Assembly: GCA_963765675.1 (NCBI GenBank)
Contig: CAVXXK010000001.1
Location: 1,568,001-1,632,000, forward strand
DNA length: 64,000 nucleotides
DNA from: an uncultured delta proteobacterium
GTDB lineage: Bacteria; Desulfobacterota; Binatia; Binatales; Binataceae
Direction of reading: 5' to 3'
Shown in pieces: positions 1-64,000 of the stretch. Every line of letters begins with the position of its first letter. The first letter of the stretch is position 1. A program made the position numbers and the translations under genes. The notes below the pieces were generated by a model that was not told the DNA's origin, ran no database searches, and worked only from the letters and a program-made list of their open reading frames with translations.

Positions 1-232
1 CCGCGCGCGAGGAATCGATCATCGTGGCGTGTGCGGCGCCGCGCGACAGCGCCTCGCACGAGAGCGATCCGCTGCCGGCGAAAATATCGAGCACGCGGAT
101 TCCCGCGAAATCGATTCTGACCTGCAGCCGGGAAAAAATGGATTCCCGCGCCCGAGCCGAAGTCGGTCGCGTGGTAAGCCCGCGCGGCGCTTTGAGCCGC
201 CGCCCGTGCGCCTGTCCTGCAATCACCCGCAT
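1..232 (-). CDS. rsmD: 16S rRNA m2G966 methyltransferase RsmD (5' part, runs off window edge)
   Basis: Manual translation from ATG at 232: MRVIAGQAHGRRLKAPRGLTTRPTSARARESIF...VLDIFAGSGSLSCEALSRGA, the typical RsmD N-terminus and SAM-binding motif; not in the ORF track. Confidence 0.9.
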   Translation of the reverse strand, partial: MRVIAGQAHGRRLKAPRGLTTRPTSARARESIFSRLQVRIDFAGIRVLDIFAGSGSLSCEALSRGAAHATMIDSSRA

Positions 233-453
233 CGCGCACCGCGGCGGGAGTTGCGCATCTGACAAAGCTTCGCTCGCGCTCTACCCCGGCCGCGCTCGAT
301 AGATAGCCCGTATCGTGTCTGCGGAGCAAGTTGGCCGCTGGATCACCGATATAGTCTTGCGCCTCTGGAAGGATTGCGGGATTTTAGCTACTCATCATAA
401 GATTCGCGAACGCAACGGCCCTGATTGTTGTAAGGAATTGTAATACCGCCGTC

Positions 454-954
454 ATGTCTACATCGGCTGAGCTTAAGTTTTCCGACGCCACGATGCGGGA
501 ATATCAGGAGATGCTGACGCATTATCCGACCCGCCGCGCCGCGTTGCTGCCTACGCTCTGGATGGCGCAGCGCGACTTCGGATGGGTCGGCGAGGACATC
601 CAGCGCTACGTCGCGGAGCTGATGGAGCTGCCGCTGTCGCACGTCAAGGCGGTGGTCACCTTCTACCCGATGTTCCACCAGGAGCGGGTCGGTAAGTTTC
701 TGATCGACGTATGCACCAATCTATCGTGCCGGCTGCGCGGCGCCGACCGAATTGTCGATTGTATCCGCGCCCGGCTCGGTATCGAGGTTGACCAGACCAC
801 CCCCGATGGCAAGTTCACGCTCGGCACTGCCGAGTGCCTGGCTTCGTGCGGAACGGCGCCGATGCTCCAGCTCAACCAGGACCAGTACTACGAGAACCTG
901 ACCGAAGAGAGCATGCTCAAGCTGCTCGACGAGCTCGCCGGACGTGATGGCTGA
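454..954 (+). CDS. nuoE: NADH-quinone oxidoreductase subunit E
   Basis: VVTFYPMF, CTNLSC...CLASC 2Fe-2S ligands, APM, YENLT. Confidence 0.93.
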   Translation: MSTSAELKFSDATMREYQEMLTHYPTRRAALLPTLWMAQRDFGWVGEDIQRYVAELMELPLSHVKAVVTFYPMFHQERVGKFLIDVCTNLSCRLRGADRIVDCIRARLGIEVDQTTPDGKFTLGTAECLASCGTAPMLQLNQDQYYENLTEESMLKLLDELAGRDG

Positions 955-2059
955 ACTGATAGTCGGCGCAATCGAGGCAGTCCTGATGATTCTCATGGGG
1001 CTGCATCTCGCGATCTTCCTGCTCTACTTCGAGCGCAAGGGTAGCGCGCTGATCCAGGATCGCGTCGGCGCAAATCGCGCGTCTATCACCGGGCTCGGGC
1101 GCAAACTCGGGCTGCCGAATCTCGGCATCATCAACACTCTGATCGCGGATCCGATCAAGCTCTTCACCAAGGAAGATTTCGTACCCGCGGGCGCCGATCA
1201 CTTTTTGCACGGCCTTGCGCCGTTCATGGCGCTGTTCCCCGTGATGATCGCGTTTGTCGTGATTCCATTTGGCGACACGATCACGTTCGGCGGACGCACC
1301 TTCGGTCTGCAGGCCGCGCCAATCAACGCCGCCGCGCTATACCTGCTTGCGGTGATCGGGATCGGCGTCTACGGCGTCTCGCTCGGCGGATGGGCCTCGA
1401 ATAATCGCTGGGCGCTGCTCGGCGGAATCCGTGCGACGGCGCAGATGATCTCGTACGAAATCGCGATGGGGCTTGCGATTATCGCGATCGTGATCACCTA
1501 CGGTTCGCTCGACCTGCAGGAGATGGTCCGGATGCAGGGCGGAGTATGGTTCGGATGGCTCCCGCGATGGGGCATTTTCGTGCAGCCGCTTGCGTTCATC
1601 CTGCTTCTGACCGCGGGAATCGCGGAATCGAAACGAATTCCGTTCGATCTGCCCGAGGGCGAGTCCGAATTGATTCTCGGCTACATGCTCGAATACTCGG
1701 GCGGCAAGCAGGCCGCCTTCATGCTGACTGACTTGGCCGAGCAGGCTTTGATTGCGATGCTGCTCGTCACCTTCTTCTTCGGCGGATGGCAGGTGCCGTG
1801 GCTCTATCGCGACGGCTTTCATCTGCCGGGCGGCGGGATTATCGCGCTTGCGCCGATTCTCGTCTCGATCGCGGGAATCCTCGCGTTCCTGATCAAGGTC
1901 GTCATCCTGTGTCTGTTCATGGGCCTGGTCCGATGGACGCTGCCGCGGTTTCGCTACGATCAGTTAATGAAACTCGGGTGGAAGATCCTGGTGCCGCTTG
2001 GGCTGGTGAATATTCTGATCACAGCGTTTGTCGTGGTCGTGACCGGAGGGGCGCATTGA
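947..2059 (+). CDS. nuoH: NADH-quinone oxidoreductase subunit H
   Basis: ERK..A.IQDRVG, ADPIKLFTKED, PFDLPEGESE, RWTLPRFRYDQLM. Confidence 0.95.
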   Translation: MAELIVGAIEAVLMILMGLHLAIFLLYFERKGSALIQDRVGANRASITGLGRKLGLPNLGIINTLIADPIKLFTKEDFVPAGADHFLHGLAPFMALFPVMIAFVVIPFGDTITFGGRTFGLQAAPINAAALYLLAVIGIGVYGVSLGGWASNNRWALLGGIRATAQMISYEIAMGLAIIAIVITYGSLDLQEMVRMQGGVWFGWLPRWGIFVQPLAFILLLTAGIAESKRIPFDLPEGESELILGYMLEYSGGKQAAFMLTDLAEQALIAMLLVTFFFGGWQVPWLYRDGFHLPGGGIIALAPILVSIAGILAFLIKVVILCLFMGLVRWTLPRFRYDQLMKLGWKILVPLGLVNILITAFVVVVTGGAH

Positions 2060-2060
2060 C

Positions 2061-2615
2061 ATGCCGATAGCGCTGTTCTGGTTCCTGGCCGCGGTCTCCC
2101 TGATCTCGGCGTTCGGCGTGGTGCTGCAGCGTAATCCGCTGCACTGCCTGCTGGCGTTGATCGTGACGCTGCTCGCGATAGCTGTGATGTTTATCGGCGA
2201 AGACGCGGTCGTGGTCGGCTTTCTGCAGGCAATCGTGTATGGCGGCGCGATCATGGTGTTGTTCCTGTTCGTGATCTGGCTCTTGAACCTGCGCGTGGAG
2301 ATGGGCCCGACGGGGCATCTGGGGCTCAAGTTTGCGGGCACGATCGTGGTTGCCGCGATGTTCGCGGAGTTGATGGCGTTTCTGCTGCCGCCGCATCTGC
2401 AAGTAAAATTCTCCGGACACGCCGTCGGTTACGGAGCGATCGATAGCCTCTCGCAGACACTGTTTTCCGAATACCTGGTCGCGTTCGAAGTCACTTCGGT
2501 GCTGCTGCTGGTCGCGGTCATTGGAGCGGTCGCGCTCGCGCGGCGCAGCACCCCAACCGAAATTCGCGAGCACGTGGCCGAGAACGCGCGCAAGGAGCGG
2601 AGCGCAACCCTATGA
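2061..2615 (+). CDS. nuoJ: NADH-quinone oxidoreductase subunit J
   Basis: [28 protein letters not shown]; operon position. Confidence 0.93.
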
Positions 2616-2914
2616 TTCCGCTGCCTTACCTGATGGCGCTCAGCGGCGCGATCTTCGCGATCGGCGTGCTGGGCTTTCTCACCCGCAGGAACATCCTGGT
2701 GATGTTCATGTCGGTCGAGCTGATGCTCAACGCGGTCAATCTTGCGTTTATCGCGCTCGGCAGCCGGCTCGGCACGATGGACGGGCAGGTGATCGTGTTC
2801 TTCGTGATGACGGTCGCCGCGGCGGAGGCGGCGGTCGGCCTCGCGATTATCATCTCAATCTTCCGCGGCCGCGAAACCGTTCACGCCGACGACTTGACGC
2901 TGCTCCGATGGTGA
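2612..2914 (+). CDS. nuoK: NADH-quinone oxidoreductase subunit K
   Basis: [23 protein letters not shown]. Confidence 0.95.
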
Positions 2915-4845
2915 CCACGGTGGCTAATCTTCCGTCCTCCGCGCTGGCGCTGATACTGCTGTTCCCGGCGCTCGGCGTAATTTTCAATTTGTTCTTCGGG
3001 GCGCGGCTCGGCCGCCGCGCCGTGAGTATTGTCGGTCCGGGCGTGATGTTCCTGGCCCTCGCGGCCGCGACGTGGGTGTTCGTGCGGCTATTGATGCTTC
3101 CGCGCGGCGACGCGCTGACGTTCACGCTATGGCCGTGGATCGAGGCGGGACGCTTTCACGTCGAGTTCGCGCTGCGCGCCGATACGCTCTCGGGCGTGAT
3201 GATCATGATCGTCACGGGAGTCGGCGCTTTCATCCATTTGTACTCGGTCGGATACATGGCGCATGACGAAGACTTCGCGCGCTTCTTCACCTACATGAAC
3301 CTGTTCGCGCTCTCGATGCTGATCCTGGTGCTCGCGAGCAACCTGCTGATGATGTTCGTCGGATGGGAGGGCGTGGGGCTGTGCTCCTATCTGCTGATCG
3401 CGTTCTGGTACACGAATCCGCAATTCGCCTACAACGGGCGCAAGGCGTTCATCGTCAATCGGGTCGGCGACGCGGGCTTTATCCTCGGGATTCTGACGAT
3501 CATCTCGGTACTGTCGCGCGGCGGCGTGTGGACGCTCGATTTCCCGACTATCCAGGCCCACGTCGGCCTCTTCACGACCGGCACCGCCACGGCGGCTTGC
3601 CTGCTGCTCTTCATGGGTGCGACCGGAAAGTCCGCGCAGATTCCACTTTACGTATGGTTGCCGGACGCGATGGTCGGGCCGACTCCGGTGAGCGCGCTGA
3701 TCCACGCGGCGACGATGGTCACCGCGGGCGTGTACATGATCGCGCGGCTCAACTTCCTCTACATGCTCTCGCCCGACGCGATGACCGTGGTTGCGACGAT
3801 CGGCGCGCTGACCGCGTTCTTCGCCGGCACGATCGCGATCGTGCAGCCGGACATCAAGAAGGTTCTCGCCTACTCGACGATTAGCCAGCTCGGCTACATG
3901 TTCCTGGGAGTCGGCTCGGGCGCGTTTGCCGCGGGCATTTTTCATGTGATGACGCATGCCTTCTTCAAGGGCCTTCTGTTCCTGTGTGCGGGCTCCGTGA
4001 TTCACGCGATGGGCGGAGAGCAGGACATGACCAAGATGGGCGCGCTCAGAAAGCATCTGCCGATCACCTTCTGGACGATGCTCATCGCGACGCTCGCGAT
4101 CTCGGCGGTGCCCGGCTTCTCCGGCTATTTCTCCAAGGATCTGATTCTCGAGGGTGCGTACGAGTCGGGTCACGTATGGCTGTGGGGCCTCGGTGTTCTG
4201 ACCGCGGGCATAACCGGCTTCTACATGTTCCGGTTGATCTTTATGACATTTTTCGGCGACTCGCGGGTCGAGGCCGACAAGCTGCCGCATCTCCATGAAT
4301 CACCGCCCTCGATGACTATTCCGCTCGTGGTGCTGGCGATTGCGTCGGCGATCGGCGGATGGGTCGGGCTGCCCAAGGGACTTTTGTGGGGCGACGCGTT
4401 CGCGCGTTTCCTGTCGCCCGTTGTGGGAAATTTCAAACCGGGCGTCGAGGCTTCGGCCTTGGGGCTTTCGGCCGTGGCGACGGGCGTGGGCCTGCTCGGA
4501 ATCCTGCTCGCATACATCTGTTACATCCGGATGCCTGGCCTGCCGATGATCGTCGCGTGGCGCGCGAAGACTATCTACCAGGTGCTGCTCGATAAGTACG
4601 ATATCGACGAATTCTACAATCTGATCGTCACCCGCCCGCTGTTCTGGGTCTCGAACGTGATCCTGAACCGCGCGATCGACCACTTCGTAATCGACGGCAC
4701 GGTCAATGGCGTCGGAACCTCGGTGCAGTCGGGAAGCCGGCTCGCGCGGCGCTCTGAAACCGGCAACGTCCAGCACTATGCATTCGTTTACGTGCTCGGC
4801 GTGCTGGGTGTGGTGGCCTACTACCTCTACCTGGTGAGGCATTGA
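2908..4845 (+). CDS. nuoL: NADH-quinone oxidoreductase subunit L
   Basis: [32 protein letters not shown]; start moved to ATG 2908 (or GTG 2911) overlapping the nuoK stop. Confidence 0.94.
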
Positions 4846-6425
4846 TGAGCGGCGGATTGCTTACCGCGATCATATTCGTGCCGCTGCTCGGCGGATTTTT
4901 CGTGCTGATGCAGCGCGAGGATCGCGCGGCGTGGAATTCCGCGTTCATCTTTTCGCTGATCCCGCTCGCGCTCAGTTTCTACCTGTTTGCGAAGTTCAAC
5001 GTGCATTCGGCGGATTTCCAGTTCGTCGAGCAATACGATTGGATTCCGAAATTCGGAATCTCGTACCATCTCGGGGTTGACGGAATCAGCCTACTGCTCG
5101 TGCTGCTGACCACGATTCTGATTTCGCTGTCGCTGCTCTACTCGGGCGGCGGCGATATCGAAGAACGGCCGCGCGAGTTCTGCTTTTTCATGCTGGTGCT
5201 CGAGACCGGACTTCTGGGCACGCTGCTGTCGATCGACCTTTTCTTGTTCTACGTCTTCTGGGAGGTGATGTTGATCCCGATGTACTTCCTCATCGGGATT
5301 TGGGGCCACGGGCGCAAGGTTTACGCCGCAATCAAGTTTGTGCTGTTCACGATGACCGGATCGCTGCTGATGCTGGCGGCGATCATCTACCTGGTGCTGC
5401 AAGCCCGGCACGCGTTTGGCCGCCTGAGCTTCGACTTGCAACTGCTCTACCAGGTGCCGCTGTCCGAGACCCAGGCGCGATGGCTGTTCGCGGCATTCGC
5501 GCTTGCCTTCGCGATCAAGGTGCCGATGTGGCCGCTGCATACGTGGCTGCCCGACGCGCATACCGAGGCGCCCACGGCGGGTTCGGTGATTCTTGCGGGC
5601 GTGATGCTCAAGATGGGCGCGTACGGTTTTCTGCGTTTTGCGATTCCGCTGTTTCCGACCGTCGCGGTCGAGGCGGTGCCGCTGTTTCTCACTCTCGCAG
5701 TGATCGGGATCATCTATGGCGCGCTGGTCGCGATGGTCCAGCCCGACTTGAAGCGCCTGGTCGCATACTCCTCGGTCAGCCACTTGGGTTTCGTGATGCT
5801 CGGAATGTTTGCGCTCGATCCGCAGGGCGTCACCGGCTCGATCTACCAGATGCTCAATCACGGCATTTCCACCGGCGGATTGTTCCTGCTGGTCGGAATG
5901 CTCTATCTGCGCCGCCACACGCGCGAGATCAGCGAATTCGGCGGCTTGTGGAAGAGCGTGCCGGTTTACGCCGCGATCTTCATGGTTGTGATGCTCTCGT
6001 CGGTAGGCCTGCCGGGACTCAACGGATTCGTCGGCGAGTTCCTGATCCTGCTCGGAACCTTTCTGCGCGACTGGATCGCGGCGGCGTTCGCAGTCAGCGG
6101 CATCGTGCTCGGCGCGCTGTATCTTCTGTGGACCTATGAGCGCGTGATGTTCGGGCCGATCACTAAGGCGGTCAACGAGACGATTCGCGACCTGACCGGA
6201 CGAGAGATCGCCGTGATGATTCCGGTCCTGGCGCTGATGCTCTTCATGGGGCTTTACCCGAAGCCTTTGATCGATCGAATGGAACCGTCGGTCGAAAAAA
6301 TGCTCGCGCCGGTGCATATCGCGGAGGTTCGCCTCGAACAGAAGCGCCTTGATCGCGCGCTCGCGCAGCGCACCGCTCCGGCGCATGCGCCCAAACCTTC
6401 CGCGCTGACGGTGGCCGCAGAATGA
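4845..6425 (+). CDS. nuoM: NADH-quinone oxidoreductase subunit M
   Basis: KVPMWPLHTWLPDAHTEAPTAGS, AYSSVSHLG. Confidence 0.95.
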   Translation: MSGGLLTAIIFVPLLGGFFVLMQREDRAAWNSAFIFSLIPLALSFYLFAKFNVHSADFQFVEQYDWIPKFGISYHLGVDGISLLLVLLTTILISLSLLYSGGGDIEERPREFCFFMLVLETGLLGTLLSIDLFLFYVFWEVMLIPMYFLIGIWGHGRKVYAAIKFVLFTMTGSLLMLAAIIYLVLQARHAFGRLSFDLQLLYQVPLSETQARWLFAAFALAFAIKVPMWPLHTWLPDAHTEAPTAGSVILAGVMLKMGAYGFLRFAIPLFPTVAVEAVPLFLTLAVIGIIYGALVAMVQPDLKRLVAYSSVSHLGFVMLGMFALDPQGVTGSIYQMLNHGISTGGLFLLVGMLYLRRHTREISEFGGLWKSVPVYAAIFMVVMLSSVGLPGLNGFVGEFLILLGTFLRDWIAAAFAVSGIVLGALYLLWTYERVMFGPITKAVNETIRDLTGREIAVMIPVLALMLFMGLYPKPLIDRMEPSVEKMLAPVHIAEVRLEQKRLDRALAQRTAPAHAPKPSALTVAAE

Positions 6426-7921
6426 CGCCGCTCAACCTTGCCGCTATCAATTTCGCCTGGCTGCCGATCCTGCCACTGGTGATCGTCACGATCGCCGCGA
6501 TGGCGGTGCTGCTGGCTGGTCTCCGTGTCGATGAAGAAGAGAGCGAAGGGCTCGGATGGCTCACGCTTGCCGCGCTCGGGATCGCGTTTATCTTTGCGCT
6601 CGGACTGGTCGGCCGCACCGGGGTCGCGTTCGCGGGCGCGATTTCGATCGACGGCTTCTCAGCCTTCTTTCAGCTCGTGATTCTCATTACCGCCGCCTTC
6701 GTGGTGCTGATGTCGCTGGATTATGCCGGCGAGAATCGCCTGCCGGGCGCCGAATACTACTCGCTGGTGCTGTTCTCGACCCTCGGAATGATGCTGATGG
6801 CGACGGCCGGGGATTTGATCATCATCTTTCTCGGACTCGAAACCATGTCGCTCGCGGTCTATGTGCTGGTCGGCATGCGCCGGCGCGATCCGCGCTCGAA
6901 CGAAGCTGCGATGAAGTATTTCCTGCTCGGCGCGTTCTCGACCGGTTTCCTGCTCTACGGTATCGCACTCATCTATGGTGCAACGGGAACGATCAAGCTT
7001 GGACCGATCCACGCCGCACTCGCGAGCAACATGGCCTCGAACCATCTGCTGATGCTCGGCCTTGCGATGCTGGTGATAGGGTTCGGCTTCAAAATTGCGG
7101 CGGTCCCGTTCCACATGTGGACGCCCGACGTTTACGAAGGCGCGCCAACGCCGATCACGGCGTTTATGGCGGTCGGGGTAAAGCTCGGCGCGTTCGCCGC
7201 GTTCCTGCGCGTCTTTCTGATCAACTTCGGCCCGGTCAGCGCGCATTGGGCGATCGCGCTTTGGGTGCTGGCCGCCATTACGATGACCGCCGGCAACCTG
7301 ATCGCGGTTGTACAGACGAATATCAAGCGGATGCTCGCGTACTCGGCGATCGCGCATGCAGGTTACCTGCTGGTCGGAATGACTGCGGCCGGACCGCAAG
7401 CCGGCTCGGCAGTGCTGTACTATCTGCTCGCCTACGCGTTCACCAATCTGGGAGCGTTCGCCGTGGTGGTGGCGCTGGAGCATCGCGCGAGTATCAGCGA
7501 CGAGATCTCGGACTATCGCGGGCTTTCGCGCCGCGCGCCGGCTCTCGCCGCCGCGATGACGATCTTCCTGCTCTCGCTGACGGGTGTTCCGCCGCTGGCC
7601 GGCTTCGTGGGCAAGTTCTACATCTTCAGCGCGGCGCTAAGTGCGGGCTACGTCTGGCTGGTGGTGATTGCGGTGCTGAACAGCGTGACGTCCGCATATT
7701 ACTACTTATACGTGATCGTCGCGATGTACATGGAAGAGGGCGACGGCATCGAGGTCGCGCCCATGATCGCAAAGCCAGCACTTGTTGCCGCGATTGGCTT
7801 GGCGCTGATCGCGACGATTTTAGTCGGCATCTATCCCGAGCCGTACATGAGCGCCGCCGCAAATGCCTATCAATCAGCGCTCAGCGCCGGCACGATCCAC
7901 ACTGCCGCGCTGCTCCCCTGA
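6422..7921 (+). CDS. nuoN: NADH-quinone oxidoreductase subunit N
   Basis: EAAMKYFLLG, FKIAAVPFHMWTPDVYEGAPTP, NIKRMLAYS. Confidence 0.95.
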   Translation: MTPLNLAAINFAWLPILPLVIVTIAAMAVLLAGLRVDEEESEGLGWLTLAALGIAFIFALGLVGRTGVAFAGAISIDGFSAFFQLVILITAAFVVLMSLDYAGENRLPGAEYYSLVLFSTLGMMLMATAGDLIIIFLGLETMSLAVYVLVGMRRRDPRSNEAAMKYFLLGAFSTGFLLYGIALIYGATGTIKLGPIHAALASNMASNHLLMLGLAMLVIGFGFKIAAVPFHMWTPDVYEGAPTPITAFMAVGVKLGAFAAFLRVFLINFGPVSAHWAIALWVLAAITMTAGNLIAVVQTNIKRMLAYSAIAHAGYLLVGMTAAGPQAGSAVLYYLLAYAFTNLGAFAVVVALEHRASISDEISDYRGLSRRAPALAAAMTIFLLSLTGVPPLAGFVGKFYIFSAALSAGYVWLVVIAVLNSVTSAYYYLYVIVAMYMEEGDGIEVAPMIAKPALVAAIGLALIATILVGIYPEPYMSAAANAYQSALSAGTIHTAALLP

Positions 7922-7993
7922 TCGGGTCGCCCGGTATTATTCCACTTCCTTTCAGGGCGACGGATCAGACAGGGCGAGATCGACAACGTGGCG

Positions 7994-8497
7994 CTATCGC
8001 CGCTTGGGCTTCTTCGGCGCGGGACGCTTTACAGCCTTGCGCGACGGCGCGGCGGGCTTTTTCGCTACTGCTTTGGGTGCGGACACGGAGGTAGCGGCTC
8101 GCGCTGCTTCAGGTGCGTACGCGTCCGCCTCGATCTCGATCAGCATCCGCGGATCGACCAGTCGCCGCACCTCGACCATCGTGGTGGCCGGCGGCGATGC
8201 GGCAAAGAACTCGTGATGTGCTCGTGCGGCGTCGGCGAAACGTTCGATGTCGGTCACGAACATCCGCGTGCGCACCACGTTTTCGATCGTAAGTCCCATT
8301 CGCTCGAGCGCGGTGCGGATATTCGTCAGCGCCTGGCGCGTCTGGACATACATCTGGCCGGCGCCGGCGATGGTGCCGTGCCCGTCGGTCGCGGTAGTGC
8401 CGGAGACGGCGACCATATCGCCGAAGCGGACCGCACGCGAATATCCGACAATCGGTTCCCAAGTAGTGCCGCTCGAGATTCGCGCGAGTTGGCCCAT
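7994..8497 (-). CDS. RidA/YjgF family protein with Lys/Pro-rich C-terminal tail
   Basis: WEPIVGYSRAVR, VVRTRMFVTD, PATTMVEV..L, IEIEADA. Confidence 0.88.
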   Translation of the reverse strand: MGQLARISSGTTWEPIVGYSRAVRFGDMVAVSGTTATDGHGTIAGAGQMYVQTRQALTNIRTALERMGLTIENVVRTRMFVTDIERFADAARAHHEFFAASPPATTMVEVRRLVDPRMLIEIEADAYAPEAARAATSVSAPKAVAKKPAAPSRKAVKRPAPKKPKRR

Positions 8498-8544
8498 CGC
8501 TGATGTCCTCCATACGCCCGCCGCGAGCCGGGCAGGCTGCGGAC

Positions 8545-8775
8545 TCAGTTATCGCGCGACGGAAAGCTCTCTTCAAGCTCGCGCGCGACCGAGCGCATCG
8601 GCGGCCCGACCTTGTGCGATTCGGGCAAGAGCCATCGTACGATTGCGGAAATTCGCGAGATCAATACTGGCGGCTGGCGCCGCTCGCGATTCATATCCAG
8701 CTCGGGTTCGACGATTCGGCCGCGCCCGTTCGCCCCTATCGCGCTCGAAGCGAAAGAAAAACGCCTCTCCTCCAC
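8545..8775 (-). CDS. Possible small hypothetical protein (76 aa)
   Basis: GTG start with GGAGG about 8 nt upstream; fills the gap before ridA; no recognisable motif. Confidence 0.35.
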   Translation of the reverse strand: MEERRFSFASSAIGANGRGRIVEPELDMNRERRQPPVLISRISAIVRWLLPESHKVGPPMRSVARELEESFPSRDN

Positions 8776-9056
8776 AACCTCATCCTCCCTGGTATTCCCA
8801 AATACCCTCCGGCCCGGCTGAGCCGTATCCGTATTTGATAATACAGAAACAATACAAACTGTCAAAATATGCGCCGCCTCAAGCCATCCAGCCGCGCAAG
8901 CCGCGCTCACTTTGGCCGCCCTTTCCACGCGCGCGGTGATGCCCTGACAGCGCACCGCGCGCGCCCGCGCTTGAAGTTGCGTTGCGCGTATCATATCCTT
9001 TGCGGCGCTTTCAGTTATTGCGCTATGGTTGAGCAAGGAATTTCAAGGAGGAAGCG

Positions 9057-9266
9057 ATGCGCAAAGTCCTGCTTCTAGCACTAGTCACGATGTTCATGGG
9101 CGCTGCGGTTTCGGCCTGCAACAAGACTGACGAATCGGCTCCGTCTGCTCCCGAGGCAGCGGCTTCCGCGGCTGCGTCGACGGCTGCGTCCGATGCCGCC
9201 AGTGCTGCGGCCAGCCCGGCTGATATGTCCAGCCCTGCGGCGGCTGCCAGCCCGGCCGCGCCGTAA
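9057..9266 (+). CDS. Small Ala/Ser/Pro-rich lipoprotein
   Basis: AAGGAGG RBS, signal peptide ending AVSAC, low-complexity mature part. Confidence 0.75.
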   Translation: MRKVLLLALVTMFMGAAVSACNKTDESAPSAPEAAASAAASTAASDAASAAASPADMSSPAAAASPAAP

Positions 9267-9475
9267 TTCTCTCGACTGCTTATGGCTAGTCGCCGCGCGC
9301 CGGCCCTCGGTCGGCGCGCGGCGCACAATCCATCGGCAGGACCGTCTGTGCGGCGAGCCATAGCCTGCGCCGTCGCGTAGCCGCTTGTTCCCGGCCATGA
9401 ATCAATTCTGTTGCCGCGCCGCCCTTTCGTGCTCCACGCGCCTTTGCTCTCGCGGACTGCTACGATGCCTCTGCC

Positions 9476-10921
9476 ATGTCAGCCGCCGCGCCTGATTCGA
9501 CCCGTCCCGAATCCAGAGAGCTGAAAGCCGGATTATCGCTGTTCGATTCCGCGACCATCGTCGCGGGCTCGATGATCGGCTCGGGAATCTTCATCGTCTC
9601 GGCGGATATCGTGCGCCACGTCGGGTCGCCGGCCGCGCTGCTCGCGGCCTGGATCGTCGCAGGCCTGATGACGATCGCGGGCGCGCTTGCTTATGGCGAG
9701 CTGGCCGCGATGATGCCGCAGGCCGGAGGACAGTACGTCTATCTGCGCGAGGCGTACGGCCAGCTTTGGGCGTTTCTTTTCGGATGGACGTTGCTGCTGG
9801 TGATCCAGACCGGCACTATCGCCGCCGTCGCAGTCGCGTTCGCGCGCTTCGGCGGTGTGATGTGGCCGGCACTGGGGGCGAACCTCTGGATTGGCGCGGG
9901 CAGCTTTGGAATTTCCGGCGAGCGATTGGGCGCGATCGCGGTTATCGCGCTGCTCACGGCCGCGAATCTGCGCGGTCTCGATCTCGGGAAGATGGTGCAG
10001 AATTCGTTCACGACCGCGAAGATCTTCTCGCTGCTGCTGATCGTCGTCGTCGGATGCATCCTGTTTCCGAACCCTGTCGCCGTGAAAGCGAATTTCGGCA
10101 GCGCGCATGCGTTCCTTTCCTCAGGAGTGATGAGCGCCGGTCTGTTGGCGGCGTTTGGCGCCGCGATGGTCGGGAGCCTGTTCTCCGCCGACGCCTGGGC
10201 CTCAGTCACGTTCACCGCCGCCGAGGTTCGCAACCCGCGGCGCGATTTGCCGCTGGCGCTCGCCCTCGGCACCGGCGTTGTGATCGTGCTCTACGTCCTG
10301 ACCAACATCGCCTATCTGTGCGAGCTGCCCGCGGCCGGAACCGCCGGCGCCTCGAGTGTGATTGCGCGGGGAATCTCGCACGCCACCAGCGACCGGGTCG
10401 CCTCGGCCGCGATGCAGGTAGTATGGGGCCGCGCAGGCGCCACTCTGACCGCGATCCTCGTGATGATCTCCGCGTTCGGATGCGCCAACGGGCTGATCCT
10501 GACCGGCGCGCGCGTGATCTATGCGATGGCCAATGATGGGGTGTTCTTTTCGGCGGCGCGGCGGCTGAATCGCAATCGTGTTCCCGCGTTTGCTCTGGTC
10601 ATCCAGGGTATCTGGGCAGGAGTCCTGACGCTTAGCGGCACTTACTCCGATCTTCTCGATTACGTTATTTTTGCGCAGCTTCTGTTCTACGTGCTGACTG
10701 TCGCCGCGGTGTTCGTGCTGCGCAGGACGCGCCCCGATACGCCGCGTCCGTACCGCGCGTGGGGATATCCTGTTGTTCCCGCCGCTTACATCGTCGCGGC
10801 CGTGGCGCTGATGCTGGATTTGCTGGTGGTCAAGCCGCGGTTTACATGGCCGGGGCTCGGAATCGTGATCGCGGGCGCGATTGTCTATTCGGCAATGCGG
10901 CGTCGTCCGACGGCCGCATAG
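9476..10921 (+). CDS. APC-family amino acid permease
   Basis: GSMIGSGIF, YGELAAMMPQAGGQYVYLREAYG, PRPYRAWGYP; about 12 TM segments. Confidence 0.92.
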   Translation: MSAAAPDSTRPESRELKAGLSLFDSATIVAGSMIGSGIFIVSADIVRHVGSPAALLAAWIVAGLMTIAGALAYGELAAMMPQAGGQYVYLREAYGQLWAFLFGWTLLLVIQTGTIAAVAVAFARFGGVMWPALGANLWIGAGSFGISGERLGAIAVIALLTAANLRGLDLGKMVQNSFTTAKIFSLLLIVVVGCILFPNPVAVKANFGSAHAFLSSGVMSAGLLAAFGAAMVGSLFSADAWASVTFTAAEVRNPRRDLPLALALGTGVVIVLYVLTNIAYLCELPAAGTAGASSVIARGISHATSDRVASAAMQVVWGRAGATLTAILVMISAFGCANGLILTGARVIYAMANDGVFFSAARRLNRNRVPAFALVIQGIWAGVLTLSGTYSDLLDYVIFAQLLFYVLTVAAVFVLRRTRPDTPRPYRAWGYPVVPAAYIVAAVALMLDLLVVKPRFTWPGLGIVIAGAIVYSAMRRRPTAA

Positions 10922-10925
10922 CGGG

Positions 10926-11447
10926 TTACGGGGTTTTGCCGGGCGATCCGGTGGTGACTCCGGGCGCCGGACCGGAGCTCTCGTCGGTCGAGACGGCCTG
11001 CACCGGCTGTCCGGCGGCCGCACAATCGCTGGCGGTGAGTTTTTTTGCGCTGAATTCGCGTGCGATTCGATCGAGAATCACGGCGCTGCGCGCAGGCGAT
11101 TGATTGCCAGCCAGTTTGAACAGCTCGGCCGCGTTTTTCGCGGCCGCGTCGGCGTCGGAATCCGTCTTCGGGATACCGTAAATCTGAAAGACGCGGCACA
11201 GCGATTGAAGCCCGTCATTGCGATCGGATGCGCTGAGCACCGCCGCGTCCTCGCCCGGCTCGGAAGGTCCTTGTACGCCGCGACTGCTCGAGAACATCCC
11301 GCTCACTCCGCGCAGCGCGGCCAGCACGACGATCACAATCACTGCGATCACGGCGCCGCGCCCAGCCTTCTGGCCGGGCGAAAGCTCGCTCCATGGGATG
11401 AGCTCGATTCCTTTGCGTTGTGGCGGTTGCGAGGCCGTATCGTTCAC
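10926..11447 (-). CDS. Hypothetical single-pass membrane protein
   Basis: One hydrophobic helix followed by a soluble domain with two Cys; fills the gap. Confidence 0.6.
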   Translation of the reverse strand: MNDTASQPPQRKGIELIPWSELSPGQKAGRGAVIAVIVIVVLAALRGVSGMFSSSRGVQGPSEPGEDAAVLSASDRNDGLQSLCRVFQIYGIPKTDSDADAAAKNAAELFKLAGNQSPARSAVILDRIAREFSAKKLTASDCAAAGQPVQAVSTDESSGPAPGVTTGSPGKTP

Positions 11448-11602
11448 CCGCGGGCGCAGGAGCTCGCGCGATCGTAATGGAAGATCATGCTATCAGCGCG
11501 CTCCGAAATTCCAGCACGGTACCCAAGAAAGCTACATCGCACGGTATCAAAGTCAATACGACCCGCGAATTCCCCGTCTGGCCACGAATGATTCCAGTGC
11601 GC

Positions 11603-11998
11603 CTATTTCACCGCGTCGAGGAACCGCTGCGTGTCCACGTACTCGCGGATGCGGCGAATTTTTCCAGCCTCGATCTCGAAGATGAAGCAGTACTCGTTTT
11701 CGTAGTCTTTTCCGTTGCTGACCTTGCCGCGATTCGTCATCTCGACGATCACCGTGTCGCCGTCGCAATAGATTTTCCGGAACTCGCTCTTGAGTCCCTG
11801 CGGGAAAGTCGAGCCGATTCCCGACATGAAGCTCACGATCTCGTCCTTGCCCTTTTTGATTCCGGAAGTTCCCGGCAAATTTCCGGGGACCAGCCAGCTC
11901 ACGTTGTCGGCCATGTTTGCGAAGGCAGCCTTAAGGTCGCCCTTGCCGAACGCCGCCCAGGTCTGCTTGATGAGTTCCTTGTTCTGCTCCGGCGTCAT
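11603..11998 (-). CDS. SnoaL-like/NTF2 family protein
   Basis: NKELIKQTWAAFGKGD, GDTVIVE, YENEYCFIF, IREYVDT; AGGAG RBS. Confidence 0.88.
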   Translation of the reverse strand: MTPEQNKELIKQTWAAFGKGDLKAAFANMADNVSWLVPGNLPGTSGIKKGKDEIVSFMSGIGSTFPQGLKSEFRKIYCDGDTVIVEMTNRGKVSNGKDYENEYCFIFEIEAGKIRRIREYVDTQRFLDAVK

Positions 11999-12162
11999 CG
12001 CTGATGCTCCTTGTCCGAAATCGGTCGATTCAATCGCATTCAACAAATATCGCGTTTCACCCGGCCGAGGCTATCAGGATGCGCGGGCGAAAAAATCGCG
12101 CCGCCGCCGTCGCTGACACTGGCGCGAACACCTGCCATACTTCAACGCGGAGCGGGCGACGG

Positions 12163-12516
12163 ATGCATTCACGGCATCTTCTCAGAGCTGCGATAAAGTC
12201 GGTGTCAGCCGTCGCGCTGATGCTGATACTTTCGATTGCGCTGGCAATTTTGGCGACGCCCGCGCGCGCGCAGGACGATTCGTCCCAGAGTTCAGATTCC
12301 GCGTATCAAGACGCCCAGACCGTCCCGAACACCGACATGTCCAGTCCGGATTCGGGCGACGACGGCCAGAGCGTCAGCATACCGATTCCGGGAGGCGGTG
12401 AGGTAACCGCTGACGGTCCCGCCTCCGATCAGCAGGAGTCGCCTCCCGGCCAGAACTGGAGCACAGACAGCGAGCAGCCCAACAGCGTCGGCGGCGGCGC
12501 GGGAAACCCGCAATAG
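12163..12516 (+). CDS. Secreted acidic low-complexity hypothetical protein
   Basis: Signal peptide ending ARA-Q; Ser/Asp/Gln-rich mature region. Confidence 0.6.
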   Translation: MHSRHLLRAAIKSVSAVALMLILSIALAILATPARAQDDSSQSSDSAYQDAQTVPNTDMSSPDSGDDGQSVSIPIPGGGEVTADGPASDQQESPPGQNWSTDSEQPNSVGGGAGNPQ

Positions 12517-12598
12517 CGGCTGCTCGACAATCTCGCGTGAGAATTCGTTCCCTTTTTCTCCGACATCGCCCATCCCACTGAACTGCTTTCGCGAGTGA

Positions 12599-12787
12599 CG
12601 AGATTCCTCGCGATCCGCGCCGCGCGAGACGATCTGCGCGCGAGACGATCTGTATGACGCGAAACTCGCGGTAGACTCGCGCTCGGAATGACAGTTTCCG
12701 CGTATCTGGTGTCATTCCGAGCGCGAGCGGTCGGTTAGGTATCGCCGGGCGTGTCACGTCGAGTGGCAGGCGTCGCGAGGAATCTCG
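12599..12787. repeat. Nested inverted-repeat element (REP-like)
   Basis: 15-bp IR CGAGATTCCTCGCGA at 12599-12613/12773-12787; 18-bp IR CTCGCGCTCGGAATGACA at 12676-12693/12710-12727; 16-bp tandem duplication at 12621-12652. Confidence 0.85.
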
Positions 12788-12854
12788 CCACCCGCGAAAG
12801 CAGCCATCGCAATGAGCCGCGCAAAGTCGCGCGGACAAGAAAAGGGTCTAGCCG

Positions 12855-13493
12855 CTACATCCCGGAGGTGAAGACATAGCCGCCCAATTGCGCGGAATAG
12901 ACTCCCGACGCCTCGGTGGATTGCTCGCCGGCTTGCGGCGGTGTCACCGCCTGATCGTTCCAGGTGAATGACTTCGCGCCGGTCTGGCGCCTTATCGTTG
13001 TTATCTCCACGGTGCTGGCGGTGGCATCAAATGAGAACGATATATCGACCGAGTCGGTGATGATCGGCTCTCCCGCCGAGAACGCGGCCGCGTTGTCGAT
13101 CGAAATCGGCGCGCGATCCGGATGGAAATAGACCGTGCGCGTGCCGCGCGCACGACCGGGGAGGCGGGTATTGTCGCCCGCTCGCGAGGTCACGACAAAA
13201 TCGATTTGGTAGGTGAACAATCCTTCGCCGAAGTCGCCGCTCGGATCGGTGTGCGCGAAGGGCCATCCGTGGATTATCCCGCGAATCGTTCCGCGCTGGG
13301 CTCCTGCGTTCGAGTCCGCGAGCGTCATCACGGCGCTCGGCGCGTCCGCCTTGTAAACCTGACGCTCAATTATGGGAAAAGGGCCGCCGCTGACGATATC
13401 GCCCGATTCCGCCGGGATCATCCCGCCGCATCCCGCAATCAGCAGCGCCAGCCCCAACCCGAACATCCTGCACTCAAACGGTCGCATCACCAT
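12855..13493 (-). CDS. Hypothetical lipoprotein
   Basis: LALLIAGC lipobox; purine-rich RBS; exact start uncertain (13493, 13487 or 13466). Confidence 0.65.
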   Translation of the reverse strand: MVMRPFECRMFGLGLALLIAGCGGMIPAESGDIVSGGPFPIIERQVYKADAPSAVMTLADSNAGAQRGTIRGIIHGWPFAHTDPSGDFGEGLFTYQIDFVVTSRAGDNTRLPGRARGTRTVYFHPDRAPISIDNAAAFSAGEPIITDSVDISFSFDATASTVEITTIRRQTGAKSFTWNDQAVTPPQAGEQSTEASGVYSAQLGGYVFTSGM

Positions 13494-13527
13494 CCACCCT
13501 TCCCCCTCCTCCGCGATCCCCGCGGTT

Positions 13528-14658
13528 TCAGTACGCCGCTTCGAGCAGTGCGACCAACTCGCGCTCGGTGACTTCGCGACCCACCACGTTCGAGGCCGCA
13601 ACCTCCGCCAGCACCGTGGCCGCGATCCGGCCAATCTCCTCGTGCGGAACGCCGACGTCGCGCAGGCGCGTTGGGACCTCGAACTGCTTGATGAATTGCG
13701 CCGCTCGATCCGCGCACTCAAGCGCGGCGGCGCGCGGCTTGGCGGCGTCGAAGCGCAGCCCGAAGCCTTGCGCGATCGCGCCGAAACGCTCGGGCGCGAT
13801 GCCCGCCATGAACCGCATTACATGCGGCAGCGTGATGCACGAGGTAATTCCGTGCGGCACGTTCCAGTAGGGTCCGATCTGATGGCCGAGCGCGTGGGAA
13901 ATTCCCGCACGCGTATTCGTCATCCCGAAGATCGAAAGCCACGCCGCGAGCTGGCATTGCATCCGATGCTCCGTCTGCTCGGGACCCGCCGTCGCCATCG
14001 AGGGCCGCAGATGCGCCACCAGCATCGCGATCGCTTTCGCGCACAGCGTGTCGGTTACGACCTGCCGCCGCGTCGAGTACGACGACTCGACGGCGTGGTC
14101 GAGCGCGCGCATCCCGGTGGAGGCCCACAGCCACGCGGGAGTCTCCGCGGTCAGGTCGGGATCGAGAATCACAGTGCGCGGCTGCACGCGCGGATCTCCG
14201 GTGCCGCCTTTGTGCCGCGTGGCCTCGTCGGTCATGCCACCGAACGCGGTGAACTCGGCGGCGGAGAGCGTAGTTGGAATCGCGATATGAACCGTTTCGC
14301 GCGCGAGACTGCCCTTCAGGAGCCGCACTCCCGCGATTTTCGCCATGTCGATCGGGCTGCCGCCGCCGAAGCTGACGAAGGCGTCGGCCTCGAGGCGAAC
14401 GGCGTCGGCGACCAGCGCGTCCACGGTTTTCGACGGCACGTGCTGCGCCGCTCCGGTGAAGGCTCCCGCCAGTGCGCTGCCCGCGGCGTGTTTGACGCTC
14501 TCGAGCAGGCGCGACGCGCCCAGAGATTTGCCGGTCACGATCAACGCGCGTCGGACGCCCCGCCGGGAGAGCTCCTCGCCTAGCGCCGCGATCTTCCCGG
14601 CGCCGAAGATCACGCTTTCAAGATTGCTGAACCGATAGACGCCTGCGGTTTGATCCAT
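13528..14658 (-). CDS. Iron-containing alcohol dehydrogenase family protein
   Basis: GGGSPID, IPTTLS, ALDHAVE, HALGHQIG...VPHG. Confidence 0.92.
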   Translation of the reverse strand: MDQTAGVYRFSNLESVIFGAGKIAALGEELSRRGVRRALIVTGKSLGASRLLESVKHAAGSALAGAFTGAAQHVPSKTVDALVADAVRLEADAFVSFGGGSPIDMAKIAGVRLLKGSLARETVHIAIPTTLSAAEFTAFGGMTDEATRHKGGTGDPRVQPRTVILDPDLTAETPAWLWASTGMRALDHAVESSYSTRRQVVTDTLCAKAIAMLVAHLRPSMATAGPEQTEHRMQCQLAAWLSIFGMTNTRAGISHALGHQIGPYWNVPHGITSCITLPHVMRFMAGIAPERFGAIAQGFGLRFDAAKPRAAALECADRAAQFIKQFEVPTRLRDVGVPHEEIGRIAATVLAEVAASNVVGREVTERELVALLEAAY

Positions 14659-14706
14659 CGCTGTTCCTTCGCGGCTCTTCAGCCTGCTGTTGGCTGAGAA
14701 TCCGAT

Positions 14707-14760
14707 GGCAAAATCCTACGGCAAAACTCTACGGCAAAACTCTACGGCAAAACTCTACGG
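14707..14760. repeat. 13-bp tandem repeat (GGCAAAACTCTAC) x4
   Basis: One variant copy plus three perfect copies; the last overlaps the L,D-transpeptidase stop codon. Confidence 0.9.
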
Positions 14761-15633
14761 ATTGATAATAACGACCGTACCAATTGGCAGTATCCGGTGA
14801 AGCTCCCCCACGTCGCGGTTGTCGATCGAGATGCACCCCGTAGTCCAGTTGATATCGCCCGCATTGAGCAGCGGCACGTCGGTGCCGTGGATTCCAATCG
14901 ACCCGCCCTCACCGACTACACGGCCGTCGCGGGCGCCCGGAGCCAGGTCGTCGGGGCGTAACGCAGCGTATCGCAATCGATCGATCGCGTTTGGGTAGTC
15001 GAGCGTCAAAAACCAGTGCCAGCGCGCGCTCGGATGCTTTCCGCTGATCACGTAAACGCCCTCGGGCGTGCGCCGGTCTCCTTCATAGAGTTTGGTCCCA
15101 TGCTCGCGCGAGCGGCCAAACACGGCGTGGTAATCCCTGAACAGCTCGCCCTTGTAATAGACGTCAAGCTGATGGCGCGATTTGAAGACCATCACCGCCC
15201 AATTCGCCGGATCCTGATACGATCCGTCGCGCGTATGATAGTAGGCACGCTCGCCCGCGCTGAGCGCCTGAGCCGGAACATGATGGTCTTGCGCCGGTGC
15301 TCCGGTTCCAGCGCAGCACCTCGCTGACGGCGCTGCTGGCGAGGGGTTCGCGGCCGGCGACTCGCCCGCGGATGGCGATGCCTGTGCGGCGGCGTGCTCG
15401 ACCTGGAAGGCTGCTGTGCCCGGCTGTGGCGCCCATTCCGTGGAGGTCGGGGGAGAAATTTCGGCCGCGGGCGACGGGATCGGAGAAGAAGCAGTGGTTA
15501 TCGCCGTCGTGGCCGCCGGCGAGGACTGTTGTTGCGCGGACAGGGAATTCGGCAATATCGCGAGGGCCGCGAGCATCAGGATCGCGATCGCGCCAGCGCG
15601 CATTCGTATCGCGAATCGGTTCACGCGTAGCAT
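14755..15633 (-). CDS. L,D-transpeptidase (YkuD) family protein
   Basis: EGDRRTPEG, IGIHG...TTGCI catalytic motif; signal peptide and Ser/Pro/Ala linker. Confidence 0.88.
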   Translation of the reverse strand: MLRVNRFAIRMRAGAIAILMLAALAILPNSLSAQQQSSPAATTAITTASSPIPSPAAEISPPTSTEWAPQPGTAAFQVEHAAAQASPSAGESPAANPSPAAPSARCCAGTGAPAQDHHVPAQALSAGERAYYHTRDGSYQDPANWAVMVFKSRHQLDVYYKGELFRDYHAVFGRSREHGTKLYEGDRRTPEGVYVISGKHPSARWHWFLTLDYPNAIDRLRYAALRPDDLAPGARDGRVVGEGGSIGIHGTDVPLLNAGDINWTTGCISIDNRDVGELHRILPIGTVVIINP

Positions 15634-15746
15634 ATCTTTGGCCGCATCATCCTCTCGAGGTCTATTTTGAAAACGCCATCGTCCCGCGTCAATTATAAGT
15701 GAAGCGCAAATCCTCGCGGATACTATGCGAGAGGAGAGAATACACG

Positions 15747-16262
15747 ATGGAGACCAATCTTGCGCGCGCGATGACGGCGCTTACGACCGGAATCTACGTG
15801 CTGACGGTGGCCGACGGCGCACGACGCCACGGGATGTCGTCGTCGTGGGTGACCCAGGTCTCGGGCGAACCGCCTCTGGTGATGGCGTCGGTCGATAGCA
15901 ACCACTTCACCGCCGGAATAATCGCCCGCACCGGAGCTTTCGGGTTGAACGTCGTCGGCGCACGCGGCCGCGAGCTCGAGGACTACTTCTACTCGGCGCG
16001 TTCGCGTCGCCCCGACAATCTGGAAGACCTCAACTACTCGCTCTCGCCGACGCTCGGCGTCCCATGGCTCGGCCTCGCGGCGATCTCGCTCGAAGCGCGG
16101 GTGATCCAGAGCGTCCTGGCGGGTGACCACACGCTGCACATTGCGGAACCGGTAAGAGTACGAATAGCCGCCGGCGATCGTCCGTTGACCTCGCTCGATC
16201 TCGACTACGTCTACGTCGGCGGCACGCAGGTAATAGCCCGCGACCGCACCGGCTGGGATTGA
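15747..16262 (+). CDS. Flavin reductase family protein
   Basis: TGIYVLT, SWVTQVSGEPP, AGDHTL. Confidence 0.88.
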   Translation: METNLARAMTALTTGIYVLTVADGARRHGMSSSWVTQVSGEPPLVMASVDSNHFTAGIIARTGAFGLNVVGARGRELEDYFYSARSRRPDNLEDLNYSLSPTLGVPWLGLAAISLEARVIQSVLAGDHTLHIAEPVRVRIAAGDRPLTSLDLDYVYVGGTQVIARDRTGWD

Positions 16263-16356
16263 GACGGCTATCTAGTCGTCCAGAGAAGATTCAGCGCTCT
16301 AAATTGACGCGCTTGGAAATCGTCTGATAGCATCCGCGCGCGGAGAGCTTTTTGCG

Positions 16357-16833
16357 ATGCCGATTGAAAAAAATGAACTGCGCCGCGTGATGGGTCATTT
16401 TGCCACCGGCGTTACCGTCATCACTTCCCTTCGCGCGTCAGGCGAGATGCACGGCCTGACCGCGAACGCATTCTCCTCGGTCTCGCTCGTGCCGCCGTTG
16501 CTGCTGATTTGCGTGGATAAGAAGGCCGAGAGCTATCCGTGCTTCGAAGAGAGCAAGGTTTTCACCGTCAATATCCTGTCGGCAGAGCAAGAGGCGCTGT
16601 CACGAAAATTCGCGGTCAGCGGAGGCAACAAGTTCGAGGGCGTCAGCTATCGGCTTGGCGCCAACGGCGCGCCGATTCTCGACGGCTCGATCGCGTATCT
16701 AGAATGCAGGCTCTCCGGCAGCATGGACGCCGGTGACCATACGGTCTATCTGGGCGAGATCGAGCAGGCCGAGACGCACGAGGCGAAGCCGCTGCTGTTC
16801 TTCCGGGGCGGCTATCGTGAACTCGGCGACTAG
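16357..16833 (+). CDS. Flavin reductase family protein (HpaC-like)
   Basis: FATGVTVIT, TANAFSSVSLVPPL, AGDHTVYLG, PLLFFRGGY. Confidence 0.92.
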   Translation: MPIEKNELRRVMGHFATGVTVITSLRASGEMHGLTANAFSSVSLVPPLLLICVDKKAESYPCFEESKVFTVNILSAEQEALSRKFAVSGGNKFEGVSYRLGANGAPILDGSIAYLECRLSGSMDAGDHTVYLGEIEQAETHEAKPLLFFRGGYRELGD

Positions 16834-16894
16834 TTGCACGCTGATTCCTGTGAGCGCCGGCGCCTACCACCCCCGCTCGCGCTGAAAATCCCTT

Positions 16895-17614
16895 GTGGCT
16901 GCATCACTTCCAGGACTGAGCGTCTTCCTGCCCTCGCATAACGAGGAGGAAAATGTCGAACGCGTAGTCCGTGGTTACCTGGTTGAGCTGCCAAACGTTG
17001 CCGCCGACTACGAGGTGATCGTCGTCAACGACGGCAGCCGCGATCGCACCGCCGAGGTCGCTGCCCGCCTTGCGGCAGAAAATCCTCACGTCAAGGTCGT
17101 CAATCACGAGGTTAATCGCGGCTATGGCGGCGCGGTTATCTCGGGAATCCGTGCGGCCTCGATGCCCTATGTAATGCTGTCGGACGGCGACGGCCAGTTC
17201 GATCCCAAAGATGTCGAAAAACTCGCGGCGTTCATGCCCGAATTCGACGTGGTCGTCGGCCGCCGAGCGCGTCGCGCCGACCACCTGATTCGCAGGATCA
17301 ACGGGAAGGCGTGGACGCTTCTGGTCCGCGTCGTGCTGGGCGTGACGATCACCGATATCGATTGCGGCTTCAAGATGTTCAAGCGCGAGTTGCTCGAGGG
17401 GATGGAGTTGCGGGCGCACGGCGCGATGATCTCGACCGAACTGATGGCGCGGCTTATGGGCCGCGGCGCGCGAATCAAGGAGGTCGATGTACAGCATCTG
17501 CCGCGTACCGCGGGCGAGCAGAGCGGGGCGAACCTTCGGGTCGTGATGCGTGCGTTTCGAGAGCTGTTCGTCCTATATGCAGAGCTTCGCGCCGAGCGCC
17601 GGCGTCAGCCTTAA
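16895..17614 (+). CDS. GT2 glycosyltransferase (Dpm1-like)
   Basis: PSHNEEEN, VVNDGSRDRT, NRGYGGA, DGDGQF, DIDCGFK. Confidence 0.9.
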   Translation: MAASLPGLSVFLPSHNEEENVERVVRGYLVELPNVAADYEVIVVNDGSRDRTAEVAARLAAENPHVKVVNHEVNRGYGGAVISGIRAASMPYVMLSDGDGQFDPKDVEKLAAFMPEFDVVVGRRARRADHLIRRINGKAWTLLVRVVLGVTITDIDCGFKMFKRELLEGMELRAHGAMISTELMARLMGRGARIKEVDVQHLPRTAGEQSGANLRVVMRAFRELFVLYAELRAERRRQP

Positions 17615-17705
17615 ACGGGATATCGCGATAGACCGATTCGTTTAGCGTGGCCGCGCGGCCCAGGAAATCGCCACGATTCTCAAGTGCTTTACCCTATTGC
17701 GCCGA

Positions 17706-17721
17706 TGGCACGGCAATGGCT
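17706..17721 (+). promoter_or_regulatory. Candidate sigma-54 (-24/-12) promoter
   Basis: TGGCACGGCAATGGCT, one mismatch to TGGCACGNNNNTTGCW, about 60 nt before the ATG at 17783. Confidence 0.45.
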
Positions 17722-17782
17722 ATATGCTTTGCGAATATTGGCCCAATAAAGGGCCTCAAAGGTTCAAGGAGACCACAGTACC

Positions 17783-18037
17783 ATGAAGCGTACCCTTTCG
17801 ATTCTTTCCGCCGTCGTATTCGCTGCCTCGATGGCGGTACCAGCGTTCGCGCAAGCCCCGGCTGCGGCGGGCGCGGCTGATTCGGCGGCCCCTGCGGCGG
17901 CATCGAGCCCGTCTGCGACGAAGCATCATCATTCTCATCATCACAAGGCCAAGAAGAGCGGGACAGATTCGAGCTCGGGTTCCGGTGCGAGCAATGCGGG
18001 CGCTCCAGCCTCGGCAGCCAGCCCGGCGGCGAACTAA
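17783..18037 (+). CDS. Small secreted Ala-rich protein with His/Lys patch
   Basis: AAGGAG RBS, signal peptide ending AFA, KHHHSHHHKAKK. Confidence 0.78.
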   Translation: MKRTLSILSAVVFAASMAVPAFAQAPAAAGAADSAAPAAASSPSATKHHHSHHHKAKKSGTDSSSGSGASNAGAPASAASPAAN

Positions 18038-18063
18038 TCGACTAGCGATCTTGATCCAATCCG

Positions 18064-18098
18064 CCGGAGGACGGCCCGACCGTCCTCCGGTTTTCTTT
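18064..18098 (+). terminator. Rho-independent terminator
   Basis: CCGGAGGACGG-loop-CCGTCCTCCGG followed by TTTTCTTT. Confidence 0.8.
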
Positions 18099-18247
18099 GC
18101 GCGAGGTCCGGACCGACTCCGGCGGGGTGCCCAGCGACCGAATCGGCGCACGATAACGCGTCCAAACTCATTTCACTCGTTTTACTGCCTCAATTTTCCT
18201 GCTAAATTCATCATTGCGCCTGAATTCATACGGGAGCAGGCGCTTGC

Positions 18248-18961
18248 GTGTTGCCAAATCGCCGCGGCTGGGCCCTGATTCTTAGCTTGCTGATCGCGCT
18301 GGTTTTCCAGATGCGAACGGTGGCCCGCGCGAGCATTTCGCAACCCTCCTCGGACCCGCAGGTCTGCGATCCCCTCGCCGATTATTTCCTCGGTATGGAA
18401 GATTACCCCGAGGCAATTCGCCGCCATCGAGCCGTCATCCAGCAACATCCGGGGAACGCTCTGGCGCACTATCATCTCGGCTTCGCCTACGGCCTGATGG
18501 GGGAGCATCAACTCGAGCTCAGCGAGTATCAGAGGGCGATCAGTCTCGGACTTGATGACTGGCAGTTATTCTTGAACCTGGGCCTTCTCTATCTGGACAA
18601 CGGGCAGTTGCGCGACGCGACCGAGGTTCTGCGCCTGGCAACGCTGCTCGGCCCGGATCATCCGGAGCCGCATTTCAATCTTGGACTCGCCTATGAGAAG
18701 CGCGGGATGCTTGAGTCGGCGGAGCAGCAGATGCTGCTCTCGCTCGAAATCGATCCCGACCAGGTGGACGCGCACAACACTCTTGGCGCAATCTACGCGG
18801 AAGAGGGCAAGTACATGCGCGCCAGCCAGGAATGGAACGAGATCGTGCAGGCCAATCCCGATTACGCGCCCGCGCGCGCAAATTTGAACATCCTGGAGCG
18901 CGTCGAGCGCGGCCAGATTCGCAATACTTCCGCGCCCGACGGCTTTGCCGGTGAGCGCTAG
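18248..18961 (+). CDS. Secreted tetratricopeptide repeat protein
   Basis: Repeated AHYHLGFAY / LNLGLLY / HFNLGLAY / AHNTLGAIY units; signal peptide. Confidence 0.85.
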   Translation: MLPNRRGWALILSLLIALVFQMRTVARASISQPSSDPQVCDPLADYFLGMEDYPEAIRRHRAVIQQHPGNALAHYHLGFAYGLMGEHQLELSEYQRAISLGLDDWQLFLNLGLLYLDNGQLRDATEVLRLATLLGPDHPEPHFNLGLAYEKRGMLESAEQQMLLSLEIDPDQVDAHNTLGAIYAEEGKYMRASQEWNEIVQANPDYAPARANLNILERVERGQIRNTSAPDGFAGER

Positions 18962-19007
18962 CCCTCGCGGCAAAGACGATAGCGCGCTTTCGCGAAAGAA
19001 GAGGCAG

Positions 19008-20273
19008 GTGGTGGAACAGGTGGTGGCTTCAGATGGGTGGAAGAAAGTCTTTCGCGTGGCGGCGGCCGCCGCTTGCGTGATCGCGCTGGCGGCCTTGTCG
19101 CCGGGCAGCGCGCGTGCGTCGGTGCGGCATCATCATAGGCACGCGGTTACCAAACGCGCGCCAACGCATACCGCCGTCGAGCCATACAAGGGCGCGCTTT
19201 TAGAAGACGCCGACAGCGGCAAGGTCCTCTACGAAGACAACCCCGACATGGAATGGCCGCCGGCCTCGATGGCCAAGATGACGCTGCTGCTGGTCGCCGA
19301 AGATCAGATTAAAGCCGGCCGCGTGCATCTGACCGATCCGGTCCGAATTTCCGAACGTTCAGCGCATACGATGGGCTCAAGGCTGGGATTGGTCGAGGGA
19401 CAGGTGTATCCGCTCGGCGAACTGATGAAGGCGGCGCTGATCAAGTCGGCCAATGATGCTGCCGTAGCAGTGGCGGAGAAAATCGGCGGCTCGGTCGAGG
19501 CGACGGTGCGGATGATGAATCTGCGGGCCAAAAGCCTCGGGATGGATCACACGGAATATCACACGGTTGATGGCTTGCCGCCGCGTCCGGCCCACGACGT
19601 TGACCGTACCAGCGCGCGCGACCTGGCAACTGTCGCTCGCGCGATTATTCGCAGCACCAATCTTCTCCAGTGGTCGAGCCTCGAACAAACCGATTTCGAT
19701 GGCGGTGTCTGCATGCTGCATACCACCAACCATTTGATCGGACACTTCGAAGGATGCGACGGACTCAAGACCGGATTTACGTTTCAGGCGGGCTTCAACG
19801 TGACCGCGACCGCACGACGCGGCAATATGCGCCTGATTGCGGTGGTGCTGGGTGCGCCGTCCAACCCGCAGCGCTTCGCGCAGGCGGCCAAGCTGCTCGA
19901 ATGGGGTTTCGATCACTATACGGCGGTCTCGCTCCTGAAATCCGGCCAGCCGCTGCCGGTCCAGGTGCAAGCCGAGTCAGGGAAAATGATCCAGCCGATT
20001 GCCGCAACCGATCTGAGAGTCGTACTGCCCAAGGACGACGTCGGATCGCTCAAGGTCACCTATCAGGTGCCGAACGCGGTCAGCGGTCCGATTACCAGCG
20101 GCGAGACTTTGGGGCGTGTAGTTGCCCGCGATCGCGGCGAAGAGATCTCAGAAACCGCGGCGGTGAGCCCGATCGCGGTGGGCGCGCCAGTGGCGGCGCA
20201 GGACTCCGACGGCTGGAGTCCGCCACGTCCGACTGCATACAATGAGTCGGCTGGAATCCAGGAGTCCCAATGA
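19008..20273 (+). CDS. D-alanyl-D-alanine carboxypeptidase (peptidase S11)
   Basis: PASMAK (SxxK), SAN (SxN), KTG motifs; start approximate. Confidence 0.9.
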   Translation: MVEQVVASDGWKKVFRVAAAAACVIALAALSPGSARASVRHHHRHAVTKRAPTHTAVEPYKGALLEDADSGKVLYEDNPDMEWPPASMAKMTLLLVAEDQIKAGRVHLTDPVRISERSAHTMGSRLGLVEGQVYPLGELMKAALIKSANDAAVAVAEKIGGSVEATVRMMNLRAKSLGMDHTEYHTVDGLPPRPAHDVDRTSARDLATVARAIIRSTNLLQWSSLEQTDFDGGVCMLHTTNHLIGHFEGCDGLKTGFTFQAGFNVTATARRGNMRLIAVVLGAPSNPQRFAQAAKLLEWGFDHYTAVSLLKSGQPLPVQVQAESGKMIQPIAATDLRVVLPKDDVGSLKVTYQVPNAVSGPITSGETLGRVVARDRGEEISETAAVSPIAVGAPVAAQDSDGWSPPRPTAYNESAGIQESQ

Positions 20274-20395
20274 AAATAGCTTCCAAAATCCGCAATCGCC
20301 GCAATCGCAAACTCGCCCGCAAGCGGCGCACCAACCCGGTCCAGGCCAAGTCGCGCCTGCGCAGGATGCGCCGCAGCCGAATCCGCGGCAAGTAG
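20270..20395 (+). CDS. Uncalled 41-aa Arg/Lys-rich small protein
   Basis: MKIASKIRNRRNRKLARKRRTNPVQAKSRLRRMRRSRIRGK; ATGA overlap with the upstream stop; GGAG at 20261-20264. Confidence 0.6.
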   Translation: MKIASKIRNRRNRKLARKRRTNPVQAKSRLRRMRRSRIRGK

Positions 20396-20433
20396 TGAAA
20401 AGAATTTCCGTGTCATGCCGGAGGGTGGCATCG

Positions 20434-20637
20434 ATGGCACCGGCTTCGGCCGGTGCGGGAATCCACAGGCTAAAGCCTGTGCCATGAGGAATCTCGATCT
20501 TCCGCATCGTTTCTGATTGCCAAGCTGGCCGACGAGCCGTCGGCCACCACTGACAGAAGAACAGCGATTCGCCGGTGAGGACCGGGGGATCGTCCACCCA
20601 TTAGCGAATCGGCGGATACCGACCATTCATGGTCGGT
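20434..20637. repeat. Cluster of REP-like hairpins
   Basis: Hairpins at 20437-20456, 20464-20481, 20526-20546 and 20618-20637; the first two form an inverted doublet. Confidence 0.7.
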
Positions 20638-20662
20638 TGTGGGAACTTGCGGGGTCCGTAAA

Positions 20663-20692
20663 TTGACAGGCCCCCTGCGCGACAGATAGCTT
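20663..20692 (+). promoter_or_regulatory. Candidate sigma-70 promoter of the kdsB-pyrG-kdsA operon
   Basis: TTGACA-N18-TAGCTT. Confidence 0.5.
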
Positions 20693-20732
20693 TGATCGTG
20701 CACCGTTTAATTCCCTACATCGGAGATTCCAT

Positions 20733-21482
20733 CTGCACGACGCATCGGTAATTGCCGTCATCCCGGCGCGTTATGCGTCGACGCGTCTGCCCGCCAAGGC
20801 GTTGGCGGAGATCGACGCGGTGCCGATGATCGTCCGAGTATGGCGGCAAACTGCGATGGCGCGGCAGATCGCGCGCGCGATCGTCGCGACCGACGACGAG
20901 CGGATCGCCTCCGCGGTGCGGGCGGCAGGCGGCGACGCGATCATGACTTCGCCGGCGCATCCGAGCGGCACCGATCGTATCGCTGAGGTTGCCCGGAAAA
21001 TCGAAGCGGACGTCTACATCAACGTGCAGGGCGATCTGCCGTTCATCAGCCCCGCTGATCTCGACGCGCTCGCGGCGCCGATGCGCGCCGACGCTTCGCT
21101 CGCGATGGCAACACTGGCGACGCCGATTACAGGCGCGCATGAGTGGACTAATCCCAACGTCGTGAAGGTGGTGTGCGCGGCCAACGGTGACGCCCTGTAT
21201 TTCTCTCGCGCGCCGATCCCGTTTCCGCGCGATCGCGAGGAGATTCCCGCCGTCGCGATGCGCCATATCGGCGTGTATGCATACCGGCGCGGCTTCCTGT
21301 TGAAGTTTGCCTCGATGGCGCAAGGAGTTCTCGAGCGGATCGAAAAACTCGAGCAGTTGCGGGCGCTCGAAAATGGTCATGCGATTCGCGTGGTCGCCTC
21401 GGTGGCGCCCTCGCTTGAAGTTGACACAGCCGAGGACCTTGCGAGGGCCCGGGCTTTTGCGTCGTCCACACGGCGGACGTAG
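20733..21482 (+). CDS. kdsB: 3-deoxy-manno-octulosonate cytidylyltransferase (probable CTG start)
   Basis: VIPARYASTRLP, HPSGTDRIAEV, NVQGD, LEQLRALENG; the conserved N-terminus lies upstream of the TTG in the ORF track. Confidence 0.92.
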   Translation: MHDASVIAVIPARYASTRLPAKALAEIDAVPMIVRVWRQTAMARQIARAIVATDDERIASAVRAAGGDAIMTSPAHPSGTDRIAEVARKIEADVYINVQGDLPFISPADLDALAAPMRADASLAMATLATPITGAHEWTNPNVVKVVCAANGDALYFSRAPIPFPRDREEIPAVAMRHIGVYAYRRGFLLKFASMAQGVLERIEKLEQLRALENGHAIRVVASVAPSLEVDTAEDLARARAFASSTRRT

Positions 21483-23150
<1,668 letters not shown>

Positions 23151-23154
<4 letters not shown>

Positions 23155-23993
23155 AGGTGACGCCGGTAAAAGTGGGCGACGCGGTGTTCGGTGGCGAGGC
23201 GCTGGTTTTGATCGCGGGACCATGCGTGATCGAAAGCGCCGAGGCATGCATCCGCCACGCAGTGGCGATTTCGGAGATCGCGCGGCGGGCCGGATTTCCG
23301 TACGTGTTCAAAGCCTCGTTCGACAAGGCCAATCGCACCAGCCACAAATCCTTTCGTGGCCCGGGCATCGATGCGGGACTCGAGATTCTGTCGCGCGTGA
23401 AACGCGAGACGGGCGTCGCAATTCTAACCGACATCCACGAGGCTGCGCAGGCGAAACGCGCGGCCGAGGTCGTCGATATTCTCCAGATTCCCGCGTTGCT
23501 CTCGCGCCAGACCGATCTCATTCACGCCGCCGCCGAAACCGGATGCGCCGTGAATATCAAGAAGGGACAGTTTCTGGCGCCTTGGGATATGCGCGCTGCG
23601 CTTGAGAAAGTCACCGAGTGCGGCAATCGGCGTGTGATGCTGACCGAGCGCGGTTTCAGCTTCGGCTACAACAACCTGGTGACCGATCCACGCTCGCTCG
23701 TGATCATGCGCGGCTTCGGCTATCCGGTAATTTTTGACGCGACTCACTCCGCGCAGCTTCCCGGAGCGGGCGAGGGTGGCAAACAGTCCAGCGGCCAGCG
23801 CGAGTTCGTTGCGCCGCTGGCGCGCGCGGCGGTTGCGGTCGGAGTCGACGGCATTTTCATGGAGGTGCACGAGGATCCCGATCGCGCGCTCAGCGACGGT
23901 CCTAACTCCTATCGCCTCGACGAGCTCGCCACCCTGCTCGGTGATCTGAAACGGATCGATCAATGCGCGCGTGAGGCCGCCTCGCGCAATTGA
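23151..23993 (+). CDS. kdsA: KDO 8-phosphate synthase
   Basis: IAGPCVIES, KASFDKANRTS, NIKKGQF, IFDATHS; GTGA overlap with pyrG. Confidence 0.95.
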
Positions 23994-24120
23994 GGCTGGC
24001 TCCGATCACGTAGCGGCGTGCATAGCAAGACGCGTCTAACGGTGCCGTGAGGGCATTCAAACAGAGCTTTGGTTTACTTGAAAAAACCTGCTTGATACCT
24101 TGAACCTACGGGTATGATCG

Positions 24121-24723
24121 ATGAGTTTGAAGCTTATCGCCAAGGCACTTGCGGCGTTCGGTGCGGCCGCAATCGTAGTGCTTCTGGCAGTTACCATTTA
24201 CGTCGTGCGGCATCGCGAGGACGCGCAGGCGCTCACTAAAGTCGCCAGCGTGCTGCCCGACTCACTTCTCCACGCGAAGAATTTCCATTGGACCCAGATG
24301 AAGGGCAGCGAAATGCAATGGGTCCTCTCGGCGTCCGACGCGAGCTACTCCGCCGATCGCACCGGCGTCAAGCTTGTCAACGCGAACCTGGCGATGACCT
24401 CGAGTGACGGCAAGGAAGTTCACGTCACTGCCCCGCAGGCGCTGCTGTACATGGACGGGAATCATATCCATCGCGCGGACCTTAGCGGCGGTGCTGTGCT
24501 TCGCTACGGTGATTTCGTCCTGAGTACCGATGCGGTGAGCTTCGATCCCGACGCGGATACGGTCAACGCCAGTGGCTTGGTAACGGTCGAAGGAGAGGGC
24601 GTGAAAGTCACCGGAATTGGACTAACCGGCAGCCCCAAGACGCGAGTCTTCCAGTTGCATCAGCAGGTACGGACCGAGATTCAGCCGAAAAAGGACAGCG
24701 GTGCGAAGATCAAGAAGAGCTGA
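24121..24723 (+). CDS. lptC: LPS export protein LptC
   Basis: N-terminal TM helix plus beta-rich domain; lies between kdsA and the LptA-like gene. Confidence 0.7.
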   Translation: MSLKLIAKALAAFGAAAIVVLLAVTIYVVRHREDAQALTKVASVLPDSLLHAKNFHWTQMKGSEMQWVLSASDASYSADRTGVKLVNANLAMTSSDGKEVHVTAPQALLYMDGNHIHRADLSGGAVLRYGDFVLSTDAVSFDPDADTVNASGLVTVEGEGVKVTGIGLTGSPKTRVFQLHQQVRTEIQPKKDSGAKIKKS

Positions 24724-24745
24724 ACGCTCGCCCCGTCCGGCGCGG

Positions 24746-26089
24746 ATGTTCTGCGCCGCGGCGATTGCGGCGATCGCAATCGCGCTTGCTCCGTCGGCGT
24801 TCGCTCAGAGCGGCGGAGACTCCGGCGGCGCGCTCGGCGATTCGATTCGCGCCGGGAGCGGCGGTGCGCCATCGGCTCCGGCTGCTGCGGCGTCAGTTGC
24901 GCCCGACGTGGTTGATCAATTCAATTCCAACGGCGATTCGATCACGGTGGTCGGCGGTGCTCCCGACGCGGCTGCTTCACCCGCTGCGGATAGCGGCGCC
25001 GCTCCCGCGGTTGTGAGCGCACCTCCCGCGCAAGCCGCTCCGTCAGTTGCTGCGGCACCTTCTCCAGAGGCCGCGCCGTCTTTCGCAGCCGCACCTTCTC
25101 CAGAAGCTGCGCCATCGTTTGCTGCCGCAGCCTCTCCGGAGGCTGCACCCTCGGTTGCAAACGCGCCGGCCGCCGAGTCCTCACCGTCATTCGCTGCTGC
25201 GCCATCGCCGGAGGCTGCCCCTTCATTCGCTGCCGCACCATCGCCGGAAGCTGCGCCGTCGTTTGCAGCGGCACCCTCTCCTGAAGCAGCGCCATCTGTG
25301 GCAGCCGTATCGGTGCCGGAAGCTGCGCCTCCGGTTGCGAGCGCTCCCGTAGCTGACGCGTTTCCAACCGCCAGTATGCCGCCACCAGCGATCGTGAGCT
25401 CGCCCGCCGCCGAGGCATCGATCGCGGCAGTTCCGGCCGCAGAGCCCTCGACCAGCCTGGTCCCTGCAACTCCGGAGGCAGCCGTGACGCCTGCGGCGGC
25501 ATTCGCGGCGACGCCGGCAATCTCCGCAGTGGCGAGCGCGCCGAAGCCGCGCGCCGCGAAAAAAGAAAAAGAAGCGACTCAAGTCGCGTCGGCGGGTCCG
25601 TCAAATGGGCAGGATCAGGGCGGCGCTTTTGGCGGGCTTCAGTTCTCGAACAACAAGTCGCCGATCAATATCACCTCCGACACGATGGCGCTTGATTACA
25701 AAGGCAACTCGGTTCTGTTTACCGGCCATGTAAATGCCGTCCAGGCAACTGGCCATCTGACAAGCGATCGGTTGCGCGTGAATTACGGACAGGGTTTCAA
25801 AGACGTGCGAGAAATGATCGCCGACGGCAACGTGCGTATCAGCCAGGACACGCGCTGGGCCACCGGCGACCATGCGGTGCTGGATCAGACCAAACACACG
25901 GTGGTGCTCACTGGCAGCCCGGTCGTGCACGACGGCACCGATCAGATTACAGGGCGGCGGATAACGGTTTATCTCGACACGGGCAAGAGCGTGGTCGAGG
26001 GCGCGAGCGCCGTGATTTTCCCGAAATCGTCGTCGCCGGGCCAGACACAGGCTGAAAATTCCGGGGGCAACGCAGCCCACACGCCGTGA
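24746..26089 (+). CDS. lptA: LptA/OstA-family protein with long repetitive N-terminal extension
   Basis: C-terminal PINITSD...FTGHVNAVQ...ADGNVRI...VVLTGSP...ITGRRI; signal peptide; start may be 24701 or 24746. Confidence 0.8.
   Translation: MFCAAAIAAIAIALAPSAFAQSGGDSGGALGDSIRAGSGGAPSAPAAAASVAPDVVDQFNSNGDSITVVGGAPDAAASPAADSGAAPAVVSAPPAQAAPSVAAAPSPEAAPSFAAAPSPEAAPSFAAAASPEAAPSVANAPAAESSPSFAAAPSPEAAPSFAAAPSPEAAPSFAAAPSPEAAPSVAAVSVPEAAPPVASAPVADAFPTASMPPPAIVSSPAAEASIAAVPAAEPSTSLVPATPEAAVTPAAAFAATPAISAVASAPKPRAAKKEKEATQVASAGPSNGQDQGGAFGGLQFSNNKSPINITSDTMALDYKGNSVLFTGHVNAVQATGHLTSDRLRVNYGQGFKDVREMIADGNVRISQDTRWATGDHAVLDQTKHTVVLTGSPVVHDGTDQITGRRITVYLDTGKSVVEGASAVIFPKSSSPGQTQAENSGGNAAHTP
25034..25348 (+). 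repeat. Intragenic 36-bp (12-aa) tandem repeat, about 8.5 copies
   Basis: AAPS[FV]AAAPSPE units with many synonymous differences. Confidence 0.88.
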
Positions 26090-26102
26090 TATTGTTGAGT
26101 CA

Positions 26103-27665
26103 ATGGCGCTCGAGGTAAAGCTCGGACAGAATCTGCAGCTCCGCCAGCAACTGGTGATGACCCCCCAGTTGCAGCAGGCGATCAAGATTCTGCAACTCTC
26201 GCTCCCGGAACTTGAAACGATCGTGCAATCGGAACTCGAGCAGAATCCGATGCTCGAGCCGCTCGATCAGAGCCCGGCCGAAGCCGCCGGCGACACCCCG
26301 ATACCCGACGAAGACAGCGTTCCGCCCGAGCCCGATCGTGCGGAGGCCGAAGTCTCGCCCCCCGGCGACGAGCCAATCGACGACTGGGAGCCGGGTGCGG
26401 GCGCTCCTGAAGAGCCGATCCGGCCACTCGAGACCGAATCGCACGACGCCGCGATCGAGATGCGCGACAACGACGGACTCGAAAAGCTCGACTGGCGCGA
26501 ATACCTGGAGACCTACTCGAACAACTGGCAGGAAAGCGCGCCGCCCGACAACGACGACGACCATCGCAGCGCCCTCGAAAACACCGCCCTGCGCCGCGGA
26601 TCGATCGAAGACCATCTGATGTGGCAGCTTCGGATGTCCAACCTCTCCGAGCCCGACCAGCTAATCGGCGCCACGATCATCTACAACCTGAACGACGACG
26701 GCTATCTCGAAACCCCTCTCGAGGAGCTGGCCACGCAGCTCGAAACCACCGCTGCTGAGGTCGAGCGTGTACTGAAAGGCGTGCAGCGTTTCGATCCGCC
26801 GGGGGTAGCGGCGCGCAATCTCCGCGAATCCCTGCTCATCCAGCTCGCGAACCTGGGCATGGAGGATTCGCTGTCCGCAAAGATGGTCAGCGAGCATCTC
26901 GATCTGCTGGAAAAGCATCGCTACGGCGAAATCGCCAAGCAGCTCGGCGTCACAGTCGAGATGATCGGGCAGGCGCACAAGATTATCGCGCTGCTCGAAC
27001 CCAAGCCGGGGCGCGACTACGGCGGCGCGGAACCGACCTACGTCGTCCCCGACGTATATATCCACAAGCTCGGCGAAGACTACATGGTGACGCTAAATCG
27101 CGATGCGGTTCCGCGCCTGCGGATCGCAGGCTACTACCAGCGCGTGATGAACGACGTCAATTCGGCGCCGGAAACGCGCGAGTACCTGCAGGAGCGGCTG
27201 CGCTCGGCCAAGTGGCTGGTCAAGTCGATCTACCAGCGCCAGCAAACCATCTTCAAGGTCGCCAACTCGATCGTGAAGTTCCAGCGCGCATTCTTCGATC
27301 ACGGGGTTAGTCATCTAAAGCCCCTGGTGCTGAAGGACGTGGCCGAAGATATCGGGATGCACGAGTCGACCATCAGCAGGGCCACCGCGAACAAATATGC
27401 GCATACGCCGCAAGGCATCTTCGAGCTCAAGTTTTTCTTCACCTCGGGGGTCAAGGGTTCCTCCGGAGAAGACGTCAGCGCCGAAACTGTGAAGGAGAAA
27501 ATTCGCGAACTGGTCTCCGCCGAGGAACCGAATAATCCGCTTTCGGACCAGGCGATTGCCGAGATGCTGCGCGTGCGCCAGATCAATATCGCGCGGCGCA
27601 CGGTTGCCAAGTACCGGCAGGCGCTCGGAATCCTGCCCTCGGCGAACCGCAAACAGGTCGGATGA
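26103..27665 (+). CDS. rpoN: RNA polymerase sigma-54 factor
   Basis: MTPQLQQAIKILQ, HESTISRAT, RpoN box ARRTVAKYR. Confidence 0.97.
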   Translation: MALEVKLGQNLQLRQQLVMTPQLQQAIKILQLSLPELETIVQSELEQNPMLEPLDQSPAEAAGDTPIPDEDSVPPEPDRAEAEVSPPGDEPIDDWEPGAGAPEEPIRPLETESHDAAIEMRDNDGLEKLDWREYLETYSNNWQESAPPDNDDDHRSALENTALRRGSIEDHLMWQLRMSNLSEPDQLIGATIIYNLNDDGYLETPLEELATQLETTAAEVERVLKGVQRFDPPGVAARNLRESLLIQLANLGMEDSLSAKMVSEHLDLLEKHRYGEIAKQLGVTVEMIGQAHKIIALLEPKPGRDYGGAEPTYVVPDVYIHKLGEDYMVTLNRDAVPRLRIAGYYQRVMNDVNSAPETREYLQERLRSAKWLVKSIYQRQQTIFKVANSIVKFQRAFFDHGVSHLKPLVLKDVAEDIGMHESTISRATANKYAHTPQGIFELKFFFTSGVKGSSGEDVSAETVKEKIRELVSAEEPNNPLSDQAIAEMLRVRQINIARRTVAKYRQALGILPSANRKQVG

Positions 27666-28123
27666 AAACTTCCGCCCAAACGCGAGGCCGTATGCAAGAT
27701 AAACAAACCCAAGGAAAGCGCAGCCGTGCCGCAGTTCGGAAAACCCGGCGTACCGCCCGAATTGGCAGAGCTGTACCGACGACCGTAACTGTGACCTTTC
27801 GTCACGTCGAACCCACCGATGCGCTCAGGCTCTATGCCGAACGCAAGCTGGCTCATCTCGGAAAATACGCCAAGCAGGCCTGCGCCGCGCATCTAATCCT
27901 GTCGGTTGACAAATATCGCCAGCACGGTGAAGTTACTGTCCAATCGGGGCGTATCTCCGTGACCGCCGAGCAGGAATCGAAGGATCTTTACTCGGTAATC
28001 GATCAGCTCGCGGACATCGCGGGGCGCCAGTTGAAGCGGCATATCGAAAAAAATACCGCGCGCAAAGTGCGTTCGCCCTCGACCGGCGAGGTCTTGAGCG
28101 CGGCCGAAGAGATAAAACCCTAG
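27662..28123 (+). CDS. hpf: Ribosome hibernation promoting factor HPF/RaiA with basic N-terminal extension
   Basis: VTFRHVEPTDALRLYAERKL, DLYSVID...RQLKR; follows rpoN. Confidence 0.85.
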   Translation: MKTSAQTRGRMQDKQTQGKRSRAAVRKTRRTARIGRAVPTTVTVTFRHVEPTDALRLYAERKLAHLGKYAKQACAAHLILSVDKYRQHGEVTVQSGRISVTAEQESKDLYSVIDQLADIAGRQLKRHIEKNTARKVRSPSTGEVLSAAEEIKP

Positions 28124-28211
28124 GCGAGCGTAACCGCCGGCCGCGCATGAGGATCATTTCGCCGGAAAAGTCTGTCGATAGGAAGATTCGCTCCAAGAAA
28201 AAGACATCCTG

Positions 28212-28673
28212 ATGAAGATCACCGAAATTCTGAGCTCCGAGATGGTTCTGCCCGACCTTAAGGGAAACACCAAACCCGAAGTGCTGGGCGAGTTGGCGGC
28301 GGCGCTCTCCGCACAGTACTCGGAGATCAAACTGGCCGACCTGACTGCCGTGCTGCTCGAGCGCGAACGGCTGGGCTCGACCGCGATCGGCGACGGAATC
28401 GCGATCCCGCACGGCAAACTTCCGCGGGTCACGAAAATCCTGGGCGCCTTCGGGCGGCATCGCGCTGGGGTCGACTTCGAATCGCTCGACGGGAATCCAA
28501 CCCAGTTGTTTTTCGTGCTGGTCGCACCCGAAGACTCGGCGAGCCTGCACTTAAAAGCGCTGGCGCGGGTTTCGCGTCTGCTCAAGGACGATACCTTCCG
28601 CACCCATCTGATTTCGGCGGCCGGCGCGGCCGAGATCTTCAAATTGATTCGGGACGAGGACGCGAAGTACTGA
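28212..28673 (+). CDS. ptsN: PTS IIA (Ntr-type) protein
   Basis: RERLGSTAIGDGIAIPHGK, HLKALARVSRLL. Confidence 0.9.
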   Translation: MKITEILSSEMVLPDLKGNTKPEVLGELAAALSAQYSEIKLADLTAVLLERERLGSTAIGDGIAIPHGKLPRVTKILGAFGRHRAGVDFESLDGNPTQLFFVLVAPEDSASLHLKALARVSRLLKDDTFRTHLISAAGAAEIFKLIRDEDAKY

Positions 28674-28713
28674 CCCGAGCGCGTAAGTTTGCCCCGCGCC
28701 CGGTCGGAGCACG

Positions 28714-29595
28714 ATGGCGCAAAACCCATCTGGAAAACCGCGGCTAATCATCGTAACCGGAGTCTCGGGTTCTGGGCGCGCGTCCGCGATGCGCGTGCTC
28801 GAGGACTTGGATTTCTATTGCGTCGACAATCTGCCGGTTGCGCTCGTGCCGGAAGTGCTGCGTCTGGCCGCGGGACTCGACCCGAGCCTGGCTGGAGTGG
28901 CGCTCGGAATCGACGCGCGCGAGCGGCTGTTCTTTCCGCAGTGGCCGCGCGTGTTCTCCGAACTGGAAGCCGAGGGCGTGCATCCCGAGATTATTTTTCT
29001 CGACGCCTCCGACGAGGTGCTCGCGCGACGCTATTCCGAATCGCGCCGGCCGCATCCGCTGGCCGAGAGCGGCTCGACCGTCGCCGAGAGTATCGGGCGC
29101 GAGCGCCTCGCACTGGCCGAGATGCGCGATCGCTCGAGCCGGGTTATCGATACCACCACGCTCACGGTGCACGAACTGCGCGAAGTCGTGATGGCGATGG
29201 TGCTGGGCGCGGCGGCGGGCTCGCGAATGGCGATCTCGATCGTCTCGTTCGGTTACAAATACGGAGCGCCGGTCGGAATGGATATCATCCTCGACGTGCG
29301 CTTCATTCCGAATCCGTTTTTTGTGCCGGAGCTGCGCCCGCTCGATGGGACCGACCCGCGCGTTCGCGACTACGTGATGGCGCAAGCGGACGCGCAAAAG
29401 TTTATCGACGAGACCGCGCGCCTGCTCGACTTCCTGATTCCGCTCTACCGGCGCGAGGGCAAGAGCTATCTGACCGTGGCCCTGGGATGCACCGGCGGGC
29501 GGCATCGCTCGCCCGTGCTCGCCCGCGCAATCGCAGAGCGCCTGCGCCAAAACGGATTCGATGCGACCGTCCGCGACGCGCATATCGCGCGATAG
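28714..29595 (+). CDS. rapZ: RNase adapter RapZ
   Basis: TGVSGSG, CVDNLP, SFGYKYG, DVRFIPNP, GCTGGRHRS. Confidence 0.95.
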   Translation: MAQNPSGKPRLIIVTGVSGSGRASAMRVLEDLDFYCVDNLPVALVPEVLRLAAGLDPSLAGVALGIDARERLFFPQWPRVFSELEAEGVHPEIIFLDASDEVLARRYSESRRPHPLAESGSTVAESIGRERLALAEMRDRSSRVIDTTTLTVHELREVVMAMVLGAAAGSRMAISIVSFGYKYGAPVGMDIILDVRFIPNPFFVPELRPLDGTDPRVRDYVMAQADAQKFIDETARLLDFLIPLYRREGKSYLTVALGCTGGRHRSPVLARAIAERLRQNGFDATVRDAHIAR

Positions 29596-29607
29596 ATCCC
29601 GCGAGCG

Positions 29608-30393
29608 CTAGTTCATTATCGAGCCGGCATCGACGTTGAGCGTCTGCCCGGTCATTCCTGCGGCGGCGTCGGTCACCAGGAAGAGCGAGACGCGGGCTAC
29701 TTCCGCTTCGGTCGCCATCCTGTTCATCGCGGCTTGCGACAGGAACTGTCCGCGCACCTGCTCGTAGGGAACCTTGAGCGCTTCGGCGCGCGCGCGCATC
29801 ACGCGTTCGATCCGCTCGCCCTCGATCGCGCCCGGGCAGATACAGTTGCATCGGATTCCGCGCGCACCCCATTCCGCCGCGACGGTTTGCGTCAGTCCGA
29901 TCATTGCCCATTTCGCCGCCGCGTACGGCGAGCGCATCGGATAGCCGCGGCGTCCCGCACCCGACGAGATGTTGAGGATATTGCCGCCGCGCTGCGTGTC
30001 CATCGTGGGCAACACCGCGCGGGTCGCTAGCCACGTGCCGGTCAGGTCGATATCGATGGTTTCCTGCCATTCCGCTAGCGACATATCGGTGATGCGCTTG
30101 GTCGGCCCGGAGATGCCTGCATTATTAACCAGGATATCGATTCGTCCGCCGAACGCCTTGCGAGTTTCGTCAGCCATTCTGGCGCAGTGCGCTTCTTTGG
30201 AGACATCGGTCTCGACGAAGTTAGCGGCTGCGCCGAGTTTCTTTAGCGCCTCGACGGTGTCCTGCATCGGCTTTAGTGACCGCGCGGCGATCATGATCTT
30301 CGCTCCGGCTCGTGCGTATGCGAGCGCGATCTCCTTGCCGATCCCGTAACCGCCGCCGGTGATGATCGCGACCTTGTCTTTGAGTTCGTTCAT
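29608..30393 (-). CDS. Short-chain dehydrogenase/reductase
   Basis: TGGGYGIG, NNAG, YAAAK. Confidence 0.93.
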   Translation of the reverse strand: MNELKDKVAIITGGGYGIGKEIALAYARAGAKIMIAARSLKPMQDTVEALKKLGAAANFVETDVSKEAHCARMADETRKAFGGRIDILVNNAGISGPTKRITDMSLAEWQETIDIDLTGTWLATRAVLPTMDTQRGGNILNISSGAGRRGYPMRSPYAAAKWAMIGLTQTVAAEWGARGIRCNCICPGAIEGERIERVMRARAEALKVPYEQVRGQFLSQAAMNRMATEAEVARVSLFLVTDAAAGMTGQTLNVDAGSIMN

Positions 30394-30547
30394 GGCGCTC
30401 CTCGATTGAATTGCTGATTGTTTTGCGGAATTTTTACGAGTTTAATTCGATCCGCGCCGCGCGACAACGATCGCGATACTACCGCGTGGCGCCGCATGTT
30501 CGCGCTTGTCTCAGCGCCGCAGCGCCTCGTATCATAGGCCTTACTTG

Positions 30548-31258
30548 ATGGCAGCAGTAAGCCCGATCGGAAATCCCTCGCAGAAGCCCAGCGGCCCAAG
30601 CTCGCTGTGGCTCAATCTCGTCAAGATCGCGATCCTCGTGATCCTGGTCGGCGGATCGGTGTGGCTGCTGCTCGAGCACATGGAATGGTTCCGCGATCCG
30701 GCGCAGATCAAGGTCGAGGTTCTGCAAACCGGCGTCTGGGCGCCGATCGTGTACATGCTGCTGTACGCGGTAGGGCCGTCGTTCCTTGTGCCGGGCGCGG
30801 TGATGACGATTGCGGGCGGGCTCGCGTTCGGAACCGCGTGGGGCTCTGTCTATTCACTGATCGGCGCCGACGTGGGCGCGGTGGTCGCGTTCGGTGCGGG
30901 TCGATTTCTGGGACGCTCGTTCGTCGAAAAATTTGTCGGCGACAGGTTTCAGACCACACTCGAGAAAATCGCGCGCAATGGTTTTCAGATCATCCTGTAC
31001 CTGCGGATCGTCCCGGTGATTCCGTACAACGCGCTCAACCTGATCGCGGGCGCCTCGCCGATCACTTTCAGGGATTACTTCTGGGCCAGCATGATCGGGA
31101 TGGTTCCGGGCACGATCCTGTTCGCGTTCCTGGGCGACGCGCTATGGCATCCACTGTCCTGGCGCTTTGTGCTGGCGCTCGCGCTGATCGCGGCGTCGGT
31201 AGGATGCGGCGAGCTCTGGCGGCGATGGTCGCAGAATAGAATCGCGCCGATAATTTAA
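30548..31258 (+). CDS. TVP38/TMEM64 (DedA-superfamily) membrane protein
   Basis: PGAVMTIAGGLAFG, LRIVPVIPYNALN. Confidence 0.88.
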   Translation: MAAVSPIGNPSQKPSGPSSLWLNLVKIAILVILVGGSVWLLLEHMEWFRDPAQIKVEVLQTGVWAPIVYMLLYAVGPSFLVPGAVMTIAGGLAFGTAWGSVYSLIGADVGAVVAFGAGRFLGRSFVEKFVGDRFQTTLEKIARNGFQIILYLRIVPVIPYNALNLIAGASPITFRDYFWASMIGMVPGTILFAFLGDALWHPLSWRFVLALALIAASVGCGELWRRWSQNRIAPII

Positions 31259-31280
31259 GAAGCGCGCTTAGCCTCGCGGC

Positions 31281-31448
31281 TTATCGGCACATTCCATCTG
31301 GCTGAAGGGTTGAACCCGCGGGGCACGAGGTGGTGGTCGTCGTTGTGGTCTGCTGCGAGGTTTGCGGCTCGGTTTCGAAAACTCCACATCCCGCCAGCAG
31401 GGTTGCCGCGAGAATCAACGCGCTAAGTAGTTTAATTTTGTCTCTCAC
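31281..31448 (-). CDS. Small lipoprotein with Thr-rich stretch
   Basis: GTG start, LLAGC lipobox, TTTTTTT, CPAG...GMC. Confidence 0.65.
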   Translation of the reverse strand: MRDKIKLLSALILAATLLAGCGVFETEPQTSQQTTTTTTTSCPAGSTLQPDGMCR

Positions 31449-31654
31449 GATCAACCTCTCGAGCTTGTTTGAGCTCTCGCCCGCTTCGGGCAACGCCCGC
31501 AGCGCAAAGCGCGCCGCTCTTTGACTTCTATCGCCTTCCCGAGATCGGTTGAATCAAGAACAGCGACAAAGCCTCGGTCCGGTTCTCCAGAGAACAGCAG
31601 GTGCGGTTATACTTGCCCGGCGAGAACTCTGCTGCGCCTCCACCGACGAGAGGA

Positions 31655-32020
31655 TCACGAGACGAAAGCTGATTGTGACGAGCCGCGCCCGCGACTGTTG
31701 CGCAACGGCCGTCCACGCCGATGCGATGTCGAGCGTGGGACGAAATCGATCTTTAGGCTCGCGCCTAGCGCTCGCGCGGTCCTTGCGAGCGTCTTTAGGG
31801 TCAGATTGTTGAGTTTGCCCGATTCGATTTGCGCGATCATCGGCTGACTGACGCCTGAACGCCGAGCCAGCGCGGCCTGAGTAAGTCCGCGGCGTTTGCG
31901 CAATGCGGCGATTTTGTGTTCGATCAGAATCTGAGCCAATTCGTCATCGACTTCACGACGAAGACCAAGCTCATTGACCTTTTTTTCGAGCAATGCCAGC
32001 CCGGGATTTTTGGAATTCAT
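31655..32020 (-). CDS. XRE-family HTH antitoxin (HigA-like)
   Basis: LRKRRGLTQAALARRSGVSQPMIAQIESG; downstream of the toxin. Confidence 0.85.
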   Translation of the reverse strand: MNSKNPGLALLEKKVNELGLRREVDDELAQILIEHKIAALRKRRGLTQAALARRSGVSQPMIAQIESGKLNNLTLKTLARTARALGASLKIDFVPRSTSHRRGRPLRNSRGRGSSQSAFVS

Positions 32021-32348
32021 CTTGAGCCTCCTTCAATCTCGCGCGCATCAAGCGCAGCACATCGACTGGAGTATCAGTTCGTTTCTTGACATAGCCGCCG
32101 ACCAACACGGCGCGTCGCCCGGGCAGGAATCCATAATATATCCGTACCCGCGTGCCACGGAGTTCAAACAGACCGCCGTCGAGGGATTTCGACCGCGGCG
32201 GACGCATCTGGTTTCCCAGAGTGCGAAGGGCTCCGGTCAAAACCGCTGCGTCCTTGATATCCTTCGCGTCGGCGAGGTCGGCAACGAACTCGGCGAAGCT
32301 TGATTGGCCTCCGGCCGTCAGGTGCTCGTGGACCGCCCAGTCCGGCAT
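31971..32348 (-). CDS. RelE/ParE-superfamily toxin (Gp49/HigB-like)
   Basis: PRSKSLDGGLFELR, RIYYGF, GYVKKRTDTP; toxin-first gene order. Confidence 0.82.
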   Translation of the reverse strand: MPDWAVHEHLTAGGQSSFAEFVADLADAKDIKDAAVLTGALRTLGNQMRPPRSKSLDGGLFELRGTRVRIYYGFLPGRRAVLVGGYVKKRTDTPVDVLRLMRARLKEAQDEFQKSRAGIARKKGQ

Positions 32349-32354
32349 GCCATG

Positions 32355-32383
32355 ATCATAAGGTATACCTTATTCGATCGCAA
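32355..32383 (-). promoter_or_regulatory. TA promoter with palindromic operator, probably leaderless
   Basis: TTGCGA-N17-TATGAT ending 6 nt before the ATG; perfect palindrome ATAAGGTATACCTTAT at 32358-32373. Confidence 0.72.
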
Positions 32384-32407
32384 CCGTCATCATTCCACTG
32401 CAGCCGC

Positions 32408-32440
32408 AAAAAAGGCGCCGCGAGGTTGGTCGCGGCGCCT
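32408..32440 (-). terminator. Rho-independent terminator after ahcY
   Basis: AGGCGCCGCGA stem followed by a T-run on the minus strand. Confidence 0.82.
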
Positions 32441-32469
32441 GTCGAGTTAGCTAGTTCGAAATTGGTATT

Positions 32470-33795
32470 TCAGGTGCCCGATTCCCAGCTCTCCAAATAC
32501 TTCTTCTGCTCGGCGGTCAGCGTGTCGATGCGGATTCCCATCGCGGCGAGCTTCACTTCCGCGACGTCCTGCTCGATCTCGAGCGGGACGTTGTGCACCT
32601 TGGCCGGAAGCTGCTCGCTGGTCGCGACCCATTCCGAGGCGAGCGCCTGCGTCGCAAAGCTCATGTCCATCACCTGCGCGGGATGGCCCTCGGCGCACGC
32701 GAGATTCACCAGCCGCCCTTGTCCGAGAATATAGAGCGTGCGGCCGTTGGAGAGGTGGTATGAGTCGACGTTCTTGTTGACGTCGTGTTCGATCGACTTG
32801 GCCGCGTCGGTCAGATAAGCCATGTCGATCTCGACGTCGAAGTGGCCCGAGTTGCACAGAATCGCGCCGTCTTTCATCGCGGTGAAATGCTGCGCGGCGA
32901 GCACGTGCTTGTCGCCGGTGGCGGTCACGAAGATATCGCCGACCTTGGCCGCGTCGATCATCTTCATTACCCGGAACCCGTCCATCGCGGCTTCGATCGC
33001 GCGAATCGGATCGACTTCGGTCACGATCACGTCGGCGCCAAGCCCGCGCGCGCGAGAGGCGATCCCGCGCCCGCAGTAGCCGTAGCCGCCGACCACGACG
33101 ACCGAGCCCGCGATCAGCACGCCGCTGGCGCGGATGATTCCGTCGAGCGTCGATTGCCCGGTCCCGTAGCGGTTGTCGAACAGATGCTTGGTCTGCGCGT
33201 CGTTGACCGCGACGACCGGAATCTTGAGCGCGTGATCTTTTTCCATCGCGCGCAGCCGGATTACGCCGGTGGTGGTCTCCTCCATGCTGGCGAAGACTTC
33301 CTCGGCGCTGTCTTTGTATTCGGTGTGAAGCAGGCTCACCAGATCCGCGCCGTCATCCATCGTGATGGTTGGTCTGCGATCGAGCACCGCGCGCAGATGG
33401 CTGTAATACGTATCGCGATCTTCGTCGTGAATCGCGTAGGTCGGGATGCCGAATTCGGCGACCAGCGCCGCGGCGACGTCGTCTTGGGTCGAGAGCGGAT
33501 TCGACGCGCAGCAGAAAACTTCGGCGCCTCCCGCCTTGAGCGCGCGGAGCAGGTTGGCGGTTTCGCAGGTGATATGCAGGCACGCGCCCATCCTCTGTCC
33601 CTTGAGCGGCTGTTCTTTGGAGAACCGCTCGCGGATACGCCGCAGCACCGGCATCTGGCGGTCGGCCCACTCGATGCGTTTTTTTCCGGCCGCGGCCAGT
33701 CCCAGGTCGCGCACGTCGTGATCGCCCGCGCCGGAATTGGCGCGTGTCTTTTGCGCGGCCTTGGGCATAACTTTACGCTTGGCGATTGATCCCAT
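32470..33795 (-). CDS. ahcY: Adenosylhomocysteinase
   Basis: SNPLSTQD, EETTTG, KHLFDNRYGTGQS, GHFDVEI, GHPAQVMDMSF. Confidence 0.97.
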   Translation of the reverse strand: MGSIAKRKVMPKAAQKTRANSGAGDHDVRDLGLAAAGKKRIEWADRQMPVLRRIRERFSKEQPLKGQRMGACLHITCETANLLRALKAGGAEVFCCASNPLSTQDDVAAALVAEFGIPTYAIHDEDRDTYYSHLRAVLDRRPTITMDDGADLVSLLHTEYKDSAEEVFASMEETTTGVIRLRAMEKDHALKIPVVAVNDAQTKHLFDNRYGTGQSTLDGIIRASGVLIAGSVVVVGGYGYCGRGIASRARGLGADVIVTEVDPIRAIEAAMDGFRVMKMIDAAKVGDIFVTATGDKHVLAAQHFTAMKDGAILCNSGHFDVEIDMAYLTDAAKSIEHDVNKNVDSYHLSNGRTLYILGQGRLVNLACAEGHPAQVMDMSFATQALASEWVATSEQLPAKVHNVPLEIEQDVAEVKLAAMGIRIDTLTAEQKKYLESWESGT

Positions 33796-33840
33796 CGTGA
33801 TTGTGTCCTTTATGCGGGGTGAAGACTTGAATCGATCCGT

Positions 33841-35025
33841 TTAGCGCTTCGCGACTCCAAACGCACTGTGCAGACGCTCGGCCATGTCGATACGCTCCCA
33901 CGGGAAAAGTCCGTCGTGAGGTTTGCGGCCGAAATGGCCGTAGGCGGCGGTCGCCTGGTAAATCGGACGCTTCAGAGTGAGCGTGCGGATAATTCCCGCC
34001 GGGCGGAAATCGAACAGCTCGCGCAGCGTTGACGAGAGCTTCGCATCCGGCACCACGCCGGTATCGAACGTGTCGATCAGAATCGAAACCGGTTCCGCGA
34101 CGCCGATCGCGTAAGCGACCTGGATTTCGCACTTTTTCGCGAGGCCCGCGGCGACCACATTCTTCGCCACGTAGCGCGCGAAGTAGCATGCCGAGCGATC
34201 GACCTTGCTCGGATCCTTGCCCGAGAACGCGCCGCCGCCGTGGCGTCCGTAGCCGCCGTAAGTATCGACGATAATCTTGCGCCCGGTCAGCCCGCAGTCG
34301 CCGTGCGGTCCTCCGATCACGAAGCTGCCAGTAGGGTTGACGTGATACACCGTCTGCTTGGTCAGATATTCAGCCGGAATAGTCTGCTTGATCAGTTCTT
34401 CGATTACGGTTTCGCGGATGGTTTCGTACTTGACCTCCGGTGAATGCTGGGTCGAGATTACCACCGCCGTGATCTCGACCGGGCGGCCGTCAACGTAGCG
34501 CACCGTGACCTGGCTCTTCGCGTCGGGACGCAGCCAGTTGACGCGCCGGTCCTTGCGCATCTTCGCCAGGTTCTCCATCAAGTGATGCGCCATCGCGATC
34601 GGCATCGGCATCAGCTCGGGCGTCTCGTCGCACGCGAATCCGAACATCAACCCCTGGTCGCCGGCGCCCTGTTCCTTGTGCAGTCCTTCGCCTTCAGTCA
34701 CGCCCTGCGAGATGTCGGTCGATTGCGGCTCGATCGCCATCATTACCGCGCAGGTCTTGCCGTCGAAACCCGACTCGACGCTGTCGTAGCCGATCTCCAG
34801 CGCGACCTTGCGCGCGATACTCACAAAGTCTGGATGCGCATGGCTGGTGATTTCGCCGGCCAAAACGATAAGCCCGGTCTTGGCCAGGGTTTCGAGCGCG
34901 ACCCGCGAATTCGGATCGTCGGCGATGAGCGAGTCGAGCACTGCGTCCGAGATTTGATCGCACATCTTGTCGGGATGGCCCTCGGAGACTGATTCGGACG
35001 TGAACAGGTAATCCTTAAGCGGCAT
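33841..35025 (-). CDS. metK: S-adenosylmethionine synthase
   Basis: [35 protein letters not shown]. Confidence 0.97.
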
Positions 35026-35268
35026 GCGCGATGGCTCCTTGAGACCGGACTTGACCGGCATTTATCTCCGGATTGGATCCGGCGACGGGACGCGGAAGCG
35101 AAGATTCAAAATCGTCTGAAGTGCGATTGCGGGCCGCTCGATCGCACCCGTGAAGGCGTCTTAGTCCGGTAGGGTTGCGAGCAACCCGGATTGCATAGTT
35201 TTCGAAGATATAACCGACGCATGGTAGCGGATCAAGGCAGCGGTTTGGAGCGATTTGAGCCAGCGGCA

Positions 35269-35550
35269 TCATTCCTCGCCAAAACGCTCTTCAAACAACG
35301 TTTCGATCGTTTTGATCGCCTCGCGTGCATCTTCGCCCTCGGCATGCAGCTTGAGCTTCACGCCCAGCTCCGCCCCCAGCATCATCAGGCTGGTGACGCT
35401 CTTGACGTTCACCTGATCTTTTCCGCGGCCGATCGTGATGCGCGCCTTGAACTTGCCCGCCGCCTGCGCCAGCGTCGACGCGGCCCGCAGATGCAATCCG
35501 AGTTGGTTCTTGATTTCGACTGTCGCCTCCACCGCATTCACGCGATCCAA
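35269..35550 (-). CDS. ptsH: Phosphocarrier protein HPr
   Basis: NQLGLHLRAA, NVKSVTSLMML. Confidence 0.9.
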   Translation of the reverse strand: MDRVNAVEATVEIKNQLGLHLRAASTLAQAAGKFKARITIGRGKDQVNVKSVTSLMMLGAELGVKLKLHAEGEDAREAIKTIETLFEERFGEE

Positions 35551-35592
35551 GATACGGGGAAGCAGCGCGCAGGTAAACGAAGACGCTCCGCG

Positions 35593-36603
35593 TCAGTCGC
35601 GCGGTTCAGCGGAGATCTCCTTGCTGAACAGCTCCCGCAGACGGGTTTCGATCGCGCGGTCGCGGATACTGCCTTCGCGTTTGGCCCACGCGCGCAAGGG
35701 GATGACGGCTTTGGCCATGTTGCGATGTCCCCCGGCGCTGCCGATATCGCCGAACAGGTTCTTGGCAGCTTCACCGGCGTTGTCGCGTCCGGTCCCATAG
35801 CTGCGCACCGCGATAACCAGGTCGCGGCCGAGCTTGCCGGCGATCGCGACCCATTCCACGCCCTCGAACTGCAGGCAGAAATCCGCCGTCTGCACGATCA
35901 TGTCGTCACGCTCGACCCGGCCCAGGCAGGCCGCGATCAAGCGATCGCGAAACTCAATTCGCCCCATCACGCGCGCGACCACTTTTGCAAAGCTCTGAGG
36001 AATTTCGGGCCGGTCGATCTGCCGGAGCATGTTCAGGTTGGCGATAGGATACAGATGCACCAGCGCCTGCAGCACGTCGTCTGTCACCCGGCGCGACAGC
36101 GCGAGCGAATCGGTCCGGATGCCGTAGAGCAGGGCGGTCGCGAGTCGCTCGCTGATCTTCTCGCCGTCGGCCACCATGTATTCCGTCATTATCGAGGCGG
36201 TTGCGCCGTATTTGACCCGCACGTCCTCAAACGGTGCGCTGCCGGGGGTGTAACCGGGATGATGATCGATCACGATATCCGCGCGCGGCAGCTTGCCCTC
36301 GAAGTAGGCGGGCTGCACGTCGACCATCGCGATTTTGTCGAACACCGCGAGCGCCTCGGTGGTGGCCGGCATGATCGAGATTTCGAGCAGATGCACCATC
36401 GTGCGGTTCTCCGGCCTGGTCACCGGCTTGAAGCTGAAAAACGGCGTGGTCTGGCGATTGCGCCCCAAAAGCGTCCGCAGCGCCATCGCACTCGACATCG
36501 CGTCGGGGTCCGGATCGTCTTGCAATACAATCGCAATCCGATCGCCCTCGCCGACTATCGCGCGCAATTCGCGGAGTTTTTGCTTAGTGTCAGGTTGATC
36601 CAT
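35593..36603 (-). CDS. DHH/DHHA1 family phosphoesterase
   Basis: PDPDA, IDHH, YGIRTD, SAGGH. Confidence 0.9.
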   Translation of the reverse strand: MDQPDTKQKLRELRAIVGEGDRIAIVLQDDPDPDAMSSAMALRTLLGRNRQTTPFFSFKPVTRPENRTMVHLLEISIMPATTEALAVFDKIAMVDVQPAYFEGKLPRADIVIDHHPGYTPGSAPFEDVRVKYGATASIMTEYMVADGEKISERLATALLYGIRTDSLALSRRVTDDVLQALVHLYPIANLNMLRQIDRPEIPQSFAKVVARVMGRIEFRDRLIAACLGRVERDDMIVQTADFCLQFEGVEWVAIAGKLGRDLVIAVRSYGTGRDNAGEAAKNLFGDIGSAGGHRNMAKAVIPLRAWAKREGSIRDRAIETRLRELFSKEISAEPRD

Positions 36604-36774
36604 ATACGAACGCTTGGCGGATGCTCCGCAAGCTTGTGCTTACCTCGGGTTGAACGATCCGTTGAAACAGAAGGCGCGCCTGGCGCCGATAGATGTGCCC
36701 GCCGGGGGCTGCATGAGCTTTCGGGGATACCACAGCCTCGCGCGACGAATCAATGCTATAGATTAAACACCCCC

Positions 36775-37035
36775 ATGGAGACGCCACCAGAATCATCGTC
36801 GAAAAAAGCAACCGCGCTCGAACCGTGCCTCCTGTGCCGCAGACCCGCGCAGGAGTGGCTCTTGCGTATCGCGATCGAGGATACGGGCGGCCTCAAGCAG
36901 GAGGGCTTTATCTGCGCCAACTGCGCGGTTAAGCTCAGGCTCGCCTCTGAAAAAAATCGCGACCTGCAAATCGACCCATGGATTCACGACGCGATCGCGC
37001 ACATCCTGCGCGGTGTGCAGAGCGAGCAATCCTGA
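36775..37035 (+). CDS. Small hypothetical protein with two CxxC motifs
   Basis: CLLC...CANC; fills the gap upstream of lysS. Confidence 0.6.
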   Translation: METPPESSSKKATALEPCLLCRRPAQEWLLRIAIEDTGGLKQEGFICANCAVKLRLASEKNRDLQIDPWIHDAIAHILRGVQSEQS

Positions 37036-37062
37036 ACGAACCTTCTCGAAGGAATACGATCG

Positions 37063-38682
37063 ATGGCGTCTGGCCCGGAACAATCTCACCAGAATTCTCC
37101 GCAAAGTAGCGACCTGTGGCCGCATGAGGAAGCCGCGCGCGTAGCCGACCGCGTCCGCGCCTATCCGCCAGGGCGTCCGGTCATTTTCCAGAGCGGATTC
37201 GGACCCTCGGGCCTGCCGCATCTGGGCACGATGTGCGAAGTGTTGCGCCCCTCTTACGTGCGACACGCACTTGCGATGCGCGAGCCGAATCGCCCGTCGC
37301 GCCTGATCGTTTTCATCGACGACATGGACGGCTTGCGCAAGGTTCCCGAGAACGTGCCCAATCGCGAGCTGATGCAGTCGCATCTGGGCGAGCCTGTCTC
37401 GCGGATTCCGGATCCTTTCGGATGCTGCCAGAGCTTCGCCGATCACATGCTCGGACTTCTACGCGAATTTCTCGCTCCGGTCGAAGTCGATTACGAGTTG
37501 GTGCGCTCCTCCGAGATGTATAGCGGCGGCAGCTTCGATGAGGGACTGAAGATTATTCTCGCGAAGCATCGCGAGATAATCGCGATCGTCACGCCGACGC
37601 TACGTCCGGAAAATCGCGCGGGATGGTCTCCGATCATGCCGCTATGCCCGAATTGCGGGCAGATCGTCGAGCGTTCGGTGACCGCGTATCATCCCGAGCG
37701 CAACACGATCGAGTTCATCTGCGAGCGCAGCGCCAAGGCGAAGCAGGGATGCGGCTTCACCGGCGAGCAGAGCGTGCTCGGTGGCCTCGCTAAAGCGCAG
37801 TGGAAGGTCGATTGGGCGCTCAGGTGGTTCACGCTCAAGGTCGATTACGAGCTTTACGGAAAGGACCTGACCCCCTCGGCGCAACTGTCGGCGCCGATCG
37901 TTCGTATCATGGGCGGCAATCCGCCGCTCGGCTTTCCATTCGAGATGTTCCTCGACGAGCAGGGGCACAAGGTCTCGAAATCGGTCGGCCGTGGGGTCAG
38001 CGTCGATCAATGGCAGCGCTACGCGCCGGTGGAAGTGCTGAAATTTTTTCTGCTGCAGAATCCTCGGCGCGCGCGGAAGCTTTTCCTCGAATCGATTCCA
38101 CAATACGTCGACGACTATCTCGAGGCACTGCGCGAATACGCCGCCGCACCCAATTCGGAATCACGTGCCGACTCGCCGCTCGAGTTCGTGCTGCAGAAGG
38201 AGAGCCCGCGCCGCTTCGACTCGCAGCTTTCGTTCGGGATGATGATGAACCTGGTCGGCGCGCTCGGCAGCTCGGACCGCGACTTTATCTGGAACTACCT
38301 GAAAGGCTATGACGCGGCGATAGCAGGCGATCCTGAAACCGCCGCGATGGGCCGCGCGCTGATGGATTGCGCGCTCAACTTCTATCGCGACTTTGTCGAG
38401 CCCGGCAAAACGCCTTACGCTCCCAGTGTCGCCGAAACCGGCCAGCTACAGAGCCTCGCAGATTTCCTGCGCGCGAACCCCGGCGCCGCCGCCGAGGAGA
38501 TCGAGAAAATCATCTATGATCTTGGCCGCGCAAATTACGAGAAGCCCGGCAAAATTTTTCCGCTGATGTATCGCGCGATCCTGGGTCAGGAGCGCGGCCC
38601 GCGATTGGGCGCCTTCATCCGCCTGGCCACTCCCGCACGAATAATCCAGCTCCTGGAATCCGCAATCACCCGCGCCACCTGA
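37063..38682 (+). CDS. lysS: Lysine--tRNA ligase, class I
   Basis: SGFGPSGLPHLGT, DDMDGLRKVP, QWKVDWALRW, KVSKSVG, GPRLGAFI. Confidence 0.95.
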   Translation: MASGPEQSHQNSPQSSDLWPHEEAARVADRVRAYPPGRPVIFQSGFGPSGLPHLGTMCEVLRPSYVRHALAMREPNRPSRLIVFIDDMDGLRKVPENVPNRELMQSHLGEPVSRIPDPFGCCQSFADHMLGLLREFLAPVEVDYELVRSSEMYSGGSFDEGLKIILAKHREIIAIVTPTLRPENRAGWSPIMPLCPNCGQIVERSVTAYHPERNTIEFICERSAKAKQGCGFTGEQSVLGGLAKAQWKVDWALRWFTLKVDYELYGKDLTPSAQLSAPIVRIMGGNPPLGFPFEMFLDEQGHKVSKSVGRGVSVDQWQRYAPVEVLKFFLLQNPRRARKLFLESIPQYVDDYLEALREYAAAPNSESRADSPLEFVLQKESPRRFDSQLSFGMMMNLVGALGSSDRDFIWNYLKGYDAAIAGDPETAAMGRALMDCALNFYRDFVEPGKTPYAPSVAETGQLQSLADFLRANPGAAAEEIEKIIYDLGRANYEKPGKIFPLMYRAILGQERGPRLGAFIRLATPARIIQLLESAITRAT

Positions 38683-38707
38683 TCTCTTCGATCCGAGCCG
38701 CCGGATG

Positions 38708-39241
38708 GTCCCTCTCCCAACAAGATTGGGAGAGGGTGGCGCGCGTTGCGCGCGACGGGTGAGGGACCTACAGCAAGGATTCTTTGATCCTTTCGAGCGC
38801 TGCCGTCATGTCGCGCAGCAAGTCGGGGTTCCAAAAGCGGATCACGCGGAAGCCCTGAGCTTCCAGATAGCGCGTGCGTTCGGAATCGTGTTCGGTCTGT
38901 TCCAGATGCTGGCCGCCGTCCAGTTCGACGATCAGTCTGCGCTCAAGACAGCAGAAATCGGCAATGAACGGTCCGATCGGAACCTGCCGGCGAAACTTGA
39001 AGCCGGCACAGCGGCGGCCGCGGAGCTTGTTCCAAAGCGCCTGTTCGGCGTCGGTTTGGGTGCGGCGCAGAGATCTCGCGCGGTCGCGAGTCAGTTCCGG
39101 AGGTCGGTTCATACAAGCGGAGATCATCGCAGCGAGAGCGTCCGGATTTCAATGCTGTAGGTCCCTCACCCGCGCGTCACGGCGATTGCCAAAAAAGAGC
39201 AATCGCCGCGCCGCCCTCTCCCAAACGATAGGGAGAGGGAC
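38708..39241. mobile_element. Inverted-repeat cassette carrying a DUF559 nuclease gene
   Basis: Terminal GTCCCTCTCCC / GGGAGAGGGAC; perfect 20-bp inner IR at 38756-38775/39153-39172; hairpins in both arms. Mobility is inferred. Confidence 0.65.
38768..39112 (-). CDS. DUF559 (Vsr-like) endonuclease domain protein
   Basis: RARSLRRTQTDAE, FRRQVPIGPFIADF, LIVELDGGQH, GFRVIRFWN. Confidence 0.92.
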   Translation of the reverse strand: MNRPPELTRDRARSLRRTQTDAEQALWNKLRGRRCAGFKFRRQVPIGPFIADFCCLERRLIVELDGGQHLEQTEHDSERTRYLEAQGFRVIRFWNPDLLRDMTAALERIKESLL

Positions 39242-39375
39242 AATCACGGAGAACACGCGCGCAGCTTGGCAACCGTTCCAATTATTTCCGCTCTTCTGTG
39301 TTTCCTCTTACCCTGCTAGACAGATAGCTCGGAACCTACACATTAACCCTGCAACAACCGAGCGAGAAATCAACA

Positions 39376-39480
39376 ATGGCAAGCGAACGGCAACGAAGTA
39401 TCAAGCGGCGGCGCAAGCGCAAAGAGACACGACTCAAGGCCAAGATTCGCGAGTCGCGCAAGAAAAAGAAGAAGCGTTAG
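39376..39480 (+). CDS. Uncalled 34-aa Arg/Lys-rich small protein
   Basis: MASERQRSIKRRRKRKETRLKAKIRESRKKKKKR in an otherwise intergenic gap. Confidence 0.6.
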   Translation: MASERQRSIKRRRKRKETRLKAKIRESRKKKKKR

Positions 39481-39554
39481 CGCCGCGATCTTGCATTCGC
39501 ACCCGCGGCGCCGAGCCGAGGTGCGCGCGGAATTTCTGCACAGGAGTTTTTACG

Positions 39555-40376
39555 ATGGCATACGAGACCCTGCTCTATGAGACGAGCGGCGAGATTGCGA
39601 CGATCACGCTTAATCGTCCCGCCCGGATGAACGCCTACACCACCGAAATGGGCATCGAGATCGCCGACGCGATGCTGCGTGCCGACGCTGACCCGGCGGC
39701 GCGCGTGATTATCATGACCGGCGCCGGCAATCGCGCGTTCTGCGCGGGTGCGGACATGGCGATGTTCGCGTCCAACATCAAATCGCGCGAGGGCACCAAG
39801 TCCCAAGATTCCGAAGACGGCGGAGAGCGCCGGCGCGGCGCGATCTCCCTGCCGATGATCATGCGCGGGCTCAGCAAGCCGACTATTGCGGCCATCAACG
39901 GCTACGCGCTTGGCGTGGGATGCACCATACCGCTGCTGTTTGACGTCCGCGTCGCTTCCGACAACGCCAAGATGGGCGTGATCTTTCCGCGCGTCGGCCT
40001 GATGAGCGAGCTCGGCTCGAGCTACCTGATGCCGCGCCTGATCGGACTCGCGCGTACTGCCGAGATGATGCTGACCGGACGCCAATACAGCGCCGAGCAA
40101 TGCCTCGCGATGGGTCTGGTGAGCCAGGTGTTTCCCGCGGCCGAGCTGATGCCGAAAGCGCGCGAACTCGCGGGCGAGATGCTCGACTGTTCACCGTTGT
40201 CGCTCGCGATGACGCGCCGTGCGCTCTACCAGGGACTCGACGGCACGCTCGAAACCGCGATGCAGTTCGAGGGCTTCGCGCTCGAGAAATGTTACGTATC
40301 GCCCGAGCACAAGGAATACGTGAGTGCCTTCATGGAAAAACGCAAGCCCGACTTCCGCAAGATCAAACACGGCTAG
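39555..40376 (+). CDS. Enoyl-CoA hydratase/isomerase family protein
   Basis: TITLNRPARMNA, AFCAGAD, KPTIAAINGYALGVG; CAGGAG RBS. Confidence 0.93.
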   Translation: MAYETLLYETSGEIATITLNRPARMNAYTTEMGIEIADAMLRADADPAARVIIMTGAGNRAFCAGADMAMFASNIKSREGTKSQDSEDGGERRRGAISLPMIMRGLSKPTIAAINGYALGVGCTIPLLFDVRVASDNAKMGVIFPRVGLMSELGSSYLMPRLIGLARTAEMMLTGRQYSAEQCLAMGLVSQVFPAAELMPKARELAGEMLDCSPLSLAMTRRALYQGLDGTLETAMQFEGFALEKCYVSPEHKEYVSAFMEKRKPDFRKIKHG

Positions 40377-40526
40377 CGCGGGACGATGTGACGGCTTGAT
40401 TTAGGAGGTGCCCGGCGCTAAATTTGAATTTATTAGTTAGTTAGTCTCATAAATCACAAATAGCCGCGGAACGCCCGATTGCGACTGGCCCGCGCGGTGA
40501 AAAAAGCAAAGGAAGGTGTGACACAA

Positions 40527-41168
40527 ATGGCACTTCATCTCGGCAGCGAAGCTCCGGATTTCACTCAGGAATCCACCGAAGGACCGATCAAGTTTCATCA
40601 GTGGATTGGTAACCATTGGGCCGTTCTATTCTCTCATCCTGCGGATTTTACCCCGGTCTGCACGACCGAGCTCGGACGCGTCGCCGCACTCAAACCGGAG
40701 TTCGAGAAGCGCGACTGCAAGGTGCTGGCGGTGAGCGTCGATGGTGTGCCGTCGCACAAGGGATGGATCGGCGATATCGAGGACACGCAGAAGGTCAAGA
40801 TGAACTTCCCGATCCTCGCCGATCCCGATAAGAAGGTTGCGACGCTCTACGACATGATTCATCCCGAGTGGAACCACACGGCTACGGTCCGCTCAGTTTT
40901 CGTGATCGACAACAACAAGAAGATCCGCTTGGTTCTGACTTATCCAGCGAGCACCGGGCGCAACTTCGACGAGATTCTGCGCGCGATCGATTCGTTGCAG
41001 CTCACGGACAAGTACTCAGTCGCCACGCCGGTTGATTGGAAGCATGGCGAGGACGTGGTTATCGCACCGTCGATAAAGGATCCTGCCGTACTCAAGGAAA
41101 AGTTTCCGAAGGGCTACAAGGAGCTGCGGCCCTATCTGCGCCTGACGCCCGATCCTTCCAAAAAGTAA
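40527..41168 (+). CDS. 1-Cys peroxiredoxin (Prx6)
   Basis: FSHPADFTPVCTTE, YPASTGRNFDEILR. Confidence 0.95.
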   Translation: MALHLGSEAPDFTQESTEGPIKFHQWIGNHWAVLFSHPADFTPVCTTELGRVAALKPEFEKRDCKVLAVSVDGVPSHKGWIGDIEDTQKVKMNFPILADPDKKVATLYDMIHPEWNHTATVRSVFVIDNNKKIRLVLTYPASTGRNFDEILRAIDSLQLTDKYSVATPVDWKHGEDVVIAPSIKDPAVLKEKFPKGYKELRPYLRLTPDPSKK

Positions 41169-41193
41169 GCGCGATCGCGTAGCGCACAAAAGT

Positions 41194-41228
41194 AAAACCC
41201 GGCTCGAATCGTTCGAGCCGGGTTTTTT
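41194..41228. terminator. Bidirectional terminator
   Basis: AAAACCCGGCTCGAA-tcg-TTCGAGCCGGGTTTT between convergent genes. Confidence 0.85.
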
Positions 41229-41249
41229 CGTCGTGAAATTTGCGTGGTG

Positions 41250-43001
41250 CTATTCCCCGGCGAGCGCGCTGAGCAGCAGATCGATATCCGGAGTGCCGAG
41301 TCCCGACGCGCGATCGTAACCGACGGTCGCCTCAAATCCTTTTACCAGATGATCTTGGCCATTAGGTTTCGCAGTCTCCACGTTGTTGTTGCCTTGCGTA
41401 ACGTCGCGAATTCCGGCGCCGCCGTTCTTGTAGACTGAGTAGAGCGCGGCGTTCAGGTTTCCAACTCGCTGCTCGCCCTCGTGCTGCGCGAGAAGCTGCG
41501 CGATTCCGGCCCAATAGGGAGTACCAATACTGGTGCCGCCGATGCAGCAGGTCACTTGGCCACTACTTCCGAAGAAAAACCCGGGATTAGCGGGCGACGC
41601 CGCGAGTGACACGTCGGGAACTGCGCGTTTGCCGCCGATCCTGGGAATGCCCTTCTGGAATTGCGGTTTGGCAAAGATTCGGCTGTTGCCGCCGCCGGTG
41701 GCACCGTACTGATCGTTCCACACCGATTCGGCCACGCTGCCCACATCGACGCCGCCGGAGTAGTTCGGAGTGAACTGGGTCCCACCGACCGCCGTTACGT
41801 GCGGATCAGCGGAAAGCTCGTTTACGTTTCGTTTGGTGCCCTCGACGCAAGAGTCTGTGCTTTTGTCGAACGAGTATCCTGCCGCACCTCGATCGCCGGT
41901 AGCGACGAAGACCGATTGACCCTGGGCGGCCGCCTGTTGCAGGAACCCGTTCAGCTCGTTCGAATAGAATTTCTTCGCGCCGCCGCAAAAGCTGAAGCTG
42001 ATACTGATCGCGCCGCAGGTGTCGTCGCTAACCGCTTCCATACCAGCATCAACCAGGCCGTTGCCGTCGGGCGAGGTCGCGTTGTCGCCGATATATGCGA
42101 AGATCGGCACCCCGGGCGCCGCCGCATGCGCGTATTCGACGTCGAGCAGCGTCTCGGTTTCATCTGAGTTGAACGGATCGCCACCCTCGGAAGCGAGTTT
42201 GCGGGTCAGATCGATCGTCGGAAGGCCGAACTGCGTGTCGAAGGCTGCGACAGACGGATCGTCGAAGTCCGAGTCCTCGATTACGGCGATACAGTCTGCG
42301 CCCGAGCCGGTTTCGCTCGGAGTCTGGTCATAGAAGGTGTAAAGATCGTTCGGTCCAAAATGGGTGATGTCGCCGATAGTCACGTCGGGCGAGGCCGAGG
42401 CGGTGGGCACGTAGCGAACGTTCGGATGCGAACGCAAGATATTCGACAAGCCCCGAATCGAGCCGACCATCGGCGCGATAGAAGCTGGCACCGACGGGTC
42501 GCCCAGGTTGACGTAGAGCGCGCCGCTCGCGTTGGTATGAATCTTCACTTTGAAGGCCGATTCGGCCGACCCTGCTGCACCGCTGAATACGATCGCGCGT
42601 TTCGCAATGCTCGTGGACTCGATCTTGAAGCCTTTGCCCACAAGCCACGCGGCCACCGATGACATTTCCGCCTGGGTCGGGCCGAAGCGCGCGTTGAATT
42701 CGCCCGGCGCGAGCCATCGATGATACTGCGGCGAGGAAGGATCCTGCTGTGCCTCAATCAGTTTCTCGATCGCGCCAGGATTGTGCAGTGCGAGCGAGAT
42801 TTGCATCCGGAGGGTCTTCGACGCGGTGATCTCGGGACCGCTCGAGAAGTCTGCCGCTTCATCGGCGTGATTGCCGGCGATCGTCGTCGCCTGGTTAAGC
42901 GCGGTGGCCGACGCGGCGGTCTGTGCGCTCGCCGTGGATACTCCGGTTGCGGCCAACGCGAGAATTAAAGCCGCGCAATGAAGCTTTATCGTGTGCAACA
43001 T
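41250..43001 (-). CDS. S53 (sedolisin/kumamolisin) serine protease with pro-domain
   Basis: ETLLDVE, ATGD, GGTS; pro-domain SPQYHRWL...FGP; signal peptide. Confidence 0.92.
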   Translation of the reverse strand: MLHTIKLHCAALILALAATGVSTASAQTAASATALNQATTIAGNHADEAADFSSGPEITASKTLRMQISLALHNPGAIEKLIEAQQDPSSPQYHRWLAPGEFNARFGPTQAEMSSVAAWLVGKGFKIESTSIAKRAIVFSGAAGSAESAFKVKIHTNASGALYVNLGDPSVPASIAPMVGSIRGLSNILRSHPNVRYVPTASASPDVTIGDITHFGPNDLYTFYDQTPSETGSGADCIAVIEDSDFDDPSVAAFDTQFGLPTIDLTRKLASEGGDPFNSDETETLLDVEYAHAAAPGVPIFAYIGDNATSPDGNGLVDAGMEAVSDDTCGAISISFSFCGGAKKFYSNELNGFLQQAAAQGQSVFVATGDRGAAGYSFDKSTDSCVEGTKRNVNELSADPHVTAVGGTQFTPNYSGGVDVGSVAESVWNDQYGATGGGNSRIFAKPQFQKGIPRIGGKRAVPDVSLAASPANPGFFFGSSGQVTCCIGGTSIGTPYWAGIAQLLAQHEGEQRVGNLNAALYSVYKNGGAGIRDVTQGNNNVETAKPNGQDHLVKGFEATVGYDRASGLGTPDIDLLLSALAGE

Positions 43002-43073
43002 GGCTCCTGATCCCGAGTCAGTGAATATGGCTCCATCGTAACATCGATCACGATTCGGCAAGGATAAACTTGA

Positions 43074-44861
43074 CTAATGCGCAGCGATCGCACTGGTCAG
43101 ATTGTCGATATCAGGCGTTCCCAATCCTGAGCTGCGATCATAACCCACGGTCGCCTTGAACCCGGTCACATGATGGAACGTATTGATGCCTTTGGTGACG
43201 TCGCGGAATCCGGCGATCGAATAGAGGATAGGATTGAGCGGCCCGATACGGGTAACGCCCGCCTTCTGTGCTGCGAGCTGCGCGACTCCCGCCCAATACG
43301 GGGCCCCCATGCTGGTGCCTCCGATACAGCATGCGATTCCGCCTTGGTAGCCGAGAAAGAATCCTGGATGGAGCGGCGACGCGACCAGCGCTACGTCCGG
43401 CACGTCGCGATTCGCGTCGGTCGGGATGAGTCCGCTTTGGTAGGAAGGCTTCGGGAAGGCGCCGCTTTCTCCGCCGCCGCCCGAGCCGGTTTTGTCCTTC
43501 CATACGGATTCACGAGTGCTGCCGACGTCGTTGCCCTTCTTATAGTGCGGCGTGAATTGCGTTCCGCCGACCGCGGTGATGTTGGGATCGGCCGATAGCT
43601 CGCTGACATTGTGCGAAGTGCCGGCCACGCAGGCGTTGCCTTGCTTGTTGATGACATAGCCGGCCGCGCCAAAATCTCCCGACGACGCGAACACCGCTTG
43701 CCCCTGCGAGGCTGCATGCGCCGCGATCGAATCGATCTCGCCGGTATAGAACGTCGACGGCTCGCCGCAGAAACTGAAGCTGATGCTGATCGCGCCGCAG
43801 GTGTCGTCGTTCGCTGCCTGAATCCCCGCGTCCAGGACGCCGTTGCCGCTTTCCGATTCCGAATCATTGCCGATGTAGGCGTAGATCGCCACGCCGGGCG
43901 CGGCGGCATGCGCGTACTCGACGTCCAGCAGCGTTTCGATTGCGTCTCCGTTTTCTCCGGGGTTGCTTCCGTCGGGGAAGACGCGCACTGGGCTGAACGA
44001 TTCGACGCCGAACTCGCTATCGAACGCGTTCACCGATCCGTTGTCCAGGTCGGAATCCTCGAGCACGGCGATACAGTCTGTTCCGGCGCCGTTATTGGTC
44101 GAGCTGGTCGGCGGAGTCTCGTCATAGAACGTATAGAGATCATTGGGGCCAAAATGGGTCCTGAGCTTTCCGATCTTCGCGTCAGGCAACTTCGCAAAGT
44201 CGGGCGAGACCTGGACCGCAGGTTGCGCGTGCGCGAGGTTCGACAAGCCTCGGATCGACGCGACCATCGGCGCAATCGATTTCGGCACAACTGGATCGTT
44301 CAGGTTGGTGTATCTTTTCTGGGTCGAATCGGTATGAATCGTGACGCCAAACGCAGACTCGGCGCTTGCCGCCGGGCCTGAAAAAACAACTTTGCGCAGC
44401 GGGAGGCTCTGCGACTCGACCGTGAAACCCTGGCTGCTCAGCCACGAGCTTACTGCGGCAATATCAGACTGCGTGGGACCGAAGCGGGCGCTGAATTCAG
44501 CCGGAGTGAGCCACTGATGGTATTGCGGCGATGTGCGATCTTGTTGTGCGGCGATAAGTTGGTCGAGTGCGGCGCGATTATGCAGCGCAAGCATCACCGC
44601 CATCCGCAATGGTTGCGTGGAGGCAATCTCAGGACCTGCTGCGAAGTCTGCGCCTTCTGCGGGATGATTCCCGGCGATCGAGACCTTCGCTTCTCCGGCC
44701 GTCGCATCGTTCGTCGACGCGGTGGCTGCGGCGGCGGAGTCTTGCGCTCGCGCGGGGGATACGCCCGCGATTGCGAACGTGAGCGAGATCGCCGCCGTCA
44801 TTGCGCTGATTCGGCGGGCGATTCTCTGTTTGTTCGCCTTCTCAGTTGACTTTGGTTCCAT
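43074..44861 (-). CDS. S53 (sedolisin) serine protease, tandem paralog
   Basis: ETLLDVE, SSGD, GGTS; clear similarity to the neighbour; start approximate. Confidence 0.92.
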   Translation of the reverse strand: MEPKSTEKANKQRIARRISAMTAAISLTFAIAGVSPARAQDSAAAATASTNDATAGEAKVSIAGNHPAEGADFAAGPEIASTQPLRMAVMLALHNRAALDQLIAAQQDRTSPQYHQWLTPAEFSARFGPTQSDIAAVSSWLSSQGFTVESQSLPLRKVVFSGPAASAESAFGVTIHTDSTQKRYTNLNDPVVPKSIAPMVASIRGLSNLAHAQPAVQVSPDFAKLPDAKIGKLRTHFGPNDLYTFYDETPPTSSTNNGAGTDCIAVLEDSDLDNGSVNAFDSEFGVESFSPVRVFPDGSNPGENGDAIETLLDVEYAHAAAPGVAIYAYIGNDSESESGNGVLDAGIQAANDDTCGAISISFSFCGEPSTFYTGEIDSIAAHAASQGQAVFASSGDFGAAGYVINKQGNACVAGTSHNVSELSADPNITAVGGTQFTPHYKKGNDVGSTRESVWKDKTGSGGGGESGAFPKPSYQSGLIPTDANRDVPDVALVASPLHPGFFLGYQGGIACCIGGTSMGAPYWAGVAQLAAQKAGVTRIGPLNPILYSIAGFRDVTKGINTFHHVTGFKATVGYDRSSGLGTPDIDNLTSAIAAH

Positions 44862-45004
44862 CACGCCCCTATTGGACACCTCTAAACCCAAACCCACCGC
44901 GAGCCAGCCGGATTTGAAGATTTGCCGTTTCACACGCTAATCGCGGGTTAGACGTATCCTCACACGCAGGCATTCATCCACGCCTCTTTTATACACTATG
45001 TTGG

Positions 45005-47128
45005 TTATCGTGACAATTTGTCGGTAGAAGCGGCCGCCTCCAGTTGCGTCTTCAGCGCGCGTGCCGCGGCATTGCCCGGCTGAATCGCGAGCGCCTGCTT
45101 GCACTGCGCCAGAGCCTCGCGATCGCGGCCCTGCGCGTGCAGGCTCTGCGCCAGCATCGTATGAAGTAGTGGATTGTCAGGTGAGACGGCGAGAGCTCGC
45201 TGATACTCGGCGATCGCGCCCTCATGATTGCCTTGCAAGTCCATCACCGAACCCAGCGACGCGATCACCTGCACCGACGGATCCCTCGCCGCGACTTCGC
45301 GGAGCAGCGTTTCCGCGCCTGCGTAGTCGTGATGCTCGGCCATGAACGTAGCGCGCAGGTAGGCCGCGGAATTGGCGCTTTTGGGGTCGGCCTCCGCGAC
45401 CTTAATCGCGGCCTCGGCACCAGCGGTGTCGCCGGCCTTGTCCGCGACGCGCGCCAGCTCGAGGTCGAAGACCATCGGCACCTGGTTGCCAAGCATCTTG
45501 AGCGCCCGACCCATCTCGACGTCGGCTTCCTTGTAATGACCTTGCGCCGCATGCAGCCGGCCGAGGTTGTACAGGTCGGGCCCGTCATCGGGATTGAGTT
45601 CGATATCGGTGCGGAACTCACGTTCCGCTCCCGGCCAGTCGTGCTGCTTCTCGAGCAGCATCCCGAGCCGTCCGTGGCATAGCGTCGAGCTCGGATCCTC
45701 CTGGATACATTTGGTGAAGAGGGTGTATTCGTCGTGGTAATAGCCTTCGGTATGCCAGGTAGCAGCGCCGTACACCGCGATCACCGTCACCGCGATCGCG
45801 GTCGCCAGATTGCGCGTGTCGCCGCCGCGGGCGGCATAGCTGGCCGCGATATCACCGAGCAGCAGCACCCATCCGAACGCCGCCAGGTATTCGTAGCGGT
45901 CCTGGATCAGCATCACGCGCATCAGTCCGCCAAGATTCATCACCGGCGCAATCTCGAACAGCATCCATAGCACGAGGAAGAAATACAGCCGGCGATGCGG
46001 ATGCGTCCGCAGCAGGAGATAGCCCGCAATCGCAAGCGCGGCGAGTCCAATGACGGGCAGATAAAAGAGTCGCGAGCGCAGGCTGGTGGCGAAGGTGAAG
46101 GCGTGCGCGGGTCCCGCGATCCACGGCACCGTCAGCATCACGGCGTAATGCGCCAGCGCCGACGGGATCGACATCAGGACCTGTGGAAGGGTCGCGGTGT
46201 TGCCGGGCGAGTGGCCATTGATATGGCCCAATACCGCGATCCGAAGCGCGAGATAGATCGCCGCGAGCACGAGGTAGGGAGCAGTCTTCCATACGGCGTC
46301 GGCGGCGCGCCCGACGAGCTCGCGAAGCTCGGTCTTGCGAGGAGGTTGATCCGGCGGCGCGTCTTCAAGGATGAACACATACGCGATCAGCAATCCCGGC
46401 ATCATCACGGCTAGCTCGTGGCTCAGCAGTCCTCCGACAAACAGGGCAAGTGAAATCGAGAGGTTTCGGGCCGGCGCGCGTTTGCGTTCGATAAAAAACC
46501 ACATCGAGCCGAGGTAGAACGCCGCGACCATCGGAAATGGAATCGCGCACGGCCACGCCGCCGCCTGCACTCCGATCGGCAGCACGCCAAAGAGAGTCGC
46601 GCCCGCGCACGAGGCGTAGCGGCTCTTCGTCAGCGAGAGTCCCACCTGGTAGAGCGCATAGACCGCGATCAGATGGGTCAGCACGATCGAGATGTGCCAT
46701 CCGACCGGATTGAACCCGAACATCTGGTAATTCAGCCCGAGCCACACATCCTGCAGTGGGCGGTAGTAGTTGCTCTTGGGGAAGGTGCCGTTGGGCCGAA
46801 ACCACCACAGGTCATGCCCGAACGACTTCCAGATGAACGACCACTGGCTGATGAGCGGGTTCAGGTCGATCATCTCGTGGTCGTCGTAAACGAACGCGTT
46901 GCCGAAGCATCGCAGATACACCAGCAAGGTGACGCCGACGGCGATCCACGGTGCGAGCGCCGGAGAGTCGAGGATCGAGCCGCGTACTGAGGCCGGCGCG
47001 GCGGTGCGCGGCGGCCGCGCGGGAGAAACCGGCGGCTGCTCGCGCCGCGAGCCTTTTGCCGATGCGCCCCGAGCAGCGCGCTTTTTCGATTTCGATGCCA
47101 AGCCGAAATAATCTAACGGATTGATCAC
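45005..47128 (-). CDS. Multi-pass membrane protein with C-terminal TPRs (TMTC-like GT-C candidate)
   Basis: FVYDD, YYRPL, DRYEYL, many TM segments followed by TPR repeats. Confidence 0.78.
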   Translation of the reverse strand: MINPLDYFGLASKSKKRAARGASAKGSRREQPPVSPARPPRTAAPASVRGSILDSPALAPWIAVGVTLLVYLRCFGNAFVYDDHEMIDLNPLISQWSFIWKSFGHDLWWFRPNGTFPKSNYYRPLQDVWLGLNYQMFGFNPVGWHISIVLTHLIAVYALYQVGLSLTKSRYASCAGATLFGVLPIGVQAAAWPCAIPFPMVAAFYLGSMWFFIERKRAPARNLSISLALFVGGLLSHELAVMMPGLLIAYVFILEDAPPDQPPRKTELRELVGRAADAVWKTAPYLVLAAIYLALRIAVLGHINGHSPGNTATLPQVLMSIPSALAHYAVMLTVPWIAGPAHAFTFATSLRSRLFYLPVIGLAALAIAGYLLLRTHPHRRLYFFLVLWMLFEIAPVMNLGGLMRVMLIQDRYEYLAAFGWVLLLGDIAASYAARGGDTRNLATAIAVTVIAVYGAATWHTEGYYHDEYTLFTKCIQEDPSSTLCHGRLGMLLEKQHDWPGAEREFRTDIELNPDDGPDLYNLGRLHAAQGHYKEADVEMGRALKMLGNQVPMVFDLELARVADKAGDTAGAEAAIKVAEADPKSANSAAYLRATFMAEHHDYAGAETLLREVAARDPSVQVIASLGSVMDLQGNHEGAIAEYQRALAVSPDNPLLHTMLAQSLHAQGRDREALAQCKQALAIQPGNAAARALKTQLEAAASTDKLSR

Positions 47129-47218
47129 TCCGCGCGAAACAGGCCTTGATTTTCTTCAACCCGCAGCCATTCTTCGTGCGTTGACACGAGAAGGCGGGGG
47201 CCGGAGAATCATCATCAA

Positions 47219-47416
47219 ATGGCCAGAATTACAGTAGAGGATTGCCTCGATAATATTCCCAACCGTTTCGAGCTGGTGCTGAGCGGCGCACGCCGCGCCA
47301 AGCAGCTCCTAAAGGGCGCGCGTCCGCTGGTCGAAAGCGACAACAAGGAAGTTGTGACCGCGCTGCGCGAAATCGCGGCCGGCAAAGTCACGATCGAAGC
47401 GCCCAGCGAAGGATAG
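47219..47416 (+). CDS. rpoZ: RNA polymerase omega subunit
   Basis: [28 protein letters not shown]. Confidence 0.96.
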
Positions 47417-47517
47417 CGCGTTTCCGTTTCACGCCTACGCGTGAACTCCGTCAAGCTATGCTCCGCCCCTGAGAGAGAAACGCCCGGGACTGATCTCCGC
47501 AGGCCGGAATAATTCCG

Positions 47518-48633
<1,116 letters not shown>

Positions 48634-48656
48634 CCGGTCTTCGTTAGAGCGCTGAG

Positions 48657-48921
48657 TGTCCCTCTCCCAAAAGATTGGGAGAGGGTGGCGCGCGCTGCGC
48701 GCGTCGGGTGAGGGACCGACAGCGAGACTCTTTTTCCAATTCGACCGCGGCGCGAGCAATCCAAAGCGAATCTTCGAACGTTCTGTGCCGAGGGGTTCGC
48801 GTGATCGTCGGGCACCAAGCGCAGATTCTGATTCTGTAGGTCCCTCACCCGCGCGTCACGGCGATTGCTAAAAAGAGCAATCGCCGCGCCGCTTGCCCTC
48901 TCCCAATCTGGGAGAGGGACA
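48657..48921. mobile_element. Gene-less (MITE-like) copy of the DUF559 cassette arms
   Basis: Both arms nearly identical to those of 38708-39241; 12-bp terminal IR TGTCCCTCTCCC; about 110 bp of unrelated interior. Confidence 0.7.
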
Positions 48922-48940
48922 ATCCGCAACGAATCAGCGA

Positions 48941-49759
48941 TCAATCCAGCGGCACCACTTTCTCTACCTTGGCGCCTGAATCCAGATGAATCCCCGGCGC
49001 GAGCGCGGTCGAGCGGCCCTTGCCCGAGCCGTTCTCGACGTAGACATCGTAGTCGCCCGGATCGAGCTTGAATTGATGCGACGCTCCGGGTGCGCTCTGC
49101 GCAACCTGGCTCTGGGAGCCCGCACGCAGCACGATCACGCGGGTCGCGCTGTCGATTGGGAGCTTCTGCAAAGTGGTCTGCACGTCCAGCTCCGCCGGCA
49201 CGACCTGGTCGAGCGTCAATCGCGCGCGCTCGGCGGGACGCAGCGCTACCGCGTGCCAATCGTAACCCTGCGGGGGCGCGTCGACGTGCACGTCCACCAG
49301 TTGCGGCGCGAACAGATATTTTTCGCCGGTCAAAAAGCTCGCGACCTTCGCGTGCGGAGGATCGCTCGCCGTCACCGTGACGCCAAGCCCCGCATCCTTG
49401 CCGTGCTTGTCGGTCACGTCCACTTCCATCACGGCCACGTTGGCGATCATCACGGTATGCGTGCGCCCCGATTCGATCTTGACGTCATCCTTAGTGACGC
49501 TGCCGCCGACGATCGGAAGCACCAGCCTATAGGAGCCGGGCGCAAGCGCGATCGATGAGCCCGGCCGCACCTCGCCAACTGTCTTGCCGCCCGGCGCTAT
49601 CACCTGCGCGGCGTTAACGGCGCCCGCTCCCTTCTCGCCCATCACGTCGAGCTTCAAAAGGCCGGTGTCGGCGCCGAGCGCCGCGCTCGCGACGGCGAAA
49701 GCGAGCGCGAATGCGAGCGTCGCGGATCGCATGAGAGCAATCGATCTCATTCTGCCCAC
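48941..49759 (-). CDS. Secreted hypothetical beta-rich protein
   Basis: Signal peptide; repeated LAPGSY / LDPGDYDV segments; start uncertain. Confidence 0.65.
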   Translation of the reverse strand: MGRMRSIALMRSATLAFALAFAVASAALGADTGLLKLDVMGEKGAGAVNAAQVIAPGGKTVGEVRPGSSIALAPGSYRLVLPIVGGSVTKDDVKIESGRTHTVMIANVAVMEVDVTDKHGKDAGLGVTVTASDPPHAKVASFLTGEKYLFAPQLVDVHVDAPPQGYDWHAVALRPAERARLTLDQVVPAELDVQTTLQKLPIDSATRVIVLRAGSQSQVAQSAPGASHQFKLDPGDYDVYVENGSGKGRSTALAPGIHLDSGAKVEKVVPLD

Positions 49760-49851
49760 AATATGCGGATCTTATGATGCCGAAAACCGCCGCGAGGCTT
49801 GCCCGCGTGCCGCGCCCCGCGTTACAAGCGCGATCGTGAGGTGAGCCGCCG

Positions 49852-51588
49852 ATGCCGCGAATAGTCGTCGAGAAAAATATCGCCGTGCCGATGCGCGACG
49901 GCACTGTCCTGCGCGCCGATCTTTATCGCGCCGACACGCCCGAGAAACTTCCCGTGCTGCTAAACCGCACGCCGTACAACAAGTCGATGCCGATGGTGTT
50001 TGCGATGACCCTCGACGCGTTTCGCGCCGCCGAGGCCGGCTACAACGTCCTGGTGCAGGATTGCCGCGGCCGCTTCGCCTCCGACGGCGTCTTCAATTGC
50101 TTCACCGACGAAGCGCGCGACGGCTACGACACGATCGAGTGGGCCGCCCGCCAGCCGTGGGCCGATGGAAAAGTCGGCACCTACGGCGCGTCGTACATGG
50201 GCGCGACGCAGTGGCTCGCCGCCACGCAGACGCCGCCTTCCCTTAAAGCGATGGTCCCGTCGATCACCGCGAGCGATTATCACGACGGATGGACTTACCA
50301 GGGCGGCGCGTTCGCGCTGTTCTTCAACGTGTCGTGGACGATGGGAGCGCTCGCGCCGGTGCGGCTTTTGCGCGAACGCGCGAAGAATCCCGCGGTGACG
50401 GAAGAGCTCATCCGCACCGTCGGATCGATCGACACGATGCTCGAGGCGATGAAGCATCGCCCGCTCGCCGAGTTCCCGATCTTCCGCGCGGGAGCGCCGT
50501 ACTTTTTCGATTGGCTCAAGCATCCAGCGTACGACGACTACTGGCGCGCGCTATCGATCGAAGAGAATCACACGAAGATAAATGTTCCCGCGCTGAATAT
50601 CGGCGGATGGTACGACATCTTTCAGGGCGGAACGATTCGCAACTACCTTGGGATGCGCTCGCACGGAGCGAGCGACGCGGCGCGCACCGGACAGCGGCTA
50701 ATGATCGGGCCGTGGAACCATGCGGTGCCGTTTGCCAACCTGGTTGGCGCGGTGGACTTCGGCTACCAGACGGGAGCGGTCTCCGCCGATATCGACGGAC
50801 AGCAACTGCGCTTCTTCGATCAGCATCTGAAGGGCAAAGACGTTTCGCAAACCTCGAACGTGCGGCTGTTCGTGATGGGAATAAATCAGTGGCGCGACGA
50901 AAGCGCATGGCCGATTCCCGGCACCGAGATGTGCCGCTACTTTCTTCGTAGCCGCGGGCGCGCCAACTCCGCCGCCGGCGACGGCGCGCTCTCGACTGAA
51001 GCGCCGGGTTCCGAGCCCGCCGATTCGTTCCTCTACAATCCTCTCGATCCAGCGCCGACCGCGGGCGGTGGACTGTGTTGCTATCCTGCCGCGCTCTCCG
51101 GCGGCGCGTTCGATCAGGCCGCGGTCGAGACACGCTCCGACGTGCTGGTCTATTCGACCGAGCCGCTAGCCGAGGATCTGGAGGTGATCGGGCCGATCAC
51201 GCTGACGCTCTATGCGTCGTCGTCGGCGCCGGACACCGACTTCACCGCGAAGCTGGTTGACCTCGGACCGTGCGGACTCGCGAAAAATCTGACCGATGGG
51301 ATCATTCGCGCGCGCTATCGCGAATCGCAGTCGCAGGCGAAGCTGCTTACTCCCGGCAAGGTCGTCGAGTTCAAGATCGATATGTGGAGCACCGCCAACG
51401 TGTTCAAAGCGGGCCATCGGATACGGCTCGAAATCAGTTCGTCGAACTATCCGCGCTTCGATCCGAACCCGAACACCGGGCACGATCTGTTCACCGACGC
51501 CGAGGTGCAACCCGCGATGCAGACGGTGATGCACGATCGCGGCTTCGCGTCGCATCTGATGCTGCCGGTCGTTCCCTCGCGCCATTAG
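49852..51588 (+). CDS. CocE/NonD family hydrolase
   Basis: VPMRDG..LRAD, GASYMG nucleophile elbow, GGWYD, IGPWNH. Confidence 0.93.
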   Translation: MPRIVVEKNIAVPMRDGTVLRADLYRADTPEKLPVLLNRTPYNKSMPMVFAMTLDAFRAAEAGYNVLVQDCRGRFASDGVFNCFTDEARDGYDTIEWAARQPWADGKVGTYGASYMGATQWLAATQTPPSLKAMVPSITASDYHDGWTYQGGAFALFFNVSWTMGALAPVRLLRERAKNPAVTEELIRTVGSIDTMLEAMKHRPLAEFPIFRAGAPYFFDWLKHPAYDDYWRALSIEENHTKINVPALNIGGWYDIFQGGTIRNYLGMRSHGASDAARTGQRLMIGPWNHAVPFANLVGAVDFGYQTGAVSADIDGQQLRFFDQHLKGKDVSQTSNVRLFVMGINQWRDESAWPIPGTEMCRYFLRSRGRANSAAGDGALSTEAPGSEPADSFLYNPLDPAPTAGGGLCCYPAALSGGAFDQAAVETRSDVLVYSTEPLAEDLEVIGPITLTLYASSSAPDTDFTAKLVDLGPCGLAKNLTDGIIRARYRESQSQAKLLTPGKVVEFKIDMWSTANVFKAGHRIRLEISSSNYPRFDPNPNTGHDLFTDAEVQPAMQTVMHDRGFASHLMLPVVPSRH

Positions 51589-51643
51589 CCGCGATAGTTT
51601 GCGGGTGAGCTGTCCGCAAGAACCTTCCGCTACCGAGGTCCCG

Positions 51644-52018
51644 ATGCCAGAGAAATCTCCGAGCGCCGGCGTGATCGAATGGAAAACCGCGTGGGAGTCG
51701 CGCGATGCGGCGCGCGTCGCCGCGATGTACTCGCCGGCGGGTCGCCATTCGAGCTCGATGATCGCGTCGCTGTGGCCGGAACTTGGACGCACGGTTCTGA
51801 TCGGGCGCGACGAGATTCGCGCCTACGCCGTACGCGGTCTCGAGCGTTTCACCGAGTTGCGCTTCGAGCTTGTGACCGTGACCGAAGCGGATGGACGCGC
51901 CGCCGTCGAGTATCGCCGCCATTCCAACCTTGACCCCGCGAATCCCAGGCACGTGCTGGAGCTGATCGAATGGGACGCGGACGGGCTGATATCCTCGTGC
52001 CGCGTTTTCCACTTCTAG
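51644..52018 (+). CDS. SnoaL-like/NTF2 family protein
   Basis: WKTAWESRD...MY, GRDEIRAY, LRFEL. Confidence 0.75.
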   Translation: MPEKSPSAGVIEWKTAWESRDAARVAAMYSPAGRHSSSMIASLWPELGRTVLIGRDEIRAYAVRGLERFTELRFELVTVTEADGRAAVEYRRHSNLDPANPRHVLELIEWDADGLISSCRVFHF

Positions 52019-52058
52019 TTGGCCGTACGATGCGATCGGATCTTAGAGATAGATCCCG

Positions 52059-53438
52059 ATGAAGCTATCCACCCGCCTTTTCGGGACCACCTACCGCTTC
52101 GATTCGGTGCGCGAGGTTCTGGCCCGCGCCAACGAGGCGCGCTCCGGCGACGAGCTGGCAGGACTTGCGGCGCGGTCGGAGCGCGAACGCGTCGCGGCCA
52201 AGATGGTGCTGGCCGATCTGACGCTGAACGATCTGCGCAACAATCCGGTGGTGCCGTACGGGCGCGACGAGGTGACGCGGATTATCGACGACAGCCTCGA
52301 TCGCGCCGAGTTCGCGCGCCACAGAAATCGCACCGTCGGCGAGCTGCGCGAATGGCTCCTCGATGACGCGACGACCGGCGACGATATTGCCCGCGCCGGC
52401 CGTGGCTTCACCGGCGAGATCGCTGCCGCCGTCGCGAAGCTGTCCTCGAATCTCGATTGCATCACGATTGCCGCCAAGGTTCGCGTCATCACGCGCGCGC
52501 GGACGACGATCGGGATACGCGGACGGCTCTCAACGCGGCTTCAACCGAATCATCCGCGCGACGATCCAGGCGGCATCGCGGCCGCGATTTACGAAGGGCT
52601 GTCTTATGGGTGCGGCGACGCGCTCATCGGCATCAATCCGTGCATCGACGAGCCCGACAATATCCGCCGCCTGCTCGATCTCACCGCGGAAATAATCGCG
52701 CGCACCGGCGTGCCCACGCAGAACTGCGTGCTCGGCCATATCACGACGCAAATTCGCGCGCTCGAAGCCGGCGCGCCGCTCGACATTCTTTTCCAGAGCC
52801 TCGCCGGTACCGAAAAAGCCAACGCGGGATTCGGAATCACAGTCGCGATGCTCGACGAAGGCGCGGCCGCCGTGCGCGAGCGCGGCGCGCTCGATGCTCC
52901 CAACCTTACCTATTTCGAAACCGGGCAGGGCTCCGAGCTCTCCGCCGGCGCGCATGAAGGCGCGGATCAGGTCACGCTCGAAGCGCGATGCTACGGCCTT
53001 GCGCGCCGCTACGCTCCGCTGCTGGTCAACACGGTGGTCGGATTTATCGGTCCCGAATATCTCTACGATGCGAAACAGATCGCGCGCGCCGGGCTCGAAG
53101 ATCACCTGATGGGCAAGCTGCTCGGCGTGCCGCACGGCGCCGACGCCTGTTACACCAATCACGCGCGCGCCGATCAGAACGATTGCGAAAGCCTCGCCGT
53201 TCTTCTCGCCGCCGCGGGATGCAACTACTTCATGGCGCTGCCGATGGGCGACGACGTGATGCTCTCGTATCAGAGCACGAGCTATCACGACGCGGCGGCG
53301 CTACGGCAGGTGCTGAATCTCAGGCCCGCTCCGGAGTTCGAGCGCTGGTGCGAGCAGCGCGGAATCCTGTTCGGCGGCCGGCTCACCAAACGCGCAGGCG
53401 ACCCGGCGCTGGTGATGACGAAGCGGCGGGCCTCATAA
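52059..53438 (+). CDS. eutB: Ethanolamine ammonia-lyase large subunit
   Basis: RSGDELAG, RLQPNHPRDD, YFETGQGS, VNTVVGFIGPEYL. Confidence 0.96.
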   Translation: MKLSTRLFGTTYRFDSVREVLARANEARSGDELAGLAARSERERVAAKMVLADLTLNDLRNNPVVPYGRDEVTRIIDDSLDRAEFARHRNRTVGELREWLLDDATTGDDIARAGRGFTGEIAAAVAKLSSNLDCITIAAKVRVITRARTTIGIRGRLSTRLQPNHPRDDPGGIAAAIYEGLSYGCGDALIGINPCIDEPDNIRRLLDLTAEIIARTGVPTQNCVLGHITTQIRALEAGAPLDILFQSLAGTEKANAGFGITVAMLDEGAAAVRERGALDAPNLTYFETGQGSELSAGAHEGADQVTLEARCYGLARRYAPLLVNTVVGFIGPEYLYDAKQIARAGLEDHLMGKLLGVPHGADACYTNHARADQNDCESLAVLLAAAGCNYFMALPMGDDVMLSYQSTSYHDAAALRQVLNLRPAPEFERWCEQRGILFGGRLTKRAGDPALVMTKRRAS

Positions 53439-53439
53439 C

Positions 53440-54234
53440 GTGGCGCGGAAGAATCGCGGCCGCAAATCCTCCGATAACTTCGCCGCGATGCGCCGCGCGA
53501 CTCCCGCGCGTCTCGGCGTCGGCCGCGCCGGACCTCGCTACACGACGGCCGCGATGCTCGCGCTGCGCGCCGATCATGCTCGCGCGGTGGACGCGGTCCG
53601 AATGGAAGTGCCGCGCGATTGGCCCGCGCGCAATGCGATGCCGGAGCTCAAGACGCGCGCGCGCGACCGCGAGGTTTATCTGCTCCGGCCGGAGCTGGGG
53701 CGGATGCTCGCGGAGGACGACGCCGAGCGCCTCGCGCAGCGCTACGCTCGCCGCGCGCGAATCTCGGCGGCGGAGCGCGCGAAACCCTCGCTCGTGCTCC
53801 TGGTCGGTGACGGCCTCTCGTCGGCCGCGGTGCAGGCGCACGCGCCGGCGATCGTGCGCGCGCTCAAAAAGAAACTGGCAGCGCGCTTTCGCGTTAGCGG
53901 AACATTCTTCATCCGCAACGCGCGCGTCCGCGTCGAGGATCATGTCGGCGAAATTCTGCGCCCCGACCTCGTCTGCATGATTATAGGCGAGCGCCCGGGC
54001 CTCGCGACCGCCGAGAGCCTGAGCGCCTACGTGATCTGGCGTCCGCGCCTCGCGTCGCTCGAGCCCGATCGCACGGTGATATCGAATATTCATCCGGGCG
54101 GACTGAGTATTGCCTCGGCCGCGGGAAAAATCGCACGCCTGTGTGCCGAGGCTTCCGCACATCAGGCCAGCGGCGCAGCCCTTGCCACGCGCCTGACGCG
54201 TCCTGCATTGACAGATCCGATGACAGCGGGTTAG
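53440..54234 (+). CDS. eutC: Ethanolamine ammonia-lyase small subunit
   Basis: TPARLGVGRAG, YLLRPELGR, DGLSS, IGERPGL, ISNIHPGG. Confidence 0.93.
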   Translation: MARKNRGRKSSDNFAAMRRATPARLGVGRAGPRYTTAAMLALRADHARAVDAVRMEVPRDWPARNAMPELKTRARDREVYLLRPELGRMLAEDDAERLAQRYARRARISAAERAKPSLVLLVGDGLSSAAVQAHAPAIVRALKKKLAARFRVSGTFFIRNARVRVEDHVGEILRPDLVCMIIGERPGLATAESLSAYVIWRPRLASLEPDRTVISNIHPGGLSIASAAGKIARLCAEASAHQASGAALATRLTRPALTDPMTAG

Positions 54235-54268
54235 TAGTCTCACCTCGCCGATTGCCACAGAGGAATTT

Positions 54269-54592
54269 ATGCTTCATTGCACAGCCTGCGGACACATGAT
54301 TCACGAAAGCGCGCGCGCATGTCCGCAATGTGGCGCTCCGCCGCCTGTCGGTTCCTGGGCGCGTGAAGATGTTTCCGATCGATCGCGGCTGATCACGCTG
54401 CTGCTGTGCGTCTTTCTGGGATACCTCGGTATCCACCGTTTCTACGTCGGCAAGACTGGCACCGGTATTCTGTGGCTACTCACCGGCGGTCTCTTTGTAA
54501 TCGGAGCGCTAGTCGATCTCATCATGATCGCCGCCGGTAGTTTTACCGATGAGGACGGACTTCGGGTCCTTGATTGGGACGTGCCAGGCTAG
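54269..54592 (+). CDS. Zinc-ribbon plus TM2 domain protein
   Basis: CTACG...CPQCG, LGYLGIHRFYVGK. Confidence 0.88.
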   Translation: MLHCTACGHMIHESARACPQCGAPPPVGSWAREDVSDRSRLITLLLCVFLGYLGIHRFYVGKTGTGILWLLTGGLFVIGALVDLIMIAAGSFTDEDGLRVLDWDVPG

Positions 54593-54701
54593 CGGCGATA
54601 TTTTGGATCTCGGCGTTCTTTCGACAGCACATTTAACTAACGACATTGCCGGTTGATTCCGCTGCGAATAGAGTCAAAGTGAAGTATCAGGTTCATTCAT
54701 C

Positions 54702-55115
54702 ATGTCCGATCACGATGCCGTGCTCGCCGCGAACCGCGCCTTCTACGACGCGTTCGAGAGCCTCGATGCGGAGCAGATGGAAGCGCTATGGCTGCGCGAC
54801 CAGCGGATCGTGTGTATCCATCCGGGATGGCGCAAGCTGTCGGGATGGGGTCCGATCATGGCTAGCTGGGAGCGGATCTTCGATAGCGCATTCGAGATGA
54901 AATTCGAGTTGGGCGAGCTCGACGTGATGATCAGCGGCGACCTTGCGGTGATCGTCGTCGAAGAGGAGCTGACCCAGCGCGGCTACGACGGCGTCTCGCG
55001 CTCGCAAGTCCTCGCGACCAACGTGTTCGAACGCAGAGGCGACAAGTGGTTCATTATCCTGCATCACGGCTCGCCAGTAATCGCGCCACCCAGCGACGAC
55101 CCTCCGCTGCAGTAG
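54702..55115 (+). CDS. SnoaL-like/NTF2 family protein
   Basis: ANRAFYDAFE, CIHPGW, ATNVF...HHGSP. Confidence 0.88.
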   Translation: MSDHDAVLAANRAFYDAFESLDAEQMEALWLRDQRIVCIHPGWRKLSGWGPIMASWERIFDSAFEMKFELGELDVMISGDLAVIVVEEELTQRGYDGVSRSQVLATNVFERRGDKWFIILHHGSPVIAPPSDDPPLQ

Positions 55116-55150
55116 TGGAGCAATACTAACTGTATAGGACTGTAAGGAAT

Positions 55151-55595
55151 TCCCTCTCCCTGACCAGGGAGAGGGATCAAGGGAGAGGGTACATTGGCGT
55201 CAGCAGGCAAGCGCAAACGAGCAGTACCACTCGTGCATCAACGCGCCCGCCAATTGCGCCGCGAGCAGACCGACGCGGAATCGAATCTACGGAACCGAAT
55301 CCGCGCAAAGCGCCTGAACGGCTTCCATTTCCGGCGCCAATTTCCGATAGGCAATTTCATCGCCGACTTCTGCTGTCATGAATCGCGCCTCGTGATCGAG
55401 CTCGATGGCGGCCAGCATGTGGATCGTGCCTCATACGATGCCTGGCGTACGAGCCTGATCGCCGAGCGCGGTTATCGAGTGATTCGATTCTGGGATACAT
55501 GAGGTGCTTATGAATATGGAAGGCGTAATCGAGGCTATACTCACTGCGCTGGAAGAGACCTCTCCCTTCGCTCTCTCCTTGGACAAGGAGAGGGT
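55151..55595. mobile_element. Second, divergent inverted-repeat cassette around a DUF559 gene
   Basis: Left arm TCCCTCTCCCTG-ac-CAGGGAGAGGGA...GGGAGAGGGT; right arm ACCTCTCCC...CTCTCCTTG-ga-CAAGGAGAGGGT. Confidence 0.6.
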
Positions 55596-55599
55596 ATAA
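55194..55599 (+). pseudogene. DUF559 endonuclease gene with +1 frameshift near 55497
   Basis: FRRQFPIGNFIADF, LVIELDGGQH, IRFWD, then EVLMNMEGVIEAI continues in the next frame to TAA 55599; could be a sequencing error. Confidence 0.75.
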
Positions 55600-55622
55600 G
55601 AAGGAGCAAGGAGAAAATCAGA

Positions 55623-56498
55623 ATGTTGAAACGAGTCGATCGGGTGCAGATTGCGGTCGAAGATCTCAATGCGGCGGAGAAGATCGCGGCTGATACTTTC
55701 GGCGCCGAACTGCTACGGCGTGATACTGCCGAACCGGTTGCGGCGCGGCGCTCGACGATGCAGGCGGGTTCGAGCTTGATCGAGCTGCTCGCACCGGCAG
55801 GCGCTGGACCGGTCAAGGACTTCGTCGACCGATGGACCAGCGGACTCTTCGGCGTCGGTTTTTCGGTCGCCGATCTGGACGCCGCGGCGAGTCATCTGCA
55901 AGGCGAAGGAGTCAAATCTAATCGCGACGCGGGGCAGCTCTTTATCGATCCCGCCACGACAGGTTTCGGAATGCGAGTGGTGCTGAGTACGCATCACGAA
56001 CGCGTACCGGTCGGTGCAATCAAGTGGATCTATGAGACCACCAACGTAGTCAGCGATTGGCATGCGGCCTCGGCGCGCTACACGCAGATCTTCCAACTGA
56101 ATCCGGCGATCTTCGTTCCGATCGAGAGCAAGGAGTTCGGATACGCCGGCACCCTCACGATGTTCGATGCGCCCGCCCGTCTGGATCGAATCGAGATCTC
56201 GCAGATCACGAATGCGGCGGGTGCGATGGGACGTTTTCATCAGAAGCGCGGCGACTCGCTATATATGTTCTTCGTCGAGACCGACGATCCTGGCGCGCTA
56301 GCCAAGCGCCTCGAGTCGCGTGGCGCGCGTTTTGCGGCGCACACCCGCGACGAAGCGGGCCTCGCGGAGTTGTTCATCCATCCGAGCGCTTTCCTGGGCG
56401 TGCTGGTAGGAGTCAGCCGCACCGACCACGCATGGACCTGGTCGGGCGATATCGCCCGCGCCCGCCGCGCCGCCGCCTCCCGCGCCGCCCGCGGATGA
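55623..56498 (+). CDS. VOC/glyoxalase family protein (two domains)
   Basis: DRVQIAVEDL, IELLAP, LFIHP; methylmalonyl-CoA epimerase-like pattern. Confidence 0.8.
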   Translation: MLKRVDRVQIAVEDLNAAEKIAADTFGAELLRRDTAEPVAARRSTMQAGSSLIELLAPAGAGPVKDFVDRWTSGLFGVGFSVADLDAAASHLQGEGVKSNRDAGQLFIDPATTGFGMRVVLSTHHERVPVGAIKWIYETTNVVSDWHAASARYTQIFQLNPAIFVPIESKEFGYAGTLTMFDAPARLDRIEISQITNAAGAMGRFHQKRGDSLYMFFVETDDPGALAKRLESRGARFAAHTRDEAGLAELFIHPSAFLGVLVGVSRTDHAWTWSGDIARARRAAASRAARG

Positions 56499-56532
56499 CG
56501 AGTGGTCGTTCTCTTGAAAGGGCGTGTGTGCT

Positions 56533-56549
56533 ATATATCAATGATATAT
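56533..56549. promoter_or_regulatory. Palindromic operator candidate overlapping the vapB start
   Basis: ATATATCA-A-TGATATAT; no Shine-Dalgarno sequence. Confidence 0.6.
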
Positions 56550-56796
56550 GGCTAAGAAGACAAGCAAACAGGCGACTGCCAAAGTATTTACCACCGGGCG
56601 CAGTCAAGCGGTGCGCATCCCAAAGGAATACCGCTTCTCGTGTGACGAGGTAACTATCGAGCGCGAAGGCGAGCGTGTGATCCTGACGCCTCGTCCACGC
56701 TCCTGGCGCGAATATTTCGCCCGCTCGCAACGGTTCAGTGACGACTATCCCGAAGATGTCGCTGATGCGCCGCCGCAAGAACGCGAGAAGCTCTAA
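56548..56796 (+). CDS. vapB: VapB antitoxin (AbrB-like)
   Basis: AKVFTTGRSQAVRIPKEYRF. Confidence 0.92.
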   Translation: MAKKTSKQATAKVFTTGRSQAVRIPKEYRFSCDEVTIEREGERVILTPRPRSWREYFARSQRFSDDYPEDVADAPPQEREKL

Positions 56797-57200
56797 TGCG
56801 CCACCTCATGCTCGACACGAACATCTGCATCCATGCGATCAGACGCAACGCACCAGAAGTGCTTCGCCGCCTCGAGAACACGAGCCCTCAGGAAGTCGCG
56901 ATTTCTTGCCTTGTTGCTGCCGAGTTGTGGACCGGAGTGATGAAGTCTCGCGAGCGACAACGCAACGAGCAGGCCTTGAGGGAATTCCTCAACTTTGTGC
57001 GGGTCCTTGATTGGCCCGCCGAGGCTGCGCTCATTTATGGAGAAATACGAGCCGCGCTCGAATCGAAAGGGCGCCCGATCGGCGCGATGGACCTGCTGAT
57101 CGCAGCCCACTGCGTCCACGAACGCGCGACGTTGGTCACGCGAAACTACGACGAGTTCGCTCGCGTTAACGGACTCAAGCTCGAAGACTGGAAATCATAG
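56796..57200 (+). CDS. vapC: VapC PIN-domain toxin
   Basis: MLDTNICI, GRPIGAMDLLIAAH, LVTRN..EF.RV.GL. Confidence 0.93.
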   Translation: MRHLMLDTNICIHAIRRNAPEVLRRLENTSPQEVAISCLVAAELWTGVMKSRERQRNEQALREFLNFVRVLDWPAEAALIYGEIRAALESKGRPIGAMDLLIAAHCVHERATLVTRNYDEFARVNGLKLEDWKS

Positions 57201-57230
57201 AAAACGGGCGGTCGTGAGGACCGCCCGTTT
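57201..57230. terminator. Bidirectional terminator between vapC and sat
   Basis: AAACGGGCGGTC-gtgag-GACCGCCCGTTT. Confidence 0.78.
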
Positions 57231-57253
57231 GTGCTCATTCTTAATTGCGCGCG

Positions 57254-58429
57254 CTATTTCGATTCGCGCATTGCTTTGATCAGGATCGCCGCCAGCTCGG
57301 GGCGGGTGAACTCCGGTGGCGGGGCTTGGCCGGCGCGCAGCATCTCGCGCACCTTGGTGCCCGACAGGATCAGGCGGTCGGCGTCGGTATGCGGACAAGT
57401 CTTGAACGACGCCATCCCGTTGCACTTGTTGCAGTAGAAACTGTTCTCGAACGTCAGCGGCGTGATGCCCATCTCTTCCGGCGCGAAGCGCGAGAAGATT
57501 TTCTGCGCGTCGTAGGTGCCGTAGTATTTGCCCACGCCGGCATGATCGCGCCCGACGATAAAGTGAGTGCATCCATAGTTGCGCCGGATGATCGCGTGCA
57601 GGATCGCCTCGCGCGGGCCGCCGTAGCGCATATGCGCCGGCATCACCGAGAGCATCGCGCGATCCTTCGGATAGTAGAGTTCGAGCAGAACCTTGTAGGT
57701 TTCCATCCGCACCGCTGCCGGAACGTCGTCGCCCTTGGTCTCGCCGACCAGCGGATGGATCAGCAGGCCGTCGCAGATTTCGAGTGCGGATTTCTGAATG
57801 TGTTCGTGCGCGCGATGGGTAGGGTTGCGGGTCTGGAACGCGACGATTTTTTTCCATCCACGCTCGCGGAATGCGGCACGCGTCTCGCGCGGCTCGAGCC
57901 GATATTCCATGAAGGTGCGGCCCGGGATGTCGTCGATAAGAATCACGCGGCCAGCGAGGCAATACGGCGGCATCGAGGTGACGTTCTTCGCGCCCGGATG
58001 CGCGTCTTCGGCGGTGCCGAAAACCGCTTCGGCCTCGCGCTTGCGATCGACCTTGTAAATCTCCGCGAGCTTCAGGATCGCGAGCGGCTTGCCGTCTTCG
58101 GTTGCCAGAGCGATATCGGCGCCGACCTTGAGCGAATGCGCGGTCGCCTGGTCAACCGCGAGCGTGATCGGAATCGACCACGGCGTGCCCGACGCAAGCC
58201 GCAGCTCGTCGCGGCTGCGAGTGTAGTCGGCTTCGCCCATGAATCCGGTCAGCGGAGAGAACGCGCCCGAGGCGAGCATCTCGAGGTCCGAGAGGTCGCG
58301 CGCGGTCAGAGTCACAACCGGCAGCGACGCGGCGTGCGTGCGCAGCGCGGCGCGTTCGGCCGCGGGCGCTTTCAGGTCAACCAGCTCGCCGCCGCCGTGT
58401 GCGGAGATTGCGTCGTCGCGCACGCTCAT
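57254..58429 (-). CDS. sat: Sulfate adenylyltransferase
   Basis: [39 protein letters not shown]. Confidence 0.96.
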
Positions 58430-59007
58430 CGCGAACCTCCCGCCGACACTTTGCGTGCCGCGCTGTCAGCAGCGCCGTGACGGGGAATGAAGTTCCCCTC
58501 CTCGAGGGTCGCGAGCAGCTTCTTAAGACTGTGCTCGACCTTCTCCGCGCTGCTGTCGATCATCAGCTCGGGAGTAACAGGCTCTTCGTACGGATCGGAA
58601 ACCCCGGTGAACGATTTGATCTCGCCGGCCAGCGCCTTCTTGTAGAGACCCTTCACGTCGCGCTCGACCAGAGTCTCGAGCGGGCACTTCATGAAAACCT
58701 CGAAGAAGCGGGTGTGCAGCTTGCGGACTTCGTCACGCACGTCGCGATAGGGCGAGATGGCCGCCGAGATCGCGATCACACCGTTGCGCGCGAGCAGATT
58801 GCAGACATAGCCGATGCGCCGAATATTGGTGTCGCGGTCTTCTTTCGAGAACCCGAGACCCTTCGACAGATTGGTGCGGACTTCGTCGCCGTCGAGGATT
58901 TCGACGCGATGTCCGCGTTGGCGGAGTTCTTGCGCAGCTAGATTCGCCAGAGTTGACTTACCTGCCCCGGATAGTCCGGTAAACCATAGGGTAAAGCCCT
59001 GATCCAT
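58426..59007 (-). CDS. cysC: Adenylyl-sulfate kinase
   Basis: [31 protein letters not shown]. Confidence 0.96.
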
Positions 59008-59145
59008 GATGCTTTGTTCGATGCTCCTGAAATAGATTACTTTGTATGTTCGATAAGTTATCTAATTCTCACTGATCACTCAAGACAAGCCGGGCTTCTG
59101 CCTCCGAGAAAACTTCATCAAAATAATGCTGCAAAATCAGGTACT

Positions 59146-60621
59146 TCAACGACCTACGCCAAAGCCTATCAACGGCCAATAGAAATGCACCATCAGGTTC
59201 AGCCCGATCCAGGCGCTGAGGATCATCAGCGCGCCTGGAACCAACAGCTCGCGGGCGCGCAGGTAGCCGCTCGAGTATGCGAGCGCGTTTGCCGGAGTTC
59301 CAACCGGCAAGATGAATGTCAGACCGGCGGGAATCGCGATGACCAGCGACATCGCGCGCGCGTCGATTCCGAAATGGCCCGCGAGTCCCAGCCCGACCGG
59401 AAGCAGCGCCGCGACCACCGCGGAGTGGCTCAGCAACTCGCCGAGCAACTCTGCGCCGAGCGCCAGGATCGCGAGCACGACGACGGCGGAACCGATACCA
59501 CCCAAGGTTTCCCGTGCGAGGTAGGCGGCGGCGCCGGTATGCTGCAGCGCGGCGCCGAGTGCGATTGCGCCGCCGTACATCAGGACGATTCCCCAGTTGA
59601 CGTATTCTTCAACCTCGCGCCAACTGAGCAGTCCCAGCGCGAACAGCGCGACCACGGCGAGAATTGCGATCGCGGCGTATCCGTATTCGTGGCTGGTCGC
59701 CATCCAGGTCACGACCGTGACGGCGAGAACTATCGCGACGCCGATCTCCTCGAAGGTCATGCGGCCGAGTTTGGCCGCGCGCTGCTTGAGTTCCTGCGCG
59801 CTCTGCTCCACCGAGTCGAGGTCAGTGGGGAAAAAATGACGCAGCACGAACCATCCGGCGATCAGCAGCGCGACCACCAGCGGAATCGTTGCGGCGCTCC
59901 AATGCAGAAACGAAATCGTCTGGCCTGTCGCTTCCGAAAGCATCCCGAGCGCGAGCATCGCGCGCGCTCCGCCGAGCAACGTTGCGATTCCGCCGATATT
60001 GGTTCCCCACGCCATCGCGAGAAACAGCGCGGTCGCATAGCGCGAGCGGCCGGGAACGAGGTTCATCGTGTTGGCCAGGTCGAGCACGATCGGAAAAACG
60101 ATCGCGGCGACCGCGTGCTCCGGAATGACGAACGACATCAGCGCGGAGAGCAGATAAATCGAACCGACCAGCGAGCGCGGCGTGCGTCCGAACCGGCTGA
60201 AGACCGTCAGGGCGACGCGGCGGCCGAGTCCGCGATGGTTTACCGCGGCGGCGAGCATGAACGCCGCCAGGATGAAAAACATCGCCTCGTTTCCGAACAG
60301 CGCGTATGCCTGCCGCTGCGGCATCACGCCCGAGAGTCCCAGCAGAACGATCACGAGCAGGCTCGTGACCATCAGGGGAAGCGCGCCGGTGATCCAGTAG
60401 AGGCAGGCGAGCGCGAAGACCGCGATCGCGCGCTCGGCGGCGACGCTTAAGCCGGCGGGCGGTTTCGCGCGCACCAGAACGACGAAGATGATCGCGCCGG
60501 CGACGAGAATAATCGTGCGCAGGCTGCGCGACAGGATCACCAGCGCGATCGGCCGCGTGTCGACGACGACTTCCTCGAGCTCGTGCGCGCGCGCCGCGCG
60601 TATTTCCGGCTCGGGCGTCAC
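59146..60621 (-). CDS. SLC13/DASS family anion transporter
   Basis: NIGGIATLLG, VNWGIVLMYGG, LPVGTPANALAY. Confidence 0.9.
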   Translation of the reverse strand: MTPEPEIRAARAHELEEVVVDTRPIALVILSRSLRTIILVAGAIIFVVLVRAKPPAGLSVAAERAIAVFALACLYWITGALPLMVTSLLVIVLLGLSGVMPQRQAYALFGNEAMFFILAAFMLAAAVNHRGLGRRVALTVFSRFGRTPRSLVGSIYLLSALMSFVIPEHAVAAIVFPIVLDLANTMNLVPGRSRYATALFLAMAWGTNIGGIATLLGGARAMLALGMLSEATGQTISFLHWSAATIPLVVALLIAGWFVLRHFFPTDLDSVEQSAQELKQRAAKLGRMTFEEIGVAIVLAVTVVTWMATSHEYGYAAIAILAVVALFALGLLSWREVEEYVNWGIVLMYGGAIALGAALQHTGAAAYLARETLGGIGSAVVVLAILALGAELLGELLSHSAVVAALLPVGLGLAGHFGIDARAMSLVIAIPAGLTFILPVGTPANALAYSSGYLRARELLVPGALMILSAWIGLNLMVHFYWPLIGFGVGR

Positions 60622-61781
60622 AGGTGAGAGGAATCGAAAGACGCGCGCACGCGCCGTACACGCAGCCGCCTGCGCAAACGCGCAAGCGAACGCGTGGCGA
60701 GAGCGCCGAGCCGGTTTCGCGACAGTTGATGAATGAGCGATTGGAATTGCGCAGCGCCGCTTACGAGATAACGCGCGTCCAGGATCGTGAAGGAAGTCGA
60801 AACATCGCGCATCCAGTTAAGACTGATTCCCGCGCGGGTGGCGGCCTCGAACGATGCGGCCGCAATCTGGACCGCGTCGTCCAGCGCGCGGTCGTCAGCG
60901 CCGCGCGGCGCGAGAGTGCCGAATGTAGGCAGCACTCTGGCCGCGATCAGTTCCGTCGCGGCGGCTTGCAGAGCCGCTTTCGGCGCGAGATCGATCAGCA
61001 AATCCGACCATACCGCGCCGCTGGGGAAAATTCGGGCCGCGTGGCTGAGCGCCGCGAGATAGCGCTCGCGTCCATAGAAGCGCACGCGGCCCGGGAAATG
61101 ACGCAGCATCGCCTCCTCGCTCGCTGCCTCGAGGTTGAAGCAGATCACGTCGACGCCCTCGGCGTACGCCAAATCGATCGTGCGCAAGTCGGCCGGGGGA
61201 TGCATCGTTACCGCGACGATTGTATCAAAGTGCCGATCGATCGCTTCGAGATACGGCTTGAGGATCGCGAATCCGGCATCGACACCGGGAAAATATCCGA
61301 GCACGAAATGCACGAACTCGGCGTCGCCGTCGTCAAACGCGCCGCGCACCGCCTCGACGACTTCATCGACGGGCCAGAGCTCGCCCGCGTGCGCGGTCAG
61401 TTCACGGCCGTGGCAGAGCGCGCAGGTTTTTCCTGCCGCACCGATACCGCATCCGCCGCCGAGCGCGACGGTAACCCACGTCGAGCGCATCGCGGCGATC
61501 GCGCCGAGCTCGATACCGCGCGTGTTGCGCCTGGCGGCGAACGGGGGAGTGTGCGCGACGCGGACGGCGGTCAAGTTCGCGCCGTCGCGAATCACATCCG
61601 GGTTTTCCGCGATCGAAATCGGCGAAGCGGAATTGATCCGTGCGCTTGCCCAGATTTCATCGGCGAGCAGGAGCTCGATCGTCTCCGCCGTATCTGCGTT
61701 GGGTCGCGCGTTGGCCGGCGCGAGTCCGTAGAGCTCGAGCGCGAGCTTCAGCCGCGCGGGATTGGATTCTTCAGACGGCAC
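60618..61781 (-). CDS. Radical SAM-like protein with atypical CX8CX2C motif
   Basis: CGIGAAGKTCALC, GVDVICFNLE, FPSGAVWSDL; GTG start at 61781 inferred. Confidence 0.65.
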   Translation of the reverse strand: MPSEESNPARLKLALELYGLAPANARPNADTAETIELLLADEIWASARINSASPISIAENPDVIRDGANLTAVRVAHTPPFAARRNTRGIELGAIAAMRSTWVTVALGGGCGIGAAGKTCALCHGRELTAHAGELWPVDEVVEAVRGAFDDGDAEFVHFVLGYFPGVDAGFAILKPYLEAIDRHFDTIVAVTMHPPADLRTIDLAYAEGVDVICFNLEAASEEAMLRHFPGRVRFYGRERYLAALSHAARIFPSGAVWSDLLIDLAPKAALQAAATELIAARVLPTFGTLAPRGADDRALDDAVQIAAASFEAATRAGISLNWMRDVSTSFTILDARYLVSGAAQFQSLIHQLSRNRLGALATRSLARLRRRLRVRRVRASFDSSHL

Positions 61782-62533
61782 CGGATTTCCTGGCGGTGGA
61801 TTTCTTGCGCGGCACCGGCGCGCGGGCGCCGCCGAGCGGGCGCGACGCGGCGAGATTGCGATGAATCGCCAGTGCAGCGGGTGAGGAATAGATCTCCGAG
61901 GCTCCCGCGGTGACCAACCGATCGCGCGAGTCCTCATCGGACGCGATTCCGATAAAGGGCATTCGTGCGCGGCGCGCCGCGTGCAGGTCGGCCGTCGCTG
62001 TCGCCGACGAAGATCGCGTCGCTGGCGCGCACGCCGCCAAGCTCCAGCGCGCGCTTGAGCATCGCGGGCGCGGGCTTCAGCGCAAGCTTCGCGTCACGCC
62101 CGACGATAAATGCGATCGCAATGCTGACACGATAGCGGCTCAGCCATCGCATGACCGTGACCGACGAGTTTGAGGTCACGATCCCGGCGGCGAGCGTGCG
62201 TGTGGAGATTGCGCGCAGGAGATCGAGCGTCCCTTCCAGCGGCCGCGCGCGATCGACGCCGGCAAGTTCGAATTTCTCGATCAGCTTCGAGATGCGGGCG
62301 AGCATCTTTGCCTTGCGGGCGTCGGTGGCGCGTTCCAGATGCGCGCGATAAGCCTCGTACATCGCAAGCGCGCGTAGGGGGGATTGCTGCGTGATTTTGC
62401 GCGGCGCGTCCGCGCGCTCGAGAATTCCGCGGACCTCGCCGCGCAATGTCGGCCAGTCCACGACCGGATCGAGCCGCGCGAGAGTGGTATCGAAGTCGAA
62501 CAGCCAGAGTTTTGGTTGGGTCGAGGCTGTCAT
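61771..62533 (-). CDS. HAD-family hydrolase with +1 frameshift near 61992
   Basis: WLFDFDTTL, VTSN, LKPAP, FVGDS, then DLHAARRARMPFIGI in the adjacent frame. Confidence 0.82.
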
Positions 62534-63171
62534 GCGGATGCACTCGCGCAGGCGCAGTTGAGGTTTCGCAACGGTTCATGTATCCGCGACGCGTAGCCGT
62601 CGAACTCGACCAGGGCGGCGCGTGGCGCGGCGTCGTATCCGGCAAGGAGCTTGAACGCTTCCGCAGTCGCAGCCATCGCGACGAGTCCGGCTTGGGAAGA
62701 GCGCTTGCCAAACGGTTTCGCGAGTAGAGAATCGGAGCAGAGCGCGCACGGCGGTGGAGCAGGGAAGACGCCGATCCGCGCTGGCGAATCGAGCCGCGCA
62801 ACGACGCTCGGGACGCGGACGAGTTTGGCGCAGAGCGCGCGCGCCGGCGACAGAGCGCCGGCATCGCCGATGATCGCAAAGAGAAGATTCGCGGTGCGCG
62901 CGGAATCGTCTGGTGCGAACGTGGTGACGGTGGAATCGGGATTGAGCGCGCGCATCGCGATGGCGAGTTCGTTGATATCGGCGGCATCGCCGTCGAGATA
63001 GATTCGTCCGACTCCCGCGCCGGCCAGATAAGCAAGCGGCGCCTCGAGGTCCTGACGGTCGCTGACGATAACGATCCGCGCGGCGAGCAGGCGTTCCTGC
63101 GCGCGGCCGCCGACACGCGGCACGATTATCTGGCGGCTATAGCGTTCGATTTGTGTGTCACTCAGCGGCAT
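62530..63171 (-). CDS. ThiF/MoeB-like protein, degenerate
   Basis: QIERYSRQII...GGRAQERL, YLAGAGVG, PCALC; the GxGxxG loop is absent. Confidence 0.75.
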   Translation of the reverse strand: MPLSDTQIERYSRQIIVPRVGGRAQERLLAARIVIVSDRQDLEAPLAYLAGAGVGRIYLDGDAADINELAIAMRALNPDSTVTTFAPDDSARTANLLFAIIGDAGALSPARALCAKLVRVPSVVARLDSPARIGVFPAPPPCALCSDSLLAKPFGKRSSQAGLVAMAATAEAFKLLAGYDAAPRAALVEFDGYASRIHEPLRNLNCACASASA

Positions 63172-63477
63172 CGGGTGTTCGTGGATAGCAGATAGCGCGC
63201 CGGACATTCGCGGCGCGAAAGAGAACAGGTTACACAGATTATCGCAGATCAAGAACCGCCGCGACGCAGGGCGAATCACAGGCCCAGTGGGCATGAAGTG
63301 ATGCCCTCGTCCGACGGCTTTTGCCGGGATCGCGGTGGGTTCGTTTGGTAAATTTTCTATGGGCTCAAAAAATAAACTCCTTGAAGACGCTGGCAATTTT
63401 TGCCTGATGGGTCCGTTTTAAGCGTCTTTTTGGTACCTCGATTTTCGGAAGATTTGAGGCGCGGGAAAAAAAGACTA

Positions 63478-63587
63478 AACACGAAGACACCAAGGAATAG
63501 GAAGACACTAAGACGCGAAGAATACGCATTTCCACGCGCGGCGCGCGGAAATGCGTCAGTTCTTTGTGCCTTGGTGTCTTGGTGGTT
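63478..63587. repeat. Inverted-repeat element built from AAGACACCAAG-type units
   Basis: 12-bp IR at 63484-63495/63569-63580 around a 10-bp hairpin at 63524-63556. Confidence 0.7.
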
Positions 63588-64000
63588 GGATTGATGCCTG
63601 CGGCTGGTCGCGGCGGCATTCTCGTCGAGAAAAGCTCGCAGAGATCTCCCGGCGGATGTGCTGATCGCTTCCACGCGATCAGCTTTGCACGAAGTGGATT
63701 TGGGCATAAGGCTGAACAGTTCAGCCATGAACAAATCTGGCAAAAACCCGAACGATCGTTAGGTTGAAAGAGCGGTGCTCATGATGCGTTTGGTCGCTCT
63801 CTCCCAAGGTTTTTCTCGTCCTGGAAGGGAGAGGCCAGATGCAGGACCCTTAAATTTGGACGCGCGCAAAATGTGCGGCTATATCTCTTTTTTAATCGCG
63901 CGGCGCTTCGCGCCCCGCTGAAAAATGTCCGTCACCTGATCTCCGTTTCAGGGTGAGGAATATCCTTGCCACGTGTGGTGATGACAGTGTCCACCATATC

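Follow-up and report, generated by a model that had tools for sequence, protein, structure and literature searches.

The 64,000-nt stretch of DNA analysed here (the window; contig CAVXXK010000001.1, 1,568,001-1,632,000, forward strand), which comes from a Binataceae genome (G000), contains a member of a family of small cassettes in which a DUF559 gene is enclosed by inverted triplex-motif arms. The association of gene and arms is seen throughout the genome and across phyla, and each paralogue is paired with one arm class. The pattern points to an undescribed selfish nuclease-plus-repeat system. The reading that we favour, to which we assign a probability of about 0.55, is that an active DUF559 nuclease recognises the folded arm together with its inner motif, and that the resulting cut triggers host-driven copying, exchange or excision of arms.

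The cassette downstream of lysS

The lysS gene (class I LysRS, PF01921) ends with a stop codon at 38680-38682, and the left hairpin of the cassette begins 27 nt further on, so that the cassette lies directly after lysS, as the first-pass annotation had proposed. The features of the cassette are listed below by position in the window, with the strand where one applies.

38710-38736: left outer hairpin, consisting of the pyrimidine block CCCTCTCCC, a 9-nt loop and the purine block GGGAGAGGG (from pairing and folding)
38737-38756: left middle GC stem-loop, termed type IV, TGGCGCGCG-TT-GCGCGCGAC (from folding and the arm survey)
38757-38765: left third block GGGTGAGGG, which mirrors the purine block and places T opposite A
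38756-38775: left copy of a perfect 20-nt inverted repeat, with ACCTACAGCA as its inner 10 nt, the hallmark of arm class C
38768-39127, minus strand: DUF559 (PF04480) Vsr-fold nuclease gene, an open reading frame of 119 aa (profile match)
39123-39152, minus strand: promoter-like site, TTGAAA, an 18-nt spacer and TG-GATGAT (consensus match only)
39153-39172: right copy of the 20-nt inverted repeat, in which CCCTCACCC (39163-39171) is complementary to the third block
39172-39213: right middle stem-loop, termed type I, GGCGATTGC...GCAATCGCC, a module common to about 40 dispersed arms
39214-39239: right outer hairpin, consisting of CCCTCTCCC, an 8-nt loop and GGGAGAGGG (from pairing)
39240-39268: right-arm outer extension, ACAATC...GAAC-GCGCGC, conserved at copy ends in relatives

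The nuclease gene is present between the two inverted arms, as had been claimed. Its start codon is probably the ATG at 39112, the sole start kept in relatives, which yields the 114-aa protein originally described from a reading frame that is 119 aa at full length. The protein matches PF04480 with 140.2 bits (cut-off 20.6, E=2.9e-41), the alignment covering positions 4-108 of the 109-position profile. The stop codon (38768-38770, CTA on the plus strand) does lie inside one arm, within the left copy of the 20-nt inverted repeat, and the promoter-like site, the sole match of the promoter scan, falls after the upstream arm and ahead of the start codon. No PADLOC defence-system model matched the cassette.

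From the outside inwards, each arm consists of a pyrimidine block, a purine block, a stem-loop, a mirror purine block and a short class-specific inner motif. In the left hairpin CCCTCTCCC (38710-38718) pairs with GGGAGAGGG (38728-38736), and in the right hairpin the same blocks pair at 39214-39222 and 39231-39239. Judged from relatives, the inverted repeat runs about 20-30 nt past the right hairpin, to about 39268, while the left counterpart of this outer extension is degenerate in the lysS copy. Single-strand folding of both arms is far more stable than expected (z = -5.4 to -5.9), and 0 of 200 shuffled sequences folded as well. The hairpin in each arm and the perfect 20-nt inverted repeat reported by the first-pass annotation were thus both located; the arms are a pair in their three 9-nt blocks and inner 10 nt, but not in their middle stem-loops, which differ (20 versus 42 nt).

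The BoxC/PIT/triplex-motif repeats, an orphan class described as early as the 1990s, have been recorded from E. coli and from genomes in the thousands, and we know of no established origin, function or mobilising enzyme for them. Judged by their sequence blocks, the arms of the cassette are variants of this published BoxC/PIT/TMECO intrastrand-triplex motif, a relationship missed in the earlier annotation. The published TMECO consensus is CCCTCNCCC-N3-6-GGGNGAGGG-N3-GGGNGAGGG (Holder et al. 2015, PMC4666352). The focal arms carry CCCTCNCCC, GGGNGAGGG and GGGNGAGGG in this order on one strand (38710-38718, 38728-38736 and 38757-38765, with a mirror-image set at 39163-39239). Their loop lengths fall outside N3-6 and N3, with first loops of 9 and 8 nt and second spacers of 20 and 42 nt, and the focal arms therefore represent a variant rather than a canonical member. 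The second spacer is itself a GC stem-loop, which in the left arm occupies the place of the 3-nt spacer of E. coli TMECO; a further difference is that the arms of this genome add a class-specific inner motif and bracket a gene. The canonical N3 form is present in two relatives, G031 and G039. Within the focal arm, GGGAGAGGG would face GGGTGAGGG as a mirror repeat, in keeping with the rule for purine-motif triplexes, and among 35 informative loci across phyla the third block was better described as a mirror at 20 and as a direct copy at 1, with 14 ties. In the same source, triplex motifs are described as intergenic, frequently arranged as inverted tandems and hotspots of variation, with the statement that a mobility function was not found near TMECO sites (Holder et al. 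2015, PMC4666352).

Arms and DUF559 genes within and beyond the genome

A pattern search of G000 found about 122 arms, and DUF559 is encoded at five loci (C1:182k, 1606k, 1623k, C15:113k and C3:61k), at three of which the gene is intact and at two decayed. The intact paralogues are 53-61% identical to each other, and all three lie between convergent arms, with arms within 9-75 nt on both sides of each gene, which bears out the genome-wide enrichment of arms beside DUF559 that had been anticipated. The distances between the third blocks are nearly constant (398, 397 and 397 nt), and the inner inverted repeat and the stop codon overlap in 3/3 cases. Sorted by the 8-10 nt that adjoin the third block, 98 of the 122 arms fall into three classes (TGCTGCTC, 45 arms; CGGCC, 38; ACCNACAG, 15), with the inner motifs ACCTACAGCA, TGCTGCTCT and CGGCC.... 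Each intact paralogue is flanked on both sides by a single class, and the class differs from paralogue to paralogue. Solo arms are sharply bounded, by "ATA" on the outer side and by the class motif on the inner side.

Two further elements of this kind lie in the window:

48660-48918: second, gene-less element, consisting of a type IV arm, a 127-nt interior and a type I arm (from the pattern and relatives)
55152-55496, plus strand: decayed DUF559 paralogue (HMM match to positions 4-90 of 109)

The gene-less element is full in G009 and G002 and is reduced to one hairpin in G005. The decayed paralogue carries a frameshift, so that its reading frame ends early at a TGA. On its upstream side, at a distance of 47 nt, there is a triplex-type arm (55152-55189); downstream, the blocks present are all degenerate. 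Gene-less copies of the arms thus exist, as had been proposed, and nine gene-less convergent pairs, with interiors of 58-191 nt, were identified in G000 by pattern. We no longer regard these pairs as recently derived by deletion or as copies of a single unit: none of the seven interiors examined in G000 gave a significant signal for a gene remnant (z -0.8 to 3.3), and 0 of 21 comparisons between interiors reached z>=5. The sole element that qualifies as a deletion derivative is one in G004, which keeps an internal gene remnant (z=14.6).

Among 41 related genomes, 18 of the 23 that matched PF04480 had the tripartite pattern, as did 1 of the 18 that did not, and the reversed-pattern control gave 0 matches in all 41. 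Five genomes with a DUF559 match, strong in G007, G008 and G037 and weak in G017 and G022, had no exact pattern match. Across many phyla, an alignment-based test detected inverted repeats between the upstream and downstream flanks at z>=5 at 59 of 74 DUF559 loci, compared with 7/200 and 0/64 in controls, extending the predicted enrichment of arms next to DUF559 beyond this lineage; at the other 15 of the 74 loci no significant flank repeat was detected. Motif 9-mers occurred in both flanks at 55 of the 74 loci. The strict tripartite pattern matched on both sides of 29 of 71 cross-phylum loci, on one side of 31 and on neither side of 11, and it also gave many "wrong-orientation" matches; it is too narrow for variant blocks, and the alignment-based test was therefore relied on. 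A universal rule of one nuclease for one arm type is contradicted by G031, which has a single DUF559 gene with variant arms and 44 canonical motifs without a matching gene in that assembly. E. coli ycjD was likewise set aside as a clean example, as the arrangement is only partial: its stop codon has an incomplete hairpin, its 3' end is duplicated and one TMECO lies about 170 nt downstream. A literature search found no description of the pairing of DUF559 with triplex-motif arms; the supplementary tables of Holder et al. 2015, which lay outside that search, may list DUF559 neighbours.

These associations bear on the explanation that the arms act solely at the RNA or regulatory level, as terminators, mRNA stabilisers or protein-binding sites that accumulate in intergenic DNA. 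The very stable folding of the arms, their intergenic placement and the position of the left arm just after lysS would all fit such a role. However, a search of the arms for T-tract terminators found none, and in Holder et al. 2015 (PMC4666352) earlier work is cited in which PIT elements had no promoter or terminator activity, and purine-motif triplexes are stated not to form in RNA. Chance accumulation, moreover, cannot give two-sided arms of fixed orientation at 3/3 intact genes or flank repeats at 59/74 loci versus 7/200. This explanation is considered highly improbable.

The DUF559 protein and its relation to Vsr

DUF559 is among the commonest uncharacterised nuclease domains in bacteria. 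Asp57, Glu68, Asp70 and His74 (D57, E68, D70 and H74) of the focal protein do not vary among the 41 sequences aligned and are predicted to be catalytic. Between five cassette copies dN/dS is 0.07-0.14, with a value of 0.25 for the near-identical G005-G002 pair; purifying selection of this strength would be expected just as well of a gene that serves the host. The closest solved structure is 3HRL (E=2.2e-26), followed in the structural ranking of nearest folds by the homing endonuclease I-Bth0305I and then by Vsr. The catalytic domain of I-Bth0305I (3r3p) is the second-best solved structural match (TMq 0.62, identity 15-16%) and shares the Vsr-like nuclease core, which in I-Bth0305I serves a selfish element. 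I-Bth0305I is intron-encoded and carries additional domains, whereas the focal DUF559 protein stands alone as one 114-aa domain, its gene flanked by repeats.

The structural likeness to Vsr raises the explanation that DUF559 is an ordinary Vsr-like nuclease that repairs T:G mismatches arising from 5-methylcytosine deamination. The arms would then be unrelated repeats that bracket a small horizontally transferred gene by chance, or would be moved by another enzyme in trans with the gene as cargo. In its favour, the fold resembles Vsr (1vsr, TM 0.49), sharing the PD-(D/E)XK Vsr-like core, and G000 encodes one C5 methylase. A recent study also links a Caulobacter DUF559 protein to cytosine methylation: VsrA, which carries this same Pfam domain, causes methylation-dependent DNA damage in vivo (Matthey et al. 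2026, PMC12907096). The focal protein differs from these in that Vsr models stay below their cut-offs and a methylase link is absent: Vsr PF03852 was not among its Pfam matches, and it scored 17.2 bits against TIGR00632 (cut-off 97.85). A canonical Vsr (PF03852, E=5.5e-30) is encoded at G000:C1:957732-957953, about 1 kb from the only PF00145 C5 methylase gene in the genome (C1:955625-956716), and none of the five DUF559 loci lies near that methylase. VSP repair is already covered by the canonical C5-methylase/Vsr pair. Three paralogues and two decayed copies would be hard to justify for one methylase, and the association with arms holds across phyla. Mismatch repair as the role of DUF559 is accordingly considered quite improbable.

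Turnover of cassettes and a proposed mechanism

The cassette is not fixed at lysS, in agreement with the first-pass annotation: it is full in G009, G005 and G002, and the locus holds a footprint or lone hairpin in G001, G003 and the second lysS allele of G002. A second cassette locus is occupied in G003, G002 and G005, with identical termini, so that the cassette is found at two loci within the genus. A 91-nt solo arm is present or absent between G003 and G005 without a target duplication, and a metagenome contig near-identical to the window lacks 38710-39213, each side of the gap having 1 mismatch (a single record, depth 2.8). Elements have thus relocated and been gained and lost over evolution. 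The empty sites sought at orthologous loci were found only as remnant sites. G001 and the second G002 allele, considered as true empty sites, were rejected because both retain parts of the outer repeat and neither is a naive site, and none of the lysS site, the second locus and the solo-arm indel showed a target duplication. Three further metagenome joints (38773>39155, 38774>39193 and 38784>39155) were rejected as excisions, since the intervening sequence is undefined and they probably derive from paralogous elements.

The lysS copy itself, at dS 0.31-0.37 from its orthologues, is old and vertically inherited; its autonomy, as proposed in the first-pass annotation, is putative. Between orthologues the arms are 92-97% identical, the interiors 59-70% and nearby intergenic DNA 62-84%, showing that the arms are selectively conserved. 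Orthologous cassettes also show a swap of the middle stem-loop, which is type II in G005 and G002 and type I in the focal right arm.

This swap indicates gene conversion with the arm pool and is one of the observations expected if DUF559 were a free-standing homing endonuclease gene whose target is a pre-existing gene-less arm pair, with the arms doing no more than providing homology for gene conversion and owing their spread to another agent. The structural match to I-Bth0305I, the nine gene-less convergent pairs and the coexistence of intact and decayed DUF559 copies in G000 also favour homing. Yet the interiors of the gene-less pairs vary in length and are mutually unrelated, and hence do not constitute a uniform "empty allele" that could be recognised; only one cassette per class is found per genome despite many candidate pairs, and sharp-ended solo arms with a class motif are left unexplained. 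Homing into repeats is therefore given a small chance of being correct.

The conservation of gene and arms may instead reflect a guardian role for the host, in which repeats spread or are kept for other reasons and DUF559 acts as a structure-specific nuclease to remove or process them, for example at stalled forks; the position of the gene inside the arms would serve cis-regulation or reflect a tie to them. Such a role is consistent with the low dN/dS, with the long vertical residence at lysS and with arms that are conserved even in gene-less copies; co-occurrence is equally predicted if repeats are tolerated only together with the nuclease, and TMECO sites are variation hotspots according to Holder et al. 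2015 (PMC4666352). It leaves unexplained, however, why each paralogue has its own inner-motif class, common to dozens of sharp-ended solo arms, why the whole cassette occupies two loci with identical termini, and why two of five copies are decayed, as is typical of selfish genes. A guardian role is thus regarded as rather unlikely.

Under the preferred reading, that of a nuclease acting on the arms of its own cassette, the DUF559 protein would be an active Vsr-fold nuclease that recognises a folded arm (a hairpin or intrastrand triplex, in single-stranded or extruded DNA) and the adjacent inner motif of 8-10 nt. A nick or cut at the inner-motif boundary would then lead to host repair, recombination or replication events, by which arms and cassettes may be copied, exchanged or excised, in a REP/RAYT-like partnership with a hydrolytic nuclease in place of the HUH transposase. 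The binding and cutting of the arms by the protein, the site of the cut and the insertion of new copies are inferred. To our knowledge, PD-(D/E)XK-type hydrolases have no strand-transfer chemistry, which, together with the absence of target duplications, leaves the insertion step without a mechanism.

In REP/RAYT systems, a small gene is bracketed by inverted hairpin repeats that also occur as tens to hundreds of dispersed, gene-less solo or paired copies; cognate gene-repeat classes exist within a genome, persist vertically over long times and leave no target duplication. The DUF559 cassettes share the gene between inverted repeat copies (3/3 intact genes), the dispersed arms (about 122), the cognate classes within one genome, the vertical persistence and the absence of target duplication. 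They differ in their enzyme, a DUF559 hydrolase without strand-transfer chemistry rather than a HUH Y1 transposase (PF01797), in their repeat, a three-block triplex motif rather than a GTAG- or CGTC-tagged palindrome, and in having several paralogues per genome. No motif 9-mers were found within 900 nt of the four Y1-transposase genes of G000. The REP-like nuclease system envisaged in the first-pass annotation is partly supported: two of its three conditions for refutation, a lack of arm enrichment beside DUF559 genes and a cassette fixed at this locus, were examined and neither held, and gene-less copies exist. Mobility driven by the nuclease and a derivation of the gene-less pairs from the gene (remnants in 0/7) are putative. 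With MITEs, the family shares short gene-less elements whose terminal inverted repeats are related to those of a gene-bearing element and, in one relative (G004), an internal gene remnant. Unlike MITEs, it has no target-site duplication and no transposase, encodes a nuclease domain only, combines conserved arms (92-97%) with mutually unrelated copy interiors, and includes single arms as discrete units.

With these cassettes, the BoxC/PIT/triplex-motif repeats gain a candidate partner enzyme, and DUF559 gains a testable substrate, a folded arm with a class-specific inner motif, for which the three paralogues and three arm classes of G000 constitute a built-in specificity test. If the nuclease acts on the arms, the cassettes would represent a second, mechanistically different route to long-lived intragenomic replicators in bacteria and a possible source of structure- and sequence-guided nicking enzymes. 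A broader proposal is made tentatively, with the odds leaning against it: DUF559 may be a new class of repeat-associated nuclease that reads a folded motif and an 8-10-nt "address", each paralogue maintaining and propagating its own repeat lineage via host repair, as a hydrolase-driven counterpart of REP/RAYT across most bacterial phyla. If true, such a reading would account at once for the orphan repeats and for a domain that is very widespread but of unknown function.

A DUF559 gene between composite inverted arms

The window (C1:1568001-1632000) belongs to a 4.5-Mb assembly with 61.5% G+C (G000), and the closest public relatives of this genome are labelled Candidatus Binataceae. Downstream of lysS, a DUF559 gene is enclosed by two inverted arms; the ORF, the two hairpins, and the 20-nt inverted repeat over the stop codon, as described in the first-pass annotation, were all found.

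Features of the focal cassette (window positions)
37063-38682: lysS, class I lysyl-tRNA synthetase (PF01921); the cassette begins 27 nt downstream
38710-38736 and 39214-39239: hairpins CCCTCTCCC-loop-GGGAGAGGG
38756-38775 and 39153-39172: perfect 20-nt inverted repeat, which holds the DUF559 stop codon
38768-39127, minus strand: DUF559 (PF04480) ORF, profile match E=2.9e-41

The likely start codon of the gene is ATG 39112, which yields a protein of 114 aa and is favoured because the copy in the related genome G003 does not conserve the ATG further upstream. On the other side of the cassette, a short basic ORF is followed by an enoyl-CoA hydratase gene; this ORF (39377-39481, plus strand) encodes 34 aa, nearly all Lys, Arg, Glu, and Ser, and has no Pfam match.

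From outside to inside, each arm consists of a pyrimidine block, a loop, a purine block, a GC-rich stem-loop, the third block GGGTGAGGG, and a 10-nt inner repeat, and folds with z-scores of -5.4 to -5.9 (0 of 200 shuffles equally good for each arm). By sequence, the three blocks correspond to those of the BoxC/PIT/TMECO intrastrand-triplex motif, for which the TMECO consensus is CCCTCNCCC-N3-6-GGGNGAGGG-N3-GGGNGAGGG (Holder et al. 2015, PMC4666352). In contrast to that motif, the focal arms carry a 20- or 42-nt stem-loop in place of the N3 spacer, while the canonical N3 form is present in two genomes of other families in the same class (G031 and G039). At 35 cross-phylum loci the purine block lacks mirror symmetry, and there the third block matches its mirror at 20 and a direct copy at one, with 14 ties; such mirroring is what a purine-motif triplex requires. 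Among the matches listed for triplex-motif, TMECO, and BoxC literature, only Holder et al. covers the bacterial repeats; those authors report that the surroundings of TMECO sites held no remnants of transposases or integrases (Holder et al. 2015, PMC4666352).

Association of arms with DUF559 genes and pairing by class

The exact hairpin pattern identifies 93 hairpins in G000, and the tripartite pattern with one mismatch allowed gives 134 matches, reduced to 122 once those whose "third block" is part of a second hairpin are dropped. Of the five DUF559 loci that PF04480 detects in this genome, three are intact, the one at window 55236-55496 is frameshifted, and the fifth has both a stop codon and a frameshift. 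All three intact genes are enclosed by convergent arms with third-block spacings of 398, 397, and 397 nt, at 9-75 nt from the HMM match. No motif 9-mers occur within 900 nt of the four Y1-transposase genes of G000. One such gene recurs with the same arm at the same spacing in G000:C10:9669-11834 and C1:910909-913074, which suggests that the assembly is redundant here or that the segment was recently duplicated.

Solo arms are sharply delimited: they carry a conserved ATA directly outside the pyrimidine block and one of three short motifs directly inside the third block. Among the 122 arms, the inner motif is TGCTGCTC in 45, CGGCC(TTG) in 38, ACCNACAG in 15, and another sequence in 24. The arm classes are our own definition, taken from the solo arms of this one genome before comparison with the genes; as middle stem-loop types are mixed across classes, it is the inner motif that defines the class. 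Genes and arm classes are paired, with both arms of each intact gene carrying the same motif. The stop codon overlaps this motif in all three cassettes, and the three proteins share 53-61% identity.

Inner motifs at the three intact DUF559 genes of G000
Focal gene, both arms: ACCTACAGCA
Gene at C1:182k, both arms: TGCTGCTCT
Gene at C15:113k, both arms: CGGCC

The association extends beyond the genus. The comparison covered 41 genomes (G000 and 40 relatives, the unpublished G010 among them, with no conclusion depending on G010 by itself), which are mutually related and not independent although presence and absence still alternate inside families f1 and f2. A PF04480 match is present in 23 of them, of which 18 contain the exact tripartite pattern; of the 18 genomes lacking such a match, one contains it (G026, a single occurrence). 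The reversed pattern has no match in any of the 41. The exact pattern is absent from G007, G008, G037, G017, and G022 despite a PF04480 match. G031 is a counter-example, in which the sole DUF559 gene has variant blocks and 44 canonical motifs lack a matching gene in the assembly. In a cross-phylum sample of the best 80 DUF559 loci, 74 have at least 150 nt in both flank windows; in 59 of these, the two flanks share an inverted repeat (z>=5; controls: 7/200 random G000 positions and 0/64 displaced windows in the same loci), and 55 carry motif 9-mers in both flanks.

At E. coli ycjD, the arrangement is only partial. In E. coli K-12 (1351000-1351860), about 42 nt of the ycjD 3' end are duplicated downstream, before a TMECO motif, and the stop codon lies within a partial CCCTCTCCC hairpin. 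The ycjD gene, whose product belongs to the PD-(D/E)XK superfamily (PMC1189080), sits at the position that the eefRABCD operon takes in other E. coli lineages (PMC12817139, 2026).

The DUF559 protein and its proposed partnership with the arms

The AlphaFold model of the focal protein (mean pLDDT 85.9) matches, in order, 3HRL (a DUF559 structure to which no function is assigned), the catalytic domain of the homing endonuclease I-Bth0305I, and E. coli Vsr; Vsr, DUF559, and a homing endonuclease have been placed in one clade (Steczkiewicz et al. 2012, PMC3424549). Residues invariant in all 41 sequences include D57, E68, D70, G71, G72, Q73, H74, D81, R84, R97, and W99. The focal protein scores below the cut-offs of the Vsr models, and a canonical Vsr (PF03852) is encoded about 1 kb after the only C5 methylase (PF00145) of the genome (G000:C1:955625-957953), the two forming, by their domains, a standard very-short-patch repair pair. 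In Caulobacter, a protein with DUF559 has been proposed to act in mismatch repair (Matthey et al. 2026, PMC12907096). PADLOC gives no match for the focal protein. Titles and abstract openings among the matches listed for DUF559 include none on repeats, and none was found that mentions both Vsr-like proteins and repetitive extragenic palindromes.

The evidence best supports a partnership of nuclease and repeat that would be analogous to REP/RAYT. Its rivals, from most to least likely, are a host-guardian role of DUF559, ordinary mismatch repair, homing of the gene into pre-existing arm pairs, and arms that are purely regulatory. We infer the protein-DNA recognition, cut site, and insertion mechanism as follows: the DUF559 nuclease would act on the folded arm and the adjacent inner motif, and, since a hydrolytic nuclease is unable to join DNA, the joining step would have to be done by host repair or replication. 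The model is weakest at this point.

Relocation, loss, and conservation of the elements

Elements have relocated and been lost during evolution. The lysS-site cassette is also present in G009, G005, and contig C130 of G002, with identity similar to that of the flanks. At the same site, the outer repeat survives only as fragments in G001, G003 has a lone outer hairpin whose loop holds an insertion of an unrelated small element, and a second G002 allele (C193) is without the cassette. Up to three lysS 3' ends occur in G002 (C193, C130, and C76, with 88%, 82%, and 81% identity to the window), which suggests a strain mixture in that genome bin. A soil metagenome (X3) yields one 279-nt contig at depth 2.8 that skips 38710-39213, with one mismatch on either side and 11 nucleotides common to both sides at the joint; it is an allele of the focal locus with a lone hairpin, seen in this single low-depth record.

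At a second locus, full cassettes are present in G003:C38 and G002:C103 (87-93% identical by region), and the G005 cassette is truncated. The full cassettes end as the focal one does, with some 20 nt of outer repeat. In G004, an element with both arms contains a 69-nt DUF559 gene remnant (z=14.6). G009 and G002 carry the gene-less element at window 48660-48918 in full, and G005 retains a single hairpin of it, as expected from loss between CCCTCTCCCAA direct repeats. A 91-nt solo arm with sharp boundaries is present in G003 and absent from G005, with no target duplication at this indel.

Other repeats occur at some of these sites. The unrelated small element (about 150-210 bp, terminal inverted repeats starting GAGGCTGTCGATAA) is found at the G003 lysS site, at another G003 locus (L102), and in G004 (L009); it sits in the outer-hairpin loop at two G003 sites, and one G003 insertion shows an apparent 4-bp CAAG duplication. 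A solo arm is nested in another inverted-repeat element with ends starting GTCATTCCCGC (L105 3360-3740, G000:C1:892360-892740; L110 in G009), and its opposite orientation in G009 suggests that the segment between the outer repeats was inverted. G000 also differs from G009 by an insertion of about 600 bp (L105 180-900, G000:C1:889179-889899), which has short triplex arms of the canonical type at its borders, CCCTCGCCC-tgaa-AGGGAGAGG-cca-GGTGAGGGACC, and a type II arm nested within; it represents an additional family of repeats that end in triplex motifs.

The arms are conserved, with 92-97% identity between orthologues, compared with 59-70% for gene-less element interiors and 62-84% for adjacent intergenic DNA. 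The focal right arm is lower (81-88%), with a middle stem-loop of another type in G005 and G002, suggesting exchange between this arm and the dispersed arm pool. The gene has dN/dS values of 0.07-0.14 among the five copies compared, except for 0.25 in the near-identical G005-G002 pair. In G000, the interiors of seven gene-less pairs have no detectable relation to the DUF559 gene, and 0 of 21 interior-to-interior comparisons show relatedness. Together, these comparisons indicate that the family is old and that the arms themselves are its conserved part.
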